A stretch of DNA of 64,000 nucleotides from an uncultured Candidatus Saccharibacteria bacterium (GCA_964432725.1 CAYSOP010000002.1:44354-108353), one strand, 5' to 3'. Shown: positions 1 through 64,000, counted from the stretch's first letter. Made by a program: numbers and translations. Notes: generated from the sequence alone by a model not told the origin.

Positions 1-23
1 ATCTGCTTCGGTTACGATCATTG

Positions 24-590
24 CTATTCCTTTACGCGCTCGCGGTATGCACCGGTTGCAGTGTCCACCGATATAAGGTCGCCGGTTTTTACAAATGCGG
101 GCACCCGGATGGTTATACCGGTTTCGAGGGTAGCGTCTTTAGTAACTGCATTCGCGGTGTCGCCCTTTACTACGCTTTCGGCGTAGGTAACTTTGAGCGG
201 TACGTTTTTTGGTAGTTCGACATTAATGGGGCGGCCGTCAAAAAACTGCAGCTGCAAACGGTCGCCTTCTTTTATGTAGCCAGCGCCATCGCCCACTAAG
301 TCGGCGGGTACCTCGAACTGCTCAAAGGTGTCTTCGTTCATAAAGTAGAACGTGTTGCCGTCGCTGTACAGATACTGTACGTTTTGGGTATTTACGTCGG
401 CAGTGTCGAGCTGTTCGTTGCCCTTAAAGGTTTTTTCTAGCACCTTGCCGTCAAGCAAACTTTTGATGCGGACGTTTACAATAGAACCGCCGCGGCCCAT
501 AACCTTTTGGTTATAATCGACCACGCGGTATGGTACGCCATCGTATTGAAAGATAACGCCTTTTTTAAGATTGGTAATACTTAGTGCCAT
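24..590 (-). CDS. efp: elongation factor P
   Basis: 188-aa ORF. The N-terminus 'GVIFQYDGVPYRVVDYNQKVMGRGGSIVNVRIKSL' and overall length match the EF-P pattern. Confidence 0.9.
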   Translation of the reverse strand: MALSITNLKKGVIFQYDGVPYRVVDYNQKVMGRGGSIVNVRIKSLLDGKVLEKTFKGNEQLDTADVNTQNVQYLYSDGNTFYFMNEDTFEQFEVPADLVGDGAGYIKEGDRLQLQFFDGRPINVELPKNVPLKVTYAESVVKGDTANAVTKDATLETGITIRVPAFVKTGDLISVDTATGAYRERVKE

Positions 591-592
591 TA

Positions 593-925
593 TTACTCCT
601 TCAGTTCTGCCATAAGTTGCTCTATATGAGCAGATATAATTGCCATGTCTGCCGCACCAAATACCCCGTATTCACTGGCTTGTAGCAGTCGCTTCTGTAA
701 CAGCTGTAGCTGCTTGGTTACGGCTATGCCGTACGCTATCTGTTCTAACTTTGTTTCGGCCATGCCGTAATCACGGATGTCTAGCCGTATATCGCCAAGT
801 TGGCGCTTTATGGCACGCAAAAGATCGCGTTCAGGGGTTGGCAATGCATCTACATCTAAACTGGTTAGATTAGACTGCACCAGCCCTTGAATTGCTTTTG
901 CTAGTTCAAACGGTGATTGTGCCAC
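593..925 (-). CDS. hypothetical protein (110 aa, helical)
   Basis: ORF packed 2 nt upstream of efp on the same strand. No recognisable motif. Confidence 0.5.
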   Translation of the reverse strand: MAQSPFELAKAIQGLVQSNLTSLDVDALPTPERDLLRAIKRQLGDIRLDIRDYGMAETKLEQIAYGIAVTKQLQLLQKRLLQASEYGVFGAADMAIISAHIEQLMAELKE

Positions 926-937
926 CCTGTTTACCCT

Positions 938-1141
938 CTAGTTATTTGCTACGAATGGCAGTAGTGCGATGTGCCGAGCGCGCTTAATAGCAGTACTTAA
1001 ACGGCGCTGCTGACTTTCGGTTAGGCCCGTCTTTTTGCGGGTTTCGATTTGACCGTACATGTTTACAAAGCGCTGCAAGGTTTTAACATCCTTGTAGTCA
1101 AAGTAAGGTACGTCTGTTTTGTGCTTAAAAATCTTTGCCAT
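938..1141 (-). CDS. rpsR: 30S ribosomal protein bS18
   Basis: 67 aa. 'YFDYKDVKTLQRFVNMYGQIETRKKTGL...QRRLSTAIKRARHIALLPF' is the classic S18 signature. Lies in rpsF-ssb-rpsR synteny. Confidence 0.9.
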   Translation of the reverse strand: MAKIFKHKTDVPYFDYKDVKTLQRFVNMYGQIETRKKTGLTESQQRRLSTAIKRARHIALLPFVANN

Positions 1142-1171
1142 AATGGCTAATCTCCTATGGAATTAATATTA

Positions 1172-1199
1172 CTGGATCCTGAATCAAGTTCAGGATGAC
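1172..1199 (-). repeat. GTCAT...CCAG hairpin repeat, copy H1
   Basis: The minus strand reads GTCATCCTGAACTTGATTCAGGATCCAG (9-bp stem ATCCTGAA./.TTCAGGAT). Lies between ssb and rpsR. Near-identical to 23324-23351. Confidence 0.8.
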
Positions 1200-1205
1200 A
1201 GAGGT

Positions 1206-1712
1206 TTAGAATGGGATGTCGTCGAGGTTGATGGGTTCGTCGCCGATGTCTTCTACGACGTCGTCTTTCTTCTTGGAGGCCGGACGGTTAGAGCTGGATG
1301 AGCCGCCGCCGCCAGTGCCGCTGCCTGCGCCACGTTCGGCATAATTGCCGCCATCGTTGCCCCCAGTGCCACCGCCTTCGCCGCGACTGTCTACAAACGT
1401 TACGTCGCTGGCCAGTACTTCTACCTTGTTGCGCTTTTGTCCGTCTTGTTCCCAGCTGCGGCTTTGGATGCGACCCTGCACCAAGGCCCTGCGGCCTTTA
1501 GCTAGGTATTGGCTGACGCGTTCTGCTAGTGGCCCCCACGTCACGCAATCGATATAATCGGTTGCTTCTTGCCATTCACCGTTTTGCGCTTTGTAGGCAC
1601 GGTTCAGTGCCAAGCTAAAGCTGCAAACGCTTTGGCCGGTCGGCGTCTGGCGCAGTTCCGGATCCCGAGTTAAATTCCCCATTAGTATGACTTGGTTAAC
1701 ACTTCGTGCCAC
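1206..1712 (-). CDS. ssb: single-stranded DNA-binding protein
   Basis: OB-fold N-terminus 'VNQVILMGNLTRDPELRQTPTGQSVCSFSLA', Gly-rich linker and acidic tip 'DDIPF'. Confidence 0.9.
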   Translation of the reverse strand: MARSVNQVILMGNLTRDPELRQTPTGQSVCSFSLALNRAYKAQNGEWQEATDYIDCVTWGPLAERVSQYLAKGRRALVQGRIQSRSWEQDGQKRNKVEVLASDVTFVDSRGEGGGTGGNDGGNYAERGAGSGTGGGGSSSSNRPASKKKDDVVEDIGDEPINLDDIPF

Positions 1713-1768
1713 GGTCGTACTCCCTCTTTCTTTAGGCTACGGTAATCACCGCACGCCTGCTTAATTAA

Positions 1769-2155
1769 CTACTCTTCTTCAGATTTTTCGTCGTCGGATG
1801 TGGCAGATTCGCCACGCTCAGCTGCTTTTTTGGCTTTTTCGGCCTTAAGCGCTTCTGCTTTGGCAATTGCCTTGAGGTCTGGACGAGTAATCAAGAAACG
1901 GATTACTTCGTCGGTAATGTTCAGGGTTGCCTCTATTTTGCGAACGCTTTCGCCGGGAAGGTCGAGTGTGTAAAACACGTACACGGCTGATTCGTTCTTT
2001 TTAACCGGGTATGCCAGCTTGCGCTTGCCCCAGTTGTCTACGTTGGTTACTTTACCACCGTTGTCGGTAAAGATTTTTTCGACCTTAGTGGTCGCTTTGT
2101 CCAGGTCTATTTCTAGGTCTGGGTGGTACAGTACAGCTATTTCGTACTGGTTCAT
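1769..2155 (-). CDS. rpsF: 30S ribosomal protein bS6
   Basis: 'MNQYEIAVLYHPDLE...' is an S6-like N-terminus. Start moved to the ATG at 2155, which sits behind a GGAGGA SD (2161-2166). Acidic C-terminal tail. Confidence 0.85.
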   Translation of the reverse strand: MNQYEIAVLYHPDLEIDLDKATTKVEKIFTDNGGKVTNVDNWGKRKLAYPVKKNESAVYVFYTLDLPGESVRKIEATLNITDEVIRFLITRPDLKAIAKAEALKAEKAKKAAERGESATSDDEKSEEE

Positions 2156-2239
2156 ATGGTTCCTCCTACGGACTCGCCCGTTTGACGGGTACGAGGTATG
2201 CAAATTTCTTCACACACAGGTTACTTAATAACAGAGGTA

Positions 2240-2268
2240 ATTGTACTATAAATAGCACTTAAATGCAA
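2240..2268 (-). promoter_or_regulatory. candidate sigma-70 promoter of rpsF-ssb-rpsR
   Basis: The minus strand reads TTGCAT, a 17-nt spacer, then TACAAT. A leader of about 80 nt follows, containing a CCCGU-CAA-ACGGG hairpin just before the SD. Confidence 0.45.
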
Positions 2269-2274
2269 AGGCTG

Positions 2275-2907
2275 CTAGGACTCAATTTGAGGATGATTCG
2301 GTACAAGGGACTGTTGCACATCGTACACACTGTTGCGCCCTTGTGGATCTGTAGCTTCGCGTAGCTCGGTTGCACCCCATGTGGTAGATTCTATAATTTG
2401 TTCCATATGGCCCATTTCTAGGGGGCCAACCGGAAACGTATCGCGGTCCTGCGGAGCATCTTGGCCGGTTCGGGGGTCGAGTGTCATACGTACCACACGG
2501 TCGGGCTGCCCGCTTGCCAAACGTAATTCGGAATACACGGTTCGTGACATGTCCAGCTGTGGGCCGGCTGCGGGTTCAATTGCAAACCTATCGTTATGGT
2601 AGAGGCTACGAGCCACAGCGACACCAAACTGTCGGCCGTCATCTGTCGTTACGATGCCTGTCTTAAATAATTCACGTCCTTGCACGTTACGTAAAGCTTC
2701 GGTTTCGACATCACTAATAACGCCGGATACAGCGTCGGCAAAACGTTCCCCTACTTTCTTACCAGTTGCGATCTCTCGCGTGACTTGTTGCCCAACAAGC
2801 CGAGCACCAATACTTTCAACCAACGTTTGGTCTGGTTGGCGTCGAGCCACCTCGGCGCCAGAGGTCTCTGGCTTAGGATCGCCGCTTTGGCCAGAGTATG
2901 CATTCAT
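2275..2907 (-). CDS. hypothetical protein (210 aa)
   Basis: Long ORF in the gene-dense minus-strand array. No recognisable motif. Confidence 0.55.
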   Translation of the reverse strand: MNAYSGQSGDPKPETSGAEVARRQPDQTLVESIGARLVGQQVTREIATGKKVGERFADAVSGVISDVETEALRNVQGRELFKTGIVTTDDGRQFGVAVARSLYHNDRFAIEPAAGPQLDMSRTVYSELRLASGQPDRVVRMTLDPRTGQDAPQDRDTFPVGPLEMGHMEQIIESTTWGATELREATDPQGRNSVYDVQQSLVPNHPQIES

Positions 2908-2947
2908 AAATAAACATTAGCATAATATTTACTTTTATTCAATATAG

Positions 2948-5125
2948 TTACACGGCAGGAGTCTCGTCAGCGGGCGCTTCGGCGCCACCGCCAAACACTT
3001 CGTCTAACGAGCTAACCAGTACTTCGCGTGGGCGGGCACCGTCCGCGGGGCCAACAATACCCTGTTCTTCCATGGTTTCGATCAGTCGGGCGGCGCGGCC
3101 GTAGCCAATACGTAAACGGCGCTGCAACAAACTGGTGCTGGCCTTACGGCCTTCTATGACGACGCGCACGGCGTCGCGCAGCATGTCGTCGTCCGCATCG
3201 CCGCCGCCACTCATGTCGGCTACTACCCCGCCCTTGCCGTTAAGCTGTACGGGCTGACTAATAATTTCGGCGTCGTACTGTGGTGGCCGCTGCATACGGA
3301 TAAAGTCGGTAACTTTGTTGGTTTCTGGGTCGTCAATAAAGGCACCCTGCACACGCTTTGGTTTAGGCATATCGGCGGTAAGTAACAACATGTCGCCTTG
3401 CCCCAGCAACTTTTCTGACCCAATTTGGTCAATAATGGTTCGTGAGTCTATTTGGCTGGCGGTGGTAAATGCTATACGAGCCGGTACATTTGCTTTAATA
3501 AGGCCGGTAATAACATCTACCGACGGTCGCTGTGTAGCTAGTACCAGGTGAATACCAACAGCACGGGCCTTTTGGGCAATGCGCACAATTAAGGCTTCTA
3601 CGTCGCGGGCGGCCATCATCATAAGGTCGGCAAGCTCGTCTATAACAATTACAATGTAGGGCATACCCTCTTCTTTTTTGACGTTGTTATATTCGGCAAT
3701 GTTACGATGCCCCGCCTCGGCCAGCGCCTTGTAACGCCGCTCCATTTCGGCTACCGCCCATTTTAGGGCACTAATACATTTTTCGGGTTCGGTAATAACC
3801 GGCGTTAACAGATGTGGGATGTCGTCGTAGGGTTTTAGTTCTACCTGCTTGGGGTCAACCAAAATAAGTTTAAGGTCGGCCGGACTGTTGCGGTACAGTA
3901 AGCTGGTAAGAATGGTGTTGATCATAACTGACTTACCAGAACCAGTCTGACCAGCAACCAGCAAGTGAGGCATTTTATCTAATGCTGCGACCACTGGTTT
4001 ACCGGCAATGTCGCGCCCAATGGCAAACCCAAGCGGGCTTTTCATGCCCGACCAATCACTGGATTCTAAGATAGAACGCAGCCGCACCGTAGCCGACTTA
4101 ACATTTGGCACTTCGATACCCACTGCACGCTTGCCCGGAATAGGCGCTTCCATACGAATGGAATGTGCCGCTAGGTCGAGCGCCAGGTTGTTTTCGAGTG
4201 CGGTGATCTTGGTAAGCTTTACATTAGCGGGCGGTTTTAGGGTGTACTGGGTAACGCGCGGTCCCACGTTTGCCCCTTCCATCTCGACCTCTATATTAAA
4301 GTTAGAGAACGTTTCGCGGATAGTTTGGGCGTTACCATTTACGTCGCCGGCATCGGCTTTATCTTGCTTTTGGTCTAACAGGTTAAAACCCGGGAATTGC
4401 CAATTGGGGTCGTTTGCAGTTGTAAGCGCTGCGTGATCTACGGCAGGTGGAGCCTTTTCGGCACTATTTTTAAGGCCAGCAAAACGGCCACCAGAAGCGT
4501 GGTGTTCTACTGGTACGCTTTCGTTTACCTTAAAGCCGCTGGCTTCGGCGCGGGCCCGTAGTTCGCCAAGTTCGCTGCCCTGTTCGCGTTCAGGGCGCTT
4601 AAACAAACTGGCAATAAATAGCACCACTTCTTTGGGCGATATACCAAATGCAAAAAAGACAGCCAGTGCCGTAAGCACTGCAAACAGTAATGACGCCGGA
4701 AACGTATCCAGCGCTGTCAATATTGCCGTACCCAGCAGCTCGCCCAATTTGCCGCCATGCCCGCCTACCCAGGGCGCTGACTCGCTAGCCTTAGACGCGA
4801 ACGCCGTAAATAGCCAGCCAGACGCAAAAATAACAATGCTAAAAATACTAATAAGCTTGCCAAACGATATGTGGTGGTCTTCGCTCTTAAATTTTTGGAC
4901 GCCCCAATATATAAATGCCATCGGCACGAGGTATGCAGCCCAACCTACTGTGGCGTATGCGCCGTTAAACATATTTGTAGGCAGCGGCCCGCCAGTGCCA
5001 AAACCACCAAGCAGCAAAAAGAGCGCCGCTACAATAAGTAAAATAGCGCCAGCAAGCGGCCAAAACGGTGATCGTACCGCGGGCTCTTCTTTTTTACTGC
5101 TTTTCCGTTTTTTCTTTTTGGCCAT
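2948..5125 (-). CDS. ftsK: DNA translocase FtsK/SpoIIIE
   Basis: N-terminal TM segments, Walker A 'GQTGSGKS', Walker B 'IVIDELADLMM', and C-terminal gamma winged helix 'LLQRRLRIGYGRAARLIETMEEQGIVG'. Confidence 0.9.
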   Translation of the reverse strand: MAKKKKRKSSKKEEPAVRSPFWPLAGAILLIVAALFLLLGGFGTGGPLPTNMFNGAYATVGWAAYLVPMAFIYWGVQKFKSEDHHISFGKLISIFSIVIFASGWLFTAFASKASESAPWVGGHGGKLGELLGTAILTALDTFPASLLFAVLTALAVFFAFGISPKEVVLFIASLFKRPEREQGSELGELRARAEASGFKVNESVPVEHHASGGRFAGLKNSAEKAPPAVDHAALTTANDPNWQFPGFNLLDQKQDKADAGDVNGNAQTIRETFSNFNIEVEMEGANVGPRVTQYTLKPPANVKLTKITALENNLALDLAAHSIRMEAPIPGKRAVGIEVPNVKSATVRLRSILESSDWSGMKSPLGFAIGRDIAGKPVVAALDKMPHLLVAGQTGSGKSVMINTILTSLLYRNSPADLKLILVDPKQVELKPYDDIPHLLTPVITEPEKCISALKWAVAEMERRYKALAEAGHRNIAEYNNVKKEEGMPYIVIVIDELADLMMMAARDVEALIVRIAQKARAVGIHLVLATQRPSVDVITGLIKANVPARIAFTTASQIDSRTIIDQIGSEKLLGQGDMLLLTADMPKPKRVQGAFIDDPETNKVTDFIRMQRPPQYDAEIISQPVQLNGKGGVVADMSGGGDADDDMLRDAVRVVIEGRKASTSLLQRRLRIGYGRAARLIETMEEQGIVGPADGARPREVLVSSLDEVFGGGAEAPADETPAV

Positions 5126-5169
5126 ACCGTTTCTATTATATAACAGTTTTTAGCACAAGGGGTAAGGGA

Positions 5170-6207
5170 CTAGTGGTTTATGGGGTACTTGGCAAATAAT
5201 GACTGCTGGCGCTGGCGCGCTTGCCACTCTGGATCGGCGTAGGTACCTGCCTTACTGCCCTCCCAGGGGTCATCAGCGTCTATACGCTGTGGGTTAAATT
5301 CTACAATGATGCCGTTTGGATTGTCGAGGTCTCCGACATTTAACTGGCCGCCATACCTGTTCATTTGCAGTTCAAGGCCGCCGCGTAACGACGCATTCGC
5401 ATTGGTAATATCGAAATACGTCTCACTGTTAGGGTCGTAGTCACGTAATGTACGGTTAGACGGAACACGTACCCCAGGCATGGGATGGTCTGGGCTAATT
5501 ACATAGCGCGGGTTAGTATCGTTTAAATGGACAGTCCCTTCCCACGCATTGGCCACTCCTTTGTGATCCTTCGTTTCGTACGACGTGCGCATTGTCTGTA
5601 GTTGCGAAGGAGTTAAGATATAGTAGTTTCCCTGCTTATTGCCGCGGGCGTCGTAGGTGCTATCGTCAAAGCAAAGCAATGGTTCGGCTGATCCACTGTA
5701 GTGCACCACCCCCTGTAACTGGCCAACGTTAACACCGTACTCTTCCTGAACCTCACTGCGAGTCTTCACTGGTTTTTGGGCATCTAATTGCATCGACGTA
5801 CCTTTTAACATCACAAGCTCAGTACGGTTGTGAGCTTCTTCGATTTTTTCAGCAACGGTTGGTGCTGGAACTCTAGCCACTCCAACAGCCTTCGGCTGGT
5901 CTGGTACTATCTGCGCTTTTGGCGCCTGCTGGGTGCGCTGAGCACCCTTGCCGGTTATATGACGGCCCAGAAGTTTCGAGCTTGCAGCTGCAACTCTTTG
6001 CAATCGACTGGCGCCGGGGCGTGTTTCTGGGTGTGGACGTTCTGGGGCGTGCGTAGGGGCAATAGTACCCGACTTTTCAACAGCCAGGGCGCCAAATCTA
6101 CGACCATATCCATGCCGAGGCTGATGACGTAGTCTACTCAGTCTATCAAGTACCGATAGCTGTCCGTTATTGTGACTAGTTGGAGTTTGTTGTGTATGTC
6201 GACCCAT
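5170..6207 (-). CDS. hypothetical protein (basic disordered N-terminus, ~200-aa C-terminal domain)
   Basis: 345-aa ORF with no clear SD at 6207, so the true start may be internal. Confidence 0.5.
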   Translation of the reverse strand: MGRHTQQTPTSHNNGQLSVLDRLSRLRHQPRHGYGRRFGALAVEKSGTIAPTHAPERPHPETRPGASRLQRVAAASSKLLGRHITGKGAQRTQQAPKAQIVPDQPKAVGVARVPAPTVAEKIEEAHNRTELVMLKGTSMQLDAQKPVKTRSEVQEEYGVNVGQLQGVVHYSGSAEPLLCFDDSTYDARGNKQGNYYILTPSQLQTMRTSYETKDHKGVANAWEGTVHLNDTNPRYVISPDHPMPGVRVPSNRTLRDYDPNSETYFDITNANASLRGGLELQMNRYGGQLNVGDLDNPNGIIVEFNPQRIDADDPWEGSKAGTYADPEWQARQRQQSLFAKYPINH

Positions 6208-6298
6208 GGGTAGCTGTGTTTTTTAATTTACAGCTATACACTAACACACTATTGCTTATCGGTCAATATGCTGGCACGTTACATAAGCGGGTCGGAAC

Positions 6299-8446
6299 CT
6301 AGTCTACGCGGGCATCCTGCCCCAGTAAACGTTCGCGCATACGCTGGAAACGTGCTTGCTGTTCTGCTGCTTGTTCCTCGGGCGTTTTTTCAGGTTGGCC
6401 ATTGCTGCTGCCGGCCTCGTGAGTGCTTGGGTTGGCGTTAGTATTGCCAGTATTACTATTACTGGGCTTGCCCTCACCCTTACCGCCGCCACCTATGACG
6501 TTTACTACTGGTATAACAATCGGGCTGCGCTGGGTTTGTTCGAACAAGTAATGAGTAATGTGGTCTTTAAGCTCTACCTTAAACCGGTCTAGGTCTACCC
6601 GCTTAAAGCGCTGGCCGACTGCACGACGCAGTTCGGCACGTAGGCCGTTCATCAGGTCTTCGTTATCGCGCATGTATATAAAGCCGCGACTAATAATGTC
6701 TGGGCTGGTTAGTAAGTTGCCGTTCTTTTTGTCGACAGTCAGTACCACTGCCACTATGCCCTCTTCGGCCATCAGTACGCGGTCTTTAACGACCACACTG
6801 TTGACCATTGAACCTGTTTGGTCAACCAAAATGGTACCATGGGGCACTTGGCCGATTACTTCCATTGTGTCAGGCGTAAACGCTACTACCTCACCGTTGT
6901 CGATGTTAAGCGTATTCTTACGGGGTATACCGTGTGCAACCGCAAGTTCTAGGTGATAGTGCTTAGATGTATAGGCGCCATAAATGGGTATAAAGAACTT
7001 AGGTTTTAGCATATCAATCATCTCGCCGTACTCATCTTGGCTGGCGTGGCCAGATACGTGCAGCGGACCGATGCCGTCAACCTCACGGTGGTCGTGACGG
7101 AATACATGCACGCCGGACCGTACCAGATTGTCTACCATAGCGCCGATAAGCTTGTCGTTACCAGTTTCCGGGATAGGCGTAGCCGACAAAATAACCGTGT
7201 CTTGCGGTTTTAGCTTTACGTATTTATGGTCGCCGTTACCCATGCGTTGCAAGGCAGAGCTTGGCTCGCCCTGGGCACCGGTGGACAAAACTACAATCTC
7301 GTCGTCGCGCAGGCTGCCAATGTTGGCAATAGGCACGAAGGTACCTTTAGGGATACGGATCATACCCAGTTTGACAGCCACTTCAAGGGTGCTCATCATG
7401 CTGCGGCCGTCCATAGCAATTTTGCGGCCATGCTGAGTGGCTGCGTTAACCAACATTTGAATACGGTTAATGTTACTAGAGAACAACGCTACGAATACGC
7501 GGCCCGGGGCATGACTGAACAACTCTACAAAAGTAGGTTCGATAGTGCTTTCGCTTGGTGTGCGGCCTGGGCGGTCGGCGGTGGTGCTTTCGCTTAATAG
7601 TGCCAATACGCCCTCGTCGCCAAGTTGCTTAAGCCGGTCGGTGTCGGTACGCTCGTGGTCGAGGGGGTTAGGGTCAAGCCTGAAGTCGCCGGTGTTAATG
7701 ATGCGGCCAGCGGGCGTATCTACCACAACAACCGTCGATCCTGGAATAGAGTGCGTCACCCGCACAAGTTCTACGAAGAATGGACCAACCTTAAGGCGTT
7801 CGTGGGTTTCTTCGTTCATAACGATGGTCTGTAATTCGTAACCTTCGGGCATTGGCTGGCCAAAATTCTCGAAGATTTTCTCGACCATACCAATAGTAAA
7901 GCGCGACCCATAAATAGGCGCGGGGAACCTGGGTGCAATATGCGGCAAGCCACCAATGTGGTCAAGGTGGCCATGGGTAATAACATAGCCGCGTAACTTG
8001 TGCTTAATAGATTCTAGGTACGCCGTGTCGGCGATACCGTAGTTAATGCCCGGTAGGTCAACACCAAGGTCGTTGCCGCAGTCTATAACAAGAGCGTCGT
8101 TTTGATATTCGACAAGGACCATGTTCTTAGACCCACCGCCGTTCATGCCTCCTAGGCCAATTACCTTAAGGCGCGGGCTGTCGTCTATAAAGTTAGCTCG
8201 GCGCTCGTCCACTGCCGGAGCGGCAGCGTACTGGTTGGCAATTTTTTGAGCGTCGGCCTGGGTACGCTTTTGGGCGCGCACGGCTGCACCTCTGGACACG
8301 CTAGCATTTTGCATCTTTAGTCCTGGCTGCTGGTTGCCCGAACGGTTACCGTTCTTTGGCTGGCCGTTCTGCCGATTATTAGGGCGTGGCGAGCGCTTGG
8401 GCTTGTCTTGCCCTGTTTGATTAGTGTTCGTTTGTTCTGGTTCCAT
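6299..8446 (-). CDS. rnj: ribonuclease J with low-complexity N- and C-terminal extensions
   Basis: Metallo-beta-lactamase motif 'ITHGHLDHIGG', beta-CASP-like core and 'HVSGHASQDE'. AAGGAA SD precedes the ATG. Confidence 0.85.
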   Translation of the reverse strand: MEPEQTNTNQTGQDKPKRSPRPNNRQNGQPKNGNRSGNQQPGLKMQNASVSRGAAVRAQKRTQADAQKIANQYAAAPAVDERRANFIDDSPRLKVIGLGGMNGGGSKNMVLVEYQNDALVIDCGNDLGVDLPGINYGIADTAYLESIKHKLRGYVITHGHLDHIGGLPHIAPRFPAPIYGSRFTIGMVEKIFENFGQPMPEGYELQTIVMNEETHERLKVGPFFVELVRVTHSIPGSTVVVVDTPAGRIINTGDFRLDPNPLDHERTDTDRLKQLGDEGVLALLSESTTADRPGRTPSESTIEPTFVELFSHAPGRVFVALFSSNINRIQMLVNAATQHGRKIAMDGRSMMSTLEVAVKLGMIRIPKGTFVPIANIGSLRDDEIVVLSTGAQGEPSSALQRMGNGDHKYVKLKPQDTVILSATPIPETGNDKLIGAMVDNLVRSGVHVFRHDHREVDGIGPLHVSGHASQDEYGEMIDMLKPKFFIPIYGAYTSKHYHLELAVAHGIPRKNTLNIDNGEVVAFTPDTMEVIGQVPHGTILVDQTGSMVNSVVVKDRVLMAEEGIVAVVLTVDKKNGNLLTSPDIISRGFIYMRDNEDLMNGLRAELRRAVGQRFKRVDLDRFKVELKDHITHYLFEQTQRSPIVIPVVNVIGGGGKGEGKPSNSNTGNTNANPSTHEAGSSNGQPEKTPEEQAAEQQARFQRMRERLLGQDARVD

Positions 8447-8493
8447 GTAATGGTTCCTTTCTCTGAGTTCAGTTAGAGATTAACGTTTAATAA

Positions 8494-9048
8494 TTACTTG
8501 ATTAGGGTATTGATGACTGCAAAGTCGTCAATAATTGTTTGGCGCTGGCTGCCATTGTATAGCGCTGCTGCCGGATGGTATAAGGGCAAAATTGTATAGC
8601 CCTGCCACTGTTGCGGCACACCGTGCACTTCGCCAATACGGGCTTCAGGCAGGAAACAGTTGGTACTATGCCGGCCCAGGGTCACGATTAACTGTGGCTG
8701 AATAACCTCAAGCTGAGCTGTTAAATATGGCAAAAACTCGGCTTTTTCTTCTGGACGAGGGTCACGGTTTTTGGGCGGGCGATATTTGAGGATGCTTGTT
8801 ATATATACATCCTGCCGCTCTAAACCAATCCCTGCAAGCAACTCGTCTAAAAACTTACCCGCGGCGCCTATAAAGGGGCGACCGGTAAGGTCTTCGTTTT
8901 TGCCAGGCGCTTCGCCTATGAAAATGATCTTGGCATCCGGACTGCCTTCGCCGAACACCATGTTGTTGGCCGTTTTGGCCAAATCTGGATTGACATTGTT
9001 TTTGACAATATCTGCCCTAATCTGGTCAAGTTGCGCCTGCTTATCCAC
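8494..9048 (-). CDS. uracil-DNA glycosylase, family 4
   Basis: 'IFIGEAPGKNEDLTGRPFIGAAGKFL' and 'LYHPAAALYN' motifs. I prefer the in-frame GTG at 9048, which sits behind GAAGGAAAGG; this removes the overlap with 9041-9274. The ORF track starts it at 9081. Confidence 0.8.
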   Translation of the reverse strand: MDKQAQLDQIRADIVKNNVNPDLAKTANNMVFGEGSPDAKIIFIGEAPGKNEDLTGRPFIGAAGKFLDELLAGIGLERQDVYITSILKYRPPKNRDPRPEEKAEFLPYLTAQLEVIQPQLIVTLGRHSTNCFLPEARIGEVHGVPQQWQGYTILPLYHPAAALYNGSQRQTIIDDFAVINTLIK

Positions 9049-9274
9049 GACCTTTCCTTCGGCCGCCGCGAATGGCCGCAAACGACTCTCTTACGCCAAT
9101 GACAATAAGTAATAAGGTAATGGCGTAGTCTAGCAAGCTGCCGCTGTTTATAGCGAGGCTGGCAAATACATATGCCAAGCCAAGCGCCAGCAAACCGAGC
9201 ACCGCCCGTACGGGGCGGCGCTCAGAAAACGCGCCGAGTTTATTCTTGAACGTCTTTTTTGCCTGCTGTTCCAT
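9041..9274 (-). CDS. small two-TM membrane protein (77 aa)
   Basis: Two hydrophobic helices ('AVLGLLALGLAYVFASLAI', 'AITLLLIVIGV'). The 5' end overlaps the pnp stop by 35 nt. Confidence 0.4.
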   Translation of the reverse strand: MEQQAKKTFKNKLGAFSERRPVRAVLGLLALGLAYVFASLAINSGSLLDYAITLLLIVIGVRESFAAIRGGRRKGRG

Positions 9275-11399
9275 TTAGTTCCCGTACAGCTGCTTTCATG
9301 CTGAGCTGTAATCTTCCCCTATCGTCAACTGCAACCAGCTTGACGGTTACTTTATCGCCTTCTTTTACCACATCGCTGGGCTTGTTGACGCGCTCTTCGG
9401 ACATTTCCGATACATGTACTAAGCCGTCTTTGCCCGGCATAATCTGTACAAACGCGCCAAAGTCCATAACGCTCACTACTGGTTTGTCGTAATAAATGGC
9501 ACCGACTTCTGGGTCTTCGGTAATATCGCGAATCCACTGAATAGCCTTTTTAATGCTTTCGCCGTCGGGGCTAGAGATCATAACAATACCATCGTCTTTA
9601 ATGTCGATTTCGGTACCAGTTTCGCCGGTGATCTTCTGGATGGTTTCGCCACCCTTACCAATAATGTCGCGGATTTTGTCTGGGTTAACCTTGATACTTT
9701 CAACGCGTGGGGCATATGGGCTGAGTTCGGCACGGTGCTCGGGCATAACGGAGATCATATGTTCCAAAATGTGGGCGCGGCCTTCTTTGCCCTGTAGTAG
9801 TGCCTTTTTAAGGGTTTCTACGGGCAAGCCATGGACCTTCATGTCCATTTGCAGCGCTGTAATACCCTTGCTGGTACCGGCGGTCTTAAAGTCCATATCG
9901 CCTGCAAAGTCTTCGGCGTCGGCAATGTCGCTTAAAATAATTGCTTTGTCGCCGTCGATCATAAGGCCCATGGCAATACCGCTGACTGGTGCGGTAAGCG
10001 GCACGCCAGCGTCCAAAAGCGCAAGTACGGCGCTACAGGTAGCAGCCATGCTAGTGCTGCCGTTTTGGCTCATAATTTCGGTAGCCGAACGGATAGCGTA
10101 TGGGAATGCTTCTTCGGAAGGTAGTACCGGTAATATGGCGCGCTCTGCAAGTGCGGAGTGGCCAATTTCGCGGCGGCCCGGGCTGCCAAGGCGCTTGATT
10201 TCGCCAACGGTATAGCCCGGTGCGTTGTAGTGATGGTAAAAGCGCTTTTCTTCGTTGCGCTCCATGGTGTCTAGCAACTGGGCATAGCTAAGCGGTGCAA
10301 GCGTTACGATGTTCATGGCTTGGGTAAGGCCGCGAGTAAATAAGCTGGAGCCATGTGCCCGGGGCAAAAAGCCGACTTCGCTAGACAAGGGGCGAACCTC
10401 GGTAAACTTGCGGCCATCGGGACGGACACCGTCTACCAAAATGTCTTTACGTACATCTTTGTTGGCAGCAGTAGCAAACGCGTCTTCGTAGCTGCGCTTT
10501 ACACCTTCCCACTCGTCGCCGAGTTGCTCGGCAAAGTGTGTCAGTAGTTCTTCGCGCAAGGCGTGCATGCGCTGGTGGCGTTCGGCCATAGGTGCACGAA
10601 GTTTTTCGCCCATTTTACCGTCCAGGAACGCATCGACTGCCTTCTGAATAGCTTCGTCAGGCAGGCTCAGTTCGTATTCTTGGGCTGTTACGCCTACTTT
10701 CTTAACCAGTTCCTTTTGCAAGGCAATGGCTGGCTGCATGGCTTTATAAGCCCATTCTAGTACTTCGGCAACTTGTTCTTCGGTGACGCCGTTCGCGCCA
10801 GCTTCGACCATCATAATGCCACCTTCGGTACCAGCCACCACAATATCGAGGTCGCTCTTGGTTAGGTCGGCCAGTGGCATGAATGCTTCGGGCTTGCCGT
10901 CTTTAAGGCCAATGCGCAAACCTGCTACCGGGCCGTCAAACGGTGCGCCTGTTAGCATAAAGGCTGCGCTGAGGGCAATCATAGCAATCATGTCGGGGCG
11001 GAATGTCGGGTCGGTACTGAGCACCGATGCAACACCCTGCACTTCGTGCCGATAGCCCTTAGGCCACAACGGACGAATAGGCCGGTCGATAATGCGGCCA
11101 ATAAGAACGGCTTCGTCGGAAGGCCTGCCTTCGCGCTTAACAAAGCGGCTGCCACTAATTTTGCCAGCGGCATAAAACTTTTCTTCGTAATCGATACTTA
11201 ATGGAAAATAATCAAAACCAGCCAGTGGCTTGTTGCTTACCATAGCGGTACCGAGTACAACGGTGTCGCCGTAACGAGCGAGTACACTCGCGGTACTGCG
11301 GAAACCAACGCGGTTTACTTCTAGGCTCAGTTTGCGGCCAAAAAAGTCGGTTTCTACGATAATAATGTCTTTTCCGAGGGGATTTATAGTTTGTCCCAT
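9240..11399 (-). CDS. pnp: polyribonucleotide nucleotidyltransferase (PNPase)
   Basis: 719 aa with two RNase PH-like domains, KH ('IIGKGGETIQKI') and S1 ('GAIYYDKPVVSVMDFGAFVQI'). Downstream of rpsO. Confidence 0.95.
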   Translation of the reverse strand: MGQTINPLGKDIIIVETDFFGRKLSLEVNRVGFRSTASVLARYGDTVVLGTAMVSNKPLAGFDYFPLSIDYEEKFYAAGKISGSRFVKREGRPSDEAVLIGRIIDRPIRPLWPKGYRHEVQGVASVLSTDPTFRPDMIAMIALSAAFMLTGAPFDGPVAGLRIGLKDGKPEAFMPLADLTKSDLDIVVAGTEGGIMMVEAGANGVTEEQVAEVLEWAYKAMQPAIALQKELVKKVGVTAQEYELSLPDEAIQKAVDAFLDGKMGEKLRAPMAERHQRMHALREELLTHFAEQLGDEWEGVKRSYEDAFATAANKDVRKDILVDGVRPDGRKFTEVRPLSSEVGFLPRAHGSSLFTRGLTQAMNIVTLAPLSYAQLLDTMERNEEKRFYHHYNAPGYTVGEIKRLGSPGRREIGHSALAERAILPVLPSEEAFPYAIRSATEIMSQNGSTSMAATCSAVLALLDAGVPLTAPVSGIAMGLMIDGDKAIILSDIADAEDFAGDMDFKTAGTSKGITALQMDMKVHGLPVETLKKALLQGKEGRAHILEHMISVMPEHRAELSPYAPRVESIKVNPDKIRDIIGKGGETIQKITGETGTEIDIKDDGIVMISSPDGESIKKAIQWIRDITEDPEVGAIYYDKPVVSVMDFGAFVQIMPGKDGLVHVSEMSEERVNKPSDVVKEGDKVTVKLVAVDDRGRLQLSMKAAVRELNGTAGKKDVQE

Positions 11400-11754
11400 G
11401 GTATTTTAGTTTCTACCTTTCTTCAGGATCCGGGAGTAATGAACACAGTGCAAATATACGAGAACCACCCTTGTGCTTGCTTGGCAGTGCGTATATCTGG
11501 CCCCTGCTCATTACCCACGACCTTCGCACCGCATCAGCTCCAGTCGGGCAAAGCCCGTCTTGCACTGCTGCTCTTGGCACGCTGACTGCGTTGCCAGCTG
11601 TGGTGCTCCTTTACCGTACGATACGTACGGCTCAGTCCGCTCCTCGCTGGCGCCTTGCATCGCGCTCAAGTGCAAAGGTCGTGTTTCAGAATCTTCTTGG
11701 TTAATGTGCACAAGCTTGGAGCCTCGGAGTCCGAGACCCGTAGTCTACGCACGT
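11400..11754 (-). promoter_or_regulatory. 355-nt structured rpsO-pnp intergenic region (candidate pnp 5' leader or unassigned ncRNA)
   Basis: No convincing ORF. Several perfect hairpins are present (for example CCGTACG-TAT-CGTACGG and GUCUCGG-ACU-CCGAGGC). Long-range complementary 7-mers are also present (CUUGUGC/GCACAAG, GCAGUGC/GCACUGC). Confidence 0.35.
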
Positions 11755-12021
11755 TTAGCGGCGAATGCCGAGTTTTTGGATAAGGTCTAGGTACGCTTTG
11801 CCATCCTTGGATGCCAAGTACTTAAGTGCACGCTTGCGCTTGCCAACTAATTGCAGCAAACCGCGGCGGGCCATAAAGTCGTGCTTGTTGACCTTTAGGT
11901 GCTCGGTTAGCTCTTTAATGCGCTCGGTCATAATGCCGGCTTGCACAGCGGGAGACCCGGTGTCGGTTTTTTTGGATTGCAGGTCAGTAATAATGCCCTG
12001 TTTTTTCTCACTTGAAATCAT
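11755..12021 (-). CDS. rpsO: 30S ribosomal protein uS15
   Basis: 88 aa. 'GSPAVQAGIMTERIKELTEHLKVNKHDFMARRGLLQLVGKRKRALKYL' is the S15 signature. Confidence 0.9.
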   Translation of the reverse strand: MISSEKKQGIITDLQSKKTDTGSPAVQAGIMTERIKELTEHLKVNKHDFMARRGLLQLVGKRKRALKYLASKDGKAYLDLIQKLGIRR

Positions 12022-12069
12022 ACTAAGAGCATTCTATCAGATGAGCACCCCATTCGCAAGACCTAGTAA

Positions 12070-12576
12070 TTAGACGACGTCGTGGCGCGTTGTAGTGTGC
12101 TGCCCAGGAGTACCATACACAGTCGGGTTTTCTGCCTGCAGTCGAGCAGTTCGCACGGCGGTCTCTTCGTGGATATGCGCCATCCGCGCTGTAGTTTCTC
12201 GCTGGATCTGAGCCATCCTGTCTGCAACTTCTTGCCGAATCTGAGCCATGCGGTCAGCTACTACGGCTTGCGTATCCGTATATAGGCGCTGCGCCTTGTC
12301 TACAGTTACTTCATGCCAGTTAGTGTAGTCACGTGCAGCCCTGTCGCCGCCATATGCAGTTGGGGCGATCTTCTCGCCCTGCAGGATCTCTTCGCCTTTT
12401 CGAGGCCCACTCGAACCGTCAACAGCGGAATTATTTTCCATAATCACCACTTTTTCTACAGGGACAGCACCTATGGCGGCAGCGGAAGTAGGGTCTACCA
12501 TTTCCCATTCAGCATTGATATATCCCTGAGGCCCCTCTGGCGAACCTTCTATAGGCAGAGGTAATGACATTAACAT
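12070..12576 (-). CDS. hypothetical protein with tandem 11-12-aa 'ADRMAQIRQE'-type repeats
   Basis: 168-aa ORF. Residues 106-148 are three to four imperfect tandem copies. Confidence 0.5.
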   Translation of the reverse strand: MLMSLPLPIEGSPEGPQGYINAEWEMVDPTSAAAIGAVPVEKVVIMENNSAVDGSSGPRKGEEILQGEKIAPTAYGGDRAARDYTNWHEVTVDKAQRLYTDTQAVVADRMAQIRQEVADRMAQIQRETTARMAHIHEETAVRTARLQAENPTVYGTPGQHTTTRHDVV

Positions 12577-12615
12577 ACACTAGCATAATAAGATGATTTA
12601 GTCAATTATATAATG

Positions 12616-13311
12616 CTACTGCACGAGTAGATTTTGTTGGATTACTTCAGGCGTTAACCCATCTATTGCTACGGCGTGTTCGATATTGAATTTGCCTACG
12701 CGGGTGCGGCGCAGTGCTGGCATGTAGGCGCCAGTATCTAACCCCTTGCCAATGTCTTCTACTAACGAGCGTATGTAGGTGCCACTGGCTACGTGGGCGG
12801 TAAACCACACAAATGGATATTCGTACTTGGTAACAATAATGCGCTCTATGCGGGTGGGGCGTGGCTGCATGTCGGGCGCCTTACCCTCGCGGGCCAGTTT
12901 GTAGGCTCGCTGGCCGTTAATTTTGATGGCAGAAAAAGCTGGTGGGGTTTGCATAATGTCGCCCTCGAACCGGGCGCATGCTATGTGGACCTCTGGCAAG
13001 GTAGGCACTTTGTCGGATATCTTGGTCTTTTCGCCTTCGTCGTCACCCGTAGTGCTGGTAACGCCTAGTTGCATAGTAACGTCATAGCTTTTATCGAGTT
13101 TGGTGTAGAGCGGTACTTTTTTGGTGTAGGTACCGAGCATAAGTACAAGAAGTCCGGTTGCTAGCGGATCAAGCGTGCCCGTATGCCCTACGGGAAAACG
13201 TTTTTTATTAGAAGTATTTAATTCGCTGTTGCCAACAATACGGCGCACTTTATTAACCACATCGAACGATGTCCAGCCAGATGGTTTATCTACAAGTAAA
13301 ATGCCGTTCAT
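12616..13311 (-). CDS. truB: tRNA pseudouridine(55) synthase
   Basis: 'GILLVDKPSGWTSFDVV' and the catalytic 'HTGTLDPLATGLL' motif. Confidence 0.9.
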   Translation of the reverse strand: MNGILLVDKPSGWTSFDVVNKVRRIVGNSELNTSNKKRFPVGHTGTLDPLATGLLVLMLGTYTKKVPLYTKLDKSYDVTMQLGVTSTTGDDEGEKTKISDKVPTLPEVHIACARFEGDIMQTPPAFSAIKINGQRAYKLAREGKAPDMQPRPTRIERIIVTKYEYPFVWFTAHVASGTYIRSLVEDIGKGLDTGAYMPALRRTRVGKFNIEHAVAIDGLTPEVIQQNLLVQ

Positions 13312-13337
13312 GCCAGCCAGTATACAGCGTTTCTACG

Positions 13338-15440
13338 CTACTGCGGCATCATCGGGGGTGGGCCGGGAGGAATAAGGCCATTGCCGGGAGCTGGTGCTGA
13401 CGGCTGGATAACCGATGGATTAAAGCTAGACATACCGCCGGGCATTGGCGCCGGAGTAGCTGGTGGAGGCGGCGGTGCTGGGTGCAATGGTTCGCCAAGC
13501 GGCTGCGCGTTAAGAGCGGCAATAGGCTCCACCCCGCCTGGTTGCGAGGCAATTGCTTCGCGCACGGCTTCGCGGGCACTTTCTAGGTCTGGTAATGGTT
13601 CCTCGGGTTCAGGTGCGGGAGGTGGAGGTGTAACCATTGGCGCTGGCGCGGGTGGCGGGGCCATAGGTCTTGGCTGCGAATAATCGGGTTCAGGCATTGG
13701 ACCCTGCGGAGGCGGAGGGGTGGCAAAACTCGGATTTGCCGGAGGCAATGGCGGCTGCTGCATGTGGGGACTGCCGACTCCCTGCTCTAACTGCGTAAGG
13801 GTGGGGCTGTTAGAGAGGGCTGGTGGCGGTGGAAGTGGTGCAGGAGCCGGTACCGGCGGTAACGATTGCGGCTGAGGTGGTTGACTAGGAATGGGCGGCA
13901 ACTGAGGCGCCGGTGGTGGCGCTGGGGGGAATACTGGAGCCGGTGGCGGTGTTGGGGCTACCGGTGGCTGATAGACAGGTGGTGGAGGAGGCGGAGCCAT
14001 GGGTTGCGGCGGCACAACAGGTTGTGGCGGAGGTGTTGGAGCGGGCGCTGGTGCTGGGGGCGGAAGTGGTGGCGCCATGGGTTGCTGCGGAGCAGCCGGG
14101 GCCGAAGCAATAAACGAACTCGCTGCGGCGGTCGTCGCCGAAGCCGGCGGCAAATATGATGATTGCTGCGTGGGCAGCGTACCCTCTATAGGGTCACCAT
14201 TTGTAGGGGTCGTTTGGCCTAAAAAAGATTGGGGTGCCCCCGATGGTGGTTCTAAACCGTCGCCGCCCATATTACCAGGCCCAAAACTGTCGCTCTGGCC
14301 AGCGCCACCTACTGGCGGTTGCAAGATCATGTGTGCGCTGCCCATATGCTCTGTCGGGTCGGTGGTGCCCTTCTGCTCTTGGGCAGGCGTCAACACGCCT
14401 GGCGTAGACGGCTGCGGTGTTGGGGTGGCTGCCTGCGACGGTTCTTGCTCTTTAATTTCTTCCATATTTCTCAGCGACCCGTGCTCATCAATATGAATCT
14501 GGGGCATAGGCGGAGCTTCTTCCGGCTTTTCTTCTTCGGGTTCTGGTTCTGGTGCCGGCGCTTCGGCCTCGCGCTTTTCGTGAGTAATCTCTAGGGTACC
14601 GTCGTCAGGCTTAGGTGGCTCGTCATGATGTTCTTGGGAATTATCGTGGTTGCCCTCGTTGTGTTCTTCGTGGTGCTCGGGCGCTTTCGGAGGCAGTGGT
14701 GCGGGTTCTTCGAGCTTAGTGGCTACTAACTGCTGATTGGCGCCGGCAGCCATAAGTTCGGCGCTCACGCTCATGGTGTTTGGCGAAGTCTTTTCGTTAC
14801 TAAACCGGTCTGTTTCGGCAACAATACCTGTTAAGAATGCGGTAGCCATTTGGCCGTCCATAAGGTCTTTATCGACAGCGTCAATAAGTTCTACGCCTAG
14901 TTCGGACAGGCTGCTGGCGTCTTGCTTAAGCCAGTTCATGGTGCCTAGTTCCCCGCCCGGCTTCAGGTTAACGGTAGCTACCGTAGCATCGTGCAGAATA
15001 CGGCCATGCGACGTAATAGCTTGGTCAAGATCGGTTTGGACATGCACCCCTAACGCTAACACGACGTCAACGTTAAAATCACCCTGCGAAAAGTCCAAAT
15101 CCTTTTGGTTGATCGAGGTACGATACGGGGTAATAAATATTTTGACAACTTTGTCTTCTACCTTGTAACGCAATTTGTCGGCTTTGGCTTTGTCGAGGGC
15201 AATAATAAAATCGCGTAGGCTGTCGGTATTTTTTTCGAGGGTTTTTTCGGGTTGTAAGAACTCTATGGTACTAGGCACATCGCCGCTAAATACGGCGGTG
15301 GCATGCTTACCCATCTTATTAAGGGCTAAGGTGAGGCCAATACAAGAAGCTAATTGGTCAACCGACGGATTATTGCTTACCGTCACTAATATGTTGTTTG
15401 CCTCTTTGAGCCTGTCGGCTATTGCCTGTTTTTGGTCCAT
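13338..15440 (-). CDS. DHH/NrnA-like (degenerate) domain protein with ~450-aa proline-rich C-terminal tail
   Basis: The N-terminal ~245 aa align by eye to the NrnA/DHH-subfamily-1 layout and sit in the usual position upstream of truB. The DxD motif is replaced ('VSNNPSVD') and no DHH triad was seen. The remainder is PPPAP-type low complexity. Confidence 0.65.
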   Translation of the reverse strand: MDQKQAIADRLKEANNILVTVSNNPSVDQLASCIGLTLALNKMGKHATAVFSGDVPSTIEFLQPEKTLEKNTDSLRDFIIALDKAKADKLRYKVEDKVVKIFITPYRTSINQKDLDFSQGDFNVDVVLALGVHVQTDLDQAITSHGRILHDATVATVNLKPGGELGTMNWLKQDASSLSELGVELIDAVDKDLMDGQMATAFLTGIVAETDRFSNEKTSPNTMSVSAELMAAGANQQLVATKLEEPAPLPPKAPEHHEEHNEGNHDNSQEHHDEPPKPDDGTLEITHEKREAEAPAPEPEPEEEKPEEAPPMPQIHIDEHGSLRNMEEIKEQEPSQAATPTPQPSTPGVLTPAQEQKGTTDPTEHMGSAHMILQPPVGGAGQSDSFGPGNMGGDGLEPPSGAPQSFLGQTTPTNGDPIEGTLPTQQSSYLPPASATTAAASSFIASAPAAPQQPMAPPLPPPAPAPAPTPPPQPVVPPQPMAPPPPPPVYQPPVAPTPPPAPVFPPAPPPAPQLPPIPSQPPQPQSLPPVPAPAPLPPPPALSNSPTLTQLEQGVGSPHMQQPPLPPANPSFATPPPPQGPMPEPDYSQPRPMAPPPAPAPMVTPPPPAPEPEEPLPDLESAREAVREAIASQPGGVEPIAALNAQPLGEPLHPAPPPPPATPAPMPGGMSSFNPSVIQPSAPAPGNGLIPPGPPPMMPQ

Positions 15441-15509
15441 TTTTGTTTCTACCTTCTCTGTAATTGCAGCGTATCACATAAGCGCAATCAGCGCAAAGTC
15501 ATTTGTAGC

Positions 15510-18362
15510 TTACTTCTTACGTACAGCGCGGCGAATAAGGGCTATAAGGACGGCCAATACAACGGAAGCCAGCGGAATAAATCCTGGGTTAAGCCCTGCC
15601 TTTACTAGGCCAACGGCAGCGGCAATGCTTAGCACAAGCCATAACAGACAGGCCGTGCGACTTACGCGCAGACGTACGTACTCCGCACCCAAGTAGTAAT
15701 ACGGGAAGACGGTAATAACCAGGAACGTGCTTGAAAGCAATCCGCCAATAAGCACGGTCGTTAGGCCCTGCCAGAATGGACTGGTAATACTTAAGGGCAG
15801 CAGCGACACCACAGCGGTTAAGCTGGTGGCAATAAGTGGCCTAAAACGTTCTTCTAGAGCGCCGGCGGCTGCATCTATGGCACTAGCGCCCGACCTACGT
15901 AGCTGGTTGGCATAATCAGTTAACAAGATGGTGTTCTTAATACTTAGGCCAATCAGCGCAAAGAATCCGAGCATCGCAAAGAAGCTAAACGCGTTGTCGG
16001 TAAGGTACAAGCCGAGTGTAATACCAAACAAGCTAAACGGAATGGCCATAAAGATTAGCAGCGGCTGGGCCAGCGACCTAAACTGTATTGCCAACAAAAT
16101 GTATATTGCAAACAGCAGTACCGGGAACGCAATAGCTAACGTTTTAAACGAATCCTGGTTTTCTTGTTCTTGGCCAAGGTCAAAGTTAAGTGCAGACGCA
16201 GGCAGGCCATAGCTGCGTATTTTCTCGGCCGTAAACTCTTTCTTGATGGCATCTTGCGCTAACGCAACCAATGTAGAGGTATCGGTGCCGTCAAACGTTG
16301 CGCTTACCTGCACATACGATTTGCCGTCGGCGCGGGTGTACGTGCTGGGATCCGATACGTTCGCTTCGGTAATCGTAGCTTTCTCGCCGCTCAAACGGGT
16401 TAATTTTTTGCCGTCCAAGAAAGTCTTTAGGTCGCCAGCTAAGCGCTCGGCTGCCGGACGGTTGTCGGTTTCTATGCGTACATTAAAGCTAGAGCTTGGC
16501 GGGCCGACATCTAACTGCGATATCGCCACACGAGCGCCATCAAAGCCTTTGAAGTCCCCTTTTAGTTCGTCTACAAGCTGGGGCGAGGTGCTTTCGCGGT
16601 CTTTATAAGACACCAGGTATACATACAAGTTAGCCGTTTGAGCGGTAGCGTTCTCGTAGTACGAGGCCGCTTTAAAGTTATCACCCAGGCCCTCGCCCAT
16701 AATGGCGTCAGCTCGGTCGGCAACAGCCTCTGCTTGGTCTATGGTAGTACCGGGCGCAAAGGTAAGCTGCACCATCATGCCGTTCGTATCTTTGCTTGGC
16801 GGGAAGATGTTAAAGGTAACTTTCTGGAACAGATATCCGGCCGCGCCAATAAAGCTGAATCCAATAATAACCGCAACTATGCCAACACCAAACAAGCGCT
16901 TTTTAACGCCCCTTGCCCACAGCATGGGGCCAGCAATAAATGCAGCCACCTTGGCTTCGTAGCGTGCGGCTGGCTCGTGTACATTTTTGGCGCCCATTTG
17001 CTTTTTACCCAGCAGCAAATAGCGAGCAAACAACGGAATAAAGAACAGCGCTACGAACAGGCTGACCGCCAAGCTAGTAATAACAGTTACCGGTATGGCA
17101 CGGATAAAACCGCCCAAAATACCACCCACAAACAGCAGTGGTGCAAAGCTTAGAATAGCGGTTGATGTGGCCGCTACCATGGCACGACTGACTTTACGGG
17201 TAGCAACGGCTACTGTTTCGTTGGGGTCATTACGACGGCGACGCTGGGCGTCTAACGCCTCCACCATAATAATGGTGTCGTCAACAATCAGCCCGAGGCA
17301 CAAAATAAGCGCAAATAAGGTAATAGTATTAAGCGAATAGCCCACCAGGAACAGTACGCCCAGGGTTATAGACAGCACCGTCAGCATAGACAGTACCGTA
17401 ATAATAGAGGCCCGGATAGCAATAACAATCGAGCCAATAATAAGCACTGCCAGCAAGCCCTCTAAAAGCGCCTGCTGCAACTCACCTATCTGGTCTTTAA
17501 TGTCTGGAGCATAGCTGGCGCTTAGCACACTAGTAAACACACTGTCCGGATGCTGGTTGTTGTATTTGTCTAGTGCTTGGCGGATGGTAGTGTCGAGGTC
17601 AATAACGTCGGTACCGTCCTTTTGGGCATAGCCAACGGCTACTGACTCATAAAATCGGTTTTGGTCGCCCGTACGTGCGCCATAACGGTCGAACTTAGTT
17701 TGCGTTAGCACGTTCTGGCCGGTCGTAGGATCAGTACCTTTTACATAGGGATCGATCACCGAAATAGATTCTATGGCGGCAAGGCGTTGCGACTTAATGT
17801 AATCGCTGACTTTTTTGCCTTCTTCGGCCAGCTGGCTCGCCGAGACTCCGGGGTTTTTGGCGTACACCGTTATGACACCGTCGTCACCGCGTTCGGTAAA
17901 GCCAAACTTTGGCGCCTGAGCCTCTATAGTTGCCGGCCGGGGCAATACTTTTGCCGCCTTCACGCGTGCTTCTAGGTCTGCGCCTGCCTTGGCAGCATCC
18001 GTGCCCTCTTCGTACTGGATAATAACGTTATAAAAAACGCCTTGCGATTGGGTTTGTACACTCTTAACGCGGTCGTCTTTAAGGACAATGTCGCTAATTG
18101 GTTTGGCTACTTCGCGGTCTACCTTTTCGGGGTTGTTGACTAAGTATGTGCCGGTAAGCATAGAGAAAGGAATACTGACGCTCGGGAATCCTTCGCGCTG
18201 TAAAAGTGTTGTATAGCTTACAATTCCGAATGCCGTAAACAACAGCCACACAATGGCCGCCAGCCGGGGCCGGTTAAAGATTGCCAAGCTCAGACGCGGC
18301 AGCAACCGGTCTTGCCCATCGTTTTTATATACATTGCTTAGCGGTTTTTTCGTTTGTGGCAT
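15510..18362 (-). CDS. RND-superfamily (AcrB/MMPL-like) transporter permease
   Basis: 950 aa in a duplicated architecture of TM1, large loop and TM bundle. The N-terminus 'IFNRPRLAAIVWLLFTAFGIVSYTTL' is AcrB-like. No adjacent MFP or OMF gene. Confidence 0.8.
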   Translation of the reverse strand: MPQTKKPLSNVYKNDGQDRLLPRLSLAIFNRPRLAAIVWLLFTAFGIVSYTTLLQREGFPSVSIPFSMLTGTYLVNNPEKVDREVAKPISDIVLKDDRVKSVQTQSQGVFYNVIIQYEEGTDAAKAGADLEARVKAAKVLPRPATIEAQAPKFGFTERGDDGVITVYAKNPGVSASQLAEEGKKVSDYIKSQRLAAIESISVIDPYVKGTDPTTGQNVLTQTKFDRYGARTGDQNRFYESVAVGYAQKDGTDVIDLDTTIRQALDKYNNQHPDSVFTSVLSASYAPDIKDQIGELQQALLEGLLAVLIIGSIVIAIRASIITVLSMLTVLSITLGVLFLVGYSLNTITLFALILCLGLIVDDTIIMVEALDAQRRRRNDPNETVAVATRKVSRAMVAATSTAILSFAPLLFVGGILGGFIRAIPVTVITSLAVSLFVALFFIPLFARYLLLGKKQMGAKNVHEPAARYEAKVAAFIAGPMLWARGVKKRLFGVGIVAVIIGFSFIGAAGYLFQKVTFNIFPPSKDTNGMMVQLTFAPGTTIDQAEAVADRADAIMGEGLGDNFKAASYYENATAQTANLYVYLVSYKDRESTSPQLVDELKGDFKGFDGARVAISQLDVGPPSSSFNVRIETDNRPAAERLAGDLKTFLDGKKLTRLSGEKATITEANVSDPSTYTRADGKSYVQVSATFDGTDTSTLVALAQDAIKKEFTAEKIRSYGLPASALNFDLGQEQENQDSFKTLAIAFPVLLFAIYILLAIQFRSLAQPLLIFMAIPFSLFGITLGLYLTDNAFSFFAMLGFFALIGLSIKNTILLTDYANQLRRSGASAIDAAAGALEERFRPLIATSLTAVVSLLPLSITSPFWQGLTTVLIGGLLSSTFLVITVFPYYYLGAEYVRLRVSRTACLLWLVLSIAAAVGLVKAGLNPGFIPLASVVLAVLIALIRRAVRKK

Positions 18363-18448
18363 GCCAAGATGATCCTCTTTATACCAGTATGGTAACAGGC
18401 AATGCTTGGGTTGTTAACAATAACTACCTCGTAACAGGGTGTGACCCC

Positions 18449-18477
18449 TTTACAATCTGGCCTACCTCTTGTATATT
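18449..18477 (+). promoter_or_regulatory. candidate sigma-70 promoter of rpsT
   Basis: TTTACA, a 17-nt spacer, then TATATT, about 40 nt upstream of the rpsT ATG. Confidence 0.45.
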
Positions 18478-18517
18478 AGGCAGTAACGATAACGTAAATA
18501 AAAGGTCTTAAACCACC

Positions 18518-18853
18518 ATGCCTATTATTAAGTCAGCTAAAAAGCGCGTACGTGTGTCTAACAAGGCAGCTGTACGTAACAGCAAAACCAAGCGCAGCCT
18601 TAAGACTGCCCTAAAGGCCTTTGCTGCCAGCCTTGGCGGTAAAGATGTTAAGCAAACCGAAAGCAAAGCCGCTAGCGAATTAGACAAAGCCGCTAAAAAA
18701 GGCCTTATGCACAAAAACAAGGTAGCTCGCAAAAAAAGCCAGCTTGCCCGTGCTGCTAAAGCCGCCGGCGCCGCTGCACCAGCAGCTGCCAAGGTCAAGA
18801 AACCTGCTGCCAAAAAGCCAGCCGCTAAAAAAGCCGTAGCTAAGAAAAAATAA
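18518..18853 (+). CDS. rpsT: 30S ribosomal protein bS20 with Lys/Ala-rich C-terminal extension
   Basis: 'PIIKSAKKRVRVSNKAAVRNSKTKRSLKTALK' and 'KGLMHKNKVARKKS' S20 motifs. Tail 'AAKVKKPAAKKPAAKKAVAKKK'. Confidence 0.85.
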   Translation: MPIIKSAKKRVRVSNKAAVRNSKTKRSLKTALKAFAASLGGKDVKQTESKAASELDKAAKKGLMHKNKVARKKSQLARAAKAAGAAAPAAAKVKKPAAKKPAAKKAVAKKK

Positions 18854-18914
18854 CCTAGTTACTCTGTTAAGGCGTTTGACTTAACGCTACTTCGATGCTA
18901 TCGTACTTTACACG

Positions 18915-19463
18915 ATGGCACATGGCGAGACTACGGGTAATCTACTAGAAAAACTACAGCGGATGCGCGAAAGCGCACCCGTTTTTACTCCTACGCAAGG
19001 AGTCATGGAAATGCCCATTGCTGCTGAGCGCTGGCAACCAATGATTCGACACCTAATGGATCTGCACAAAGCGCGCAGGCTTGGCATGCTAGTACTGATA
19101 CGCAGCGGGTATATACCCTCAGAACTTGGCGTTCTAGGCGAATTGACTGACCAAGAAGCGACAGCGCTAGCAATCGCTTCGGGTGCGCAAGTTAATAACT
19201 TGCACAACACCCGCCAAGGCACGTACAAAGGCATCCATCGTTATGATGCCGACGACACAGACGTCCAGCCAATATCAGGTCCCGACAGCCGCTCTGATTC
19301 GTTCAGGCTCGATGTCGGGGATACGACCGCCCGGCTTGTGGTTACACACCCCACTCACCTGAGTGAGCGCCCGACGGCACCCATTCCGCGGCCGGCACCG
19401 TATTTAGACGTCGGCGATACAGTGAAGCTCGTTATTTCACCTCGACAGCCGGATCAAAAATAG
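18915..19463 (+). CDS. hypothetical protein (182 aa)
   Basis: The only long ORF filling this gap. No SD and no motif. The 3' end overlaps the convergent holA by 27 nt. Confidence 0.4.
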   Translation: MAHGETTGNLLEKLQRMRESAPVFTPTQGVMEMPIAAERWQPMIRHLMDLHKARRLGMLVLIRSGYIPSELGVLGELTDQEATALAIASGAQVNNLHNTRQGTYKGIHRYDADDTDVQPISGPDSRSDSFRLDVGDTTARLVVTHPTHLSERPTAPIPRPAPYLDVGDTVKLVISPRQPDQK

Positions 19464-20357
19464 CCGCAGCGCTTCGTCGGCGTCGATTGAAACCGTTTTA
19501 AGCTGTAAGTCTAGCTTTAACAAATCGCGTACCTGCTGTTTTAATGCCTCTAGCGACAAACCACGCGCGAGCCCTTGGCTTTTACGCACCACATACGGAT
19601 TCACCTTGCCCTGTTTGGCAATGTCGTCTGCGCTGCGGCTGCCGGCTGTTTTAATAAGCGCAAGTATGTGCAGCTGCCAGGCCAGCATGGCAATAATGGC
19701 CTGGGGTTCTACCTTTAGGGCGCGCTGTTCCTGATACAACTCTAATGCCCGTTTAGTGTTACCGCTAAAGGCAGCGTCTAGTAGCTCGAACACGGTGCTT
19801 TGCGGCAGTGGGTCGGTTAGTAGTTCGATGGTAGTACGAGTAATGGCTGGGTCGTACGCCAATAGCTTGTTCAGATCTTGCTGCAGTAACTGCTGATTAG
19901 CGCCAATACGTTCTATGAGCAACCGGGCATCAGCGGCCGGTAGGCTGCCGCCCTGCTCTGCGGCGTAGGCACTCGCCCAACGGGCTAATCCGTTAGCATC
20001 TAATTCGGGGAATTCTTTAAAGTCAGTCTTTTTCTTGAGGGTCTTGTAATAGGTTAAACGCTTATCTAGTTTCGGTTCTACGATAACAATATCGCTGCTA
20101 TCGGCAGCGTCGGCTAGCGCAGCCTCTAGGGCATCGGCGAAGGCCTTTTGCTTGCCTGGACTACGCAGCACCACTAGTTTGCGGTCGGTTAAAAACGGCA
20201 AACTGGCCATGCTTTCGCGCATGCGTGGGGCGTCGTCTTCGTCGCCGTCGTAACGTTCCACGGCCATATCGGTGTGGGCGGCAATAAAGTCAGCCGTCAG
20301 CTTGCTTAGCTCGGCTTGCAGTGCAAAAGTATTCGCCCCCGTTAATGTCACTACCAT
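19437..20357 (-). CDS. holA: DNA polymerase III subunit delta
   Basis: 306 aa with a typical HolA layout ('...LPFLTDRKLVVL...', C-terminal helical domain 'FELLDAAFSGNTKRALELY'). Confidence 0.8.
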   Translation of the reverse strand: MVVTLTGANTFALQAELSKLTADFIAAHTDMAVERYDGDEDDAPRMRESMASLPFLTDRKLVVLRSPGKQKAFADALEAALADAADSSDIVIVEPKLDKRLTYYKTLKKKTDFKEFPELDANGLARWASAYAAEQGGSLPAADARLLIERIGANQQLLQQDLNKLLAYDPAITRTTIELLTDPLPQSTVFELLDAAFSGNTKRALELYQEQRALKVEPQAIIAMLAWQLHILALIKTAGSRSADDIAKQGKVNPYVVRKSQGLARGLSLEALKQQVRDLLKLDLQLKTVSIDADEALRLFLIRLSR

Positions 20358-20385
20358 AGTCTAGGTATGATACCATCTAAAGACT

Positions 20386-20850
20386 ATGCAAGACTCAACT
20401 ACGAAAGACACTGTTATTACTATTTGCTCCAGCGCCGCCTTTTACCGGCAGGCTGTAGACATTCAGGACAAGCTAGAAGCCCTTGGCCTAAAAATAGTCG
20501 TGCCCGACCTGACCAACACTATGCGGCAAAGCAACGACTACGACGTAAGCCACTACAAAACGTGGTTCGAGAACGACGCTGATTACAGCAAAAAAGCGGC
20601 ACTTATGCACGGCCACTTTGATAAAGTAGCTGCCACCGACGTTATTTTGGTTTTAAACTACGAAAAGAACGGTAAACAAAACTATATTGGCGCCAATGTA
20701 CTGATGGAAATGGCTTTGGCCTTCCACTTTAACAAGCCTATTTTTATCTTGAACGAAATGCCCGAAGACTCTCCTTTCGAAGAAGAGCTAAAAGGCATGT
20801 CACCCATTCTGCTGCACGGCAAAGCCGAAGACATAGCCAAGCACCTTTAG
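20386..20850 (+). CDS. nucleoside 2-deoxyribosyltransferase-like (Rossmann-like) protein
   Basis: 'ITICSSAAF...' N-terminus and 'GANVLMEMALAFHFNKPIFIL' resemble the NDT-like catalytic Glu region. Assignment is by eye only. Confidence 0.4.
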   Translation: MQDSTTKDTVITICSSAAFYRQAVDIQDKLEALGLKIVVPDLTNTMRQSNDYDVSHYKTWFENDADYSKKAALMHGHFDKVAATDVILVLNYEKNGKQNYIGANVLMEMALAFHFNKPIFILNEMPEDSPFEEELKGMSPILLHGKAEDIAKHL

Positions 20851-21722
20851 CGCGGCTGCTTTTGGCAGAACGGGCAAATATGTGTACCACGGCCGGCAAC
20901 ACGCATTTTTGTTATAAGCGTGCCACAGCGCGGGCACGGCTGGCCCTCACGGCGGAATGCGCGGGCGAATGTAAGGTAACTGCCCCGCTTGCCCTCTGCA
21001 CTTACGTAGTTGCGGTCGGTTGAGCCGCCCTTTTCTATAGATAACCTAAGCACTGCCTGTAATTCTGTAAACAAGGTGTGCAGTGCTTTTGTGGAAAGTG
21101 CGTTCACTTTGGTTTCTGGGTGGATTTTAGCACCCCACAGGCTTTCGTCGGCATAAATATTACCAATACCCGCAACCACTGTTTGGTCTAATAGTACTGC
21201 CTTGATACCGCTATTAGGGCGGCGGCGAATGCGGGCGGCAAAGTCGGCGGCTGTAAAATCGTCGGCCAATGGTTCGGGGCCAACCTTTTTAAAGAAGTCT
21301 AGATTTTCGACCTCTGGTGTTGGCAGTAATCGCATCCAGCCAAATTTACGCTGGTCGTTAAAAAACAAACGGCTGCCGTCGGTGCACGTTAGGGTTACGC
21401 GGGTGGATTTATCTGGCAGTTCGCCAATTAAACTGTCGTTCGGGTGCCCTGCCCCAAATTGCGCGGTTGCGCTTCTAAATACCAATTGGCCGGTCATCTT
21501 TAGATGAATAACCAACGAGTAGTTAGTAGACAGGTCAATAATCAGCACTTTGGCGCGGCGCCGTACGCCTGTTACCTTTGCGTCAATTAAGAACTCAGAA
21601 ACATCTGCCGGAGCATTAGGGAACCCCTTGGGCCAGTCATGCGTTTCGTGCGCAATAACCCGGCCGGGCAATAATGCCGACAGGCCAATGCGAACAGTCT
21701 CTACCTCGGGTAACTCGGGCAT
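20847..21722 (-). CDS. mutM: formamidopyrimidine-DNA glycosylase
   Basis: N-terminal 'MPELPEVETV', H2TH region and C-terminal zinc finger 'CPRCGTLITKMRVAGRGTHICPFCQ'. Confidence 0.9.
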   Translation of the reverse strand: MPELPEVETVRIGLSALLPGRVIAHETHDWPKGFPNAPADVSEFLIDAKVTGVRRRAKVLIIDLSTNYSLVIHLKMTGQLVFRSATAQFGAGHPNDSLIGELPDKSTRVTLTCTDGSRLFFNDQRKFGWMRLLPTPEVENLDFFKKVGPEPLADDFTAADFAARIRRRPNSGIKAVLLDQTVVAGIGNIYADESLWGAKIHPETKVNALSTKALHTLFTELQAVLRLSIEKGGSTDRNYVSAEGKRGSYLTFARAFRREGQPCPRCGTLITKMRVAGRGTHICPFCQKQPR

Positions 21723-21734
21723 ACCCTTACTATA

Positions 21735-22286
21735 CTATGCAGCTAGGCTGACGCTGCCCCGCAGAACATCTATGCCGTGCACTAGTACGTCAGCAGCTTC
21801 TGCGCGCGCAAAACGGTCCGGGCTAGATTGTGCTTGAGTCTGTAGCGCGTCAACTATAACGCCTAGCGCTTCGGTGTCTACGGCAGCCTGTTCCGGGCCT
21901 ATAGGCAAGGCGTGGCACTCCTTGGTTAAGACGACCATCTGCCGTATAGATCTCTGCCATACGTTACCGTCATCCGTACTAGGCCAAAAATCGATAAGAG
22001 GTTCAACGTCAGCGATTGCAGCGACTGAACGAGCACGTAGATCGCGAGTAACGGGCATCGCCGCACACATATTCTTGCATGCCAGCGCTGCCGTTCGCTC
22101 CACCGTCTCAGGATTCACGCCCTTTGTGGCCACTAAGTCAGCGCTGTATTGCTCAACGGCTCGAGCAGCAACTCCCCATATGGCCGTATCAGTGAGAGTA
22201 CATTCTGCCGGAGCAGGGAGTAACTCCTCATCTATTAGAGGGATAGAATCTATGGCCAATACTCGTGATTCAGTTGAAACGCTCAT
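21735..22286 (-). CDS. hypothetical protein (183 aa)
   Basis: ORF tightly packed 12 nt upstream of mutM. No motif. Confidence 0.5.
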   Translation of the reverse strand: MSVSTESRVLAIDSIPLIDEELLPAPAECTLTDTAIWGVAARAVEQYSADLVATKGVNPETVERTAALACKNMCAAMPVTRDLRARSVAAIADVEPLIDFWPSTDDGNVWQRSIRQMVVLTKECHALPIGPEQAAVDTEALGVIVDALQTQAQSSPDRFARAEAADVLVHGIDVLRGSVSLAA

Positions 22287-22378
22287 AGCTGTGAAATATT
22301 TAACAACACCATAACGCTTAACGTGTTATGTGTCAACTGCTTATGTTTAGATGGAACATGGTCTGTATAGTACATAGT

Positions 22379-22615
22379 ATGGATAGTTTAAAAGATTTAC
22401 TCGGTAACTATGGCCCTAAGGAACCCGAGGAAATTACCGCCGTTAAACGCTATATTGCCGATACCTTCAGTGCCGAATCGACCGTAAGTATTCAGGGCAA
22501 TGCCTTGGTTATTACGGTCGCCAGCGCTTCGCTGGCTAACACCCTTCGTCTTCGTTTGCCTGCCATTCAGGCTGTTGCCAATACCCAAAAACGATTAGTG
22601 TTTAGGATTGGCTAG
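22379..22615 (+). CDS. small DUF721/DciA-like protein
   Basis: The pattern '...VSIQGNALVITVASASLANTLRLRLPAIQ...' resembles DUF721. Start moved to the ATG at 22379. Confidence 0.35.
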   Translation: MDSLKDLLGNYGPKEPEEITAVKRYIADTFSAESTVSIQGNALVITVASASLANTLRLRLPAIQAVANTQKRLVFRIG

Positions 22616-23187
22616 TAGCCAAGGCCGGTGCCCTTGGTAACTTCGCGGAAGTCTTTGGCAGGAATCTGGTGGCGGAATAAGCCGCGGATGATTTCGCCGT
22701 TACCCTTGAAGGTGCCAACTTTACATTCGCTGTTCCAAAAACGCTGTATGCTCGAGCCACCGGGGCTAATAATTTCGTAGATGTAGCGTTTACTGGTAGG
22801 ACACAAGCCGCGTTCGTCGGCTTTAGCCTTATCGGTATCACCATTGGTGTAGCCCTGGAATTGTAATGCACGTAAGAACACAGTGTAGGCCTCTTGGTCG
22901 TTGTCTAATGTCTTAGTGGCAGTAACATCGCCATCGTACCCGCTTACAGTTTCGATGGTGCGTTCGTCGCGGCCAACCGTAATACGTACCGTAAAGTGGT
23001 CTTCTTCGCCGTTTACGCGGCTATCTATGCTCAGCCGCGTTACCGTGGCTGTATTAGCGTAGTCGCTGAGGACGGCCTTAGGTGCAACGGTTTCGTTGCC
23101 GCCACCACCGCCCAGGGCCCGGATTATCAAAATAACGACTAAAATGATTAGTCCAAGTGCTACTAGAAAACCTAAAAAATATTTCAT
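22612..23187 (-). CDS. membrane-anchored hypothetical protein
   Basis: N-terminal TM 'FLGFLVALGLIILVVILII', then a ~150-aa extracytoplasmic domain. Confidence 0.6.
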   Translation of the reverse strand: MKYFLGFLVALGLIILVVILIIRALGGGGGNETVAPKAVLSDYANTATVTRLSIDSRVNGEEDHFTVRITVGRDERTIETVSGYDGDVTATKTLDNDQEAYTVFLRALQFQGYTNGDTDKAKADERGLCPTSKRYIYEIISPGGSSIQRFWNSECKVGTFKGNGEIIRGLFRHQIPAKDFREVTKGTGLGY

Positions 23188-23276
23188 AAACTTCGTACCT
23201 ACACCTTAAAAAGTGTATGTAAATAGTACCACATAAGCGCAATAATTACAAGTATGTAGCATGACGAGTTTGCCTC

Positions 23277-23303
23277 GTCATTCCGGACTTGATCCGGAAT
23301 CCA
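23277..23303 (+). repeat. GTCAT...CCA hairpin repeat, copy H2
   Basis: GTCATTCCGGACTTGATCCGGAATCCA. Preceded by the overlapping palindrome ATGACGAG-TTTGC-CTCGTCAT (23261-23281). Confidence 0.8.
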
Positions 23304-23323
23304 AATCAATCAAGTATTCCTCT

Positions 23324-23351
23324 GTCATCCTGAACTCGATTCAGGATCCAG
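23324..23351 (+). repeat. GTCAT...CCAG hairpin repeat, copy H3
   Basis: GTCATCCTGAACTCGATTCAGGATCCAG. One mismatch to H1. Confidence 0.85.
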
Positions 23352-23400
23352 TAAAAGTAAGATTCCTTTTACTTCTTTTCTCTGATCACTATCAAACTGT

Positions 23401-23642
23401 AATGTTACTTCTTTTGTCCCGCCAAAAGAAGTAACCAAGAAAACCTCTCGGTACTCCATCACCCACTCGACTGCTTCCACTAGGTTATTTCGGAGCAAAA
23501 AGGACTCCCTGCGGTCGGCCCTCCGCCGCTCTCCATAGGAAAGCTCCGGGCTAGGATTTTTGCTTGATTCCGAACTAACCTAGCTCCAGCAATCGGGTGG
23601 CTGCTGAGGTACCGAACCCTTGCTGCAAATGGGTGCGTGGGG
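23401..23642 (-). repeat. mosaic intergenic element, copy A (candidate structured RNA)
   Basis: The reverse complement aligns block-wise with 36461-36765, including a 53-nt block (23402-23454 vs 36713-36765) that differs only in a hairpin loop. The stem GCTAGG/CCTAGC is conserved around unrelated loops. Confidence 0.7.
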
Positions 23643-23795
23643 TTAACGCCTAACATGCGCTCGTACTATTGCATGTAAGTGACTTGGCCGAAGTGGAGCC
23701 GGATAGGTAATCTAAAGTAATATAACTTGCATATACCGCGCGTGAGCGGTCACTTATATGGAATGGTACGAGTAGCAACCGGAGGTCTTACCGTA

Positions 23796-24314
23796 TTAGA
23801 TTAGATTCCGGCTCGGGGGCCGGAATGACGGGGTCAGATCGTCGGGTGTAATTTCGTAACGAGTATCGCGGATGACAGCTCCGTGTGCATCTTTCTCGCT
23901 CATATTCAGCCAGAAGCGAGTAGGTTTGGCCACGTACAGCCGCTGTCCCCTGCCCCTGTATTGTTCTATATCTCCCATAAAACCATACTGCTGTTCTTTT
24001 AACGATTTTAGGAGGTTGTATGCACGCTTAAGTTGGGCCGGATCTTCGATAACGGTTGCAGTAGCTTCTACAAACAGACCACCGTGCCCTGCCCGGCTGT
24101 CAAAAATAACCAGAGATACCTTGTGTGTACGGGCAATATTGCGCGAATGCAGGTTGTCCGGATGCGATGACCAATAGCCATGTAGCTGGTCGTCAAACGC
24201 CATAAACACTGGTGAATTATGCGGCGAGCCATCGTCATTTACGGTGGCAATGGCTACATGATGGATGTCGCGCAGCAGTTCTTGGACTCGGGCAATGCGC
24301 TCAGGTGGAATCAT
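23796..24314 (-). CDS. pyridoxamine 5'-phosphate oxidase-family (FMN-binding split-barrel) protein
   Basis: The pattern 'HHVAIATVNDDGSPHNSPVFMAFDD...YWSSHPDNLHSRNI' matches the family. Confidence 0.75.
   Translation of the reverse strand: MIPPERIARVQELLRDIHHVAIATVNDDGSPHNSPVFMAFDDQLHGYWSSHPDNLHSRNIARTHKVSLVIFDSRAGHGGLFVEATATVIEDPAQLKRAYNLLKSLKEQQYGFMGDIEQYRGRGQRLYVAKPTRFWLNMSEKDAHGAVIRDTRYEITPDDLTPSFRPPSRNLI
23802..23829 (-). repeat. GTCAT...hairpin repeat, copy H8, embedded in the 3' end of a CDS
   Basis: The minus strand reads GTCATTCCGGCCCCCGAGCCGGAATCTA. It encodes part of the last 11 codons ('SFRPPSRNLI') of the 23796-24314 gene. Confidence 0.7.
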
Positions 24315-24329
24315 ACGACCACTGTACCA

Positions 24330-24890
24330 CTACATGTCGGACTGGGTTTGGAGTGCGTCGAATAGTTGTGGGTAGTAGTTGCCTTGGCGGGGATAGTACT
24401 TTTGGGCGCCGCCTTCGCTGCCGATTTCGCTAATAACGTCCATCATGGGCTTCCAGGCGAGCTCAGTCACTTTGTCGGGGTTGATTACCAAATCGTCCAA
24501 GTTTATATCGCGCTTTAACAAAAATACATGACCAAGCACCTTGTGTACTTTACCGTCCGGCAAAGGGTTAGCAGTTTGAATATTAAATAAGTGGCGCAGT
24601 TCGTCATGCTGTATAGCCATGCCTAGCTCGTTCTGCACGCAGCGAATGGCGGCCACGTAAGGGTCTTCGGCTGGCTTAACGTGTGTACCAACGGCTACGT
24701 CCCACATGCCGGGATTAAGCTCTACTTTTGGCGAACGGAGTTGCAAAAGCACCTCGCCTGTAGCGTTCATAATCCAGACGTTTACGATCTCGTGCCATAG
24801 CTGCTGGGTGTGCACCATCTGGCGTTCCATGATTTGGCCGGTCTTGTGCCCCTCTTCGTCGAGCACTTCGGAATACTGCGGTTCTGCCAT
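24330..24890 (-). CDS. Nudix-family hydrolase (IDI-like layout)
   Basis: 'LLQLRSPKVELNPGMWDVAVGTHVKPAEDPYVAAIRCVQNELGM' is a degenerate Nudix box. Confidence 0.7.
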   Translation of the reverse strand: MAEPQYSEVLDEEGHKTGQIMERQMVHTQQLWHEIVNVWIMNATGEVLLQLRSPKVELNPGMWDVAVGTHVKPAEDPYVAAIRCVQNELGMAIQHDELRHLFNIQTANPLPDGKVHKVLGHVFLLKRDINLDDLVINPDKVTELAWKPMMDVISEIGSEGGAQKYYPRQGNYYPQLFDALQTQSDM

Positions 24891-24969
24891 ACCCCTTATG
24901 GTACGCCCCTTTACTGTAATACACCACTAGAGTACAGATTGTGCCTATGACGTGTGAGCCGGGCCAAAG

Positions 24970-27498
24970 CTACAAGTCGCCCCATGTAGGGCCGGTTTTG
25001 ACGTCTACTTTAAGGGTAACGGGCAGTTTATGGATCCCTTCCATAGTGTCTTTTAAGATTTTGGCTACTTTTTCGGCGTTTTCTGCGGGGGTTTCTACTA
25101 AAATGCTGTCGTGCACTTGTAACAGTTGTTCGCCAAGCCCCTGCAGGTTTTCTTCTACCCGTAGCATAGCCAGCTTCATAAGGTCAGCTTCGGTGCCCTG
25201 GATGGGCATGTTCATGGCGGCCCGCTTGGCGGCCTCGCGTACGGCGAAGTTGCTGCTCTTAAGGTCAGGGCTAGGCCGGCGCCGGCCGAAGATGGTTTCT
25301 GCATACCCTTGCTCGCGGGCTTCTTCTACAATATTATCCATGTATTCGCGGATTGGCTTACGCAGTTGAAAATACTTATCTATAAACTGTTTGGCTTCTA
25401 CAAATGTCATGCCGGTAGCGGCGCTTAAGCCATGGGGGCTCATGCCATACAAAATACCAAAGTTTACTACTTTGGCGCTGCGGCGCTGGTCTTTGGTTAC
25501 TTCTTCCATGGGCACACCGTACACTTGGGCGGCAGTTTTGGTGTGTACATCGACGTCTTTGTTAAAGTCATCGATTAGTTCTTGGTCTTTGGCTATAACG
25601 GCACTGAGGCGTAGCTCGAACTGGTTATAGTCGGCACTGACAAACACGTTACCCTTTTTAGGGATGAACGCACGCCTAATGTCATTACCGATCTGGGTGC
25701 GGGTAGGAATGTTTTGCAGGTTTGGATCGCGCGAACTTAAGCGGCCGGTTGCGGCCACGTCTAGATCGTACGTAGTGTGCAACTTGCCGTCTTTGTCTAC
25801 CAGCTTGGGTAGCGTGTCCAAATAAGTACTTTTAAGCTTGGTAAACTCGCGGTACTCCAAGACCGCTGCGGGCAATGGATGGAGGTTTTTTAACTTTATA
25901 AGTTCGGCGGCACCAGTGCTGTAGCCAGTCTTACCACGCTTAACCCCTGCCGTCGGCAGGCCGAGTTTTTCGTACAAAATCGTGCCCAGCTGCGACGGGC
26001 TGCCGATGTTAAACTCTTGCCCTGCCTGGGCGTAAATACGTCGTTCTATAATGCCTATCTTTTTTTCGAACTCTTTGGCCATTGTTTCTAGGTATTCACT
26101 GTTCAGTTGTATGCCGCGGTGTTCAACAACGGCAAGCAACCAAATAGACGGGTAGTCTATGTCTTGGGCTACTTTGGCAATTTTGGGTATGGCCGCAATA
26201 AGAGGCGCCTGAGTTTGATAGGCTTTCCAGATGGCGGCGATTACCTCGCCCGGCTGTTCGGTATCTATGGGCTGATCAAGCAGGTCGGTGAGTTCGCGCG
26301 AGCGTTCCAGGCTGTTCAATAAAAATGCGGCAATACGGGTATCGTGGTGCACCCGCCCTTCGCTGCCGCCGTCTGCAGCCAAAGCCGCACGGAATGTGGT
26401 CTTAAGGTCATGGCCGATAAGGGGGCCGTTCAGCAGCTCGCGCGCATCCGACAAAGGCAAAGTGCTATATTCACCTGGCTTGCTGCTTACCCAAAGCGTG
26501 ACACCGTCGGGGCTAACCGAGACAACGTGAGGCTGGTCTGTAGCGTAGTCGGCCAACGAAAGCGACACTTCCTTTGCGGCTTCCAGCTTATCAACCGGAG
26601 TCTCGATGGCAGCAATCTCTTCTTTAGATAAACTACTCTCGGCTTGGCGTAGTAGCGTACGGAACTCGAACTTTTTAAGCAGAGCTACAAATTCCGGCGT
26701 GACGCCGTCTGTTAGCTTGGCTTTATCGAAATCGAGCGCCATAGGTGCGTCGTCCATGAGGGTTACGAGTTTTTGGCTGAGGTAGGCCATGTCTTTGTCT
26801 TTGTCGAGCTTGGCTTTAAGAGTAGGCTTTAGCAAGTCCAAATGGGCATATACACCGTCCAGAGTTTCGTATTTGGAGATTAAATCCAGGGCAGTTTTCT
26901 CGCCAATACCGCCAACGCCAGGAATGTTATCAGAGGCGTCGCCCTTTAAGGCTTTAACGTCCACCCATTGGTGCGCACTGACACCGTACTTTTCTTCGAA
27001 GTACGCAACGTTAAACAGCTCTATGTTGCTTAAGCCCTTCTTTAGGGTGTATATATGCGTGTGCTCATTTACACACTGTAGTACATCCAGGTCGCTGGTT
27101 ACTAAATAGCTTTCTATCCCCTTTTTGCCGGCTTGCTTGGCAAATGTCGCCATAAGGTCGTCAGCTTCGTAATCGTCTAGCTCGTAGAGCGGCCATTCTA
27201 GGGCCTGCAATAATTCGTACAAAATTTCGACTTGTTCGTAAAAATCTTCTGGAGCTGCCTTACGGCCGGCTTTGTACTGCGGGTATAGCTTAAGACGCGA
27301 ACGAATATTGGTGTGGCGCTTGTCCCAGGCAACACAGACGTAATCGGGTTTAAGCTTCTTAACCACTTCTAGTGCCATAACCGCAAAGCCATACACCCCA
27401 CCAGTGGGGCGGCCGTCTTTAGTACTCAGGTTAGGCATGGCGTAATAGCCACGGTAAAATACGCTCTTGCCGTCTATAATCACCAGTCTCTTACTCAT
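24970..27498 (-). CDS. polA: DNA polymerase I
   Basis: 5'-nuclease N-terminus, motif A 'SADYNQFELR', motif B 'RRSAKVVNFGILYG' and motif C 'QVHDS'. No DxE ExoI motif was seen. Confidence 0.95.
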   Translation of the reverse strand: MSKRLVIIDGKSVFYRGYYAMPNLSTKDGRPTGGVYGFAVMALEVVKKLKPDYVCVAWDKRHTNIRSRLKLYPQYKAGRKAAPEDFYEQVEILYELLQALEWPLYELDDYEADDLMATFAKQAGKKGIESYLVTSDLDVLQCVNEHTHIYTLKKGLSNIELFNVAYFEEKYGVSAHQWVDVKALKGDASDNIPGVGGIGEKTALDLISKYETLDGVYAHLDLLKPTLKAKLDKDKDMAYLSQKLVTLMDDAPMALDFDKAKLTDGVTPEFVALLKKFEFRTLLRQAESSLSKEEIAAIETPVDKLEAAKEVSLSLADYATDQPHVVSVSPDGVTLWVSSKPGEYSTLPLSDARELLNGPLIGHDLKTTFRAALAADGGSEGRVHHDTRIAAFLLNSLERSRELTDLLDQPIDTEQPGEVIAAIWKAYQTQAPLIAAIPKIAKVAQDIDYPSIWLLAVVEHRGIQLNSEYLETMAKEFEKKIGIIERRIYAQAGQEFNIGSPSQLGTILYEKLGLPTAGVKRGKTGYSTGAAELIKLKNLHPLPAAVLEYREFTKLKSTYLDTLPKLVDKDGKLHTTYDLDVAATGRLSSRDPNLQNIPTRTQIGNDIRRAFIPKKGNVFVSADYNQFELRLSAVIAKDQELIDDFNKDVDVHTKTAAQVYGVPMEEVTKDQRRSAKVVNFGILYGMSPHGLSAATGMTFVEAKQFIDKYFQLRKPIREYMDNIVEEAREQGYAETIFGRRRPSPDLKSSNFAVREAAKRAAMNMPIQGTEADLMKLAMLRVEENLQGLGEQLLQVHDSILVETPAENAEKVAKILKDTMEGIHKLPVTLKVDVKTGPTWGDL

Positions 27499-27533
27499 GC
27501 CATCAGTATAGCGTACTCAGACGCTCATTAGGT

Positions 27534-28316
27534 TTAGCGCTGTACGGGTACGGCAGATGCAATATTGTTCATATCGAATACAAGCGGCAGCATAAAGTCA
27601 GGATTGGGCGCTACTTGCTGCCAGCTCGACCTACCGTCGCTCTGTAAAACACCGCAGGGCACAAGGCCAGTAAGGTGATGTGGCGCACCGTCTGTACCTA
27701 CCGAACTTACTGTTTGTTCGATGGCAACCACTGCGGTAGTACCAGGCCTAGCATTGGCTGCATGCAGCAGCAACGACGCGCTCTCGTCTACAACGCTCCC
27801 GCCCTGAATTGTATCTACTAATGTCATAGCTTCGGTTGGGACTTCGCCGGTTGACCTACTAAGCCATGCCTCTGGATTGTCGTCGGCCAGCACAATTGTG
27901 CGGGCTGTTGGCTCTAAAACGGCGCTAATGCCGTTGGCTTGCATGTCGGCCCGCTGAGCAAGCGCATCGGACTGGTTACCGAGCTTTAAGTTTACACGCA
28001 GTAATTGTTGGCTAGTCCGCTCTTGTGGTGTTAGCTCGTCAGATATATCGTTAACCTCCATGCCTTCGCAGCGTATGCCGGTGGCTAGTATGGCTTCGGG
28101 ACCACTTGGGTTGGGTGCTGTTTCTACCGACTTTAGAGTTGGGCCATTTGGTATTTCGGTCTCTTGGATTACAGGCGCAGGTTGCGGAGACGACCTATCG
28201 GTTAGTGCGCTAACTCCGCCGGCAGCAGCTACCAATACCGCACCAGCGGCAACCAATCGTCGCTTTGTAAAAAGCTGCTTGGGCTTAGACTCTGCAGGGC
28301 TTTTATTTTTGTTCAT
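27534..28316 (-). CDS. secreted or membrane-anchored hypothetical protein
   Basis: N-terminal basic segment plus TM 'LVAAGAVLVAAAGGVSAL'. 260 aa. Confidence 0.55.
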   Translation of the reverse strand: MNKNKSPAESKPKQLFTKRRLVAAGAVLVAAAGGVSALTDRSSPQPAPVIQETEIPNGPTLKSVETAPNPSGPEAILATGIRCEGMEVNDISDELTPQERTSQQLLRVNLKLGNQSDALAQRADMQANGISAVLEPTARTIVLADDNPEAWLSRSTGEVPTEAMTLVDTIQGGSVVDESASLLLHAANARPGTTAVVAIEQTVSSVGTDGAPHHLTGLVPCGVLQSDGRSSWQQVAPNPDFMLPLVFDMNNIASAVPVQR

Positions 28317-28344
28317 TAAATTTACATTAGCACAATAAAGTTAT

Positions 28345-29535
28345 TTAATCAACGTACGCTTCAAGTTGCGCTTTCGCTACCGCAGAACTCAATTTCTTCA
28401 TAGCAGCAATCTTCGTTACAGATATACCCTGACGAGTAACACCATACTCGGCACCGATTTCGGCTAAGCTCATTTGCTGGCCACCTAAGCCAAAGTACTT
28501 ACGGACAATGTCAGCCTCGCGGTCGCTCAAGAGAGTGTCTAACGCGTTCTCTATAGCACCTGGAAGCTGACGTTTAACCGTCTGTTTGTGTACATCTTGG
28601 TCGGGGTCGGGAATAAAGTCGCCCAATTGTGCATCGCTATCATGACCGATGGGCTGCTGGTAGCTTATGGGCTCGCGGGCATCTTGGATAATCTCGCTTA
28701 ATTTTTCGGGCGTCATATCCATTTCTATGGCCAACTCTGCTGCTGTGGGCTCGCGCCCAAGCGTTTGCGCCATTTGGCGTTGAGTCCTGTGCAACGCGTT
28801 AATTGCAGTTACCTTGTACTCCGGTATACGAATGGTGCGGGCTTGGGCGGCAATAGCGCGGGTAATCGCCTGGCGGATCCACCAGGTAGCGCAGGTACTA
28901 AATTTATTACCCCTTGCGTAATCAAATTCCTCTGCTGCCGCTTTGTACAACCCCACGTTTCCCTCTTGTATAAGGTCTAAAAACTCCATCCCCCTACCCG
29001 TATATCGATTAGCTATACTAACTACCAACCGCAAATTAGCTTCGATTAGATCCTTTTTGGCTTGGTTACCGTCACGTACGCGCCGGCTTAGGTCGTTCTT
29101 AAGCTGATCATCGACCTGCAAGTCTTTACGCTTTTCTGCCGAAGCTAACCGCTCCGCAGCAGATGCACCTGCCTCGATCCGCTTTGCCAATTCCACTTCT
29201 TGTTCGGTAGTAATACGCGATATTTTACCGATTTTATTCAAGTAGGCCTTTACGGAACGGGCGCCGCTATACGTATCCGCAGTTTGGAGTGTATCTTCGG
29301 CCGAGGCCTCTTCTTGACCATCCAAATTAAATAATTCACCATCCGCCGCTGCCTGAGGTGTATCTGCTTCGATGATGGCTGTCTTACTAAGCGCAACAGC
29401 AGCCGCAGGCAACACAACCGCTCCAGCAGCGTCTGGGGTATGGGCCATATTGGGCGCTGTGCCGTCGGGAGGAATTGGCAGTAAATAAGCCGCTTCGTTA
29501 CCGGGTGACAAGTCCCTATTTTGTTGCTCAAACAT
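28345..29535 (-). CDS. RNA polymerase sigma-70 family factor (second RpoD-like paralog)
   Basis: Region 2 '[27 protein letters not shown]', region 3 and region 4.2 HTH '[20 protein letters not shown]'. Confidence 0.85.
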
Positions 29536-29614
29536 ATACTGCGTATAGAGTAGTATGGTTTATTGTATTTGTAAACAAAAGATGATGTAGTATAACCGCT
29601 ATAATACTAACTAT

Positions 29615-32428
29615 ATGGACACTGCCGGGCCCGATCAACTGGACTACTACCGCTTGGACGGCGAACAAACACTTGCGCAAGTAGCCTCGCACGCCCACGG
29701 GTTGCAGGCTACTGAGGCCGCCAAGCGCTTAGACCGTGAGGGACCAAATAGTATTGCCTCGCAACGCAAAGACCCGCTGCTACTGCGCTACCTACGGCAA
29801 TTTAAAGACCTAATGATCATTTTGCTGGTGCTGAGCGGTGCAGTGGCCTGGTATTTGCACGACCCGCGGACGGCGGTAGTACTATTTGCCCTGGCTTTAT
29901 TTAATACTACGATTAGCTTTTTACAGGAGTACCGGGCCGGACGGCTAATGGATTCGCTGGAACGGTTAGTCGTGTCCGAAGCGCAAGTTATGCGCGGTGG
30001 CAAACTGGTACCGCAACCGTCTGCAGAACTAGTGGTAGGCGACATCGTATACATAGAAGAGGGCAATTCTGTGCCCGCAGACCTTCGTATTCTGAGTAAA
30101 GACAACCTTAGCACTAACGACTTTGCCCTGACAGGCGAAAGCAACCCTACCCACAAATTTACCCATGCTATTAGCGGCACAGTCCCCTTACCCGCCCGCC
30201 AAAACCTGCTGTTTATGGGCACGACGGTGGCAACTGGCCACGGCATTGGTGTGGTTATTGGCACTGGTATGCAAACCGAACTCGGCCGCATTGCCTCGCT
30301 CAGCGAAGCGACGACTCGCCAAAACAGCCCATTGCAGAAAGAAATGGCCAACATTGCCAGCAAAGTTACCAAAGGCATTATTATTTTGTGCATCATCCTA
30401 CTGCCGGTTGCCATTAACAGCGGCCTGCCCTTTAAAGACGCGCTGCTATTTGCCATTGGTATTGCCTGTGCACTTATTCCCAATGGCTTGCCGGCGGCCA
30501 TTAGCACTTCGCTGGCAAGAGCAGCCGGTAAGCTGGCAAAAGACAAAGCCTTAGTTAAAAAGCTTTCAGCTGTCGAAACACTAGGGGCTACTAGTGTTAT
30601 TTGCACCGATAAAACCGGTACGTTAACCCAAAACCAAATGACCGTAGAACAACTACTTATTGGCAGAAGCACCTACTATGTAACCGGCAAAGGCTACCAG
30701 CCGCTCGGTGCCATTAAAGACGCCAAACACGTTGCCTTGCATGACGAACAGCTACGCGATTTAGACCTGTTCTTTATTACCGGCAGCCTGGCCAGCAATG
30801 CGCGCATTAACCCGCCGGACGAAGACCATGGCGAATGGTATGTGCTGGGCGACCCTACCGAAGGCGCCATACTAACGCTAGCCCAAAAGGCAGGCATAAA
30901 TACCACCTATATAGAACAAGGCTACAAAGAGCTGCACGAGTTTAGCTTTGATTCGGCCCGGAAACGTATGAGCACTATCCGCGAATACGGTACCCATAAC
31001 CAGCCGTATGTATTTGTAAAAGGCGCCCCCGAAAACGTACTGGAACGCTGTACCGAAATATGGGATCACGGCCACACTCGCCCACTACAAGCCGCCGACC
31101 GCACCTATCTGCTACACCACAACGAACAAAAAGCTGCCGGCGCCATGCGCAACCTGGGTTTTGCTTACCGCGTACTGCCCGCCAAAACCGATGCAAAATC
31201 GCTGACCATAGACGAGGCAGAGTCCAAGCTAGTCTGGCTGGGCATGGCGTCCATGATAGATCCGCTACGCCCAGAAGTACCGGCAGCTATGGAGATTGCC
31301 AAGCGGGCTAACATTAAAGTGTCCATCATTACCGGCGATTACGCGGTGACCGCCAAAGCCATTGCCCTGCGCGCCAAACTAACCGACGACCCCAAAGATA
31401 TAGTGGTGGTAACCGGCGAAGAGTTACTAGCTATGAGCGATGCGCGGGTGCTAGAGCTAGTAATTCGCGGCGGCGTTATATTCTCGCGCGTGTCGCCCGA
31501 AGATAAACTGCGTATTGTAGGCCTCGTACAAGACACCGGCAAAGTTGTAGCCGTAACCGGCGACGGCATTAATGACGCCCCGGCCCTTAAGCGCGCCGAC
31601 ATTGGCGTGGCAATGGGGGTTACCGGTACCGACGTCGCCAAACAAGCCGCCGAAATAATTTTATTAGACGACAGTTTTAAAACGCTGGTCGGTGCGGTAC
31701 AAGAAGGCCGGATAATATTCCAGAATATTAAAAAGGCAACCATTTGTTCGTTTACCGGCAACGCTGCCGAACTAGTAGTTAACCTACTGAGCCTGGCTGC
31801 CGCAACCGCTACCGGCGTGCCATTGGCGCTGACAGTTATTCAAATACTTGCCATCGACATTATTGCCGAGTTGTTCCCGGTTGCCGCACTAGGCGGCGAC
31901 AAAGCCGACCGCGACTTAATGCGCGAGGAAGCCCGCAACCCCAAGCACCACATTCTAAACATCCACAGCGTTGCCGATTTAGCGTGGTCTGGTGCGCTAA
32001 TTGGTGGGCTAACTTTTGCCAACTACTTGTGGTTCTTTAGCCGGCACGGGGTGGTTGCACAATCGGTTGCGACAGATAGCGCCATACATCTGCAGGCTAC
32101 CGCCCTTACTTATCTGACGCTTGTGCTGTGCCTGTTGGCAAACGTACTGTTACGGCGCAGCGAACACGGGCTATTTACGCGCTACCAACTGCACAACAAG
32201 TCGTTATGGATTGCCATGGTTGCCTCGCTGTTTTGCGTGGCCAACATTATTTACAACCCGTGGCTGGTCGCTTACTTCCACACCGCGCCATTATCGCTGG
32301 CCGACGTACTCACCGCTGTCGGCAGCATGGCCCTATTTATTACCATCCGCGAATTCCAACGCTGGAGCAACAAACACCATAGCCGCGAAGCGGTACTAAA
32401 GCTGCACGCCTCTCTTAAAAGCCAATAA
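29615..32428 (+). CDS. cation-transporting P-type ATPase (type II, Ca2+/Mg2+-like)
   Basis: 'LTGESNP' actuator, 'ICTDKTGTLTQNQM' phosphorylation site, 'VTGDGINDAPALKRADIGVAMG' hinge and about 10 TM segments. Confidence 0.9.
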   Translation: MDTAGPDQLDYYRLDGEQTLAQVASHAHGLQATEAAKRLDREGPNSIASQRKDPLLLRYLRQFKDLMIILLVLSGAVAWYLHDPRTAVVLFALALFNTTISFLQEYRAGRLMDSLERLVVSEAQVMRGGKLVPQPSAELVVGDIVYIEEGNSVPADLRILSKDNLSTNDFALTGESNPTHKFTHAISGTVPLPARQNLLFMGTTVATGHGIGVVIGTGMQTELGRIASLSEATTRQNSPLQKEMANIASKVTKGIIILCIILLPVAINSGLPFKDALLFAIGIACALIPNGLPAAISTSLARAAGKLAKDKALVKKLSAVETLGATSVICTDKTGTLTQNQMTVEQLLIGRSTYYVTGKGYQPLGAIKDAKHVALHDEQLRDLDLFFITGSLASNARINPPDEDHGEWYVLGDPTEGAILTLAQKAGINTTYIEQGYKELHEFSFDSARKRMSTIREYGTHNQPYVFVKGAPENVLERCTEIWDHGHTRPLQAADRTYLLHHNEQKAAGAMRNLGFAYRVLPAKTDAKSLTIDEAESKLVWLGMASMIDPLRPEVPAAMEIAKRANIKVSIITGDYAVTAKAIALRAKLTDDPKDIVVVTGEELLAMSDARVLELVIRGGVIFSRVSPEDKLRIVGLVQDTGKVVAVTGDGINDAPALKRADIGVAMGVTGTDVAKQAAEIILLDDSFKTLVGAVQEGRIIFQNIKKATICSFTGNAAELVVNLLSLAAATATGVPLALTVIQILAIDIIAELFPVAALGGDKADRDLMREEARNPKHHILNIHSVADLAWSGALIGGLTFANYLWFFSRHGVVAQSVATDSAIHLQATALTYLTLVLCLLANVLLRRSEHGLFTRYQLHNKSLWIAMVASLFCVANIIYNPWLVAYFHTAPLSLADVLTAVGSMALFITIREFQRWSNKHHSREAVLKLHASLKSQ

Positions 32429-32439
32429 GCAGATACGGC

Positions 32440-33285
32440 TCAGGCTAAATTGCGGATGCCACGTATAAACACGTGCCCTTTGGAAGGCTTAACCGGTTGT
32501 TCGAATACAATAAACGGATCTTTGGCAATTTTGGCGGCCGTCCAGTCGTACATATCGACCGCAGTTTTAAGTGCGGGGCGTAGCATGCCGGGCACATACC
32601 CAAAACCTTGGCTGGCCTCGTGCTGCCAATCTTTGTAACGGCGCAGTTCCAGGCGTATTAACCGCCTAAAGGCAGCCGGATCTTTGTGTGCGTTGTCTTT
32701 ATCCAGCTTGGTTAGGCCCGCCTCCTGGATATCTGCCGCCGGAAAATAACTGCGCCCTAGGGTAAGGTCTTCGCCCACATCACGAATAAAGTTAATCCAC
32801 TGCATTGCCCTGCCCTGCAGCATGGCTGTCTGGTATGAAGCCGGGCTCAGGCCCATAATCTTGGCCATCATCAGCCCCACCACCTCTGCCGATCCATGCA
32901 CATAGCGCAGCGAATCATCCAGAATATGGTACTCCGCGTGGTCAAGGTCGGCCTGCATGGCGTCCCAAAAAGCTTCTACCCAAGCATTGTCAAAAGCGTG
33001 CGTACGGGTTAGGCCGACAATATTCTTAATAACACGCTCATCAACCGTATCTTCTGGCTCTGGCGTGGTTACAAAGTGCGGATCAGGCGCGGCGGTATTC
33101 CAGGCAGTGCGCAGCATCTTAAAATGGTGCGCCTGCGGCGGATGTGCGTCTACGTAATCGTCGGCAACGCGTAAAAAACTATATAATTTTAAGACGTCGT
33201 GGCGTACGGCTTTTGGGAATAACTGGGTACTCCAGTAATAGGTCGTGCTGCCTGTTTTGAATATGCCATCTTCGACCTTATCCAT
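32440..33285 (-). CDS. squalene/phytoene synthase-family prenyltransferase
   Basis: 'YYWSTQLFP', Asp-rich 'RVADDYVD' and a second motif 'FIRDVGEDL'. Confidence 0.8.
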   Translation of the reverse strand: MDKVEDGIFKTGSTTYYWSTQLFPKAVRHDVLKLYSFLRVADDYVDAHPPQAHHFKMLRTAWNTAAPDPHFVTTPEPEDTVDERVIKNIVGLTRTHAFDNAWVEAFWDAMQADLDHAEYHILDDSLRYVHGSAEVVGLMMAKIMGLSPASYQTAMLQGRAMQWINFIRDVGEDLTLGRSYFPAADIQEAGLTKLDKDNAHKDPAAFRRLIRLELRRYKDWQHEASQGFGYVPGMLRPALKTAVDMYDWTAAKIAKDPFIVFEQPVKPSKGHVFIRGIRNLA

Positions 33286-33299
33286 GTATATTTATAATA

Positions 33300-33326
33300 C
33301 TGGATTCCCGCCTTCGCGGGAATGAC
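33300..33326 (-). repeat. GTCAT...CCAG hairpin repeat, copy H4
   Basis: The minus strand reads GTCATTCCCGCGAAGGCGGGAATCCAG. Lies between the two isoprenoid genes. Confidence 0.8.
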
Positions 33327-33331
33327 GGTAA

Positions 33332-34429
33332 TTAGTTGACGCGGTCTTGCAATGCCAGGGTCAGATCGCGTAAAAATCCCATACCCGTGTCGGACCACAT
33401 ATCTTTGTTACTTTCGAGCGCAGCCAATGCGGCCTGGGTGTGTGTATGTGCCTCTTTGCGGGCATGGGCCAAGGCGCCACACGATTTTATTATGGAGCGG
33501 CACTGGGCGAGATCGTTGTCGGTTAAGTCTTGTTTGCCTAGACACGCCTGTAATATTTGGCGGTCCTCTGGGCGGGCGTGCTCGAGCGCATACAGCACTA
33601 GTAACGTCCCCTTGCCTTCGCGTATATCATCGCCGGGGGTCTTTCCTAGGGCTGCTTCGTCACCGTAAATACCTAGTATATCGTCGGTAATTTGGAAAGC
33701 CTTGCCGGCGTGTAGTCCGTAAGGGGTAATGGCATCGGTAAATTCGCAGCTGGCGCATGCTAGCACCATACCAACATGCAGCGGGTTAATAATGGTATAG
33801 AGTGCTGTTTTCCACTCTAGGACCCGTTCTACGTCCTCTGCACTGGGTGCTGCAACAAGCTCGTTCATAATGTCTAGTGTTTGGCCGTGGGCGGTTATGA
33901 CCATGGTCCGGTTAGATATGCTGAGTGCTTTTAGCCGGGCGTCGGGGTCGGCATCTAAGTTAGCCAGCACCACTTGGGCTGCGTGCCCGCCTGCTATGGC
34001 AGACATGAGCGCCAAGCTCATGCCGGCATGGGCGGCATCGCCTTTTAAGTTGTGCCGTTGGTGATAGTCGGTTAGCATTTCGTGGGCTGTTGGCTTGCCG
34101 CGTCGCAGTTTAGAACGATCTTGAATGTCGTCGATCATTAAAATGTAGGTATGGAGCATCTCTATAGCGCGGGCGGCCTCTATAATCATGGGCCTATTGG
34201 TACCGCCTGCCATTTCGTAGCCTACCATTACCAGTGCACCGCGGATCCGTTTGCCGCCGCGTTCAAGCATGTCTAAAAACACATCTGTTTCGACTTCGGC
34301 GACGTACCTGCCATACTGACCGGCGGTAGTTTTACGAATATCTGCCGCGTAGGCAGCAATGTCGGCTTCTATAAGTTGTTTATAGCTGGTAAGGCGGTCA
34401 CTAAACGTACTCGGTAGCGACAGTGACAT
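33332..34429 (-). CDS. polyprenyl diphosphate synthase (GGPP synthase-like)
   Basis: First Asp-rich motif 'LMIDDIQDRSKLRRGKPT'. Second motif 'FQITDDILG'. Confidence 0.85.
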   Translation of the reverse strand: MSLSLPSTFSDRLTSYKQLIEADIAAYAADIRKTTAGQYGRYVAEVETDVFLDMLERGGKRIRGALVMVGYEMAGGTNRPMIIEAARAIEMLHTYILMIDDIQDRSKLRRGKPTAHEMLTDYHQRHNLKGDAAHAGMSLALMSAIAGGHAAQVVLANLDADPDARLKALSISNRTMVITAHGQTLDIMNELVAAPSAEDVERVLEWKTALYTIINPLHVGMVLACASCEFTDAITPYGLHAGKAFQITDDILGIYGDEAALGKTPGDDIREGKGTLLVLYALEHARPEDRQILQACLGKQDLTDNDLAQCRSIIKSCGALAHARKEAHTHTQAALAALESNKDMWSDTGMGFLRDLTLALQDRVN

Positions 34430-34435
34430 ACAGCG

Positions 34436-35044
34436 TTACGCGCTCTTAATTCCTAGGGCCTTTAGCAGGTCTTGCTCAAACTCGTCCATATCACTGGAGT
34501 TGTTGGAAACAAACACATCGCTACGCTCTTTGACTGCGGCCATATTAAGCACAGCTTCGTCTGCGCCTTTTGGCGGGTGCATCTCGGCCTCTTGTTCAGC
34601 TAGAAATTCTTCAAAGGTTTTGTTGTCTTCGCCAGTCCGGCCGCGGTATACAGAGTTTGCCTGTATACGGTTATAGCGGACCACGGGGTCAGCGTCTGAC
34701 CACAGTACCGTACCGTTCAGCTCGTGTACGCGGTCAGCCTCGTGCGGATTACGCAGCGAAGCCATTACAACACCGGCGTAGCGTTCTTTGTCGGGCAGTG
34801 CATTAAATGCATCCATACCTTTATCTATAAGTACGCCATAGCCGTATTGCCGGCGCCACTCCGAACTAATATCGCGTAAATGCTCACGCTCTACGGGCAA
34901 ACCGCGCTTGCGGCACTCGTCGCGCAACAGTTCGGTTACCGAAATAAACCAATAATTGTGGTGGGCTGCCAACAAATGGCCAATAGAATCCTTACCGGCT
35001 CCATTGGTACCGGATACACCAATAATATGCAAACCACGACTCAT
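34436..35044 (-). CDS. P-loop nucleotide/nucleoside kinase-family protein
   Basis: Walker A 'GVSGTNGAGKDS' with a small kinase-like length and layout. The subfamily is not resolvable by eye. Confidence 0.5.
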   Translation of the reverse strand: MSRGLHIIGVSGTNGAGKDSIGHLLAAHHNYWFISVTELLRDECRKRGLPVEREHLRDISSEWRRQYGYGVLIDKGMDAFNALPDKERYAGVVMASLRNPHEADRVHELNGTVLWSDADPVVRYNRIQANSVYRGRTGEDNKTFEEFLAEQEAEMHPPKGADEAVLNMAAVKERSDVFVSNNSSDMDEFEQDLLKALGIKSA

Positions 35045-35087
35045 GTTCTATACATTGTATAGCAACAGAGGTATTACGGGTAGGGCT

Positions 35088-35837
35088 TTAGTATGTGCCC
35101 CATATCGTTTTGCCATCGGCGCAAAAAGGTAGCAGGCATAAAGCATGGGTACACGCCGTGGCGATAAGTACAAATCGTATAAATGGCTGTCGTACAGCGA
35201 TGAGGCCGATTACACATGACAAGATTACAAGCAGTGGACCCGCTGCGGCAATTCGCCGCATAACCCGCCGCGCCGGACGGCGATATAACAAAGCCATATA
35301 CCCCACGCTCGATAGCAGTACCGCCGCAACCCTCGCCTGTTTTGCAGCCGCTATATGCCCAGCCTCGTGCATAACGCACGATGCAAACACGCCGATAGGT
35401 GCGGCCAATAACCACCACGACAGCTCGGTATATATAATTTTACCGAATATACAGAGCCCAATAAGAGCAATGCATAGCAACCCGTAAGCCCGCAGCATAC
35501 TTTGCATGAAGCCTAAGGGCGTTACCGGACGGCGCTGCCGCCAGCTAGCATACGCCTGCATCCGGGCGGCTACATGAAACGATTCGCCCCATTTTATCTG
35601 CAAGCCGCCTATACGGCCTAGCTGACCGCACGTATCGTACACTGCAGCTGCAGCTTCTAGCTGGCTTATACTCTTTGCCCGCACAGCGAGCTTAATAAGT
35701 TGCTGTATATTACTTTGTTTAGCTAGTTGTGCAATAACCCAGGCGGCATCTGGTGTTAGTGTATAGCCGCAGTCCAATTGAGTATCGTGCAAAGTATGGC
35801 CGCGAACAGACAGATCTGGATGCAAAAGAGCGCGCAC
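35088..35837 (-). CDS. PqqD/RRE-like N-terminal domain fused to an S2P/M50-type intramembrane metalloprotease
   Basis: GTG start. Residues ~5-78 have a PqqD-like pattern ('...GYTLTPDAAWVIAQLAKQSNIQQLIKL...'). 'HEAGH' (157-161) lies at a TM helix, 'LLPFCADG' (235-242) resembles the S2P NxxPxxxLDG motif, and there are 4-5 TM segments. Confidence 0.5.
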   Translation of the reverse strand: MRALLHPDLSVRGHTLHDTQLDCGYTLTPDAAWVIAQLAKQSNIQQLIKLAVRAKSISQLEAAAAVYDTCGQLGRIGGLQIKWGESFHVAARMQAYASWRQRRPVTPLGFMQSMLRAYGLLCIALIGLCIFGKIIYTELSWWLLAAPIGVFASCVMHEAGHIAAAKQARVAAVLLSSVGYMALLYRRPARRVMRRIAAAGPLLVILSCVIGLIAVRQPFIRFVLIATACTHALCLLPFCADGKTIWGTY

Positions 35838-35845
35838 CTTGTTGG

Positions 35846-36040
35846 CTACTTACACTGAATCTTGACTTGGCCCTTCCAAATGTCGACCTGTGCCAGAGCG
35901 ACATGCCCCCAGCCACACTGCCCAACCGCAAAGGCCCATACGCCGCCCAGCGCAAGGACAAACGCTAGGCTGTAAATAATAATGGGAGCAATTTCGTTTA
36001 ATACGGCCAGATTATCTTGCGCCACAATAGCAATGTTCAT
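35846..36040 (-). CDS. 64-aa single-TM peptide (candidate substrate or partner of the adjacent protease)
   Basis: GGAGGG SD precedes the ATG. TM 'IAPIIIYSLAFVLALGGVWAFAV', then C-terminal 'CGWGHVALAQVDIWKGQVKIQCK'. Stops 8 nt before the protease gene. Confidence 0.45.
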   Translation of the reverse strand: MNIAIVAQDNLAVLNEIAPIIIYSLAFVLALGGVWAFAVGQCGWGHVALAQVDIWKGQVKIQCK

Positions 36041-36115
36041 GTACCCTCCGGGCTTTACTGCTTACGTTAATGCGCGAATACTATCCAACACTCCCCCGAC
36101 TTACAAGTAATGTTG

Positions 36116-36412
36116 TCAAAACGACTGTAGAATCTTTTTGAGTATCTGTTCAAAGTTGTAACCATACTTCTCCGGATGGCGCGAAACATCTTGCTCTAAT
36201 GCGTCGACATCAACCCAAGCTACAGTGTCCAATTCACTTACCAACCCAGGATCTTTCTTTTTGATAAGCGCCCGCTGCGCCATTAGAACCTGATTATGTG
36301 AGTTAACTATGATCAGCCGCGCCACGCGGTAAATATCCTCGGGTGCAAATGAGTCACGATTCTTATGTCCAATAACCTCATCGCCTTCGTCAACAATAAC
36401 TAAATCAACCAT
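36116..36412 (-). CDS. Nudix-like remnant lacking the Nudix box (98 aa)
   Basis: Start moved to the ATG at 36412 behind GGAGAA. The N-terminus 'DLVIVDEGDEVIGHKNRD...RVARLIIVNSHNQVLMAQRALIKKKDPG' is IDI/Nudix-like but jumps straight to a C-terminal segment. Confidence 0.5.
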   Translation of the reverse strand: MVDLVIVDEGDEVIGHKNRDSFAPEDIYRVARLIIVNSHNQVLMAQRALIKKKDPGLVSELDTVAWVDVDALEQDVSRHPEKYGYNFEQILKKILQSF

Positions 36413-36460
36413 TTCTCCAGTATGATCTCCAAGTATCCAAAAATACCACCTCGTCGTTAG

Positions 36461-36765
36461 CCCCACCACACCATTTGCAGCCTGGGTTCGGAACCTCTGG
36501 CCAGACCCGATTGCCGGAAAGGAGCTAGGCTGGAGTAGAGCAGCAGGCCTAGCCCCGGAATAGTCATATGGAAAATAAGGGAGGGGCCGACTGGAGCGAT
36601 TAGCGGAAGGAGTTCTTGCTGGAGTGTGCAAGTCTGCACACGAGTATTCTCGGCTCTGATTGGCCATGCAGTACAAGACTGTTTGCGAGTACATAGTCGA
36701 GTGGCTGACACTGTACCGAGAGGTTTTCTTGGTTACTTCTTTTGGCGGCCCAAAAGAAGTAACAT
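36461..36765 (+). repeat. mosaic intergenic element, copy B (candidate structured RNA)
   Basis: Shares blocks X and Z with copy A (reverse complement of 23401-23642). Shares block Y (36624-36685) with copy C (41578-41638). Ends in a 13-bp hairpin GTTACTTCTTTTG/CAAAAGAAGTAAC. Confidence 0.7.
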
Positions 36766-36834
36766 GAACGCCTGACGCCAGTCAGAAGAAAGACTGGTCG
36801 AAGAAAACAAAAAGGACTTTGGGTAGGCGTTTGC

Positions 36835-37986
36835 CTATTTGATGTAATCGTGAAGCTTGCGGGCGTCTTTGTGCTTGCGGAGTTTGGCCAGAGCTTTTGC
36901 TTCTATTTGGCGAATACGTTCGCGTGTTACGCTAAACTCTTGACCCACTTCTTCTAGGGTGTGCTGCTTGCCGTCTTCTAGGCCGAAACGCAGCTTAATA
37001 ATCTTTTGTTCGCGCTCGGTTAGGGCGGCCAGCATGTCTTTTACCTGCTCTTTTAACAGCTGGTTTGTAGCCGATTCTTCCGGGCTAATGGTGTCTTCGT
37101 CCTCGATAAAGTCGGCAAGCACTGACTCTTCTTCGTCGTCGCGAATAGAGGCATCAAGCGAGCTAATATCTTGCTTGATCTTCATGATGTGCTCTACTTT
37201 GTCTACCTCTATTTCCATAGCAGCGGCGATTTCTTCGTTGGAAGGTTCGCGGTTGAGTTCCTGGGTTAGACGGCGCTGCGTACGCAGTAGCTTGTTGATG
37301 GTCTCTACCATGTGCACCGGAATACGAATGGTGCGGGCTTGGTCGGCAATAGCACGGGTAATCGCCTGGCGGATCCACCAGGTAGCGTAGGTACTAAACT
37401 TAAAACCTTTGTCCGGGTCAAACTTTTCGACGGCACGCAATAGGCCGGTGTTGCCTTCTTGAATAAGATCAAGCAGGTCTAGACCACGGCCAACATACCG
37501 CTTGGCAATACTGACTACCAAACGCATGTTTGCTTCGGCCATTTTGTCTTTGGCGTCTTTATCGCCGGCAACAACGCGTTGGGCCAATGCTAATTCTTCT
37601 TCGGCGTTTAATAGCGGGATCTTACCGATTTCACGCAGGTATAAACGGACGCTGTCGTCGGCAATGTCGTCCAGGTAATGTTGGTCTTCGGTTATAACTT
37701 CTTCGCCGTCTTCGGCTGTCCACTCATCACTGATTTCTACCGGTTCGTCCTCAACGGGAGCGACCGTTGTCGTAACTTGTATGTTCATATCGGCCAGCTC
37801 GGTATAGAGCTTGTCTAGTACATCGGCGTTTTCGGGTACGTCGGCAATAGCCGTGGTTATGTCGCGCTGATCAATTGCGCCAGCCTTCTTAGCCTTGGCA
37901 ACAAGGTCTTTGCGGGCCTGCTCTAGATCGGGAGCGGCTTCGTTATTCTTGGGTTCGTTCTTCTTTGCTTTAGGCACTTGAAGCAC
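36835..37986 (-). CDS. rpoD: primary RNA polymerase sigma factor
   Basis: '[37 protein letters not shown]' and region 4.2 '[19 protein letters not shown]'. Lies in a dnaG-rpoD operon with a 17-nt overlap. Confidence 0.9.
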
Positions 37987-39730
37987 CTCCTTTATGGGGT
38001 TTTAATAGGTCATCTAATTTTTTGGCTATTTCTAATAGTTCTGCAGTGCGCGGCTCATCCGCACTTTGCATTTCGCGCACGATGCGCTGTTTTTGCATTT
38101 TTACATAACGGTCTATCAGCGTAACCTGCAATCGAGTGGCTTCGTATTGAAGCTCTTGTGCCTCGAGGTCCTGATAGAGTTCTTCAAACAATAATGACAA
38201 CATTTTAACATAGTCAGCAAGGGGTCGTAAAGGTGTTGCTTCGTCAGGCTTGCCTGCAAAGTCGGGATGGGCCTCCAAAAAGGCTAACAGGTCGCGGGCT
38301 TGGTCCTCAATCAGCATTTGCGGTTTTATATATGCGAGGTAGCTGCGGGTTGCGGGTTGCAACAATGTCAGCGCTAGCAAGTGGTTTTCGGTCTTAATTT
38401 GTTCCAAGCTGGCGGCGTCCGGGGCGACAGTGGGCGCCTTGCGGGTCTTTAGTTTTGGTACGTTTACTTCTTTATTTTGTAATTTTGTTAGCAGTGCACC
38501 TTTACTCACACCAATAACATTTGCCACTTGGTCGACGTAATGTTCTTGTTCTACCGGATCTTGCAGCCCACGGACAACCTGTAATAGCACATCACTAAAC
38601 GTGCGCTTGCCTACAGCAGTGGTTAAATCGAGCTGATTACGATACCTGTCTATAAGCCAGTCGAGTGCGTAGCTCGGGCTGGTAATAATACGTTCCCAAA
38701 TAGCCGGGTCCTGTTTAATGAGCTCGTCCGGGTCTTTGCCGCTTGGAATAGTAATAATGCTGAGCGTGACGCCTACTTTGCTGGCAATGGGGATTGCCCG
38801 CTCGGTGGCATTGAGCCCGGCGTTATCGGCATCAAAGCTTAGACGGATGTCGCCGGTAAAACGACTCAGTGCTTTTAGGTGCGGTTCGGTGAGCGCCGTA
38901 CCTGCCGTTGCCACTACTTGGCGCACGCCGGCCTGGTGGCTGGCAATAACATCCAGGTTACCCTCGGCAATGACCACATACTTTGTTTTACGGATGGCCT
39001 CTTTGGCTAGATGCAGCCCATATACGTGGCGGGATTTATCGTATACCAATGTCTGGGGAGTGTTTATGTATTTAGGCGCATCCGGATCGTCGGCGAGCAG
39101 CCTGGCGGTAAAGCCGATCACCCTCCCCTGCGCATCTTGCAGCGGAATCATCAGCCGTCCCCTAAACATATCACTGGCACCGCTGTAGCGCTGCGAGCTT
39201 AAGCCTGCTCCTTTAATCTCTTCTGCTTTAAAGCCCTTTCTAGTCAGAAAGTCGTACAGTGCGCTACCGTTATTGGGGCTATACCCCAGCTGCCACTCCA
39301 GTGCTGTCTGTTTACTAAACCGGCGCTTTTTGAGTACATATTCTAAAGCGACTTGGTTTTTACTAAACTGTACCTGGTAAAATTTAGCGGCTAATTCCAG
39401 GGCATCATAGAGCCGCTCTTTCTCTTTAGTATTGCTGACTCGTCCGCGGTACTGGTCTAGATCGACGCCGGCTTTGCGGGCCAGCAGTTCGAGGGCACCC
39501 TTAAAGTCCAGGCCCTCCATTTCCATGACAAAGCTAAACATATTACCACCCTTACCAGATGAAAAGTCGTGCCAAATCTGTTTTTCGGGGCTAACCATAA
39601 AGCTCGGTGAGCGTTCGTTGCCGAATGGACTCAGACCTTTAAAGTTGCGGCCGGCACGCTTAAGCTCGACATACTGACTTACAACGTCCTCAATACTTAG
39701 GCGGCTTTTAATCTCCTCGACAGCGTCCAT
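37970..39730 (-). CDS. dnaG: DNA primase (zinc-ribbon ligands substituted)
   Basis: N-terminal DnaG pattern '[47 protein letters not shown]', RNA-polymerase core and TOPRIM '[11 protein letters not shown]'. AAGGAG SD. Confidence 0.9.
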
Positions 39731-39893
39731 TGAACTCCTTACATATCTCCCTGCAAAAAGCGAAAAATTATCTGACGAGTGCCAGGTGTCAGTTCTTGTA
39801 AGGAAGCGTAACGGTAGTTACGGTGACGAGCAAAACTGATATCTAGTGCCGTTAGATAATTTTGCAGCCGCAGGGAGATATGTAAGGAGTTCA
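39731..39893. repeat. long inverted repeat abutting the dnaG start (arms 39731-39777 and 39850-39893)
   Basis: The 24-nt perfect cores TGAACTCCTTACATATCTCCCTGC (39731-39754) and GCAGGGAGATATGTAAGGAGTTCA (39870-39893) are extended imperfectly to ~45 nt. The 72-nt spacer has its own CGTAAC-GGTA-GTTACG hairpin. Confidence 0.8.
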
Positions 39894-40034
39894 TTACTCT
39901 TATTGTACGCTATACCACCCCTGGTCACACTACTACAGACTCAGGGGAAAGCAGCCGGAGACTTAGGTTCTGCGTTAAGTCCGCGCGCCAACGAGGGGCT
40001 GCCCCGCTCTCGAAAAGTATGCTTAAATACAGGT

Positions 40035-40679
40035 ATGTATCCAGACCAGGCGCCGCCGCCCGCTGGTGGCGGATTAGCACCTCCACCTCCCTCCGGCAAC
40101 AGCTACGATTTTATTGTTAACCCAACCGCTCCGGGCAAACCACCCAAAAGCAGTGGATCCGGCCCATTCGGCAATCCAATTGTTATGCGTGTCTTACTGG
40201 TTGTAGGCGGTCTTATTGTGTTGGCTATGCTGGGTAGCTTTGTCCAAAAAATGCTGTTCAGCGACAAGACCAATACCGCCGAGCTGATTGGCCTAACCCA
40301 AACGCAAACCGAAATTGTACGCATTGGCGACCAAGGCGATAAAAGTGGCGACCAAGCCATGCGCAACGTTGCGGTTAATACCCGCCTCACGCTGCTTACT
40401 CAGCGCCGTGAATTGGTAGTATTTTTATCCAAACACGGCGGCGTAAACCCTAAGGTATTCACCGCAAAAAAGAGCAAGAAAACCGATACACGACTGGCCA
40501 GCGCAAAAGCCACCAGCACCTTTGACATCGTGTACCAAGACATACTGACCGAACAACTTACCGCCTACGCCAAAGCTATTAAGACCGCCCGCGGGAACGC
40601 ACTAGGCAACACCGAGAAAACATTGCTCAAAAAGCATTACGACCAAACCCAAGCGCTTATTGCGCAGCTACCCAAATAG
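40035..40679 (+). CDS. membrane-anchored hypothetical protein (Pro/Gly-rich N-terminus, one TM)
   Basis: Start moved to the ATG at 40035, because the ORF-track start at 39846 lies inside the inverted repeat. TM 'VMRVLLVVGGLIVLAMLGSFV'. Confidence 0.55.
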   Translation: MYPDQAPPPAGGGLAPPPPSGNSYDFIVNPTAPGKPPKSSGSGPFGNPIVMRVLLVVGGLIVLAMLGSFVQKMLFSDKTNTAELIGLTQTQTEIVRIGDQGDKSGDQAMRNVAVNTRLTLLTQRRELVVFLSKHGGVNPKVFTAKKSKKTDTRLASAKATSTFDIVYQDILTEQLTAYAKAIKTARGNALGNTEKTLLKKHYDQTQALIAQLPK

Positions 40680-40681
40680 CC

Positions 40682-41008
40682 CTAGGCCGCAGTAACCAAC
40701 TGGTAGGAGTGGTTAATGAGCGCCTGTATTTCTTCCCAGCTAAGCTGCCCGCTCATAAGAATAGTGTTCCAGTGCTTTTTGTTTAGGTGATAACCAGGCA
40801 TAACGCTTTCATATTTTTCGCGGAGCGTTTTGGCTAGCAAAGGATCGCACTTAAGGCTGATTTGAATCGGGGTGCTGCCCTCTTTAATGAGCGCAAACAT
40901 CTTTTCGCCCACTTTGTACACGGCAACGCCTTCGCCAAACGGATATTCAAGCCGTGCGTTCGGCAGGCCGACGATATATGCTTCTACTTCTTTGTGCGTC
41001 ACGTCCAT
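40682..41008 (-). CDS. MmcQ/YjbR-family protein
   Basis: 'YPFGEGVAVYKVGEKMFALI...ISLKCDP...PGYHLNKKHWNTI' matches the YjbR-family pattern. Confidence 0.7.
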   Translation of the reverse strand: MDVTHKEVEAYIVGLPNARLEYPFGEGVAVYKVGEKMFALIKEGSTPIQISLKCDPLLAKTLREKYESVMPGYHLNKKHWNTILMSGQLSWEEIQALINHSYQLVTAA

Positions 41009-41012
41009 AATG

Positions 41013-41459
41013 CTACTCTATCACGTCTAAAATAGAGGGGATATCGCTGACTACGTGGTCGGCCCCGGCGTCGAATAACGGTGCAGCGCTTTTTTGGTCG
41101 TTACCGTGGCTGACGCCAATAGTCTTATATACACCAACATCTTTACCTAGCAGAATATCGGCATGCGCATGGCTGACTAGCACGGCCTGGTGCGGCTTGC
41201 CGCCAAGACGCGACAGCACGTGGTGGACACCGGCTGGTTCTTTAGGAGTTTCGTGCTGGTCTATGCACAAAATCTGCGTAAAAAAATTGCGGATGCCGAC
41301 TTGCTGCAACTGAATAATAACGCGGTGATCACGCGTACTAATACCTGCAACCTGTATACCTAAGCGCTGCAAAATAGACAGCAGTTCCTGCACACCTTCG
41401 TGCAGTTCGCTTGTTGCATTGAACAACGTATGGTCAAGATCGAACAAAACAATCCGCAT
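41013..41459 (-). CDS. HAD-superfamily hydrolase (short)
   Basis: Motif I 'VLFDLDHTLF'. C-terminal 'GVSHGND...AGADHVV' resembles HAD motifs III/IV. Confidence 0.7.
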   Translation of the reverse strand: MRIVLFDLDHTLFNATSELHEGVQELLSILQRLGIQVAGISTRDHRVIIQLQQVGIRNFFTQILCIDQHETPKEPAGVHHVLSRLGGKPHQAVLVSHAHADILLGKDVGVYKTIGVSHGNDQKSAAPLFDAGADHVVSDIPSILDVIE

Positions 41460-41566
41460 ATAATTTTACAAACTCCAATAGTTATGTCGTATTATACATA
41501 ATCTTGTCATTGGCGTAAACCCTAACCCCGTTCCGTCACTTCGGGGCCTGACGTCAACCACTACTT

Positions 41567-41675
41567 GTCATCCTGGAACATGCCAGTGGCATGTGAGTAT
41601 TCTCGGCTGTGATTGGCCATACAGTACAAGACTGTTTGGTAGATATAGGGTGGGTCGACTCGATTCAGGATCCAG
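41567..41675 (+). repeat. mosaic intergenic element, copy C: GTCAT...CCAG hairpin split by an ~80-nt insert containing block Y
   Basis: GTCATCCTGGAAC at 41567-41579 and CTCGATTCAGGATCCAG at 41659-41675 flank 41578-41638. That segment matches 36624-36685 (GAGTATTCTCGGCT.TGATTGGCCAT.CAGTACAAGACTGTTTG). Confidence 0.7.
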
Positions 41676-41696
41676 TTATAATGAATTCCATTTTTA

Positions 41697-41724
41697 CTGG
41701 ATTCCGGGTCAAGCCCGGAATGAC
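41697..41724 (-). repeat. GTCAT...CCAG hairpin repeat, copy H5
   Basis: The minus strand reads GTCATTCCGGGCTTGACCCGGAATCCAG. Confidence 0.8.
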
Positions 41725-41732
41725 AGTGGCAA

Positions 41733-42278
41733 TTAATGAGATTTAAACCACTCGAGATAGTATTGCAGTTCGGCTATTGATGCTCGTATATCGTCGAAGG
41801 CACGGTGAGTATCGCCCTTAGGAAAGGTTACGCCGTGCATGCCTTGCATGACAATCTTGAACGAGCTGACATCCAGCATGCGGTAGTGCAACAGCGCATC
41901 AACTTCCGGCCACCACTGCTTAATAAATATGCGGTCGCTGTGGATAGAGTTACCGGCAAGCACAGCCGGCTCTTCGCCGAACTGCGCCTTTATAAAATCC
42001 ACTAGTTCTCGTACGACATCTTGCTCTGGCCGACCCTCGGTACGTACGCGCTCGGTTAGGCCACTTAAGCCGTGTTGGTTGGCGGACCACTCGCCCATAT
42101 TATCTAACACGCTATCGGGATGCTTAATAATCGCTTCGTAGCTGGCTAGTGTTTTGTAGGTAAAGTCGGTCACTTCAGCGGCAATCTCTAAAATAACGTC
42201 TTTTCGCACATCGAGGCCGGTCATTTCTAGGTCTACCCACAGTAGTTTAGTGGGGATGGCTGTTTTTAGGTCAATCAT
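41733..42278 (-). CDS. orn: oligoribonuclease
   Basis: DEDDh exonuclease motifs 'LLWVDLEMTGLD', 'ILEIAAEVTD' and 'GNSIHSDRIFI'. 181 aa. Confidence 0.85.
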   Translation of the reverse strand: MIDLKTAIPTKLLWVDLEMTGLDVRKDVILEIAAEVTDFTYKTLASYEAIIKHPDSVLDNMGEWSANQHGLSGLTERVRTEGRPEQDVVRELVDFIKAQFGEEPAVLAGNSIHSDRIFIKQWWPEVDALLHYRMLDVSSFKIVMQGMHGVTFPKGDTHRAFDDIRASIAELQYYLEWFKSH

Positions 42279-42289
42279 AGTTCTTTCCC

Positions 42290-42787
42290 CTACTTCTTCT
42301 TTTTCTTACTAGTTTTATCGTCGGCGAGCGCGTCTTTTTTCTTGAACTTATCCAGCCGGAGCAATTTGTATGTTACGTAAATAATAAACGCGACAATAAT
42401 AAACGTAATAATCGAGTACACGACTGCGCCCCATCCAATAGTTACCTTATCGCCGCCAAATTGCACCACTGCTTCTTGGGCACTTAATTTTTTTTGACCG
42501 GGTAGTATAAGTTGGGTAACGGGGTTAACCAGATCTGACATGACGGTATCAACAACCGCTTTCATCTGGATACCAAGCACCAGCCCGATACCTACCCCAA
42601 CTACACCTTGCTCTCGTATAAAGTCGGTAAAACCACCAAGCTGCTTAGTTACCTGGCGGGCAGCTACTCGGTTTATAACCTCGGCTTTTTCGACAGCACT
42701 CATGCTGCGTAGCTTAGTAGCCACCTCTTTGACTTCGCGGCGGCGCGACTCTTCGTTGTCTAGTTCGTGTTTTTTTATATCAGCCAT
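42290..42787 (-). CDS. mscL: large-conductance mechanosensitive channel-like protein with N-terminal extension
   Basis: 'FTDFIREQGVVGVGIGLVLGIQMKAVVDTVMSDLVNPV' is MscL TM1-like. A second TM and a Lys-rich C-terminus follow. Confidence 0.7.
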   Translation of the reverse strand: MADIKKHELDNEESRRREVKEVATKLRSMSAVEKAEVINRVAARQVTKQLGGFTDFIREQGVVGVGIGLVLGIQMKAVVDTVMSDLVNPVTQLILPGQKKLSAQEAVVQFGGDKVTIGWGAVVYSIITFIIVAFIIYVTYKLLRLDKFKKKDALADDKTSKKKKK

Positions 42788-42815
42788 ATAGATTTATCCT
42801 ATCACCTTTGACCAC

Positions 42816-44501
42816 TTACATTTTGTCAGGTGCGGTAATACCCAGTAAGCTCAAGCCGTCTTTTAATATGTCCGCATACAGCTGGACCAATGTTAGGCGG
42901 GTTGCTTGGCGCGGGTCGCCTACTACCTTGGCATTCTCGTAAAAACGGTTAAACACCTGAGCTAGCTCGTATAAATAGGTACAAATATGATGCGGCATTA
43001 ATTCGTCTAAGGCTTTTTGCAGAACTTCGGGATATTCGCTAATCTTTCGCGCGAGTGCCCGTTCTTGCTGGTCAAGGTCGCTTACCGTGTGGCCTTCGGC
43101 ATTGGCTTTGGCCAGAATACTGCGAGCCCTAGCGTGGGCATACTGCAGGTAGGGGCCGCTGTTGCCTTCTAAGCTCACCGATTCTTCGGGGTCGTAAATC
43201 ATGTCGCCACCAATACGGTGCTTCAAAAAAGCGTATTTAACCGCACCGGCTGATATTTGTAGGTCACTACTGCCGTGCGCTCTAGCATAAGCCTCTTGGG
43301 CAGCTTGTAAGATGTCGGCGGCCTTGGGATTATTACCCTTACGACTGCTCATTTTTTTGCCACCGGGCAAACGAATCATACCGTGTGTTAAATGCACGCC
43401 GCGCCCTGCTAACTCCGGATAAAAATGCTCGAGCGCCTTAACCACTACTTTCATGTACTCAACAATATCGTTGCCGGTAATAATAAAACTTTTGTCAAAG
43501 TGGTAGTCACGCCACTTTAGCGCGGCTAGCCCAAGATCTTTCGCTTCGTATGTTGGCAGGCCGTTAGAATTTATAAAGACTCTCGTGTGCAGTCCATGAT
43601 CTTCGCCTTTAAAGATTATGGCGCCATCAGATTGCTCGAACACGCCATTCTCTATACCCTTTTGGACAATACCGAGTCCCAGGGGGGTTACTTCACTTTC
43701 GGGTATGTATCGTTCAAACGTATGTACGCCTAGCTGGCTATATAATGCATCGAAGCCATCGTAGCTCCACTGGCGGCACGTCCAATAAATTTGGGCAAAT
43801 GGCGATTCGTGGTCGTTCGCAGTATGCAAGTCGTACACACGCTTATTGATCGCAATAATCTCGGCCTTAGCTGTTTCGTCTGATTCATAGGCGGCCGTAC
43901 CCCTTGCATAAAAGGTGCTCAACCAAGCTGGACGTTCGCTTTCCGGTACGGCGTTTAACTTTTCGGGGTGTTCACCGCCCAATTCCTGAATTATCCCCCA
44001 CATTGCCCGTGCCACATGCAAACCAACATCGCCGCCATAATTTACGCGGTGCACTGTAGCGCCCGCAACTTCAAAAAGCGTAGCTATAGCGTCACCAACC
44101 AAGGTTGTATATAGGTGGCCAGCATGCATGACCTTAAATGGGTTTGGGTCAGAATATTCGGCAACTACCACCTTGTCTTTGTAGTTCTGGGGCCGTGTTT
44201 TAGTTGCTACGGCTGCCTGGCTAAATAGACTCTTATCGCTAAGAGCGATGTTAATAAACCCGGGCCCGGCAACGGTTACGTCTTTGACGTCATCGCCAAG
44301 CCGTTCTTTAAGCGCAGCTGTTAGCTGCTCGGCTAGTTCGCGCGGCTTTTGTTGCAGGCGGCCAGCAAGCTGCAAAGCGACGTTAGTCGCGTAATCACCG
44401 AACTGAGGGTCGGGACGCGTTAGGTCGGCCGCTACATCAACTTGATATAAATCATGAATAACGCTCACCAGCGTCTGCTGCATCTGTTCCATTACAGCCA
44501 T
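42816..44501 (-). CDS. argS: arginine--tRNA ligase
   Basis: 561 aa with a HIGH-type 'MHAGHLY', 'KKMSSRKG' and an anticodon-binding C-terminus ending in '...DKM'. Confidence 0.9.
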   Translation of the reverse strand: MAVMEQMQQTLVSVIHDLYQVDVAADLTRPDPQFGDYATNVALQLAGRLQQKPRELAEQLTAALKERLGDDVKDVTVAGPGFINIALSDKSLFSQAAVATKTRPQNYKDKVVVAEYSDPNPFKVMHAGHLYTTLVGDAIATLFEVAGATVHRVNYGGDVGLHVARAMWGIIQELGGEHPEKLNAVPESERPAWLSTFYARGTAAYESDETAKAEIIAINKRVYDLHTANDHESPFAQIYWTCRQWSYDGFDALYSQLGVHTFERYIPESEVTPLGLGIVQKGIENGVFEQSDGAIIFKGEDHGLHTRVFINSNGLPTYEAKDLGLAALKWRDYHFDKSFIITGNDIVEYMKVVVKALEHFYPELAGRGVHLTHGMIRLPGGKKMSSRKGNNPKAADILQAAQEAYARAHGSSDLQISAGAVKYAFLKHRIGGDMIYDPEESVSLEGNSGPYLQYAHARARSILAKANAEGHTVSDLDQQERALARKISEYPEVLQKALDELMPHHICTYLYELAQVFNRFYENAKVVGDPRQATRLTLVQLYADILKDGLSLLGITAPDKM

Positions 44502-44541
44502 TGTAACAGATTGAAAGCATTTCTTATCCCCGTGCCGGACG

Positions 44542-45222
44542 TCAGTCTAACGCTTTTTGCTGGCGGGCGGCACGTATCACATACCAGGCAACAACATACA
44601 GGCTACTTATTAGCATAAAGAAACTAAAGGTAATGCTCATAACTTCGGGGTGTTCTGTAGGGTGCAGCAAACTTTCGGATATCTGGAATAGAATACTGGC
44701 CGGGTTTATCAAGATATCCCAGGTATTCCAGCGCAGCTCGCGGCCAATGTATATAGCAAAGCTAGCAAGTAGCAGTGTACCTGCAATACAGAACCAACTT
44801 GCCCGGATACTCAGGCGTTTACGCAGTTCTACATGCAACATATATATGCTTAAAAGGCCAAGCACGCAGCCATTACTAATAAACGAAAAGAACATAACAA
44901 CATCAAACAGTAGGTCTGCACGTGCCGTCTCCTGCAAATGGATAATATCGGTAATAAGATAAAACGTGTTGGGCAAAAAGGCTAAAAACAGGCCAGTAAG
45001 CAATAGCGCCTGCCAGCTCGACCATAATCTGCGCTTAAGCGTACGCTCTAGTAATAACACAAGACCAAGCGGCACCCAGGCCAGTAACAGATTCCAGTTA
45101 AGGTACCATAGTTCGTTGGAATGGTTTAAAAGCGCACCAACAACAAAAAAGCCGACGCTTATCATACTTGCCGTTCCAAGGGCGATAGCTAGACTCACCC
45201 GCCTAGACACATACCGAGTCAT
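44542..45222 (-). CDS. polytopic membrane protein (DUF1361-like)
   Basis: Six or so TM helices. The family assignment is tentative. Confidence 0.45.
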   Translation of the reverse strand: MTRYVSRRVSLAIALGTASMISVGFFVVGALLNHSNELWYLNWNLLLAWVPLGLVLLLERTLKRRLWSSWQALLLTGLFLAFLPNTFYLITDIIHLQETARADLLFDVVMFFSFISNGCVLGLLSIYMLHVELRKRLSIRASWFCIAGTLLLASFAIYIGRELRWNTWDILINPASILFQISESLLHPTEHPEVMSITFSFFMLISSLYVVAWYVIRAARQQKALD

Positions 45223-45245
45223 ATAGTCCTAGTATACCAGGAGGC

Positions 45246-46289
45246 TTATTTGGCAAGCTGTAGCACCACGGTAAAGCGGGCGCCGCCTGTTTTATTATTG
45301 CTGGCAACTAGGTGGGCGTGGTTGGCTTCGGCAATCGCCTTTGCCAACGATAGCCCCAACCCATAGCCACCGGCCTTACTGCTGCGTGCTTTATCGCCGC
45401 GGTACAGGCGGTCAAAGATATACGGCATATCGGCAGCACTAATCCCCTGCCCTTGATCTTGCACCCATAATGCATAGCCGCCATCTTGTTTGTGGCCGCT
45501 TATCGTAACTGTTCCTTTTTTAGGGCCGTACTTTATGGCATTGTCGATCAAAATACCCAGCAGCTGCACCAGGCTTTCGGCATGCCCCAGCACTTTGCGT
45601 GGTGCGACCTCGCTTACAAGCGTAACTCCGTGTGCATCGGCCTGTTTCTGCATGGACTTTATAGCATCGTGTACCAAGCGTTTCGCCGATACCGATTTAA
45701 ACTCTAGCGGTGCCTGGGTATATTGCGTCAGGGCAAGCAAATTAGTAGACAACCCTTCTAAACGCTGCACTTCTTCGAGGTTGCTATGAATCAGTTCGCG
45801 TGCCTCGGACTCGGTAAAGTTTTTTTGGCGCAAGAATACTTCGTTTTCCAACCGCAAATTAGTAAGCGGCGTCCGTAGTTCGTGGCTGGCGTCGGCAGCA
45901 AAACGGCTTTGGGCTTCATGGGCCTCTTCTATGGGCCTTAATGTTCTACCAGCGAACCAGTAACTAAGCAGACCGCCCAGTACAAGCGAGGCTAAGTTAA
46001 TCAAGAACAGTTCTTGGTTTAAACGCTGGCGCACGCGCGCTTCTTGTATTTGTTGCATGTCTATAAAACTGCTGCTGTCCGGCCGGCCGCTTGCCCAGTC
46101 CGACCAACGCACGATAATATCGTGCAATTCGCTGCGTTGCACCATATTCGACTGCAAATATTCACGCTCCGCCAAAATACGGATGCTCGTAGTAACCACC
46201 AAGCTAAAGCCCACCAGGACAATCAAATAAAAAAACGTCAGCTGCAAACGTGCCGACTTAAACAGTTCCCTATATAACTTTGTACCCAT
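45246..46289 (-). CDS. sensor histidine kinase
   Basis: Two TM segments, H-box 'AADASHELRTPLT', N-box 'LIDNAIKY' and G-box 'GYGLGLSLAK'. Confidence 0.85.
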   Translation of the reverse strand: MGTKLYRELFKSARLQLTFFYLIVLVGFSLVVTTSIRILAEREYLQSNMVQRSELHDIIVRWSDWASGRPDSSSFIDMQQIQEARVRQRLNQELFLINLASLVLGGLLSYWFAGRTLRPIEEAHEAQSRFAADASHELRTPLTNLRLENEVFLRQKNFTESEARELIHSNLEEVQRLEGLSTNLLALTQYTQAPLEFKSVSAKRLVHDAIKSMQKQADAHGVTLVSEVAPRKVLGHAESLVQLLGILIDNAIKYGPKKGTVTISGHKQDGGYALWVQDQGQGISAADMPYIFDRLYRGDKARSSKAGGYGLGLSLAKAIAEANHAHLVASNNKTGGARFTVVLQLAK

Positions 46290-46926
46290 GGCCGCGCACC
46301 GTCTGGATTATGTCGTCGCCTATTTTTTTGCGCAGGTTGGCTACAAATGTTTCGACTGTATTGTGTTGCACGCGTGCTTCGTCCGACCACACATGGTCGA
46401 GTAGCTGGTCTTTACTAATAACCTCGCGTTTGTAGCGCAGCAGATATTCAAGCAACTGAAACTCTTTTGCGGTTAGATGCACCGGGCGCTCGGCAACGCT
46501 CACTTCTTTGGCAACAACGTCCAGCTTAAGCTTGCCAGATGTGAACACATTACCAGTGCTGGCTTTTGGCCGGCGTAATAGTGCACGCACTCTGGCCAAT
46601 AACTCATCGAATGAAAACGGCTTAGGAAGATAATCGTCGGCGCCAGCGTCTAGGCCATGTACGCGGTCGCCAATAGTAGTACGGGCGGTCAGCATTAATA
46701 TAGGCATTTGCCCGCCGTGCTCGCGCCAGTGTTTAGCAAGCGCCGGGCCATCGTAGCGGCCAGGAATCATCCAGTCCAGTAATACTAGGTCGTATGCCGT
46801 TGCTTCGGCCAACGCGACTGCTGTGTCGCTGTCTTCTGCGGTATCGACAATATAGCCTTCGCTGGTCAGACCCTTTACGAGGCTGCGTGCAATTTTCTCT
46901 TCGTCTTCGACAACCAATAATCTCAT
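46270..46926 (-). CDS. OmpR/PhoB-family response regulator
   Basis: Receiver 'RLLVVEDEE...DLVLLDWMIPG' plus winged helix 'LTAKEFQLLEYLL...TVRGHGY'. Overlaps the kinase gene by 20 nt. Confidence 0.9.
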   Translation of the reverse strand: MRLLVVEDEEKIARSLVKGLTSEGYIVDTAEDSDTAVALAEATAYDLVLLDWMIPGRYDGPALAKHWREHGGQMPILMLTARTTIGDRVHGLDAGADDYLPKPFSFDELLARVRALLRRPKASTGNVFTSGKLKLDVVAKEVSVAERPVHLTAKEFQLLEYLLRYKREVISKDQLLDHVWSDEARVQHNTVETFVANLRKKIGDDIIQTVRGHGYKVI

Positions 46927-47004
46927 ATGTTCTATTATAGCGTTTTCCCTGAAGATATGACGTAGAAAGCGTCGGAGGGCTATCTAGCTCTTTCTGCCTC
47001 CCGC

Positions 47005-47193
47005 TTACTCTTGTGAGCGCCTGCGTAGGTCGCGTACTGCGTCCAGCACTACCTGCCGGGGCACCACAACTATAATCTCGCCGGGTTCGAGCTCTCGATG
47101 CAATGGACCACATTTGGGCCGGACAATAGCAGGGTCTACTTGCGTGCCAATAGCCGCTATAAATTCTGACTCTTCTGCTGAGCTTCCTGCCAT
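47005..47193 (-). CDS. small hypothetical protein (62 aa)
   Basis: Begins 2 nt after the stop of 47196-47417. No motif. Confidence 0.3.
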   Translation of the reverse strand: MAGSSAEESEFIAAIGTQVDPAIVRPKCGPLHRELEPGEIIVVVPRQVVLDAVRDLRRRSQE

Positions 47194-47195
47194 GT

Positions 47196-47417
47196 CTATA
47201 CCTTGTCAGGCATATTAACTTCCGGGGGAACAGATTGCGCTGCGGGAGGCGTTGCCTCTACGGCTTCGCTTATCACCCGCTGTGCCAAATTTCCGAGGTT
47301 TAATGTACGAGCTACTTCCCTTGGCACGACGAACAAATCCGGACACGTACAATTGGTTGCGCTCCTCAGATCGCCCTCACGTCGACTGGGCGGCGTACCT
47401 AAGCGAATTAACTCCAT
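47196..47417 (-). CDS. small hypothetical protein (73 aa)
   Basis: Strong AGGAGG SD 9 nt upstream of the ATG. No motif. Confidence 0.45.
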   Translation of the reverse strand: MELIRLGTPPSRREGDLRSATNCTCPDLFVVPREVARTLNLGNLAQRVISEAVEATPPAAQSVPPEVNMPDKV

Positions 47418-47473
47418 ACAAGCAAGCCTCCTAATAAAATTAGTATAACCCAGCCTGGATAGATTTACAGAAG

Positions 47474-47533
47474 CTAGCCAAGCTCCTTCTTGAAGGCTTC
47501 TATTAACACCACCGGCGCAGGATTAAGGCCGTT
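47474..47533 (-). repeat. direct repeat DR-L: displaced copy of the last 19 codons plus stop of the PGI/PMI gene
   Basis: 58 of 60 nt are identical to 56642-56701. Both differences are synonymous in the PGI/PMI frame. Confidence 0.9.
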
Positions 47534-47733
47534 AATAATCGGGGCACATGCTTACTGAGTAGCCGTATTTAGTGACCGGCTAGTAATTCACAATTGGCCT
47601 ATCTGTTTAGGGCCTGGCCCCTAAAACCCCTGCCGTTCCAGTATTTTCTTGCTGTAGATTACGTAGAAACAAAATTATGCTTGAGGCAATAAAATATAAT
47701 TAGCGCGATAGAATCACATCTTCACTCTCTGGC

Positions 47734-48330
47734 TTAGTTCTGATCTCGCAATTCCCTGTTAGTTCCACTAGAGATATTTGCGAATGGGGTAATTGCTTCA
47801 ACTGTCTTGAGGTGACGTCGACGTATTTGTTCCTTCAGGCTATCAATATTTTTGATGGTTTTTTTCATACTAAAAAACGAAAAAACCATCATCCCTAGAA
47901 TAAAGACACTACAAACGACTAGAATCTTGCTAACCATAGCTCCGTAAAGTATGCCCATAAGGCCTATACCAGTCATTGTCGGTAATGACTTCTTTGATAT
48001 GTATAACTGCAGCTCGGCCTTCTCAATATATGCGGGCATGGCTTTCGCGAGCCTTCGTTCTCTTGGAAGGGTGCCCTTTTTAAAATAATCCAGCAACTTC
48101 CAGTCTTCGTTTGTACGTGCCATTCCTGGCATCTCATTAATTTTTTTCTTCATTATTATACCCATTGGTACGCCAAAACCTATGGTGGCAAATATGAAAA
48201 CCGGCCACAAAAACGGTCCATTGCCTATATTCGCCATGAGGGCACCAAATGGTAAGCCGTTTAATGCGACAGCTACGGGTATAGAGTTAAGAATGTAGTG
48301 TATCTTTTGTCTACGAGTGGCATTAGTCAT
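47734..48330 (-). CDS. polytopic membrane protein (candidate orphan immunity protein)
   Basis: 198 aa with 4 predicted TM helices. AT-rich codon usage unlike the backbone genes. Confidence 0.55.
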   Translation of the reverse strand: MTNATRRQKIHYILNSIPVAVALNGLPFGALMANIGNGPFLWPVFIFATIGFGVPMGIIMKKKINEMPGMARTNEDWKLLDYFKKGTLPRERRLAKAMPAYIEKAELQLYISKKSLPTMTGIGLMGILYGAMVSKILVVCSVFILGMMVFSFFSMKKTIKNIDSLKEQIRRRHLKTVEAITPFANISSGTNRELRDQN

Positions 48331-48458
48331 CGCTGATACTATACCATAAAAATTACATTTAAGCCAGAAGAGCGTAATGACTCACCGCCTTCGCAACATC
48401 CAAAAAGCCGACTGTTCTACACTGTAAGTTACCACAACTAAACAGGAGAACAGCCGGT

Positions 48459-48835
48459 ATGAGCTATTCTAGCCAATCCTTTACTACCAAAGGCGAGAGC
48501 CGAGGCGGTACGCTTCGTGGTCGAGCGTAAGCTACCCGTCTTGGTAGCTGCTCGTAAGAGCGGTATCCACCGCACCACACTCTGGCGCTGGTGTAAGCAG
48601 TGGCAAAAGCTCAACCAGAACGTCCAACTCACCAACGACAACCGGCCAGGACGAGGCACGGCTACTGCCCGGTGTGCCAGTGGCGCCTAGCCGCCTGCTC
48701 TTGGCGTATCCCCACCAGAAGCAGCCGGCCTCGTCGTTGTAAACATGCGGTAAGCGAAGCGGTCGTAGACCGCATCCACTACTACCGCAAGCGGTATGGC
48801 CGCTGCGCGACCATTGTGCATGCCTACTCTAGCCT
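48459..48835 (+). pseudogene. frameshifted and truncated transposase N-terminus (HTH plus IS481/IS3-type linker)
   Basis: AGGAG SD precedes the ATG at 48459. In a +1 frame it reads 'ARAEAVRFVVERKLPVLVAARKSGIHRTTLWRWCKQW', and in the third frame 'PTRSSRPRRCKHAVSEAVVDRIHYYRKRYGRCATIVHAY'. No catalytic domain follows. Confidence 0.6.
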
Positions 48836-49038
48836 GCTTTTTTACCAAAAAGGCGATGAGCCAGAATGGCTTATTAATGAGGCTATTCTTGCACAGTTCC
48901 GATCACGAGAAGAGTATATGAAGTTTGTGAGTGATTATGAAGCGCACAAACTTATACTTGAGGAGCTTAGGCAGGAGTTGGCGGACGTTTAATTGGTAGA
49001 CGACTTATCTATTTTGGGAATGTCCTCGGCGTTCCCTA

Positions 49039-49407
49039 CTAAGGCTTAATGATCAAATCATTCTTTTTAAATAGATAGTAGATAAGTGAAAATGTTATTA
49101 AAAATCCGATTGCACTAAGACACACTATAAATAGAAGTTGCCCCGTGACAGACTCTCCATACTTATCAAGGATGTTTTTTATATCAAAGATTGTCTTCAC
49201 AGCCACCAGCAAAGCCAGAATTTGCGCGATTACGAACCTTTTAGTGCTAAGGAGCGTCTCAAGTTCTTTATATCTCGGACTCTTTTTGTACTTTGCTATT
49301 AGTGCCTTGCGCTTCAATCTAAGGTAAATCGTCCGTGAGATAAATAGCACTAGAGTAAAAAGAATTGTAATCTCAAATAAGAAAGTGAAATTTTCATTAG
49401 GCTGCAT
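49039..49407 (-). CDS. three-TM membrane protein, candidate cognate immunity protein of the RHS toxin
   Basis: 122 aa, AT-rich, beginning 60 nt downstream of the toxin stop on the same strand. Three hydrophobic helices. Confidence 0.5.
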   Translation of the reverse strand: MQPNENFTFLFEITILFTLVLFISRTIYLRLKRKALIAKYKKSPRYKELETLLSTKRFVIAQILALLVAVKTIFDIKNILDKYGESVTGQLLFIVCLSAIGFLITFSLIYYLFKKNDLIIKP

Positions 49408-49467
49408 TTTACGGACTCCTTAATTTATAGTACACATTTTATAAAAATAACGTTATTTTATCAGATA

Positions 49468-52400
49468 TCATAGGTGAAACGGATTAAGTACAGACCATGG
49501 TGCACCGTCAAGATCATCTGCCCTATCTGAGCCTGTCCAGCCGTAGTAAAATCCTAGGCCAAAGCCAACAACCCCTCCTGCTGCCCAGCCAACCCCACCT
49601 GCCGCTATACACCCAGCACCTGCGAAAACCATACCTATACCGCAGCCCGCTGTCCCGAAGACTACTTGACCTGCAGTAGAATAGTTAGACCCGGTATTAA
49701 TCCCATTATATAACCTGAACCAATTGGATGGTCCTGTTGTCGGTGCTGGATTATAGCTATTGGACCCTTTCGGCAATGCGCTCAAATCACCAAGGATAGG
49801 ACTAACGTGCGTCGGTTTTAAAGCCAGTTGCAAAATTATTGCGATCGGTAATGAGGGCGATCTAGGCACTGTTACGGCGCTTCTAACCGCGCCAGGCCCC
49901 TGAATAGTGATCGTATTCGCCACCGGCCTAAAAACAGGCGGATTAGGCTGCATCTGATAGCTATTTATCACTACAATACTGGTCTTGTAACCACTGCTGT
50001 TTATAACGCCAAGCATCCCGCTATAGTCACTCCCATTCACCGGATCAAGTACATACGTATACGCATTCAGTACACCCCCTTCTACTGGGTCTACTTGGGT
50101 GAATCTACCAATACTTGGGAGGTATACTCTTGCACCCATGGATATTGGAGTTAGGGCAAAGGATGTCTCACTCAGTTTGCCAAGTTTACCGGCCCAGGCG
50201 TAGGAACCGCTGGCTGCGGTGTTGCTGGGGTAGGTGGAACCCGTTAGGATGTTACCGAAAGGGTCGTAGGTGAAGGTGTTTGCGGGGCCGTTACCGGTGG
50301 AGGTGTTTGTGCCTGCAGCGTCGGTAGTTATAAGGGTGTGGCCGTTTATACTAGCTAGGCTGTATTGTTTTTGGGCATTGCCGGTTTGGGTTGGCTTAAT
50401 AGTAAGGGATACACCGCCAGGCAACGATATGTTCTTTTCGACTATTGCCCAACTGCTATCGCGGACGTAGTCGGCACTATCGCCACTGCCCGTGTAGTGG
50501 TAAAACCAGCTGCCTGCCCCGGCCCAACTGCCGTTGGTTATAGTGTTCTTGTAGCGGCCAATAACGCGGCCCTGCACATCGCGGTCGTAGTACATGCCAA
50601 CGCCTGTGTTACTGGAGTTGTACTGTTCGTAGCCAGAGTTGCGGTCTGAACTGTCATAGAATAAATGCAGCGGTGTGGTGCCGGTACCAATCTGGGTCAT
50701 GTTGCCGTGGGCGTCGTAGGTTGGGTTGTCGTACAGCGCATTACTGCTATCTATTAACTTGTCGGCATAGTCGTAGCAAAAGTACGTAGTGACGCCGTTT
50801 ATTGTTTGGCTGGTGCGATTGCTGTTTTTACCGGAGTTGGGATTTTTGTTGTTACCGGTGCCGCAGGTAGTTGTATCTTGCGCGCCAAAGCCATATGCAA
50901 AGCTGTTACCGCCAATTGTTGTGCTGGTTAGGCGGTCGATACCGTCGTAACTGTACGTAGACCACAGGTCGCCGCCGGCGCTGGCGACGATGTCGTTCTG
51001 GATACGTCCGGACTGCGTACGGTTTACGGTATTGCTTATTGTTGTGGTGCCGTTGCCCATACGGTATGTCTTAGAGCTAAGCCGGCCCAGGTTATCGCGG
51101 CCATATGTAATCCGCTGCTGGCCAGCACTTGGGTAATCTATGTAGTCGGCACGACTATATGAGTCGTAGTGAACGGTTGCGTAGGTAACCGTGTCTAGTT
51201 TTTGGTCTACTAGCCTGCCGTAGGTGTCGTAGGTAAACGCCTCCGTGCCCATTGGGCTGACGCGTTGAGTTACACGTCCGTAGGTGTCGTAGGTTGTGGT
51301 CGTTTCGTCGTCGTATACATCGCGGTACTTTGTTGTACGGCCCAGTAAATCTTTCCAAACTACAATCCAGCCACTGCCATCCCATGTGGTTGTTACGAGT
51401 GGACTGCCGCCGACAGCGTAGTCGTTTTGAATAGTACGTGCTGCTGCGCCGTTGAACGCAGGAATAGTAGTCTGAGTCACGCGGCCACGAGTATCGTACG
51501 CGGTACATGTCCAGCTATCTGCATTGTAACGGGCAGCCACTACCCTGCCAGCGTCGTCGTAAATGACTTCGCTGGTTCGGCCGGTTTGCGAGCTTGCGCC
51601 GTCTGGATCTGCCTCGGTTTTAGTCTTTACGAATCCGCCCTGTTTGTAAGCTTCGGTCGTACCTGTCGTACAGGGATTGTCTTTGGTGTCGGTAGCGCCA
51701 TAGTAGGCGTAATTTGTCGTACCGCCACCGGGCAAACTTTTGGTGAGTTGGCGAATATAGCTGCCCGTAGCGCCCGGCGTTTCGTAGGTTGCAGATGTGG
51801 TGAGGTTTAGACCTGTAGGATCAGCACTCGTGCTTTGGGCTAAGCCTAATTCTGGGCTGGTGCCATAGTTTGTAGTTACTGTATTGTCGCCTAGCGTCCC
51901 GTCGTACGACTTCGCGGTAGTATTCAAGCCATAGCCAGGCTTTAGCTTAACGCCAAGGGCGTCATCGCCGGTTCCTGGATTAGCGTTAACCGCAGACATA
52001 TACAGCTGAAGTTCTGCGTTTGTATTACTTGCCGACGCGTCGTAATACTCCAGGTAAAACCTGTATGCCTTACCCGCTTCTAGCTGTTTCGAGCCAGCAT
52101 GGCTCCGCCACACGCCATTGTTCCAATCGCCTGCAATAAGCTGGTCGTCTATGTACAGCCGAGCGCCGTCGTCGTGGTAAAGGTGGAAGGTGTAGTTGCC
52201 GGTAGTAGGTACACGTAGCTTGCCGGATGCCCGTAGACCCCAGCCGTCAAAGCCGCTACCGATAGTAACGGGCGGCGTTGTATTCCATGCCTTATGCATC
52301 GTGCCAGGCGACGTGGTATCTATGCCGGTAGTTCGCAGCTTTGGTGCGCCAAACAGCACTTTGTTTGTTGCTTTGTAGTCGAAGTAAGTAACTTCTGGGC

Positions 52401-55400
52401 CTACTATATTTTCGTCGTAGGCACTATCTGCGCGTGGCACTTGTGCGACATATGTCGATGTTGGCTTGCGGTCGGGGCCAAACCAACTTGCGGGTGCTAG
52501 CCCGTAACCTTCTATTGGCCTGTCTTCGTCGTCATAAATTGTGGTCGTTTTAAAACTTGCCGGGTCGGTTACGGAAAGTACCAAATCTTTGTCTGGATTC
52601 CACTCTGTTGCAGTAGTCAGGTTAGTGATGTCGGTATGCTCGACTACGCGTAATAAATTATCGTACTTAATGCGCTGCACAAAACCATTTGGTTCGGTTA
52701 AGCCAACTACGTGTTGTTTTGTAATACCTGCGTAGCCTGGAACATTGTTGCCGCCTGAGTCCACGTACCCCTTAACGCCTGGCAGATATTCTATAGTGTG
52801 TTCCACGCGCGTAGCGGTTGCTGTTGCCCCTGGCTGTTTAACGCTTGTTGCGCGCCCTAAATCATCGTAGGTAAGTTCAGTTTTTACCGTAGCGTCGTTT
52901 GTGCGAACGCCTGCGGCTACTGCATCGTTGGCAAGCGCATCTCGCAACCAATTAAGCCTATAGCCGATGGTTACGCCGCCGCTCTGCACTGCTTCGTAAC
53001 CGTAATCGAACGTCTCGCTCCCCGGCGCAACCATACGCGCCAGCTGCTTATTGGTGTAGTAAAAGTACGTTGCACGTCCATCATTTGTTTTTACCGCACA
53101 GAGTAAGTCTGCGGCAAATATTGCAGTGTCAAAACCGCTTGGTGGCGTGGCGCACTCGGTGCTGCCATAGTAAAACACCTTTGCCCATCGTGTATTATCC
53201 ACTCCGTCAGTAATTTGGCTAATGCGTGCTGGAGTTCCTTCGTAAGTGTAGTTTAGCGCAGCTGGCCTACGGTCATCTTTGGGAGTGGTCAAACTTTTTA
53301 GAGTGCCATCTACGTCAAATATATATGTTCGCCCGTCTTTATCTAGCAATGTATGAGTACCGTCGGTATTGCGAGTAAGCTGGCCGTCTTCATTAGCTGG
53401 TGGTTTATATACGCTACCTGCTGTATAGACATACTCATGGGTCGCACCACTCGCGTCGCTTAACACAGCAGTAGAAGGAGTGACTGTTAAGTGGTCGTAT
53501 GCCGCAGCACCACTAGGGTCGACGCCTAGGTTCCAGCCGTCCGGCATTGATTGCACTCCTGGCGTTAACCACGACCTAGGAACAATCTGCTGTGGCACCG
53601 CACCCTGCACTTTCAGCACAAAGCTAGCCGCTCCGGTGTTGTCATAATACTCGATGGTAATCTTGGTTGGCGTATCTGCCGTCAGAGAGTAAGCCGTACC
53701 GTAGCTTTCGGTCGCACCCCTATCCACCCACTCGTTATATACAACCGTGTTTGAGTTACCGAGCATGATCTTTACGCCGTCATCGCTTTTTACGCCGAAT
53801 GTATAGTTACCGGTGGCCGGCACCTTAACGAATCCGGTCCAACGGACTAAGAAACCGTCAGGACCATTTGGAGTAGGCGCAGCCGTACCCCAATCAAAGT
53901 TAAGGTAAGGATCAGTGCGCTTCATCATAAGCGTATTGCCAGATGAGAACGTATTAGTGCCATCGAACTTACCATAGTAGCTACCCACCAGGCCATAAGG
54001 GTCCTCTACTGGTCGCACGCCCGTCTGCAGCCATTCGGCCGGTATTACCTGCTCTGTTACCGGGCCTTTAACATACAGGTGTACATAGGCTGGTGAAGTG
54101 TGTTCTCTAAATTCAGTTCTAAATTTAATCACCTGCCCTTCTTGCAGTGTTATGGACGACCCGTAGCACACGCCCGTGTAGCATCCACCACTTGTGTATA
54201 GCTGTGTGTCGTTAAGATAAATAGCCATGTAGTCGTCGTGATTACCGCCAAAGTAATACGTGCCAGTAGTTGGCGCAACAAAGTAGCCTTGCCACCTAGC
54301 ATAAAACCAATCGCTGTTTGCTATGCCCGGCGAACCCATTCCCCAGTCAAAATCTACCTTTTGATCTACACGCGTAAGGTCGGGCGTAGCGGTTGGCGCG
54401 CCCCCTGAATAATTAGTAGCTACATTCCAGTACTCGCCCACCAGGCCGTTACGCGACCGCAGCGGCGAATTGTAATCAAGATTTACACCTAAACTGCCGC
54501 CACTTGCCGCCGACGTATGACTTGCAGCACCAGTTGTCACATTGCCTGATGCCAGATCAACACTTACCGGCCCGAGCGTGTCGTAAGTTTGTGTTTTATC
54601 TTTTCCGGTACGCATATCAATCCGGAATGGAACTGAGGCACCCCACCCACTGTAAGTCGCTGTAATAGGGTCGTAGCTGCGCGCCTGAACATAGTACGTC
54701 GCCCCGTCTTGTAACATATGGTCAGGTATAGTCCACTGGGTTGAGTCCAGTAAGCCGGAAGGCACTACTACGCCTGTAGCACTTGACCCACTTGTAACTA
54801 AAATCTCGTACTTAAGCGGCGTACTACCATTGGGGTTATCTACCGTATTAACACTAAACGAGGGTTGTGGATCCACATACACCTGGCCTGACGTAGGCGT
54901 CTTCATGCTAGGCGCAACCGGTGGCCCACCATACGTGAATGTTACATAGCTGGCAGGCGTTTGCTCTGTACCCGGATCAAAATTCTTAAACGAATGGTCG
55001 GTGCCATCGTTGCCGCCAATCATAAGCCAGGCACCGTAGTCGCCAAGTGCTAGCCGTGAACTATAAATATCTGTAACGTCAATATCGCCAGACGACGTTA
55101 CACTGCCCGAGTCATTAAATGCACCGCCGTCCAAACAGTTATAGCTATTCAAGCACGAAGCATGCCCCGCATAAAACGTATGCGTTCCCCAATCGCCAGT
55201 CCAGAAACTCTCATTACTGCGCTGTACTAAATGCAATTTGGCCTGGATTAAGCTAGTACCGCCCACACGAAACTGATCATATGGCGCAAAAAACGCAGAG
55301 CGCCAAGAGCGAAGTGTGGGGCCTGGATCGTACAACGTACCTGCGTAAGGATTACATACGTTGGAATAACAAATATATCCGTCGTTTTTAAATGACATGT

Positions 55401-56550
55401 AATTACCGCCAGCTCGCGTACCAAACCGACTATTAAAGGTCGTCGGGTCGATTACGGCCGGGAATGCTTTAGCTGGCAAACCCTGTAAATAGTCACGAGC
55501 TACGCTTACTGCTACCCTATTCGATGTATGCGACTGGGTAAGTATGCCCGATTGAGTCACCTGGCCAAATTCATTCAAAATTAAGTTTGGTGGGGCGATA
55601 GCAAATTCATTATTAAATACACCCTTCAGTACCAAAGAAGGTGCCAAATACTCACCTAGTGATTGCTTTTCTAAAGTCGCGCCAACAACATCAAATGCTA
55701 TCTGATTAGTTGCTGTTTTATTTTTAAGAATAATGTTCTCTTTAATTGATCCCGTGCCTACCAAGTATTCAACATTAACACCAGGCCATAAGTCGTAATA
55801 ATGCACAATCTGCCGCCCGTCCTCTGTGCGCGTAATGACTGGCGCAACTTCGGAAGCCCCGACAGGCACAAAGCCAACTTGGTCATTTCCCTGCTTTATA
55901 CGCACCATTCCCCGGCTAGAGTCGCTAGGCGAAAACCTTGCCTGCCAATCATTGTCTTTAACCATAAAGTTTGTCGTCGACGATACCCAAGATTGCGCCG
56001 CTCCAAATGCCCTGCCAAATACCGTGCCGGCGTCTCCGGCATTTTTATCTTCTACAAGTAATGTATCGATATCTGTCCACACACCACCCTTTTGGAAAAA
56101 CTTAGGTGCAAAGTACTGCTTTGTAGTGAGCGTACCGTCGGCATTAACCGAAGTTGTAGTGGTGGCAGTCCGCTTATTAGTCAATTCATGGGCTTGTACC
56201 TTTGGCTTTTGCTTAAGCTCGTTCAGGGTCTCACTAGACACTGACCTTTTTCCTATCTGATCTACTGTCGTTGGATTGGTGGGTTGAGCATCGGCTGCAG
56301 CTTGTTCGTTAGACGTTACTATGGGCGTAGCGCCAGGGTAGTTCTGCTGCATAGGTGTTGTCGTATCGGGTGGCGTACCTTTGACGTGCGGATTTATCTT
56401 AACTGCCTGGCTAGCGGCATACGCCGATGCCGGTGGCACCAACATACTGGCTACAAATACAGTCAAAAAAGACAGCGCCAGGATGCGCCGTAGCAGTATG
56501 TTTATTTGGATTTTTATATTTAATGTAAGCCCCGACGGTCTGCGCAGCAT
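49468..56550 (-). CDS. secreted PA14-domain / RHS (YD-repeat) polymorphic toxin, WapA-like, 2360 aa
   Basis: GGGGAG SD. N-terminal TM/signal '[22 protein letters not shown]'. Three PA14 modules (aa ~701-832, 851-985, 1385-1520; for example 'GLVGEYWN...DFDWG...[19 protein letters not shown]'). Many YD repeats ('YTYDxxGR', 'YDxxGR'). RHS core end '[31 protein letters not shown]', followed by a 182-aa C-terminal module. Confidence 0.85.
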
Positions 56551-56606
56551 AGGTACTCCCCTTGTTTACCCGTACTATATCGTAAGGTTTGCTGGGGAAT
56601 CATTAA

Positions 56607-56636
56607 CTATTTATCATATTTGCATATGATAAATAG
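56607..56636. terminator. 13-bp AT-rich perfect palindrome at the island/PGI junction
   Basis: CTATTTATCATAT-TTGC-ATATGATAAATAG, 5 nt downstream of the PGI/PMI stop. It could be a terminator, an operator or a recombination site. Confidence 0.35.
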
Positions 56637-56641
56637 AATGC

Positions 56642-56701
56642 CTAGCCGAGCTCTTTCTTGAAGGCTTCTATTAACACCACCGGCGCAGGATTAAGGCCGT
56701 T
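56642..56701 (-). repeat. direct repeat DR-R (3' end of the PGI/PMI gene)
   Basis: Partner of 47474-47533. Confidence 0.9.
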
Positions 56702-57676
56702 TAACAGCCCAAGGTACACGCTTACGAAGTCGCCATACGCAATAGTCCATAGTAAGTGTTCCAGGACAGTCTCGCCCTCGGCCTGCACCACAATTGGTTC
56801 GGGACGTTTGCCAGACAGCATACGGGCACCTACCTCAAAACGCCGTTGTACACGGGGGTGCTCGAGGTCACTGCGCAGGTCTATAACTGCATACGGCTTA
56901 TCACGAGGTTGTTCGCTCCAACCCGGTAATTCATTGTGGTCAAATTCTGGCAATTGCCCGGCCCAAGCTACCTGCTTGGCGTTTTCGTTGATGCTAATTT
57001 TCCATTTATAAGCAGCGGCAAATTGATGAGGGCCACCATACACAACAACCGATTTACCCAGCAACTCTTGGGCTAATTGCTTGGCTGGATTATTGGCAGT
57101 TGGCACCGTAGGCAGCCAGGCCTCGCTGGCTTTGTCGACAAAATTAGCTGCCGTGGTAAGTTCTGCAAATAACTGGTCGCCCTGTAAAACGCCCGCTTGC
57201 TGCAAAATAATTAAAAGCGCCTTAAAGTTAGCAAACATGGCGTAGCGGGGCTGGTCCACTTTTGGCACTTGAATAAACGGATAGTTCTTTTGGGTAGCAA
57301 TTTCTTGCAGCTTGCCACCGCTGGCAATAACGGCTATTTGGGCGCCTTTTTTAGCCGCGTCTTCTAGTGCGCTGACCGTCTCCTCTGTATTGCCCGAGTA
57401 ACTAGACACCACAACCAGCGTGTTGCCATTTACATAGCTTGGCAACGTATAGTCGCGGACTAGTTCGAACGGCTTCGGCAGCGTCGGCCACGTATGCACA
57501 AGCTGTCCGGCAAGCGCCGACCCGCCCATACCGGCATAGACAATAGTATCTATCTGGCCGAATGCAATCGTACCGCGTACCGGCAAATCCATCCGTAATT
57601 GTTCTGCTTGTTTGGCAATAATTCCCAGCGCGTCTTGCGCATCAAGTTCGTGTATATTTTTTAAATCGTCCAACAT
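56642..57676 (-). CDS. bifunctional phosphoglucose/phosphomannose isomerase (SIS domain)
   Basis: 'YAGMGGSALAGQL' and 'LVVVSSYSGNTEET' SIS motifs. The ~340-aa length is typical of the PGI/PMI family. Confidence 0.75.
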   Translation of the reverse strand: MLDDLKNIHELDAQDALGIIAKQAEQLRMDLPVRGTIAFGQIDTIVYAGMGGSALAGQLVHTWPTLPKPFELVRDYTLPSYVNGNTLVVVSSYSGNTEETVSALEDAAKKGAQIAVIASGGKLQEIATQKNYPFIQVPKVDQPRYAMFANFKALLIILQQAGVLQGDQLFAELTTAANFVDKASEAWLPTVPTANNPAKQLAQELLGKSVVVYGGPHQFAAAYKWKISINENAKQVAWAGQLPEFDHNELPGWSEQPRDKPYAVIDLRSDLEHPRVQRRFEVGARMLSGKRPEPIVVQAEGETVLEHLLWTIAYGDFVSVYLGLLNGLNPAPVVLIEAFKKELG

Positions 57677-57761
57677 AAAATGATTCTACTCACCTTCCCT
57701 TAAAAAGCTTGTGCTATAATTGGGTCATATCATAATACTATAGTATTTTAGGGGGAAAGAT

Positions 57762-58250
57762 ATGTTTGGAGGGCGCACAGAAGCCACTCAACCAGGGGAT
57801 GACACGAGCGTAAATACGGTAAGCCCGTCTATTGATGCTCCGTCCGATCCCGCACCGGCAGCCGCTGCGCCACCGGTCATGGACAGCCCCGCGTTCTTAC
57901 CCGCCCCTACCGACGCCGACGTAGCCGCACCAGCAGCCCCCTCTGCCAGCGCACCTGTCGTGGCCGCCGCTAGCGATGACGACCTACTTGGTATTAAGCA
58001 ACAAGCATTGCAGCAACTTTCGCCACTTGTTGGCCACCTAGACCAAACCCCCGAAGACAAATTTCGCACAACCATGATGATGATCCAAGCCTCCGACAAC
58101 CAAGCACTTATCAAAGATGCCTACGCTGCCGCAGGACAAATTAGCGACGAAAAAGTGCGCGCCCAGGCCTTACTAGACATCATCAACGAAATTAACTACT
58201 TTACCCAGCAAGGTCAAAATAACACAACGTCTACTGACAGCGTTTCGTAA
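57762..58250 (+). CDS. hypothetical protein (Ala/Pro-rich N-terminus, helical C-terminus)
   Basis: GGGGGAAAG SD. 162 aa. Confidence 0.55.
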   Translation: MFGGRTEATQPGDDTSVNTVSPSIDAPSDPAPAAAAPPVMDSPAFLPAPTDADVAAPAAPSASAPVVAAASDDDLLGIKQQALQQLSPLVGHLDQTPEDKFRTTMMMIQASDNQALIKDAYAAAGQISDEKVRAQALLDIINEINYFTQQGQNNTTSTDSVS

Positions 58251-58741
58251 TGCATTTACCTAGCCTTCCTCGTTTTATCCCTGTGGGGCCAATTCGTCGC
58301 CGCCGGCTAGAGCAAGTGGCACAACTACGTGCCGAAGATGCTAAATTGCAGGCCGCACGCCGTGCACGGCTGGCCGCTAAACGCGCAGCAGCACGCCCTT
58401 CTACGGTCGTAAAATCTACCCACCTGACTAGTAAACCAATACACCACCAAACAATGCATACCCGTCCGCCGCATAGTACGCACTTAGCACGTACTGCCGC
58501 CCCACTTCATACACCCACACCGCCAAAAATAACTACGCCGGTCACACAATCTACGCCGCAGCGTGCTATGCCTACACCAGCGTATTCACAGCCAGAATCG
58601 GCCATGCCGGCAAGCCCGCAAACTCCAATAATGCCGTCAGCCCCCTCACCCACAATCGCTAACAACGTTTCGCGTGGACGTGGCACCTATGCAAACGACT
58701 TTAGTCGGCGCAACAGTTACGTTGCACAACTCTCGAGATAA
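58250..58741 (+). CDS. hypothetical basic, Pro/Thr-rich protein
   Basis: TAATG stop/start overlap with the preceding gene. Followed by an intrinsic terminator. Confidence 0.5.
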   Translation: MHLPSLPRFIPVGPIRRRRLEQVAQLRAEDAKLQAARRARLAAKRAAARPSTVVKSTHLTSKPIHHQTMHTRPPHSTHLARTAAPLHTPTPPKITTPVTQSTPQRAMPTPAYSQPESAMPASPQTPIMPSAPSPTIANNVSRGRGTYANDFSRRNSYVAQLSR

Positions 58742-58760
58742 TAAGTTAGATACAGAGGGC

Positions 58761-58793
58761 AAAAAGACCGGGCTCACACACCCGGTCTTTTTT
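58761..58793 (+). terminator. intrinsic terminator
   Basis: AAAAAGACCGGG-CTCACACA-CCCGGTCTTTTTT. Confidence 0.7.
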
Positions 58794-58947
58794 CCATGCA
58801 TGTTTGTTTGATCTTATTGTACCAGACCCATTAGATGCCCATGCAAGCGCTACAACTATTACTTTTCCCGGCTCCCGTACGCTATACGCTTATACAGACC
58901 TACCACGGACCGGGAAGACCAACATAAAAATGACCGCATAAAAAAGC

Positions 58948-58995
58948 ACAGATACCAAAAAGGCGCTCGCTGGCGGGCGCCTTTTTGGTATCTGT
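58948..58995 (-). terminator. intrinsic terminator of groES-groEL
   Basis: ~18-bp stem ACAGATACCAAAAAGGCGC / GCGCCTTTTTGGTATCTGT, followed on the minus strand by GCTTTTTTAT. Confidence 0.75.
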
Positions 58996-59031
58996 TCCGC
59001 TAATAATGCGGTTCGACTTTAGCTAAGGAAG

Positions 59032-60690
59032 TTACATCCCCATCCCGCCCATAGCAGACATATCTGGCATGCCACCGCCACCAGCGTCTTTCTTTTCGGG
59101 CACCTCTACAACCAGCGCACCCATAGTAATACTGGTGCCAGCAATAGATACGGCGTTCAATAGCGCCTCTTTGGTTACCCGAGCTGGGTCAACAACACCA
59201 ACAGCCTTTAGATCGACTAACTTAGTAGGACTGTTAACATCTACACCAAACCCAGGCTTGGCAGCACGGATTTGCGGCAACCACTCGTCGGCGTTAAGGC
59301 CAGAGTTATCCATAAGGATCCGGAATGGCTGTTCCAAGGCCCGGTACAAAATACCTTGGCCGGCAGCTACAGAATCGTCAGCGGCCTGGGCAGTTGCCTT
59401 AACGGGCTGCAAGTTTAATAGGGTTACGCCGCCGCCAGGCACTACACCCTCGCTTAATGCGGCCTTAACGGCAGCAACGGCGTCGTCTACCCTAAACTTC
59501 TTTTCTTCAATTTCGGTTTCGGTAGCACCGCCCACTTTAATAACGGCAACTTTACCACTAAGGGCTGCACGCCGCTTTTCTAGTTGTTCACGGTCGTACT
59601 CGCTGCTGGCAGCATCAATTTGGGCATTTATTTGCTTAATACGAGCCGCTAGTTCAGACGGCGCGCCGCCACCCTCGATAATAGTAGTGCTGTCTTTTTG
59701 TACAAGCACCTTGCGGGCAGAACCAATCATGCTCAGCTCGGCATTGTCGAAGGTGTAGCCTAGGTCTTCGCTAATAACCGTAGCGCCAGTTAGTACAGCA
59801 ATGTCGTCTAGTATTTCGCGGCGGCGATCGCCGTATGCAGGCGCCTTAACAGCAACCGTATTAAATACGCCCTTTAGACGGTTAAGAATTAACGTACCCA
59901 GTGCTTCGCCCTCTACGTCCTCGGCAACAATAACAAGGTCTTTCTTACCAGCCTGTGCCAGCTTTTCGAGGATTGGCAAGATCTCTTGGATAGAACCAAT
60001 CTTTTTGTCGGTTACCAAGATAGCTGGCTTGTTGTACACCGCTTCCATGCGGGCAGTATCGGTTACCATAAACGGACTTACAAAGCCGCGGTCAAAGGTA
60101 AAGCCCTCTACTACTTCGCTTTCAAGAGTTAGGCCCTGGCCTTCTTCTACGGTTACCACGCCCTCGCGGCCCACTTTGTCCATAACTTCTGCAATCAGGT
60201 CACCAATTTGCTGGTCGCCGGCGCTAATAGTTGCAACTTCGGCGATCCGGTTCTTCTTGCCTTGAATTTCTTCGCGCATGCCTTCTAGCTTAGCCAATAC
60301 GTCCTGCGAAGCGGCCTCGAGGCCCTTTCGTAGTAGCATGGGGTTGTGACCGGCAGCAATAAGCTTATTGGCTTCGTTTAGGATGTGGTAGGTCAAAACC
60401 GTAACGGTTGTAGTGCCATCACCGGCAACGTCATTCATTTTAGAAGCGGCTTGCTTGATAAGCTCGGCGCCAACTTTGTAACCCAGTGTTTCGTCGTCAA
60501 CGTCTGCAATCTCGACACCCTTAGCAACGGTTACACCATCGTGGGTAACAGTAGGCGCACCGTAGCCTTTGCCAATAACGACGTTGCGTCCCTTAGGCCC
60601 CATAGTCGTCTTAACTGCGTTATATAAAATCGCTGCACCGCCAAGCACACGCTTGCGGGCGTCGTCGTCATAAAATACTTTCTTTGCCAT
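59032..60690 (-). CDS. groL: chaperonin GroEL
   Basis: 552 aa with 'AVKTTMGPKGRNVV', 'AGDGTTTVTVL' and a C-terminal GGM tail. Confidence 0.95.
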   Translation of the reverse strand: MAKKVFYDDDARKRVLGGAAILYNAVKTTMGPKGRNVVIGKGYGAPTVTHDGVTVAKGVEIADVDDETLGYKVGAELIKQAASKMNDVAGDGTTTVTVLTYHILNEANKLIAAGHNPMLLRKGLEAASQDVLAKLEGMREEIQGKKNRIAEVATISAGDQQIGDLIAEVMDKVGREGVVTVEEGQGLTLESEVVEGFTFDRGFVSPFMVTDTARMEAVYNKPAILVTDKKIGSIQEILPILEKLAQAGKKDLVIVAEDVEGEALGTLILNRLKGVFNTVAVKAPAYGDRRREILDDIAVLTGATVISEDLGYTFDNAELSMIGSARKVLVQKDSTTIIEGGGAPSELAARIKQINAQIDAASSEYDREQLEKRRAALSGKVAVIKVGGATETEIEEKKFRVDDAVAAVKAALSEGVVPGGGVTLLNLQPVKATAQAADDSVAAGQGILYRALEQPFRILMDNSGLNADEWLPQIRAAKPGFGVDVNSPTKLVDLKAVGVVDPARVTKEALLNAVSIAGTSITMGALVVEVPEKKDAGGGGMPDMSAMGGMGM

Positions 60691-60714
60691 AAAATGATGT
60701 TCCTTCTTAATTAA

Positions 60715-60743
60715 CTGAATCCTGAGTCCGTCCTCAGGATGAC
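60715..60743 (-). repeat. GTCAT...CAG hairpin repeat, copy H7 (groES-groEL spacer)
   Basis: The minus strand reads GTCATCCTGAGGACGGACTCAGGATTCAG. Confidence 0.75.
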
Positions 60744-60749
60744 GAACTA

Positions 60750-61016
60750 TTACTTAAGTGTTGCTAATATATCTTCTTCTTTTACAAGCAGATAGTCTTT
60801 GCCATCTACTTTTACCTCTGTGGGGCTGTAGCTCTTGTATAAGATACGGCTGCCGACTTTAACTTGGGCAACGCCCGGGCCGACAACAACAACTTTAGCA
60901 ATCTTTGGTTTTTCGGTAGATTTTTCAGGTAAGTAAAGTCCGCTGGCAGTTTTAGTTGGCGCCTCTTCGGGCTCGGCTACGACGTAGTCGCCTAACGGTT
61001 GTATGTTTGCACTCAT
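60750..61016 (-). CDS. groS: co-chaperonin GroES
   Basis: 88 aa with 'IQPLGDYVV', mobile-loop 'TASGLYLPE' and 'YLLVKEEDILA'. Confidence 0.9.
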   Translation of the reverse strand: MSANIQPLGDYVVAEPEEAPTKTASGLYLPEKSTEKPKIAKVVVVGPGVAQVKVGSRILYKSYSPTEVKVDGKDYLLVKEEDILATLK

Positions 61017-61055
61017 GCAGTACTATCCTCCTCGTTACGTTCTATGGGTTAGACG

Positions 61056-61082
61056 TTGGCACTTACATGTTGTGAGTGCTAA
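61056..61082 (-). promoter_or_regulatory. CIRCE-like HrcA operator
   Basis: The minus strand reads TTAGCACTC-N9-AAGTGCCAA, against the consensus TTAGCACTC-N9-GAGTGCTAA. Lies 40-66 nt upstream of groES. Confidence 0.7.
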
Positions 61083-61095
61083 CGCGTCAGCACTC

Positions 61096-61125
61096 ACTAT
61101 ACCCAGGCGCCAACTTTACTGTCAA
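61096..61125 (-). promoter_or_regulatory. candidate sigma-70 promoter of groES-groEL
   Basis: The minus strand reads TTGACA, an 18-nt spacer, then TATAGT, immediately upstream of CIRCE. Confidence 0.55.
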
Positions 61126-61172
61126 GCGCTGCCCCATACACCAACAGATATAGATCCGGGCTATTTGAAAAA

Positions 61173-62000
61173 ATGAATACAAAAGCGTCGTATAATAGAT
61201 TGATGCAACACACAATCCTTATGGTCCCCGCCGACCACTACGCTATTGAATACGAAATTAATGCCTGGATGCACCAAGAAGACCATGCCAACCGGGCCAT
61301 TGCCAAACAAGAGTGGCAGAAGCTATACGACATTTATACTAAACAGCTCGGACGAAAGGTCGTACTGGCCGACCCAGTAGAGCATTTGCCCGATATGGTG
61401 TTTGCCACCGATTGCTGCCTGATGATAGACGGCAAAATTTTACTTAGTAACTTCCGCTACGCCGAGCGCCAACCCGAAACTGCTCATTTTAAAGAGTGGC
61501 TACAGGCCCACGGCTACACCAACATGCGCCAGGCTACGCACCGTTTTGAAGGTGGCGGCGACAACCTGCTGTGTGGTAACAAAATACTGGCCGGGTACGG
61601 CTTTCGGTCCGACCCAGAGGCCGCAGACGAAATGCGCGACTTCTTTGGCCTAGAGGTTGTACCGCTTAAAATTGTTGACCCGTTCTTTTACCACCTGGAC
61701 ACATCAGTAGCCGTCTTAAGCAGTGACACCGTAGCCTTTTACCCCCCTGCCCTAGACGAAGCCAGCCAAGCACGGTTACGGGCTGCCGTACCTAACGTTA
61801 TTGAGGCAACCCTAGAAGAAGCCCAAGGCTTTGGCCTAAATGCCGTCAGCGACGGCAAGACAATTGTTACCAGCGACGAATCCCCTAGCCTACTAAAAAA
61901 ATATGCCGACGCCGGTTTTACCGTCATCGGTACACCAATTCTAGAATTCCGCAAATCAGGCGGCGGCGTCAAATGTATGACGCTTTTACTACGCGATTAA
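61173..62000 (+). CDS. amidinotransferase/DDAH-superfamily (guanidino-group modifying) enzyme
   Basis: 'FYHLDTSVAVL' and the C-terminal catalytic-Cys region 'SGGGVKCMTLLL'. An alternative start is the ATG at 61203. Confidence 0.65.
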   Translation: MNTKASYNRLMQHTILMVPADHYAIEYEINAWMHQEDHANRAIAKQEWQKLYDIYTKQLGRKVVLADPVEHLPDMVFATDCCLMIDGKILLSNFRYAERQPETAHFKEWLQAHGYTNMRQATHRFEGGGDNLLCGNKILAGYGFRSDPEAADEMRDFFGLEVVPLKIVDPFFYHLDTSVAVLSSDTVAFYPPALDEASQARLRAAVPNVIEATLEEAQGFGLNAVSDGKTIVTSDESPSLLKKYADAGFTVIGTPILEFRKSGGGVKCMTLLLRD

Positions 62001-62299
62001 TCCTCTAGTTCGGGTGCGGCCATGGCCGCCAAACGTTCGTACAAAGCTTGAGTCGGTACGGGGTGTGGACCGTCACCGTTAAAGGCAATATCTGACGTAT
62101 CTCTTCGTATTGCCAAAGCATAGGCCGGACGACCCTCATCGCCTTGCTGCGACAGAGTTACGCCCTCAAGGCCGCTTCGCTGACGACAAGCAGCTGCATG
62201 CAATACCGACGCTAGCCCACCGATACCCAAATGTTCGGTTAAGCCTATTAATGTCGCTTCATGTACACGAGGTTGCTCTGCGCCATTACTCATAAACAT
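61997..62299 (-). CDS. small hypothetical protein (100 aa), candidate partner/immunity of the upstream EndoU-like gene
   Basis: Same strand, 37 nt downstream of 62337-63107. No motif. Confidence 0.4.
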   Translation of the reverse strand: MFMSNGAEQPRVHEATLIGLTEHLGIGGLASVLHAAACRQRSGLEGVTLSQQGDEGRPAYALAIRRDTSDIAFNGDGPHPVPTQALYERLAAMAAPELED

Positions 62300-62336
62300 A
62301 TTATAGTATCGAAATACTATATAATCAATAGCCTTA

Positions 62337-63107
62337 TTACCACTGTCCGCTTACTACATGCTGCTGAGCTTGTTCGGGATCCAGCTTCATGAAGCCTGGT
62401 TTACGGGGCAAGATTGGCATAGCAGTTTTTACCCTCTTGCCGTCTCCATCCATTACAAGCCTAACCGGCATAACGGTCTTGCCATCCATAAGCAACGCGC
62501 CACTGTCGTTAACCAGCACTTGCTCACCTATATCGCTGACACTCTTTCTATCGTTAACCGGGTCACGATTCTCCATGGCCGATCTAATAGTCTGCATCAC
62601 CGCCAGCGCATCGTATTCCTTTGGAAACATGGCGTTGCGCGCCGGTGCGGCTACTATGGCTCCAGTATTCGGGTCTTGCCTTTCCTCATACTTCACCAAG
62701 CCATTCAATACCACCTGCGTAGCGTACGGCTCTAGCGGCCACTCTTTATAACGGCGACGCCTGTCAGAATTAGCACCTTTCATATGACTGCGGTCAACGT
62801 AGGTACTAGGCTGCGCTTCGCCTGTCTGCTCGTTTTTTACTGCAGGCCAAGCGGCGTCGGCAGACGCTTCGTGGTGATACCCACCTGGTATAACACCACC
62901 GTCCTTTCCTGTCCGAAGGTTTCCGGCCAGCGTATGCAGCAAACCATCTTCGCCCCTTTCTGGGTCATAAGTGAACATATCAATAAGCCCTGACTGCTTT
63001 GCGTAGTCATAGTCCAGCGGTAATAGTTTGCGCAGTACGGCTTCGCGGGCACCCTCTGTTGAGGTGTCCATATTGGCTGTGTGTGGGACGACTTCGGCTG
63101 TATGCAT
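62337..63107 (-). CDS. bacterial EndoU-like nuclease domain protein
   Basis: The order 'GGVIPGGYHHEAS' ... 'YATQVVLNGLVKY' ... 'NAMFPKEYDALAVMQTIRSAMEN' ... 'VRLVMDGDGKRVKTAMPILP' resembles the EndoU_bacteria motif order (GGH, Y-A-x-V, K/x-FP-x-W/Y, ...TayP). By eye only. Confidence 0.4.
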   Translation of the reverse strand: MHTAEVVPHTANMDTSTEGAREAVLRKLLPLDYDYAKQSGLIDMFTYDPERGEDGLLHTLAGNLRTGKDGGVIPGGYHHEASADAAWPAVKNEQTGEAQPSTYVDRSHMKGANSDRRRRYKEWPLEPYATQVVLNGLVKYEERQDPNTGAIVAAPARNAMFPKEYDALAVMQTIRSAMENRDPVNDRKSVSDIGEQVLVNDSGALLMDGKTVMPVRLVMDGDGKRVKTAMPILPRKPGFMKLDPEQAQQHVVSGQW

Positions 63108-63181
63108 ATTTGTTTTTTGGTATTAGTATACAAACATACATTAGCACAATGGTGCGCTTTTTGCAATTATATTGCTCGGAC

Positions 63182-64000
63182 TTACTTACGCTTCTTGAGG
63201 GCTTGATGGGCAGCGGCTATTTCGTCGTATTCGCGCTTTAATACACGCTTTGGGTCGGTGTCGTCTTGTTGCAAGTGGCGTAGTTCGGCGGCTTTAGGGC
63301 CGTTGTACAGGATAGATTTCTCGTGTCCCTTGCCTAGCATAACCACAATGTCGCCCTTTTTAGCCATGTCTATGGCGCGCTGCACCGCTTGCTCGCGCTG
63401 GTGTACCAAAAAGAGGTCCCTACCCTTCTTTTTGCCGGCTTTTATGGCACCTTTGGCAATTTGTTCCATAATTTCTTGGCCGTCTATGTCGCGGTCGTCT
63501 TCTTCGGTAACAATTACAATGTTGCAGTCACGGCCGGCAATGGCGCCCTGCTGCGCCCGTTTAGCCTCGTCGCGGCGGCCGGCAGAGCCAAACAACGCAA
63601 TCAGGCGGCCTTTAGCCAGCGGGCGCACCTCTTTAAAGACCTTGGCAAAGCTTTCGGGGGTGTGGGCGTAATCTACAATAACGGTAAAGTCCTGGCCTTC
63701 GTCTATGTGGGTCATGCGGCCCTCGACGCTCGTAAGGCTGGCAATCCCCTGCTCTATTTGTAACTTGGTAAGCCCTACGGCCTGCCCTACGGCAACTGCG
63801 GCCAGCGAATTGTACACATTAAAGCTGCCGGGCAAATGGCAGGTAATATTGTATGTCTGCCCGTTAAACTCGGCCACATAGGTACTGCCACCTGGCGTTA
63901 GCTTAATATTATAGGCACGCAGGTCACCATTTTTTATGCCGTAGCGGACAGGGTGCTCGACAGAGGTCGCGAACACTTCGCCGCTGGGGTCGTCGGCATT
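63182..64000 (-). CDS. murE: UDP-N-acetylmuramoyl-tripeptide synthetase MurE (5'-truncated by the window edge)
   Basis: 'VIVDYAHTPESF', 'LFGSAGRRDEAKR' and 'VIVTEEDDRD'. The frame stays open upstream of the GTG at 63976 ('NADDPSGE...'). Confidence 0.85.
   Translation of the reverse strand, partial: NADDPSGEVFATSVEHPVRYGIKNGDLRAYNIKLTPGGSTYVAEFNGQTYNITCHLPGSFNVYNSLAAVAVGQAVGLTKLQIEQGIASLTSVEGRMTHIDEGQDFTVIVDYAHTPESFAKVFKEVRPLAKGRLIALFGSAGRRDEAKRAQQGAIAGRDCNIVIVTEEDDRDIDGQEIMEQIAKGAIKAGKKKGRDLFLVHQREQAVQRAIDMAKKGDIVVMLGKGHEKSILYNGPKAAELRHLQQDDTDPKRVLKREYDEIAAAHQALKKRK

Follow-up and report, generated by a model that had tools for sequence, protein, structure and literature searches.

An intact, probably secreted Rhs cocoon protein of Candidatus Saccharimonadales, a proposed toxin decorated with PA14 modules and accompanied by a candidate immunity gene

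A 64,000-nucleotide stretch of DNA from an uncultured Candidatus Saccharibacteria bacterium (hereafter the window) carries a single reading frame of 2,360 aa, which raises the question of what its product is, how it would leave the cell and which cell it would act upon. We found that the locus encodes an intact, probably secreted Rhs cocoon toxin of Candidatus Saccharimonadales, of a known kind but in a form that is as yet uncharacterized. Together with a small gene downstream, it probably makes up a two-gene polymorphic toxin-immunity system, in which a Sec-exported, glycan-targeted Rhs toxin would carry a membrane-depolarizing payload.

Domain organization of the cocoon and its lectin-type modules

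The open reading frame (ORF) lies on the minus strand, has an ATG start codon, spans 7,083 nt and contains zero internal stops. The gene, its predicted parts and its downstream neighbor are given below, with the evidence for each in brackets.

49468..56550, stop codon included, minus strand: whole gene, PA14-decorated Rhs/YD polymorphic toxin (ORF, Pfam, NCBIfam, homologs)
56416..56550, minus strand: signal-peptide-like N-terminus, aa 1 to ~45 (hydropathy, sequence)
54931..56208, minus strand: beta-rich conserved N-terminal region, aa ~115-540 (AF2, homologs)
54616..54918, minus strand: FN3/Ig-like domain, aa ~545-645 (weak profile match and fold)
54451..54588, minus strand: DUF6531-like conserved segment, aa ~655-700 (family conservation)
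54055..54450, minus strand: PA14 domain 1, aa 701-832 (Pfam PA14)
53596..54000, minus strand: PA14 domain 2, aa 851-985 (Pfam PA14, GLEYA)
52399..53493, minus strand: YD/RHS shell, first part, aa ~1020-1384 (RHS_repeat, phmmer, AF2, Foldseek)
51931..52398, minus strand: PA14 domain 3, aa ~1385-1540, inserted in the shell (Pfam PA14, Foldseek)
50269..51930, minus strand: YD/RHS shell, second part, aa 1541-2094 (RHS_repeat, TIGR01643, AF2)
50014..50268, minus strand: Rhs-associated core, aa 2095-2179 (TIGR03696)
49726..50013, minus strand: C-terminal linker/pre-toxin of the 'MLGVINSS' type, aa 2180 to ~2275, ~95 aa (tail comparison)
49471..49725, minus strand: putative terminal toxin module, aa ~2276-2360, ~85 aa (composition, family alignment)
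49039..49407, minus strand: candidate cognate immunity gene, 122 aa, three predicted membrane helices (hydropathy, HMM, linkage)

The domains that the initial annotation had read from this DNA were all recovered, but it had overlooked the candidate immunity gene (49039..49407), the division of the tail into two parts, the glycine zipper and a probable earlier start of the shell. The three profiles that it had named for checking, PA14, PF05593 and TIGR03696, all scored above their cut-offs, PF05593 marginally so (23.4 versus 22). YD repeats were also detected by TIGR01643 (31.1 bits versus a cut-off of 15.8). Ahead of the third PA14 module, where a YD block had been placed, an RHS_repeat match was found at aa ~1322-1346, aa 1284-1342 matched the Rhs structure 7q97 in a phmmer search, and the AF2 model displayed beta-hairpin repeats between PA14-2 and PA14-3. 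The second part of the shell contained three RHS_repeat stretches and a TIGR01643 match at aa 1754-1781, and was modeled as a block with pLDDT mostly above 90. The AlphaFold model of aa 985-2184 (pLDDT 84.9, pTM 0.80) was then matched by Foldseek to Rhs, teneurin and Tc cocoons with E values of 1.5e-35 to 1e-24 over ~1,250 columns; 8qjd_B was the best match, and the others included Tse5 (8cp6, E 3.1e-34), RhsA (7q97), Tse15, teneurins and TcB-TcC. The profile matches and the predicted structure showed that the body of the protein is, as modeled, a Rhs/YD cocoon, in agreement with the long YD/RHS shell proposed at the outset.

The cocoon may begin earlier than the first clear repeats. The segment of aa ~655-700 had a mean column identity of 76% in the family, and, of 16 segments taken from homologs at the position of aa 640-712, 8 matched PF20148 (DUF6531; best E 1e-4), the window's own copy being unmatched. 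It found no matches in a PDB profile search and was modeled with low pLDDT when the shell was lacking. This segment probably represents the first strands or the plug of the Rhs shell, so that the shell would start before the tandem PA14 pair, and the pair would probably be placed between these first strands and the remaining shell.

At the other end, the RHS core end motif that had been noted was borne out by TIGR03696 at aa 2095-2179 (49 bits versus a cut-off of 32.5). The motif reads D2154-P-x-x-G-G-x-x-N-x-Y-x-Y-x-x-D-P-x-N-x-x-D2175-x-x-G2178, and D2154, G2158, G2159, N2162, Y2164, Y2166, P2170, D2175 and G2178 were invariant in 55 sequences; its last element is D-Y-S-G as against the canonical D-P-x-G-L. 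As judged from this motif, the core, by way of D2154 and D2175, would cleave the chain behind ~G2178, and the 182-aa C-terminal region would remain inside the cocoon until delivery.

PF07691 matched the whole protein in three stretches (E 1.7e-46, 158 bits versus a cut-off of 24), the best of which, aa 852-976, was overlapped by GLEYA at aa 900-982. A piecewise Pfam scan detected two copies in aa 701-1000 (E 2.6e-30, 105.6 bits) and PA14-3 at aa 1432-1518 (E 3.2e-18, 66.4 bits). The tandem modules annotated at 54055-54450 and 53596-54000 thus agreed with Pfam as aa 701-832 and 851-985, and the third one, annotated amid the repeats at 51991-52398, corresponded to aa 1385-1520 with YD sequence on both sides; it is inserted ~350 residues into the shell, with shell sequence flanking it on either side. 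In a phmmer search of the PDB, the tandem pair (aa 724-997) resembled the PA14 dyad structure 6qdi (E 2.1e-24), further PDB matches of the PA14 domains being 6qe7 (RsgI3; PA14-2) and 6m8m, and PA14-3 in the shell model was matched by Foldseek to 6qdi (rmsd 2.9). Every PA14 carries an Asp-Asp pair (D772-D773, D923-D924 and D1460-D1461), at the location of the calcium-binding DcisD motif, which is no more than suggestive. Carbohydrate binding, and with it recognition of a host or competitor, is suggested by the domain families, and the PA14 modules on the cocoon would bind glycans of the target cell envelope.

An embedded PA14 had been called unusual. This holds in comparison with characterized Rhs proteins but not within the protein's own family, in which all 120 listed homologs share it. 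The shells of relatives carry PA14, B_lectin, CBM_4_9, DUF1349 and a DUF346 propeller as lectin-type modules at ~5 recurrent positions. Tentatively, the Rhs cocoon could be a re-targetable display platform, on which lectin-type modules (including PLL-like propellers) are swapped at ~5 surface positions while the shuffling of tails and immunity genes proceeds independently, the system moving repeatedly between Saccharibacteria and Actinomycetota. If so, one delivery capsule would be re-aimed at different cell-envelope glycans, and it would be a weapon shared in an arms race of epibiont with host and epibiont with epibiont, Actinomycetota being the hosts' phylum.

The variable tail, its partner and the likely target

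More than 120 full-length relatives (43-58% identity) were aligned, and similarity mostly ended at aa 2178-2183, after the invariant G2178. Beyond this point, the tails of 61 RHS genes were grouped by BLAST into 22 clusters, and some of the tails contained Pfam toxin domains (e.g., PF15649 and PF15533). A variable C-terminal module, as first annotated, was confirmed against 120 homologs. The abrupt end of similarity behind the core in these relatives, together with co-variation of the tail and the downstream ORF, supported the claim of a polymorphic toxin.

The tail of the window protein consists of two exchangeable parts. The 'MLGVINSS' linker was joined to other tails in P0011, P0030 and P0028, and the same terminal module occurred behind other linker types. 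Within that module, aa 2291-2338 (48 aa) contain zero D, E, K or R and form a hydrophobic hairpin with a five-fold GxxxG zipper (A2317-G2321-G2325-G2329-G2333-G2337), which fits the published (G/A/S)xxxGxxxG definition (PMC12744356). Two cysteines that flank the hairpin loop, Cys2303 and Cys2314, were invariant in the family alignment, and the module has an acidic end. The glycine-zipper tail was found in 67 representatives, C-terminal in all of them, and these included other Rhs scaffolds whose core ends differ (P0152 and P0187). It matched nothing in Pfam at E values up to 1 and nothing significant in a profile search of the PDB (best E 0.098, to an unrelated protein). The tail is an analogue, not a demonstrated member, of the known glycine-zipper depolarizing toxins, and because it has no detectable similarity to known toxins, membrane depolarization is proposed from its composition and from analogy. 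The payload would comprise the linker and the ~85-aa uncharged glycine-zipper helical hairpin with its two invariant cysteines, and by analogy with Tse5-CT, TspA, EsxX and TelE it would most likely insert into the target cytoplasmic membrane, oligomerize and dissipate the membrane potential.

A small gene starts 61 nt downstream of the toxin gene (GC 35%). Small ORFs began near the stop codon in 55 of the 61 RHS genes, mostly at -16 to +61 nt. All eight loci with a glycine-zipper tail (8/8) had a homologous three-helix membrane protein of ~115-123 aa just downstream, the three-segment topology being kept in the family alignment, whereas loci sharing the linker only had unrelated downstream partners. 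An HMM of the partner built from other loci scored 49039..49407 at 38.1 bits, whereas the top score among 2,000 shuffles was 12.9 bits. Pairwise association of tail and partner gave an odds ratio of 24, computed over pairs that are non-independent. Given this linkage, the 122-aa three-helix membrane protein would shield the producer's own membrane.

Because related genomes keep orphan immunity copies without the toxin, the target would most likely be related Saccharibacteria that compete with the producer for its niche, with an actinomycete host as the alternative. At one related RHS locus (L081), an orphan array of immunity paralogs was found without this toxin, which fits attack between related cells better than attack on a host. 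The immunity family also occurred only beside these RHS genes, in 7 clusters, with no orphans in named actinomycetes in a search of limited sensitivity. Nevertheless, the same system might be aimed at the host, its lectins binding host wall glycans, its pore-forming tail releasing nutrients or killing, and the immunity protein serving self-protection only. The tandem PA14 pair is similar to the PA14 dyad with which clostridial RsgI proteins sense polysaccharides. The family is found mostly in Saccharibacteria, but its occurrence in cultured actinomycetes as well suggests that the two groups meet ecologically and exchange genes. Moreover, Saccharibacteria grow epibiotically on Actinobacteria (PMC13622651). 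With the orphan immunity genes set against these points, we regard a host target as rather unlikely, at perhaps one chance in four.

An attack on any cell presupposes that the protein is a toxin. It might instead serve chiefly in adhesion at the cell surface, with a rigid glycan-binding stalk made up of the cocoon and the PA14 modules; the uncharged hydrophobic C-terminal hairpin, rich in glycine, could then anchor it in the producer's membrane. Three PA14 modules and an FN3-like unit are typical adhesin content, 48 uncharged C-terminal residues could cross a membrane, and the tail lacks homology to known toxins. However, the same body in relatives bears dozens of unrelated, non-hydrophobic tails, nuclease-type toxin domains included; the identical tail type sits on different Rhs scaffolds; and the autoprotease motif that would separate tail from body is invariant. 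The tail also varies together with the small ORF closely linked to it; an anchor needs no immunity-like partner and would leave orphan partner arrays unexplained. A mainly adhesive role is therefore very unlikely.

Export and comparison with known systems

The toxin, as we read it, would be exported by the Sec route. The N-terminus has a basic n-region and a hydrophobic core (aa 14-46) followed by a cleavage-type motif, ASAYA|AS, and P-x-A-S-A-x-A-A is kept in the family consensus. These features agree with the Sec-type signal or anchor of the initial annotation, and a signal peptide of this kind would direct the 2,360-aa protein to Sec export. Searches of Pfam and NCBIfam detected no PAAR, VgrG-binding, LXG/WXG or TcA-binding propeller domain in the protein, and profile searches of aa 1-700 at E values up to 1 detected no cell-wall-binding families. 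Neither a cell-wall anchor nor a domain for entering the target was recognized, which counts against the proposed mechanism. By sequence and profiles, the protein shows the combination typical of WapA, a putative Sec signal peptide with no T6SS or T7SS adaptor. Delivery by a dedicated machine, as for a T6SS Rhs effector, a T7SS LXG protein or a TcB-TcC pair with TcA, is suggested by the nearest solved structures, those of T6SS Rhs effectors and TcB-TcC, but is scarcely credible given the signal-peptide-like N-terminus, the missing adaptor domains and the housekeeping neighbors (genes for phosphoglucose isomerase, a two-component system, arginyl-tRNA synthetase and GroEL). We know of no system for which the route of cargo release from a Sec-exported cocoon into another cell has been established.

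Behind the signal peptide, the AF2 block of aa ~115-540 had a pLDDT mostly of 85-97. Foldseek returned no convincing PDB fold match for it; the model matched A0A8S5MN12 of BFVD (E 1.5e-16), and DUF7948 matched aa 248-292 weakly, under its cut-off (E 0.0014). The ~500-aa N-terminal region lacks an informative PDB match, which likewise counts against the proposed mechanism. For aa ~545-645, a weak match of Ig_Rha78A_N (aa 560-637, E 0.09) and FN3 matches in Foldseek (e.g., 2djs, TMt 0.66) were in keeping with the Ig/FN3-like segment annotated here.

WapA of the monoderm Bacillus subtilis, which Koskiniemi et al. in 2013 reportedly described as a contact-dependent toxin of the Rhs/YD type that relies on Sec, is similar by description: it has an N-terminal signal peptide without a T6SS or T7SS adaptor, a big YD/RHS body and a Rhs core, behind which comes a C-terminal toxin that is polymorphic, and its immunity gene follows directly. 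WapA differs in its N-terminal cell-wall-binding repeats and tRNase tails, whereas the window protein has the ~500-aa N-terminal region, the FN3-like unit, three PA14 modules, at least one of them in the shell, and a membrane-type tail.

For the payload, Tse5 (RhsP1) with Tsi5 of Pseudomonas aeruginosa is comparable in its Rhs cocoon (8cp6), its C-terminal depolarizing domain, a property proposed here for the window protein, and its membrane immunity protein. Tse5, which is loaded onto the spike of a T6SS, lacks lectin domains, and pore formation is demonstrated for Tse5 but would be expected here by analogy. No sequence similarity of Tse5 or Tsi5 to the window's tail and immunity protein was detected in Pfam and PDB profile searches. 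Tse5 is a Rhs-encapsulated pore former, and both its immunity protein Tsi5 and TsaI, the immunity protein of TspA, are membrane-bound (PMC12744356, PMC11630599). TspA/TsaI, EsxX/ExiCD and TelE are glycine-zipper toxin systems of the Firmicutes T7SS (PMC12744356). TspA, EsxX and TelE share with the window system an extended C-terminal (G/A/S)xxxGxxxG zipper, polytopic or membrane-bound immunity proteins and immunity genes that also occur as orphans in non-producers. They act on monoderm membranes from outside, as the window toxin presumably would. They differ in LXG and T7SS delivery as opposed to a Rhs cocoon and Sec, no homology to them was detected, and the two invariant cysteines are specific to the window's tail family.

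Within the family itself, Starr et al. (2018) noted in Ca. Teamsevenus rhizospherense (CP025011) a possible secreted polymorphic toxin of 2,487 aa with RHS/YD repeats, PA14 and a neighboring immunity gene, in one sentence that gives no analysis of tail, immunity protein, shell insertions or distribution (PMC6031116). The corresponding locus (L030) encodes a 2,486-aa ORF of the same family, with 54% identity in the best segment, but with another tail class and another downstream ORF. Teneurins, TcB-TcC and mosquito SGS1 are more general parallels, with a YD shell, a Rhs-type core and non-YD domains attached or inserted. Their accessory domains, an NHL propeller in teneurins, the TcB propeller and receptor-type domains in SGS1, are fixed per family, whereas the window family carries bacterial lectin-type modules that vary between close relatives at the recurrent positions.

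Integrity of the reading frame

RHS genes are repetitive and often multicopy, and a second assembly of the same organism breaks inside the gene, leaving a partial protein of 1,001 aa at a contig end (HSX31933.1); yet an assembly chimera or decaying pseudogene is most improbable, since the 7,083-nt frame is uninterrupted, its product has more than 120 colinear homologs, over 50 of which are of equal length and align with it from one end to the other, and the window contains no second RHS copy with which it could have been merged. Independent assemblies also agreed on the 3' 2 kb, a 2-kb Logan assembly matching window positions 48539-50559, which cover the 3' part of the gene, at 100%. The single 2,360-aa ORF originally claimed was confirmed, and the identical protein is recorded on a 116-kb NCBI contig.

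Integrity and domain architecture of the RHS gene

The RHS gene consisted of a single ORF with an ATG start, and, as the initial annotation had claimed, it encoded 2,360 aa and ran the length of 49468..56550 without interruption; no second long ORF crossed this interval in any other frame. The gene and its surroundings are as follows.

Features of the RHS locus
47734..48330, minus strand: 198-aa membrane ORF with roughly four hydrophobic segments, a GC content of 41% and no match in Pfam; the exact protein occurs in NCBI and Logan.
48517-48992, plus strand: 57-aa ORF with weak HTH_23 and transposase-type helix-turn-helix matches (E 1.9e-4, below the cut-off), overlapping a 130-aa ORF.
49039..49407, minus strand: candidate immunity gene, 61 nt past the RHS stop, encoding 122 aa with three hydrophobic segments.
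49468..56550, minus strand: RHS gene.
57762-58741, plus strand: two adjacent Pro/Ala/Ser-rich ORFs (162 and 163 aa) located upstream of both the isomerase gene and the RHS locus.

Exact-sequence lookup found the identical RHS protein on a 116-kb NCBI contig together with the window's GroEL (HSX31929.1) and phosphoglucose isomerase (HSX31932.1), both labelled Candidatus Saccharimonadales bacterium by their source. In addition, an independent 2-kb Logan assembly (SRR9179560) was 100% identical to window positions 48539-50559 over 2,021 nt, thus confirming the 3' part of the locus, namely the gene's 3' end, the 61-nt gap and the downstream ORF. Colinearity with the RHS ORF was likewise seen in more than 50 homologs of equal length. 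An assembly artefact was considered as an explanation of this ORF and rejected. In a second public assembly of the same organism, a 7.8-kb contig ended within the gene, leaving only a 1,001-aa partial sequence of the RHS protein (HSX31933.1). The RHS gene appears prone to breaking short-read assemblies.

The whole window held no second RHS copy, and neither orphan toxin fragments nor additional immunity genes were found in 46900-49470. The 57-aa ORF may mark what is left of an insertion sequence, situated between the candidate immunity gene and the membrane ORF that comes next. That 198-aa membrane ORF showed no relationship to any of the downstream, immunity-position ORFs of the related loci compared; it could encode a membrane protein unrelated to the system or else be an immunity orphan from a class so far unseen. 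Pfam scanning of the first Pro/Ala/Ser-rich ORF gave no match, and promoter and terminator counts in 47000-57800 equaled those of shuffled sequence and were uninformative on co-transcription.

Pfam analysis of the whole protein identified three PA14 stretches (PF07691, E 1.7e-46), GLEYA, a family related to PA14, and RHS_repeat, the last barely over the threshold. NCBIfam placed the Rhs-associated core TIGR03696 at aa 2095-2179 (49 bits versus a cut-off of 32.5) and also matched YD_repeat_2x (31.1 bits versus 15.8), so that the PA14, RHS repeat and RHS core assignments proposed from the sequence were all recovered by profiles. When the protein was scanned in six pieces, two PA14 domains lay within aa 701-1000 and the third at aa ~1432-1518, in agreement with the proposed aa 701-832, 851-985 and 1385-1520, and RHS_repeat matches flanked the third domain on either side.

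A Sec-type signal or anchor had likewise been proposed, and the N terminus indeed showed basic residues ahead of a hydrophobic core (aa 14-46) and then an ASAYA|AS site, which was kept in the family consensus as P-x-A-S-A-x-A-A. Judged from these sequence features, the protein is probably exported via Sec. The following region, aa ~115-540 (window 54931-56208), had a confident predicted fold with no informative fold match in PDB; the only PDB matches for the N-terminal model were generic FN3 matches to an FN3-like unit at aa ~545-645. Against a viral structure library, the N-terminal region matched A0A8S5MN12, an uncharacterised protein of 1,379 aa from Siphoviridae (E 1.5e-16, TMq 0.45), and, more weakly, FN3-containing phage tail proteins. 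The A0A8S5MN12 match is strong yet uninformative on function. This region could anchor the protein or bind a target.

Predicted cocoon shell and its lectin-type modules

Residues 985-2184 were modeled from an alignment of 54 colinear homologs, giving a model with a mean pLDDT of 84.9 and a pTM of 0.80. Foldseek against PDB recovered every solved Rhs-type cocoon in alignments spanning ~1,250 columns, among them the Salmonella bongori Rhs core 8qjd_B (E 1.5e-35), Tse5 (8cp6_B), RhsA (7q97), Tse15 (8uy4) and RhsP (8h8b); a teneurin-like protein, teneurins and TcB-TcC were matched as well. The RHS shell recognized in the initial annotation is therefore a predicted cocoon of the Rhs type.

The PA14 structure 6qdi was matched inside the cocoon model with an rmsd of 2.9. 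Shell sequence was found ahead of this third PA14 domain, as indicated by a YD motif at aa 1228, a match of aa 1284-1342 to the Rhs structure 7q97 and an RHS_repeat match at aa ~1322-1346. Because shell material precedes it, the third PA14 domain is an insertion ~350 residues into the shell, which upholds its proposed location within the repeat region. The PA14 domains would lie on the outer face of the cocoon.

Whether the tandem PA14 pair is likewise an insertion, placed between the first shell strands and the remaining shell, received partial support from a segment preceding the pair. This segment, aa ~655-700 ([17 protein letters not shown]...LGVNLDYNS), was among the most conserved of the family (76% mean column identity) and resembles the opening motif of canonical Rhs proteins. 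PF20148 (DUF6531) was matched by 8 of 16 homolog segments, with a best E of 1e-4, and not by the window's own copy; a PDB profile search with aa 640-712 returned zero matches, and the segment was modeled with low confidence when the shell was left out.

The embedded PA14 domain had been called unusual. Within the family of this protein it is universal, being present in all 120 homologs listed, and is one instance of a broader pattern of insertion. BLASTP mapping revealed extra sequence of ~100-380 aa in relatives at recurrent query positions, near aa 1255-1275, 1357-1405, 1650, 1832-1842 and 2000-2017. Among ten representative shell insertions scanned with Pfam, three had no match and the others contained a DUF346 propeller repeat (named Beta-prop_PLL in its source annotation), PA14, B_lectin (three), CBM_4_9 and a double DUF1349. 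All the identified modules are of carbohydrate-binding type. With at least 170 loci in species-representative genomes, this modular lectin set, the presumed targeting apparatus of the protein and part of the shell itself, offers a natural variant series for testing.

Polymorphic tail, candidate immunity gene and proposed action

A search of 5.8 billion proteins gave 149 matches to the RHS protein. The 120 matches listed were 1,860-2,849 aa long and 43-58% identical, and the named ones were mostly from Saccharimonadales. BLASTP mapping showed that similarity to most relatives stopped at query aa 2178-2183, directly after the motif DP-x-x-GG-x-x-N-x-Y-x-Y-x-x-DP-x-N-x-x-D-x-x-G, in which D2154, D2175 and seven more positions were invariant in 55 sequences. 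Beyond G2178 the sequences diverged immediately, and the tails of 61 RHS genes fell into 22 BLAST clusters; some homologs carried Pfam toxin domains, e.g. PF15649 and PF15533. Since homology breaks sharply after the core motif and the tails vary, the protein bears the signature of an Rhs polymorphic toxin, and the homolog survey agreed with the C-terminal variability assumed in the initial annotation.

The tail itself was composed of two parts. It opened with an "MLGVINSS" linker, which was joined to other endings in three homologs (P0011, P0030 and P0028), and closed with a glycine-zipper module of ~85 aa, which followed different linkers in P0003, P0091, P0058, P0107 and others. This ending contained zero charged residues in aa 2291-2338, small residues at four-residue spacing (A2317-G2321-G2325-G2329-G2333-G2337) and an acidic end, and C2303 and C2314 were invariant across the tail-family alignment. 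A tail profile searched against 1.84 billion representatives retrieved 67 proteins, with the module invariably at the extreme C terminus. Rhs core sequence lay ahead of the tail in 11 of the 14 short matches read, and in two proteins (P0152 and P0187) the module was attached to other Rhs scaffolds, whose core ends were of the canonical DPLGL type. The varied scaffolds and the C-terminal placement therefore indicated that the module is a mobile, Rhs-associated putative toxin domain without a Pfam entry.

The candidate immunity gene at 49039..49407 had a GC content of 35%, compared with 50.7% for the window. In three loci with the same tail (L001, L002 and L003), an ORF of 115-123 aa lay 36-55 nt downstream, and an HMM built from these partners scored the window ORF at 38.1 bits, compared with 12.9 bits for the best of 2,000 shuffles. 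A small ORF was present near the RHS stop in 55 of 61 RHS genes (59 loci), mostly at -16 to +61 nt. Tail and partner were linked: all eight loci with the glycine-zipper ending had a homologous partner, that of L004 being recovered by tblastn, and the partners of L008 and L059, which share the linker alone, were unrelated. Across the 59 related loci (L001-L075) and the window, immunity-position ORFs were typically 10-15 GC points under their RHS gene (35% versus 50.6% in the window).

Up to E 1, no Pfam family was matched by the C-terminal 181 aa or by the 122-aa ORF, and the tail alignment, searched as a profile against PDB, gave nothing meaningful. Both are new families, small and very rare, with 67 representatives among 1.84 billion proteins for the tail and 7 clusters among 5.8 billion for the immunity protein.

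Immunity genes of this family also occurred apart from their toxin. Locus L081 had three tandem orphan paralogs of the three-transmembrane (3-TM) immunity family (107, 33 and 81 bits) at 9001-10141; the RHS gene upstream of them ended in a different tail and was paired with a 149-aa partner of its own. At 13730-17407 of L002, the main pair was directly followed by what resembles an orphan cassette, namely a second, truncated RHS copy (1,044 aa) in which PA14 and shell sequence led into a different tail, plus a 173-aa ORF downstream of that copy. Such arrangements, in L081 and L002 alike, are typical of polymorphic toxin loci.

We infer that the RHS protein would be exported through Sec and that its PA14 domains would bind glycans. 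Autoproteolysis would occur after ~G2178, with the tail enclosed in the cocoon; the hairpin would enter the membrane, oligomerise and depolarise it, and the 3-TM partner would protect the producer. Membrane activity is suggested by analogy with Tse5, TspA, EsxX and TelE. In Tse5, an Rhs protein, the enclosed C terminus forms membrane pores, and the corresponding immunity protein, Tsi5, is bound to the membrane; glycine-zipper motifs are present in TspA, EsxX and TelE, toxins that all depolarize membranes (PMC12744356, PMC11630599). The TspA immunity protein TsaI is membrane-bound, and for EsxX the block is imposed from outside by two polytopic membrane proteins, ExiC and ExiD, orphans of which also occur in non-producers (PMC12744356, PMC11630599). 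No sequence homology of the tail to these four toxins was detected by Pfam (E up to 1) or PDB profile searches; at best, the tail would function like them, as an analogue rather than a demonstrated family member. Delivery by T6SS, T7SS or Tc was considered and rejected, as was an adhesin with a membrane anchor. As a putatively glycan-guided, probably membrane-acting toxin with an immunity gene and orphan arrays, the RHS protein is a concrete candidate for competition on host surfaces.

Precedent and distribution

Rhs toxins that the T6SS fires or that Tc toxins carry are well understood, and WapA exemplifies the Sec-dependent form of Rhs polymorphic toxins in monoderms. Few molecules are known through which Saccharibacteria contact hosts and rivals. 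Rhs polymorphic toxins paired with an immunity gene are a familiar kind, and a published precedent exists for the basic annotation: Starr et al. 2018 mentioned, in a single sentence, a 2,487-aa homolog that might be a secreted toxin, noting its RHS and YD repeats, its PA14 domain and an immunity gene next to it (PMC6031116). The genome concerned is that of our locus L030. The reading given in the initial annotation is supported, as a prediction where function is concerned, and its basic annotation has precedent. Not described in the literature searched were shell-embedded lectin modules at variable hotspots, the division of the tail into two parts, a cysteine-stapled glycine-zipper toxin family with a 3-TM immunity family, orphan immunity arrays, and sharing of the family with actinomycetes.

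Scanning of 185,579 species-representative genomes yielded 170 relatives, of which 76 loci were kept, mostly from Saccharibacteria MAGs and including the complete genome CP025011. The family was also carried by the cultured actinomycetes Actinokineospora globicatena DSM 44256, Allorhizocola rhizosphaerae and Streptomyces sp. NPDC047072, as well as by actinomycete MAGs, including one of Jatrophihabitans. The members in these three isolates and the Jatrophihabitans MAG (L015, L023, L037 and L046) were full-length. The GC content of the actinomycete copies equaled that of their own flanks (0.62-0.69), and they are therefore resident genes. A rough neighbour-joining tree, computed with no support values, placed the four actinomycete copies at four separate positions among the Saccharibacteria copies, and this scatter suggests repeated transfer between Saccharibacteria and Actinomycetota. 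The hosts of epibiotic Saccharibacteria belong to Actinomycetota (PMC13622651).

Six loci (L017, L020, L032, L036, L045 and L050) came from MAGs labelled Nevskiaceae, Woesebacteria, Burkholderiales, Limnocylindria, Chloroflexi and Acidobacteriota. Because their GC (0.45-0.56) and nearest relatives were Saccharibacteria-like, these contigs may be mis-binned. Several genomes carried two to four copies, and in many Saccharibacteria loci the GC content of the RHS gene was 3-10 points above that of its own flanks.
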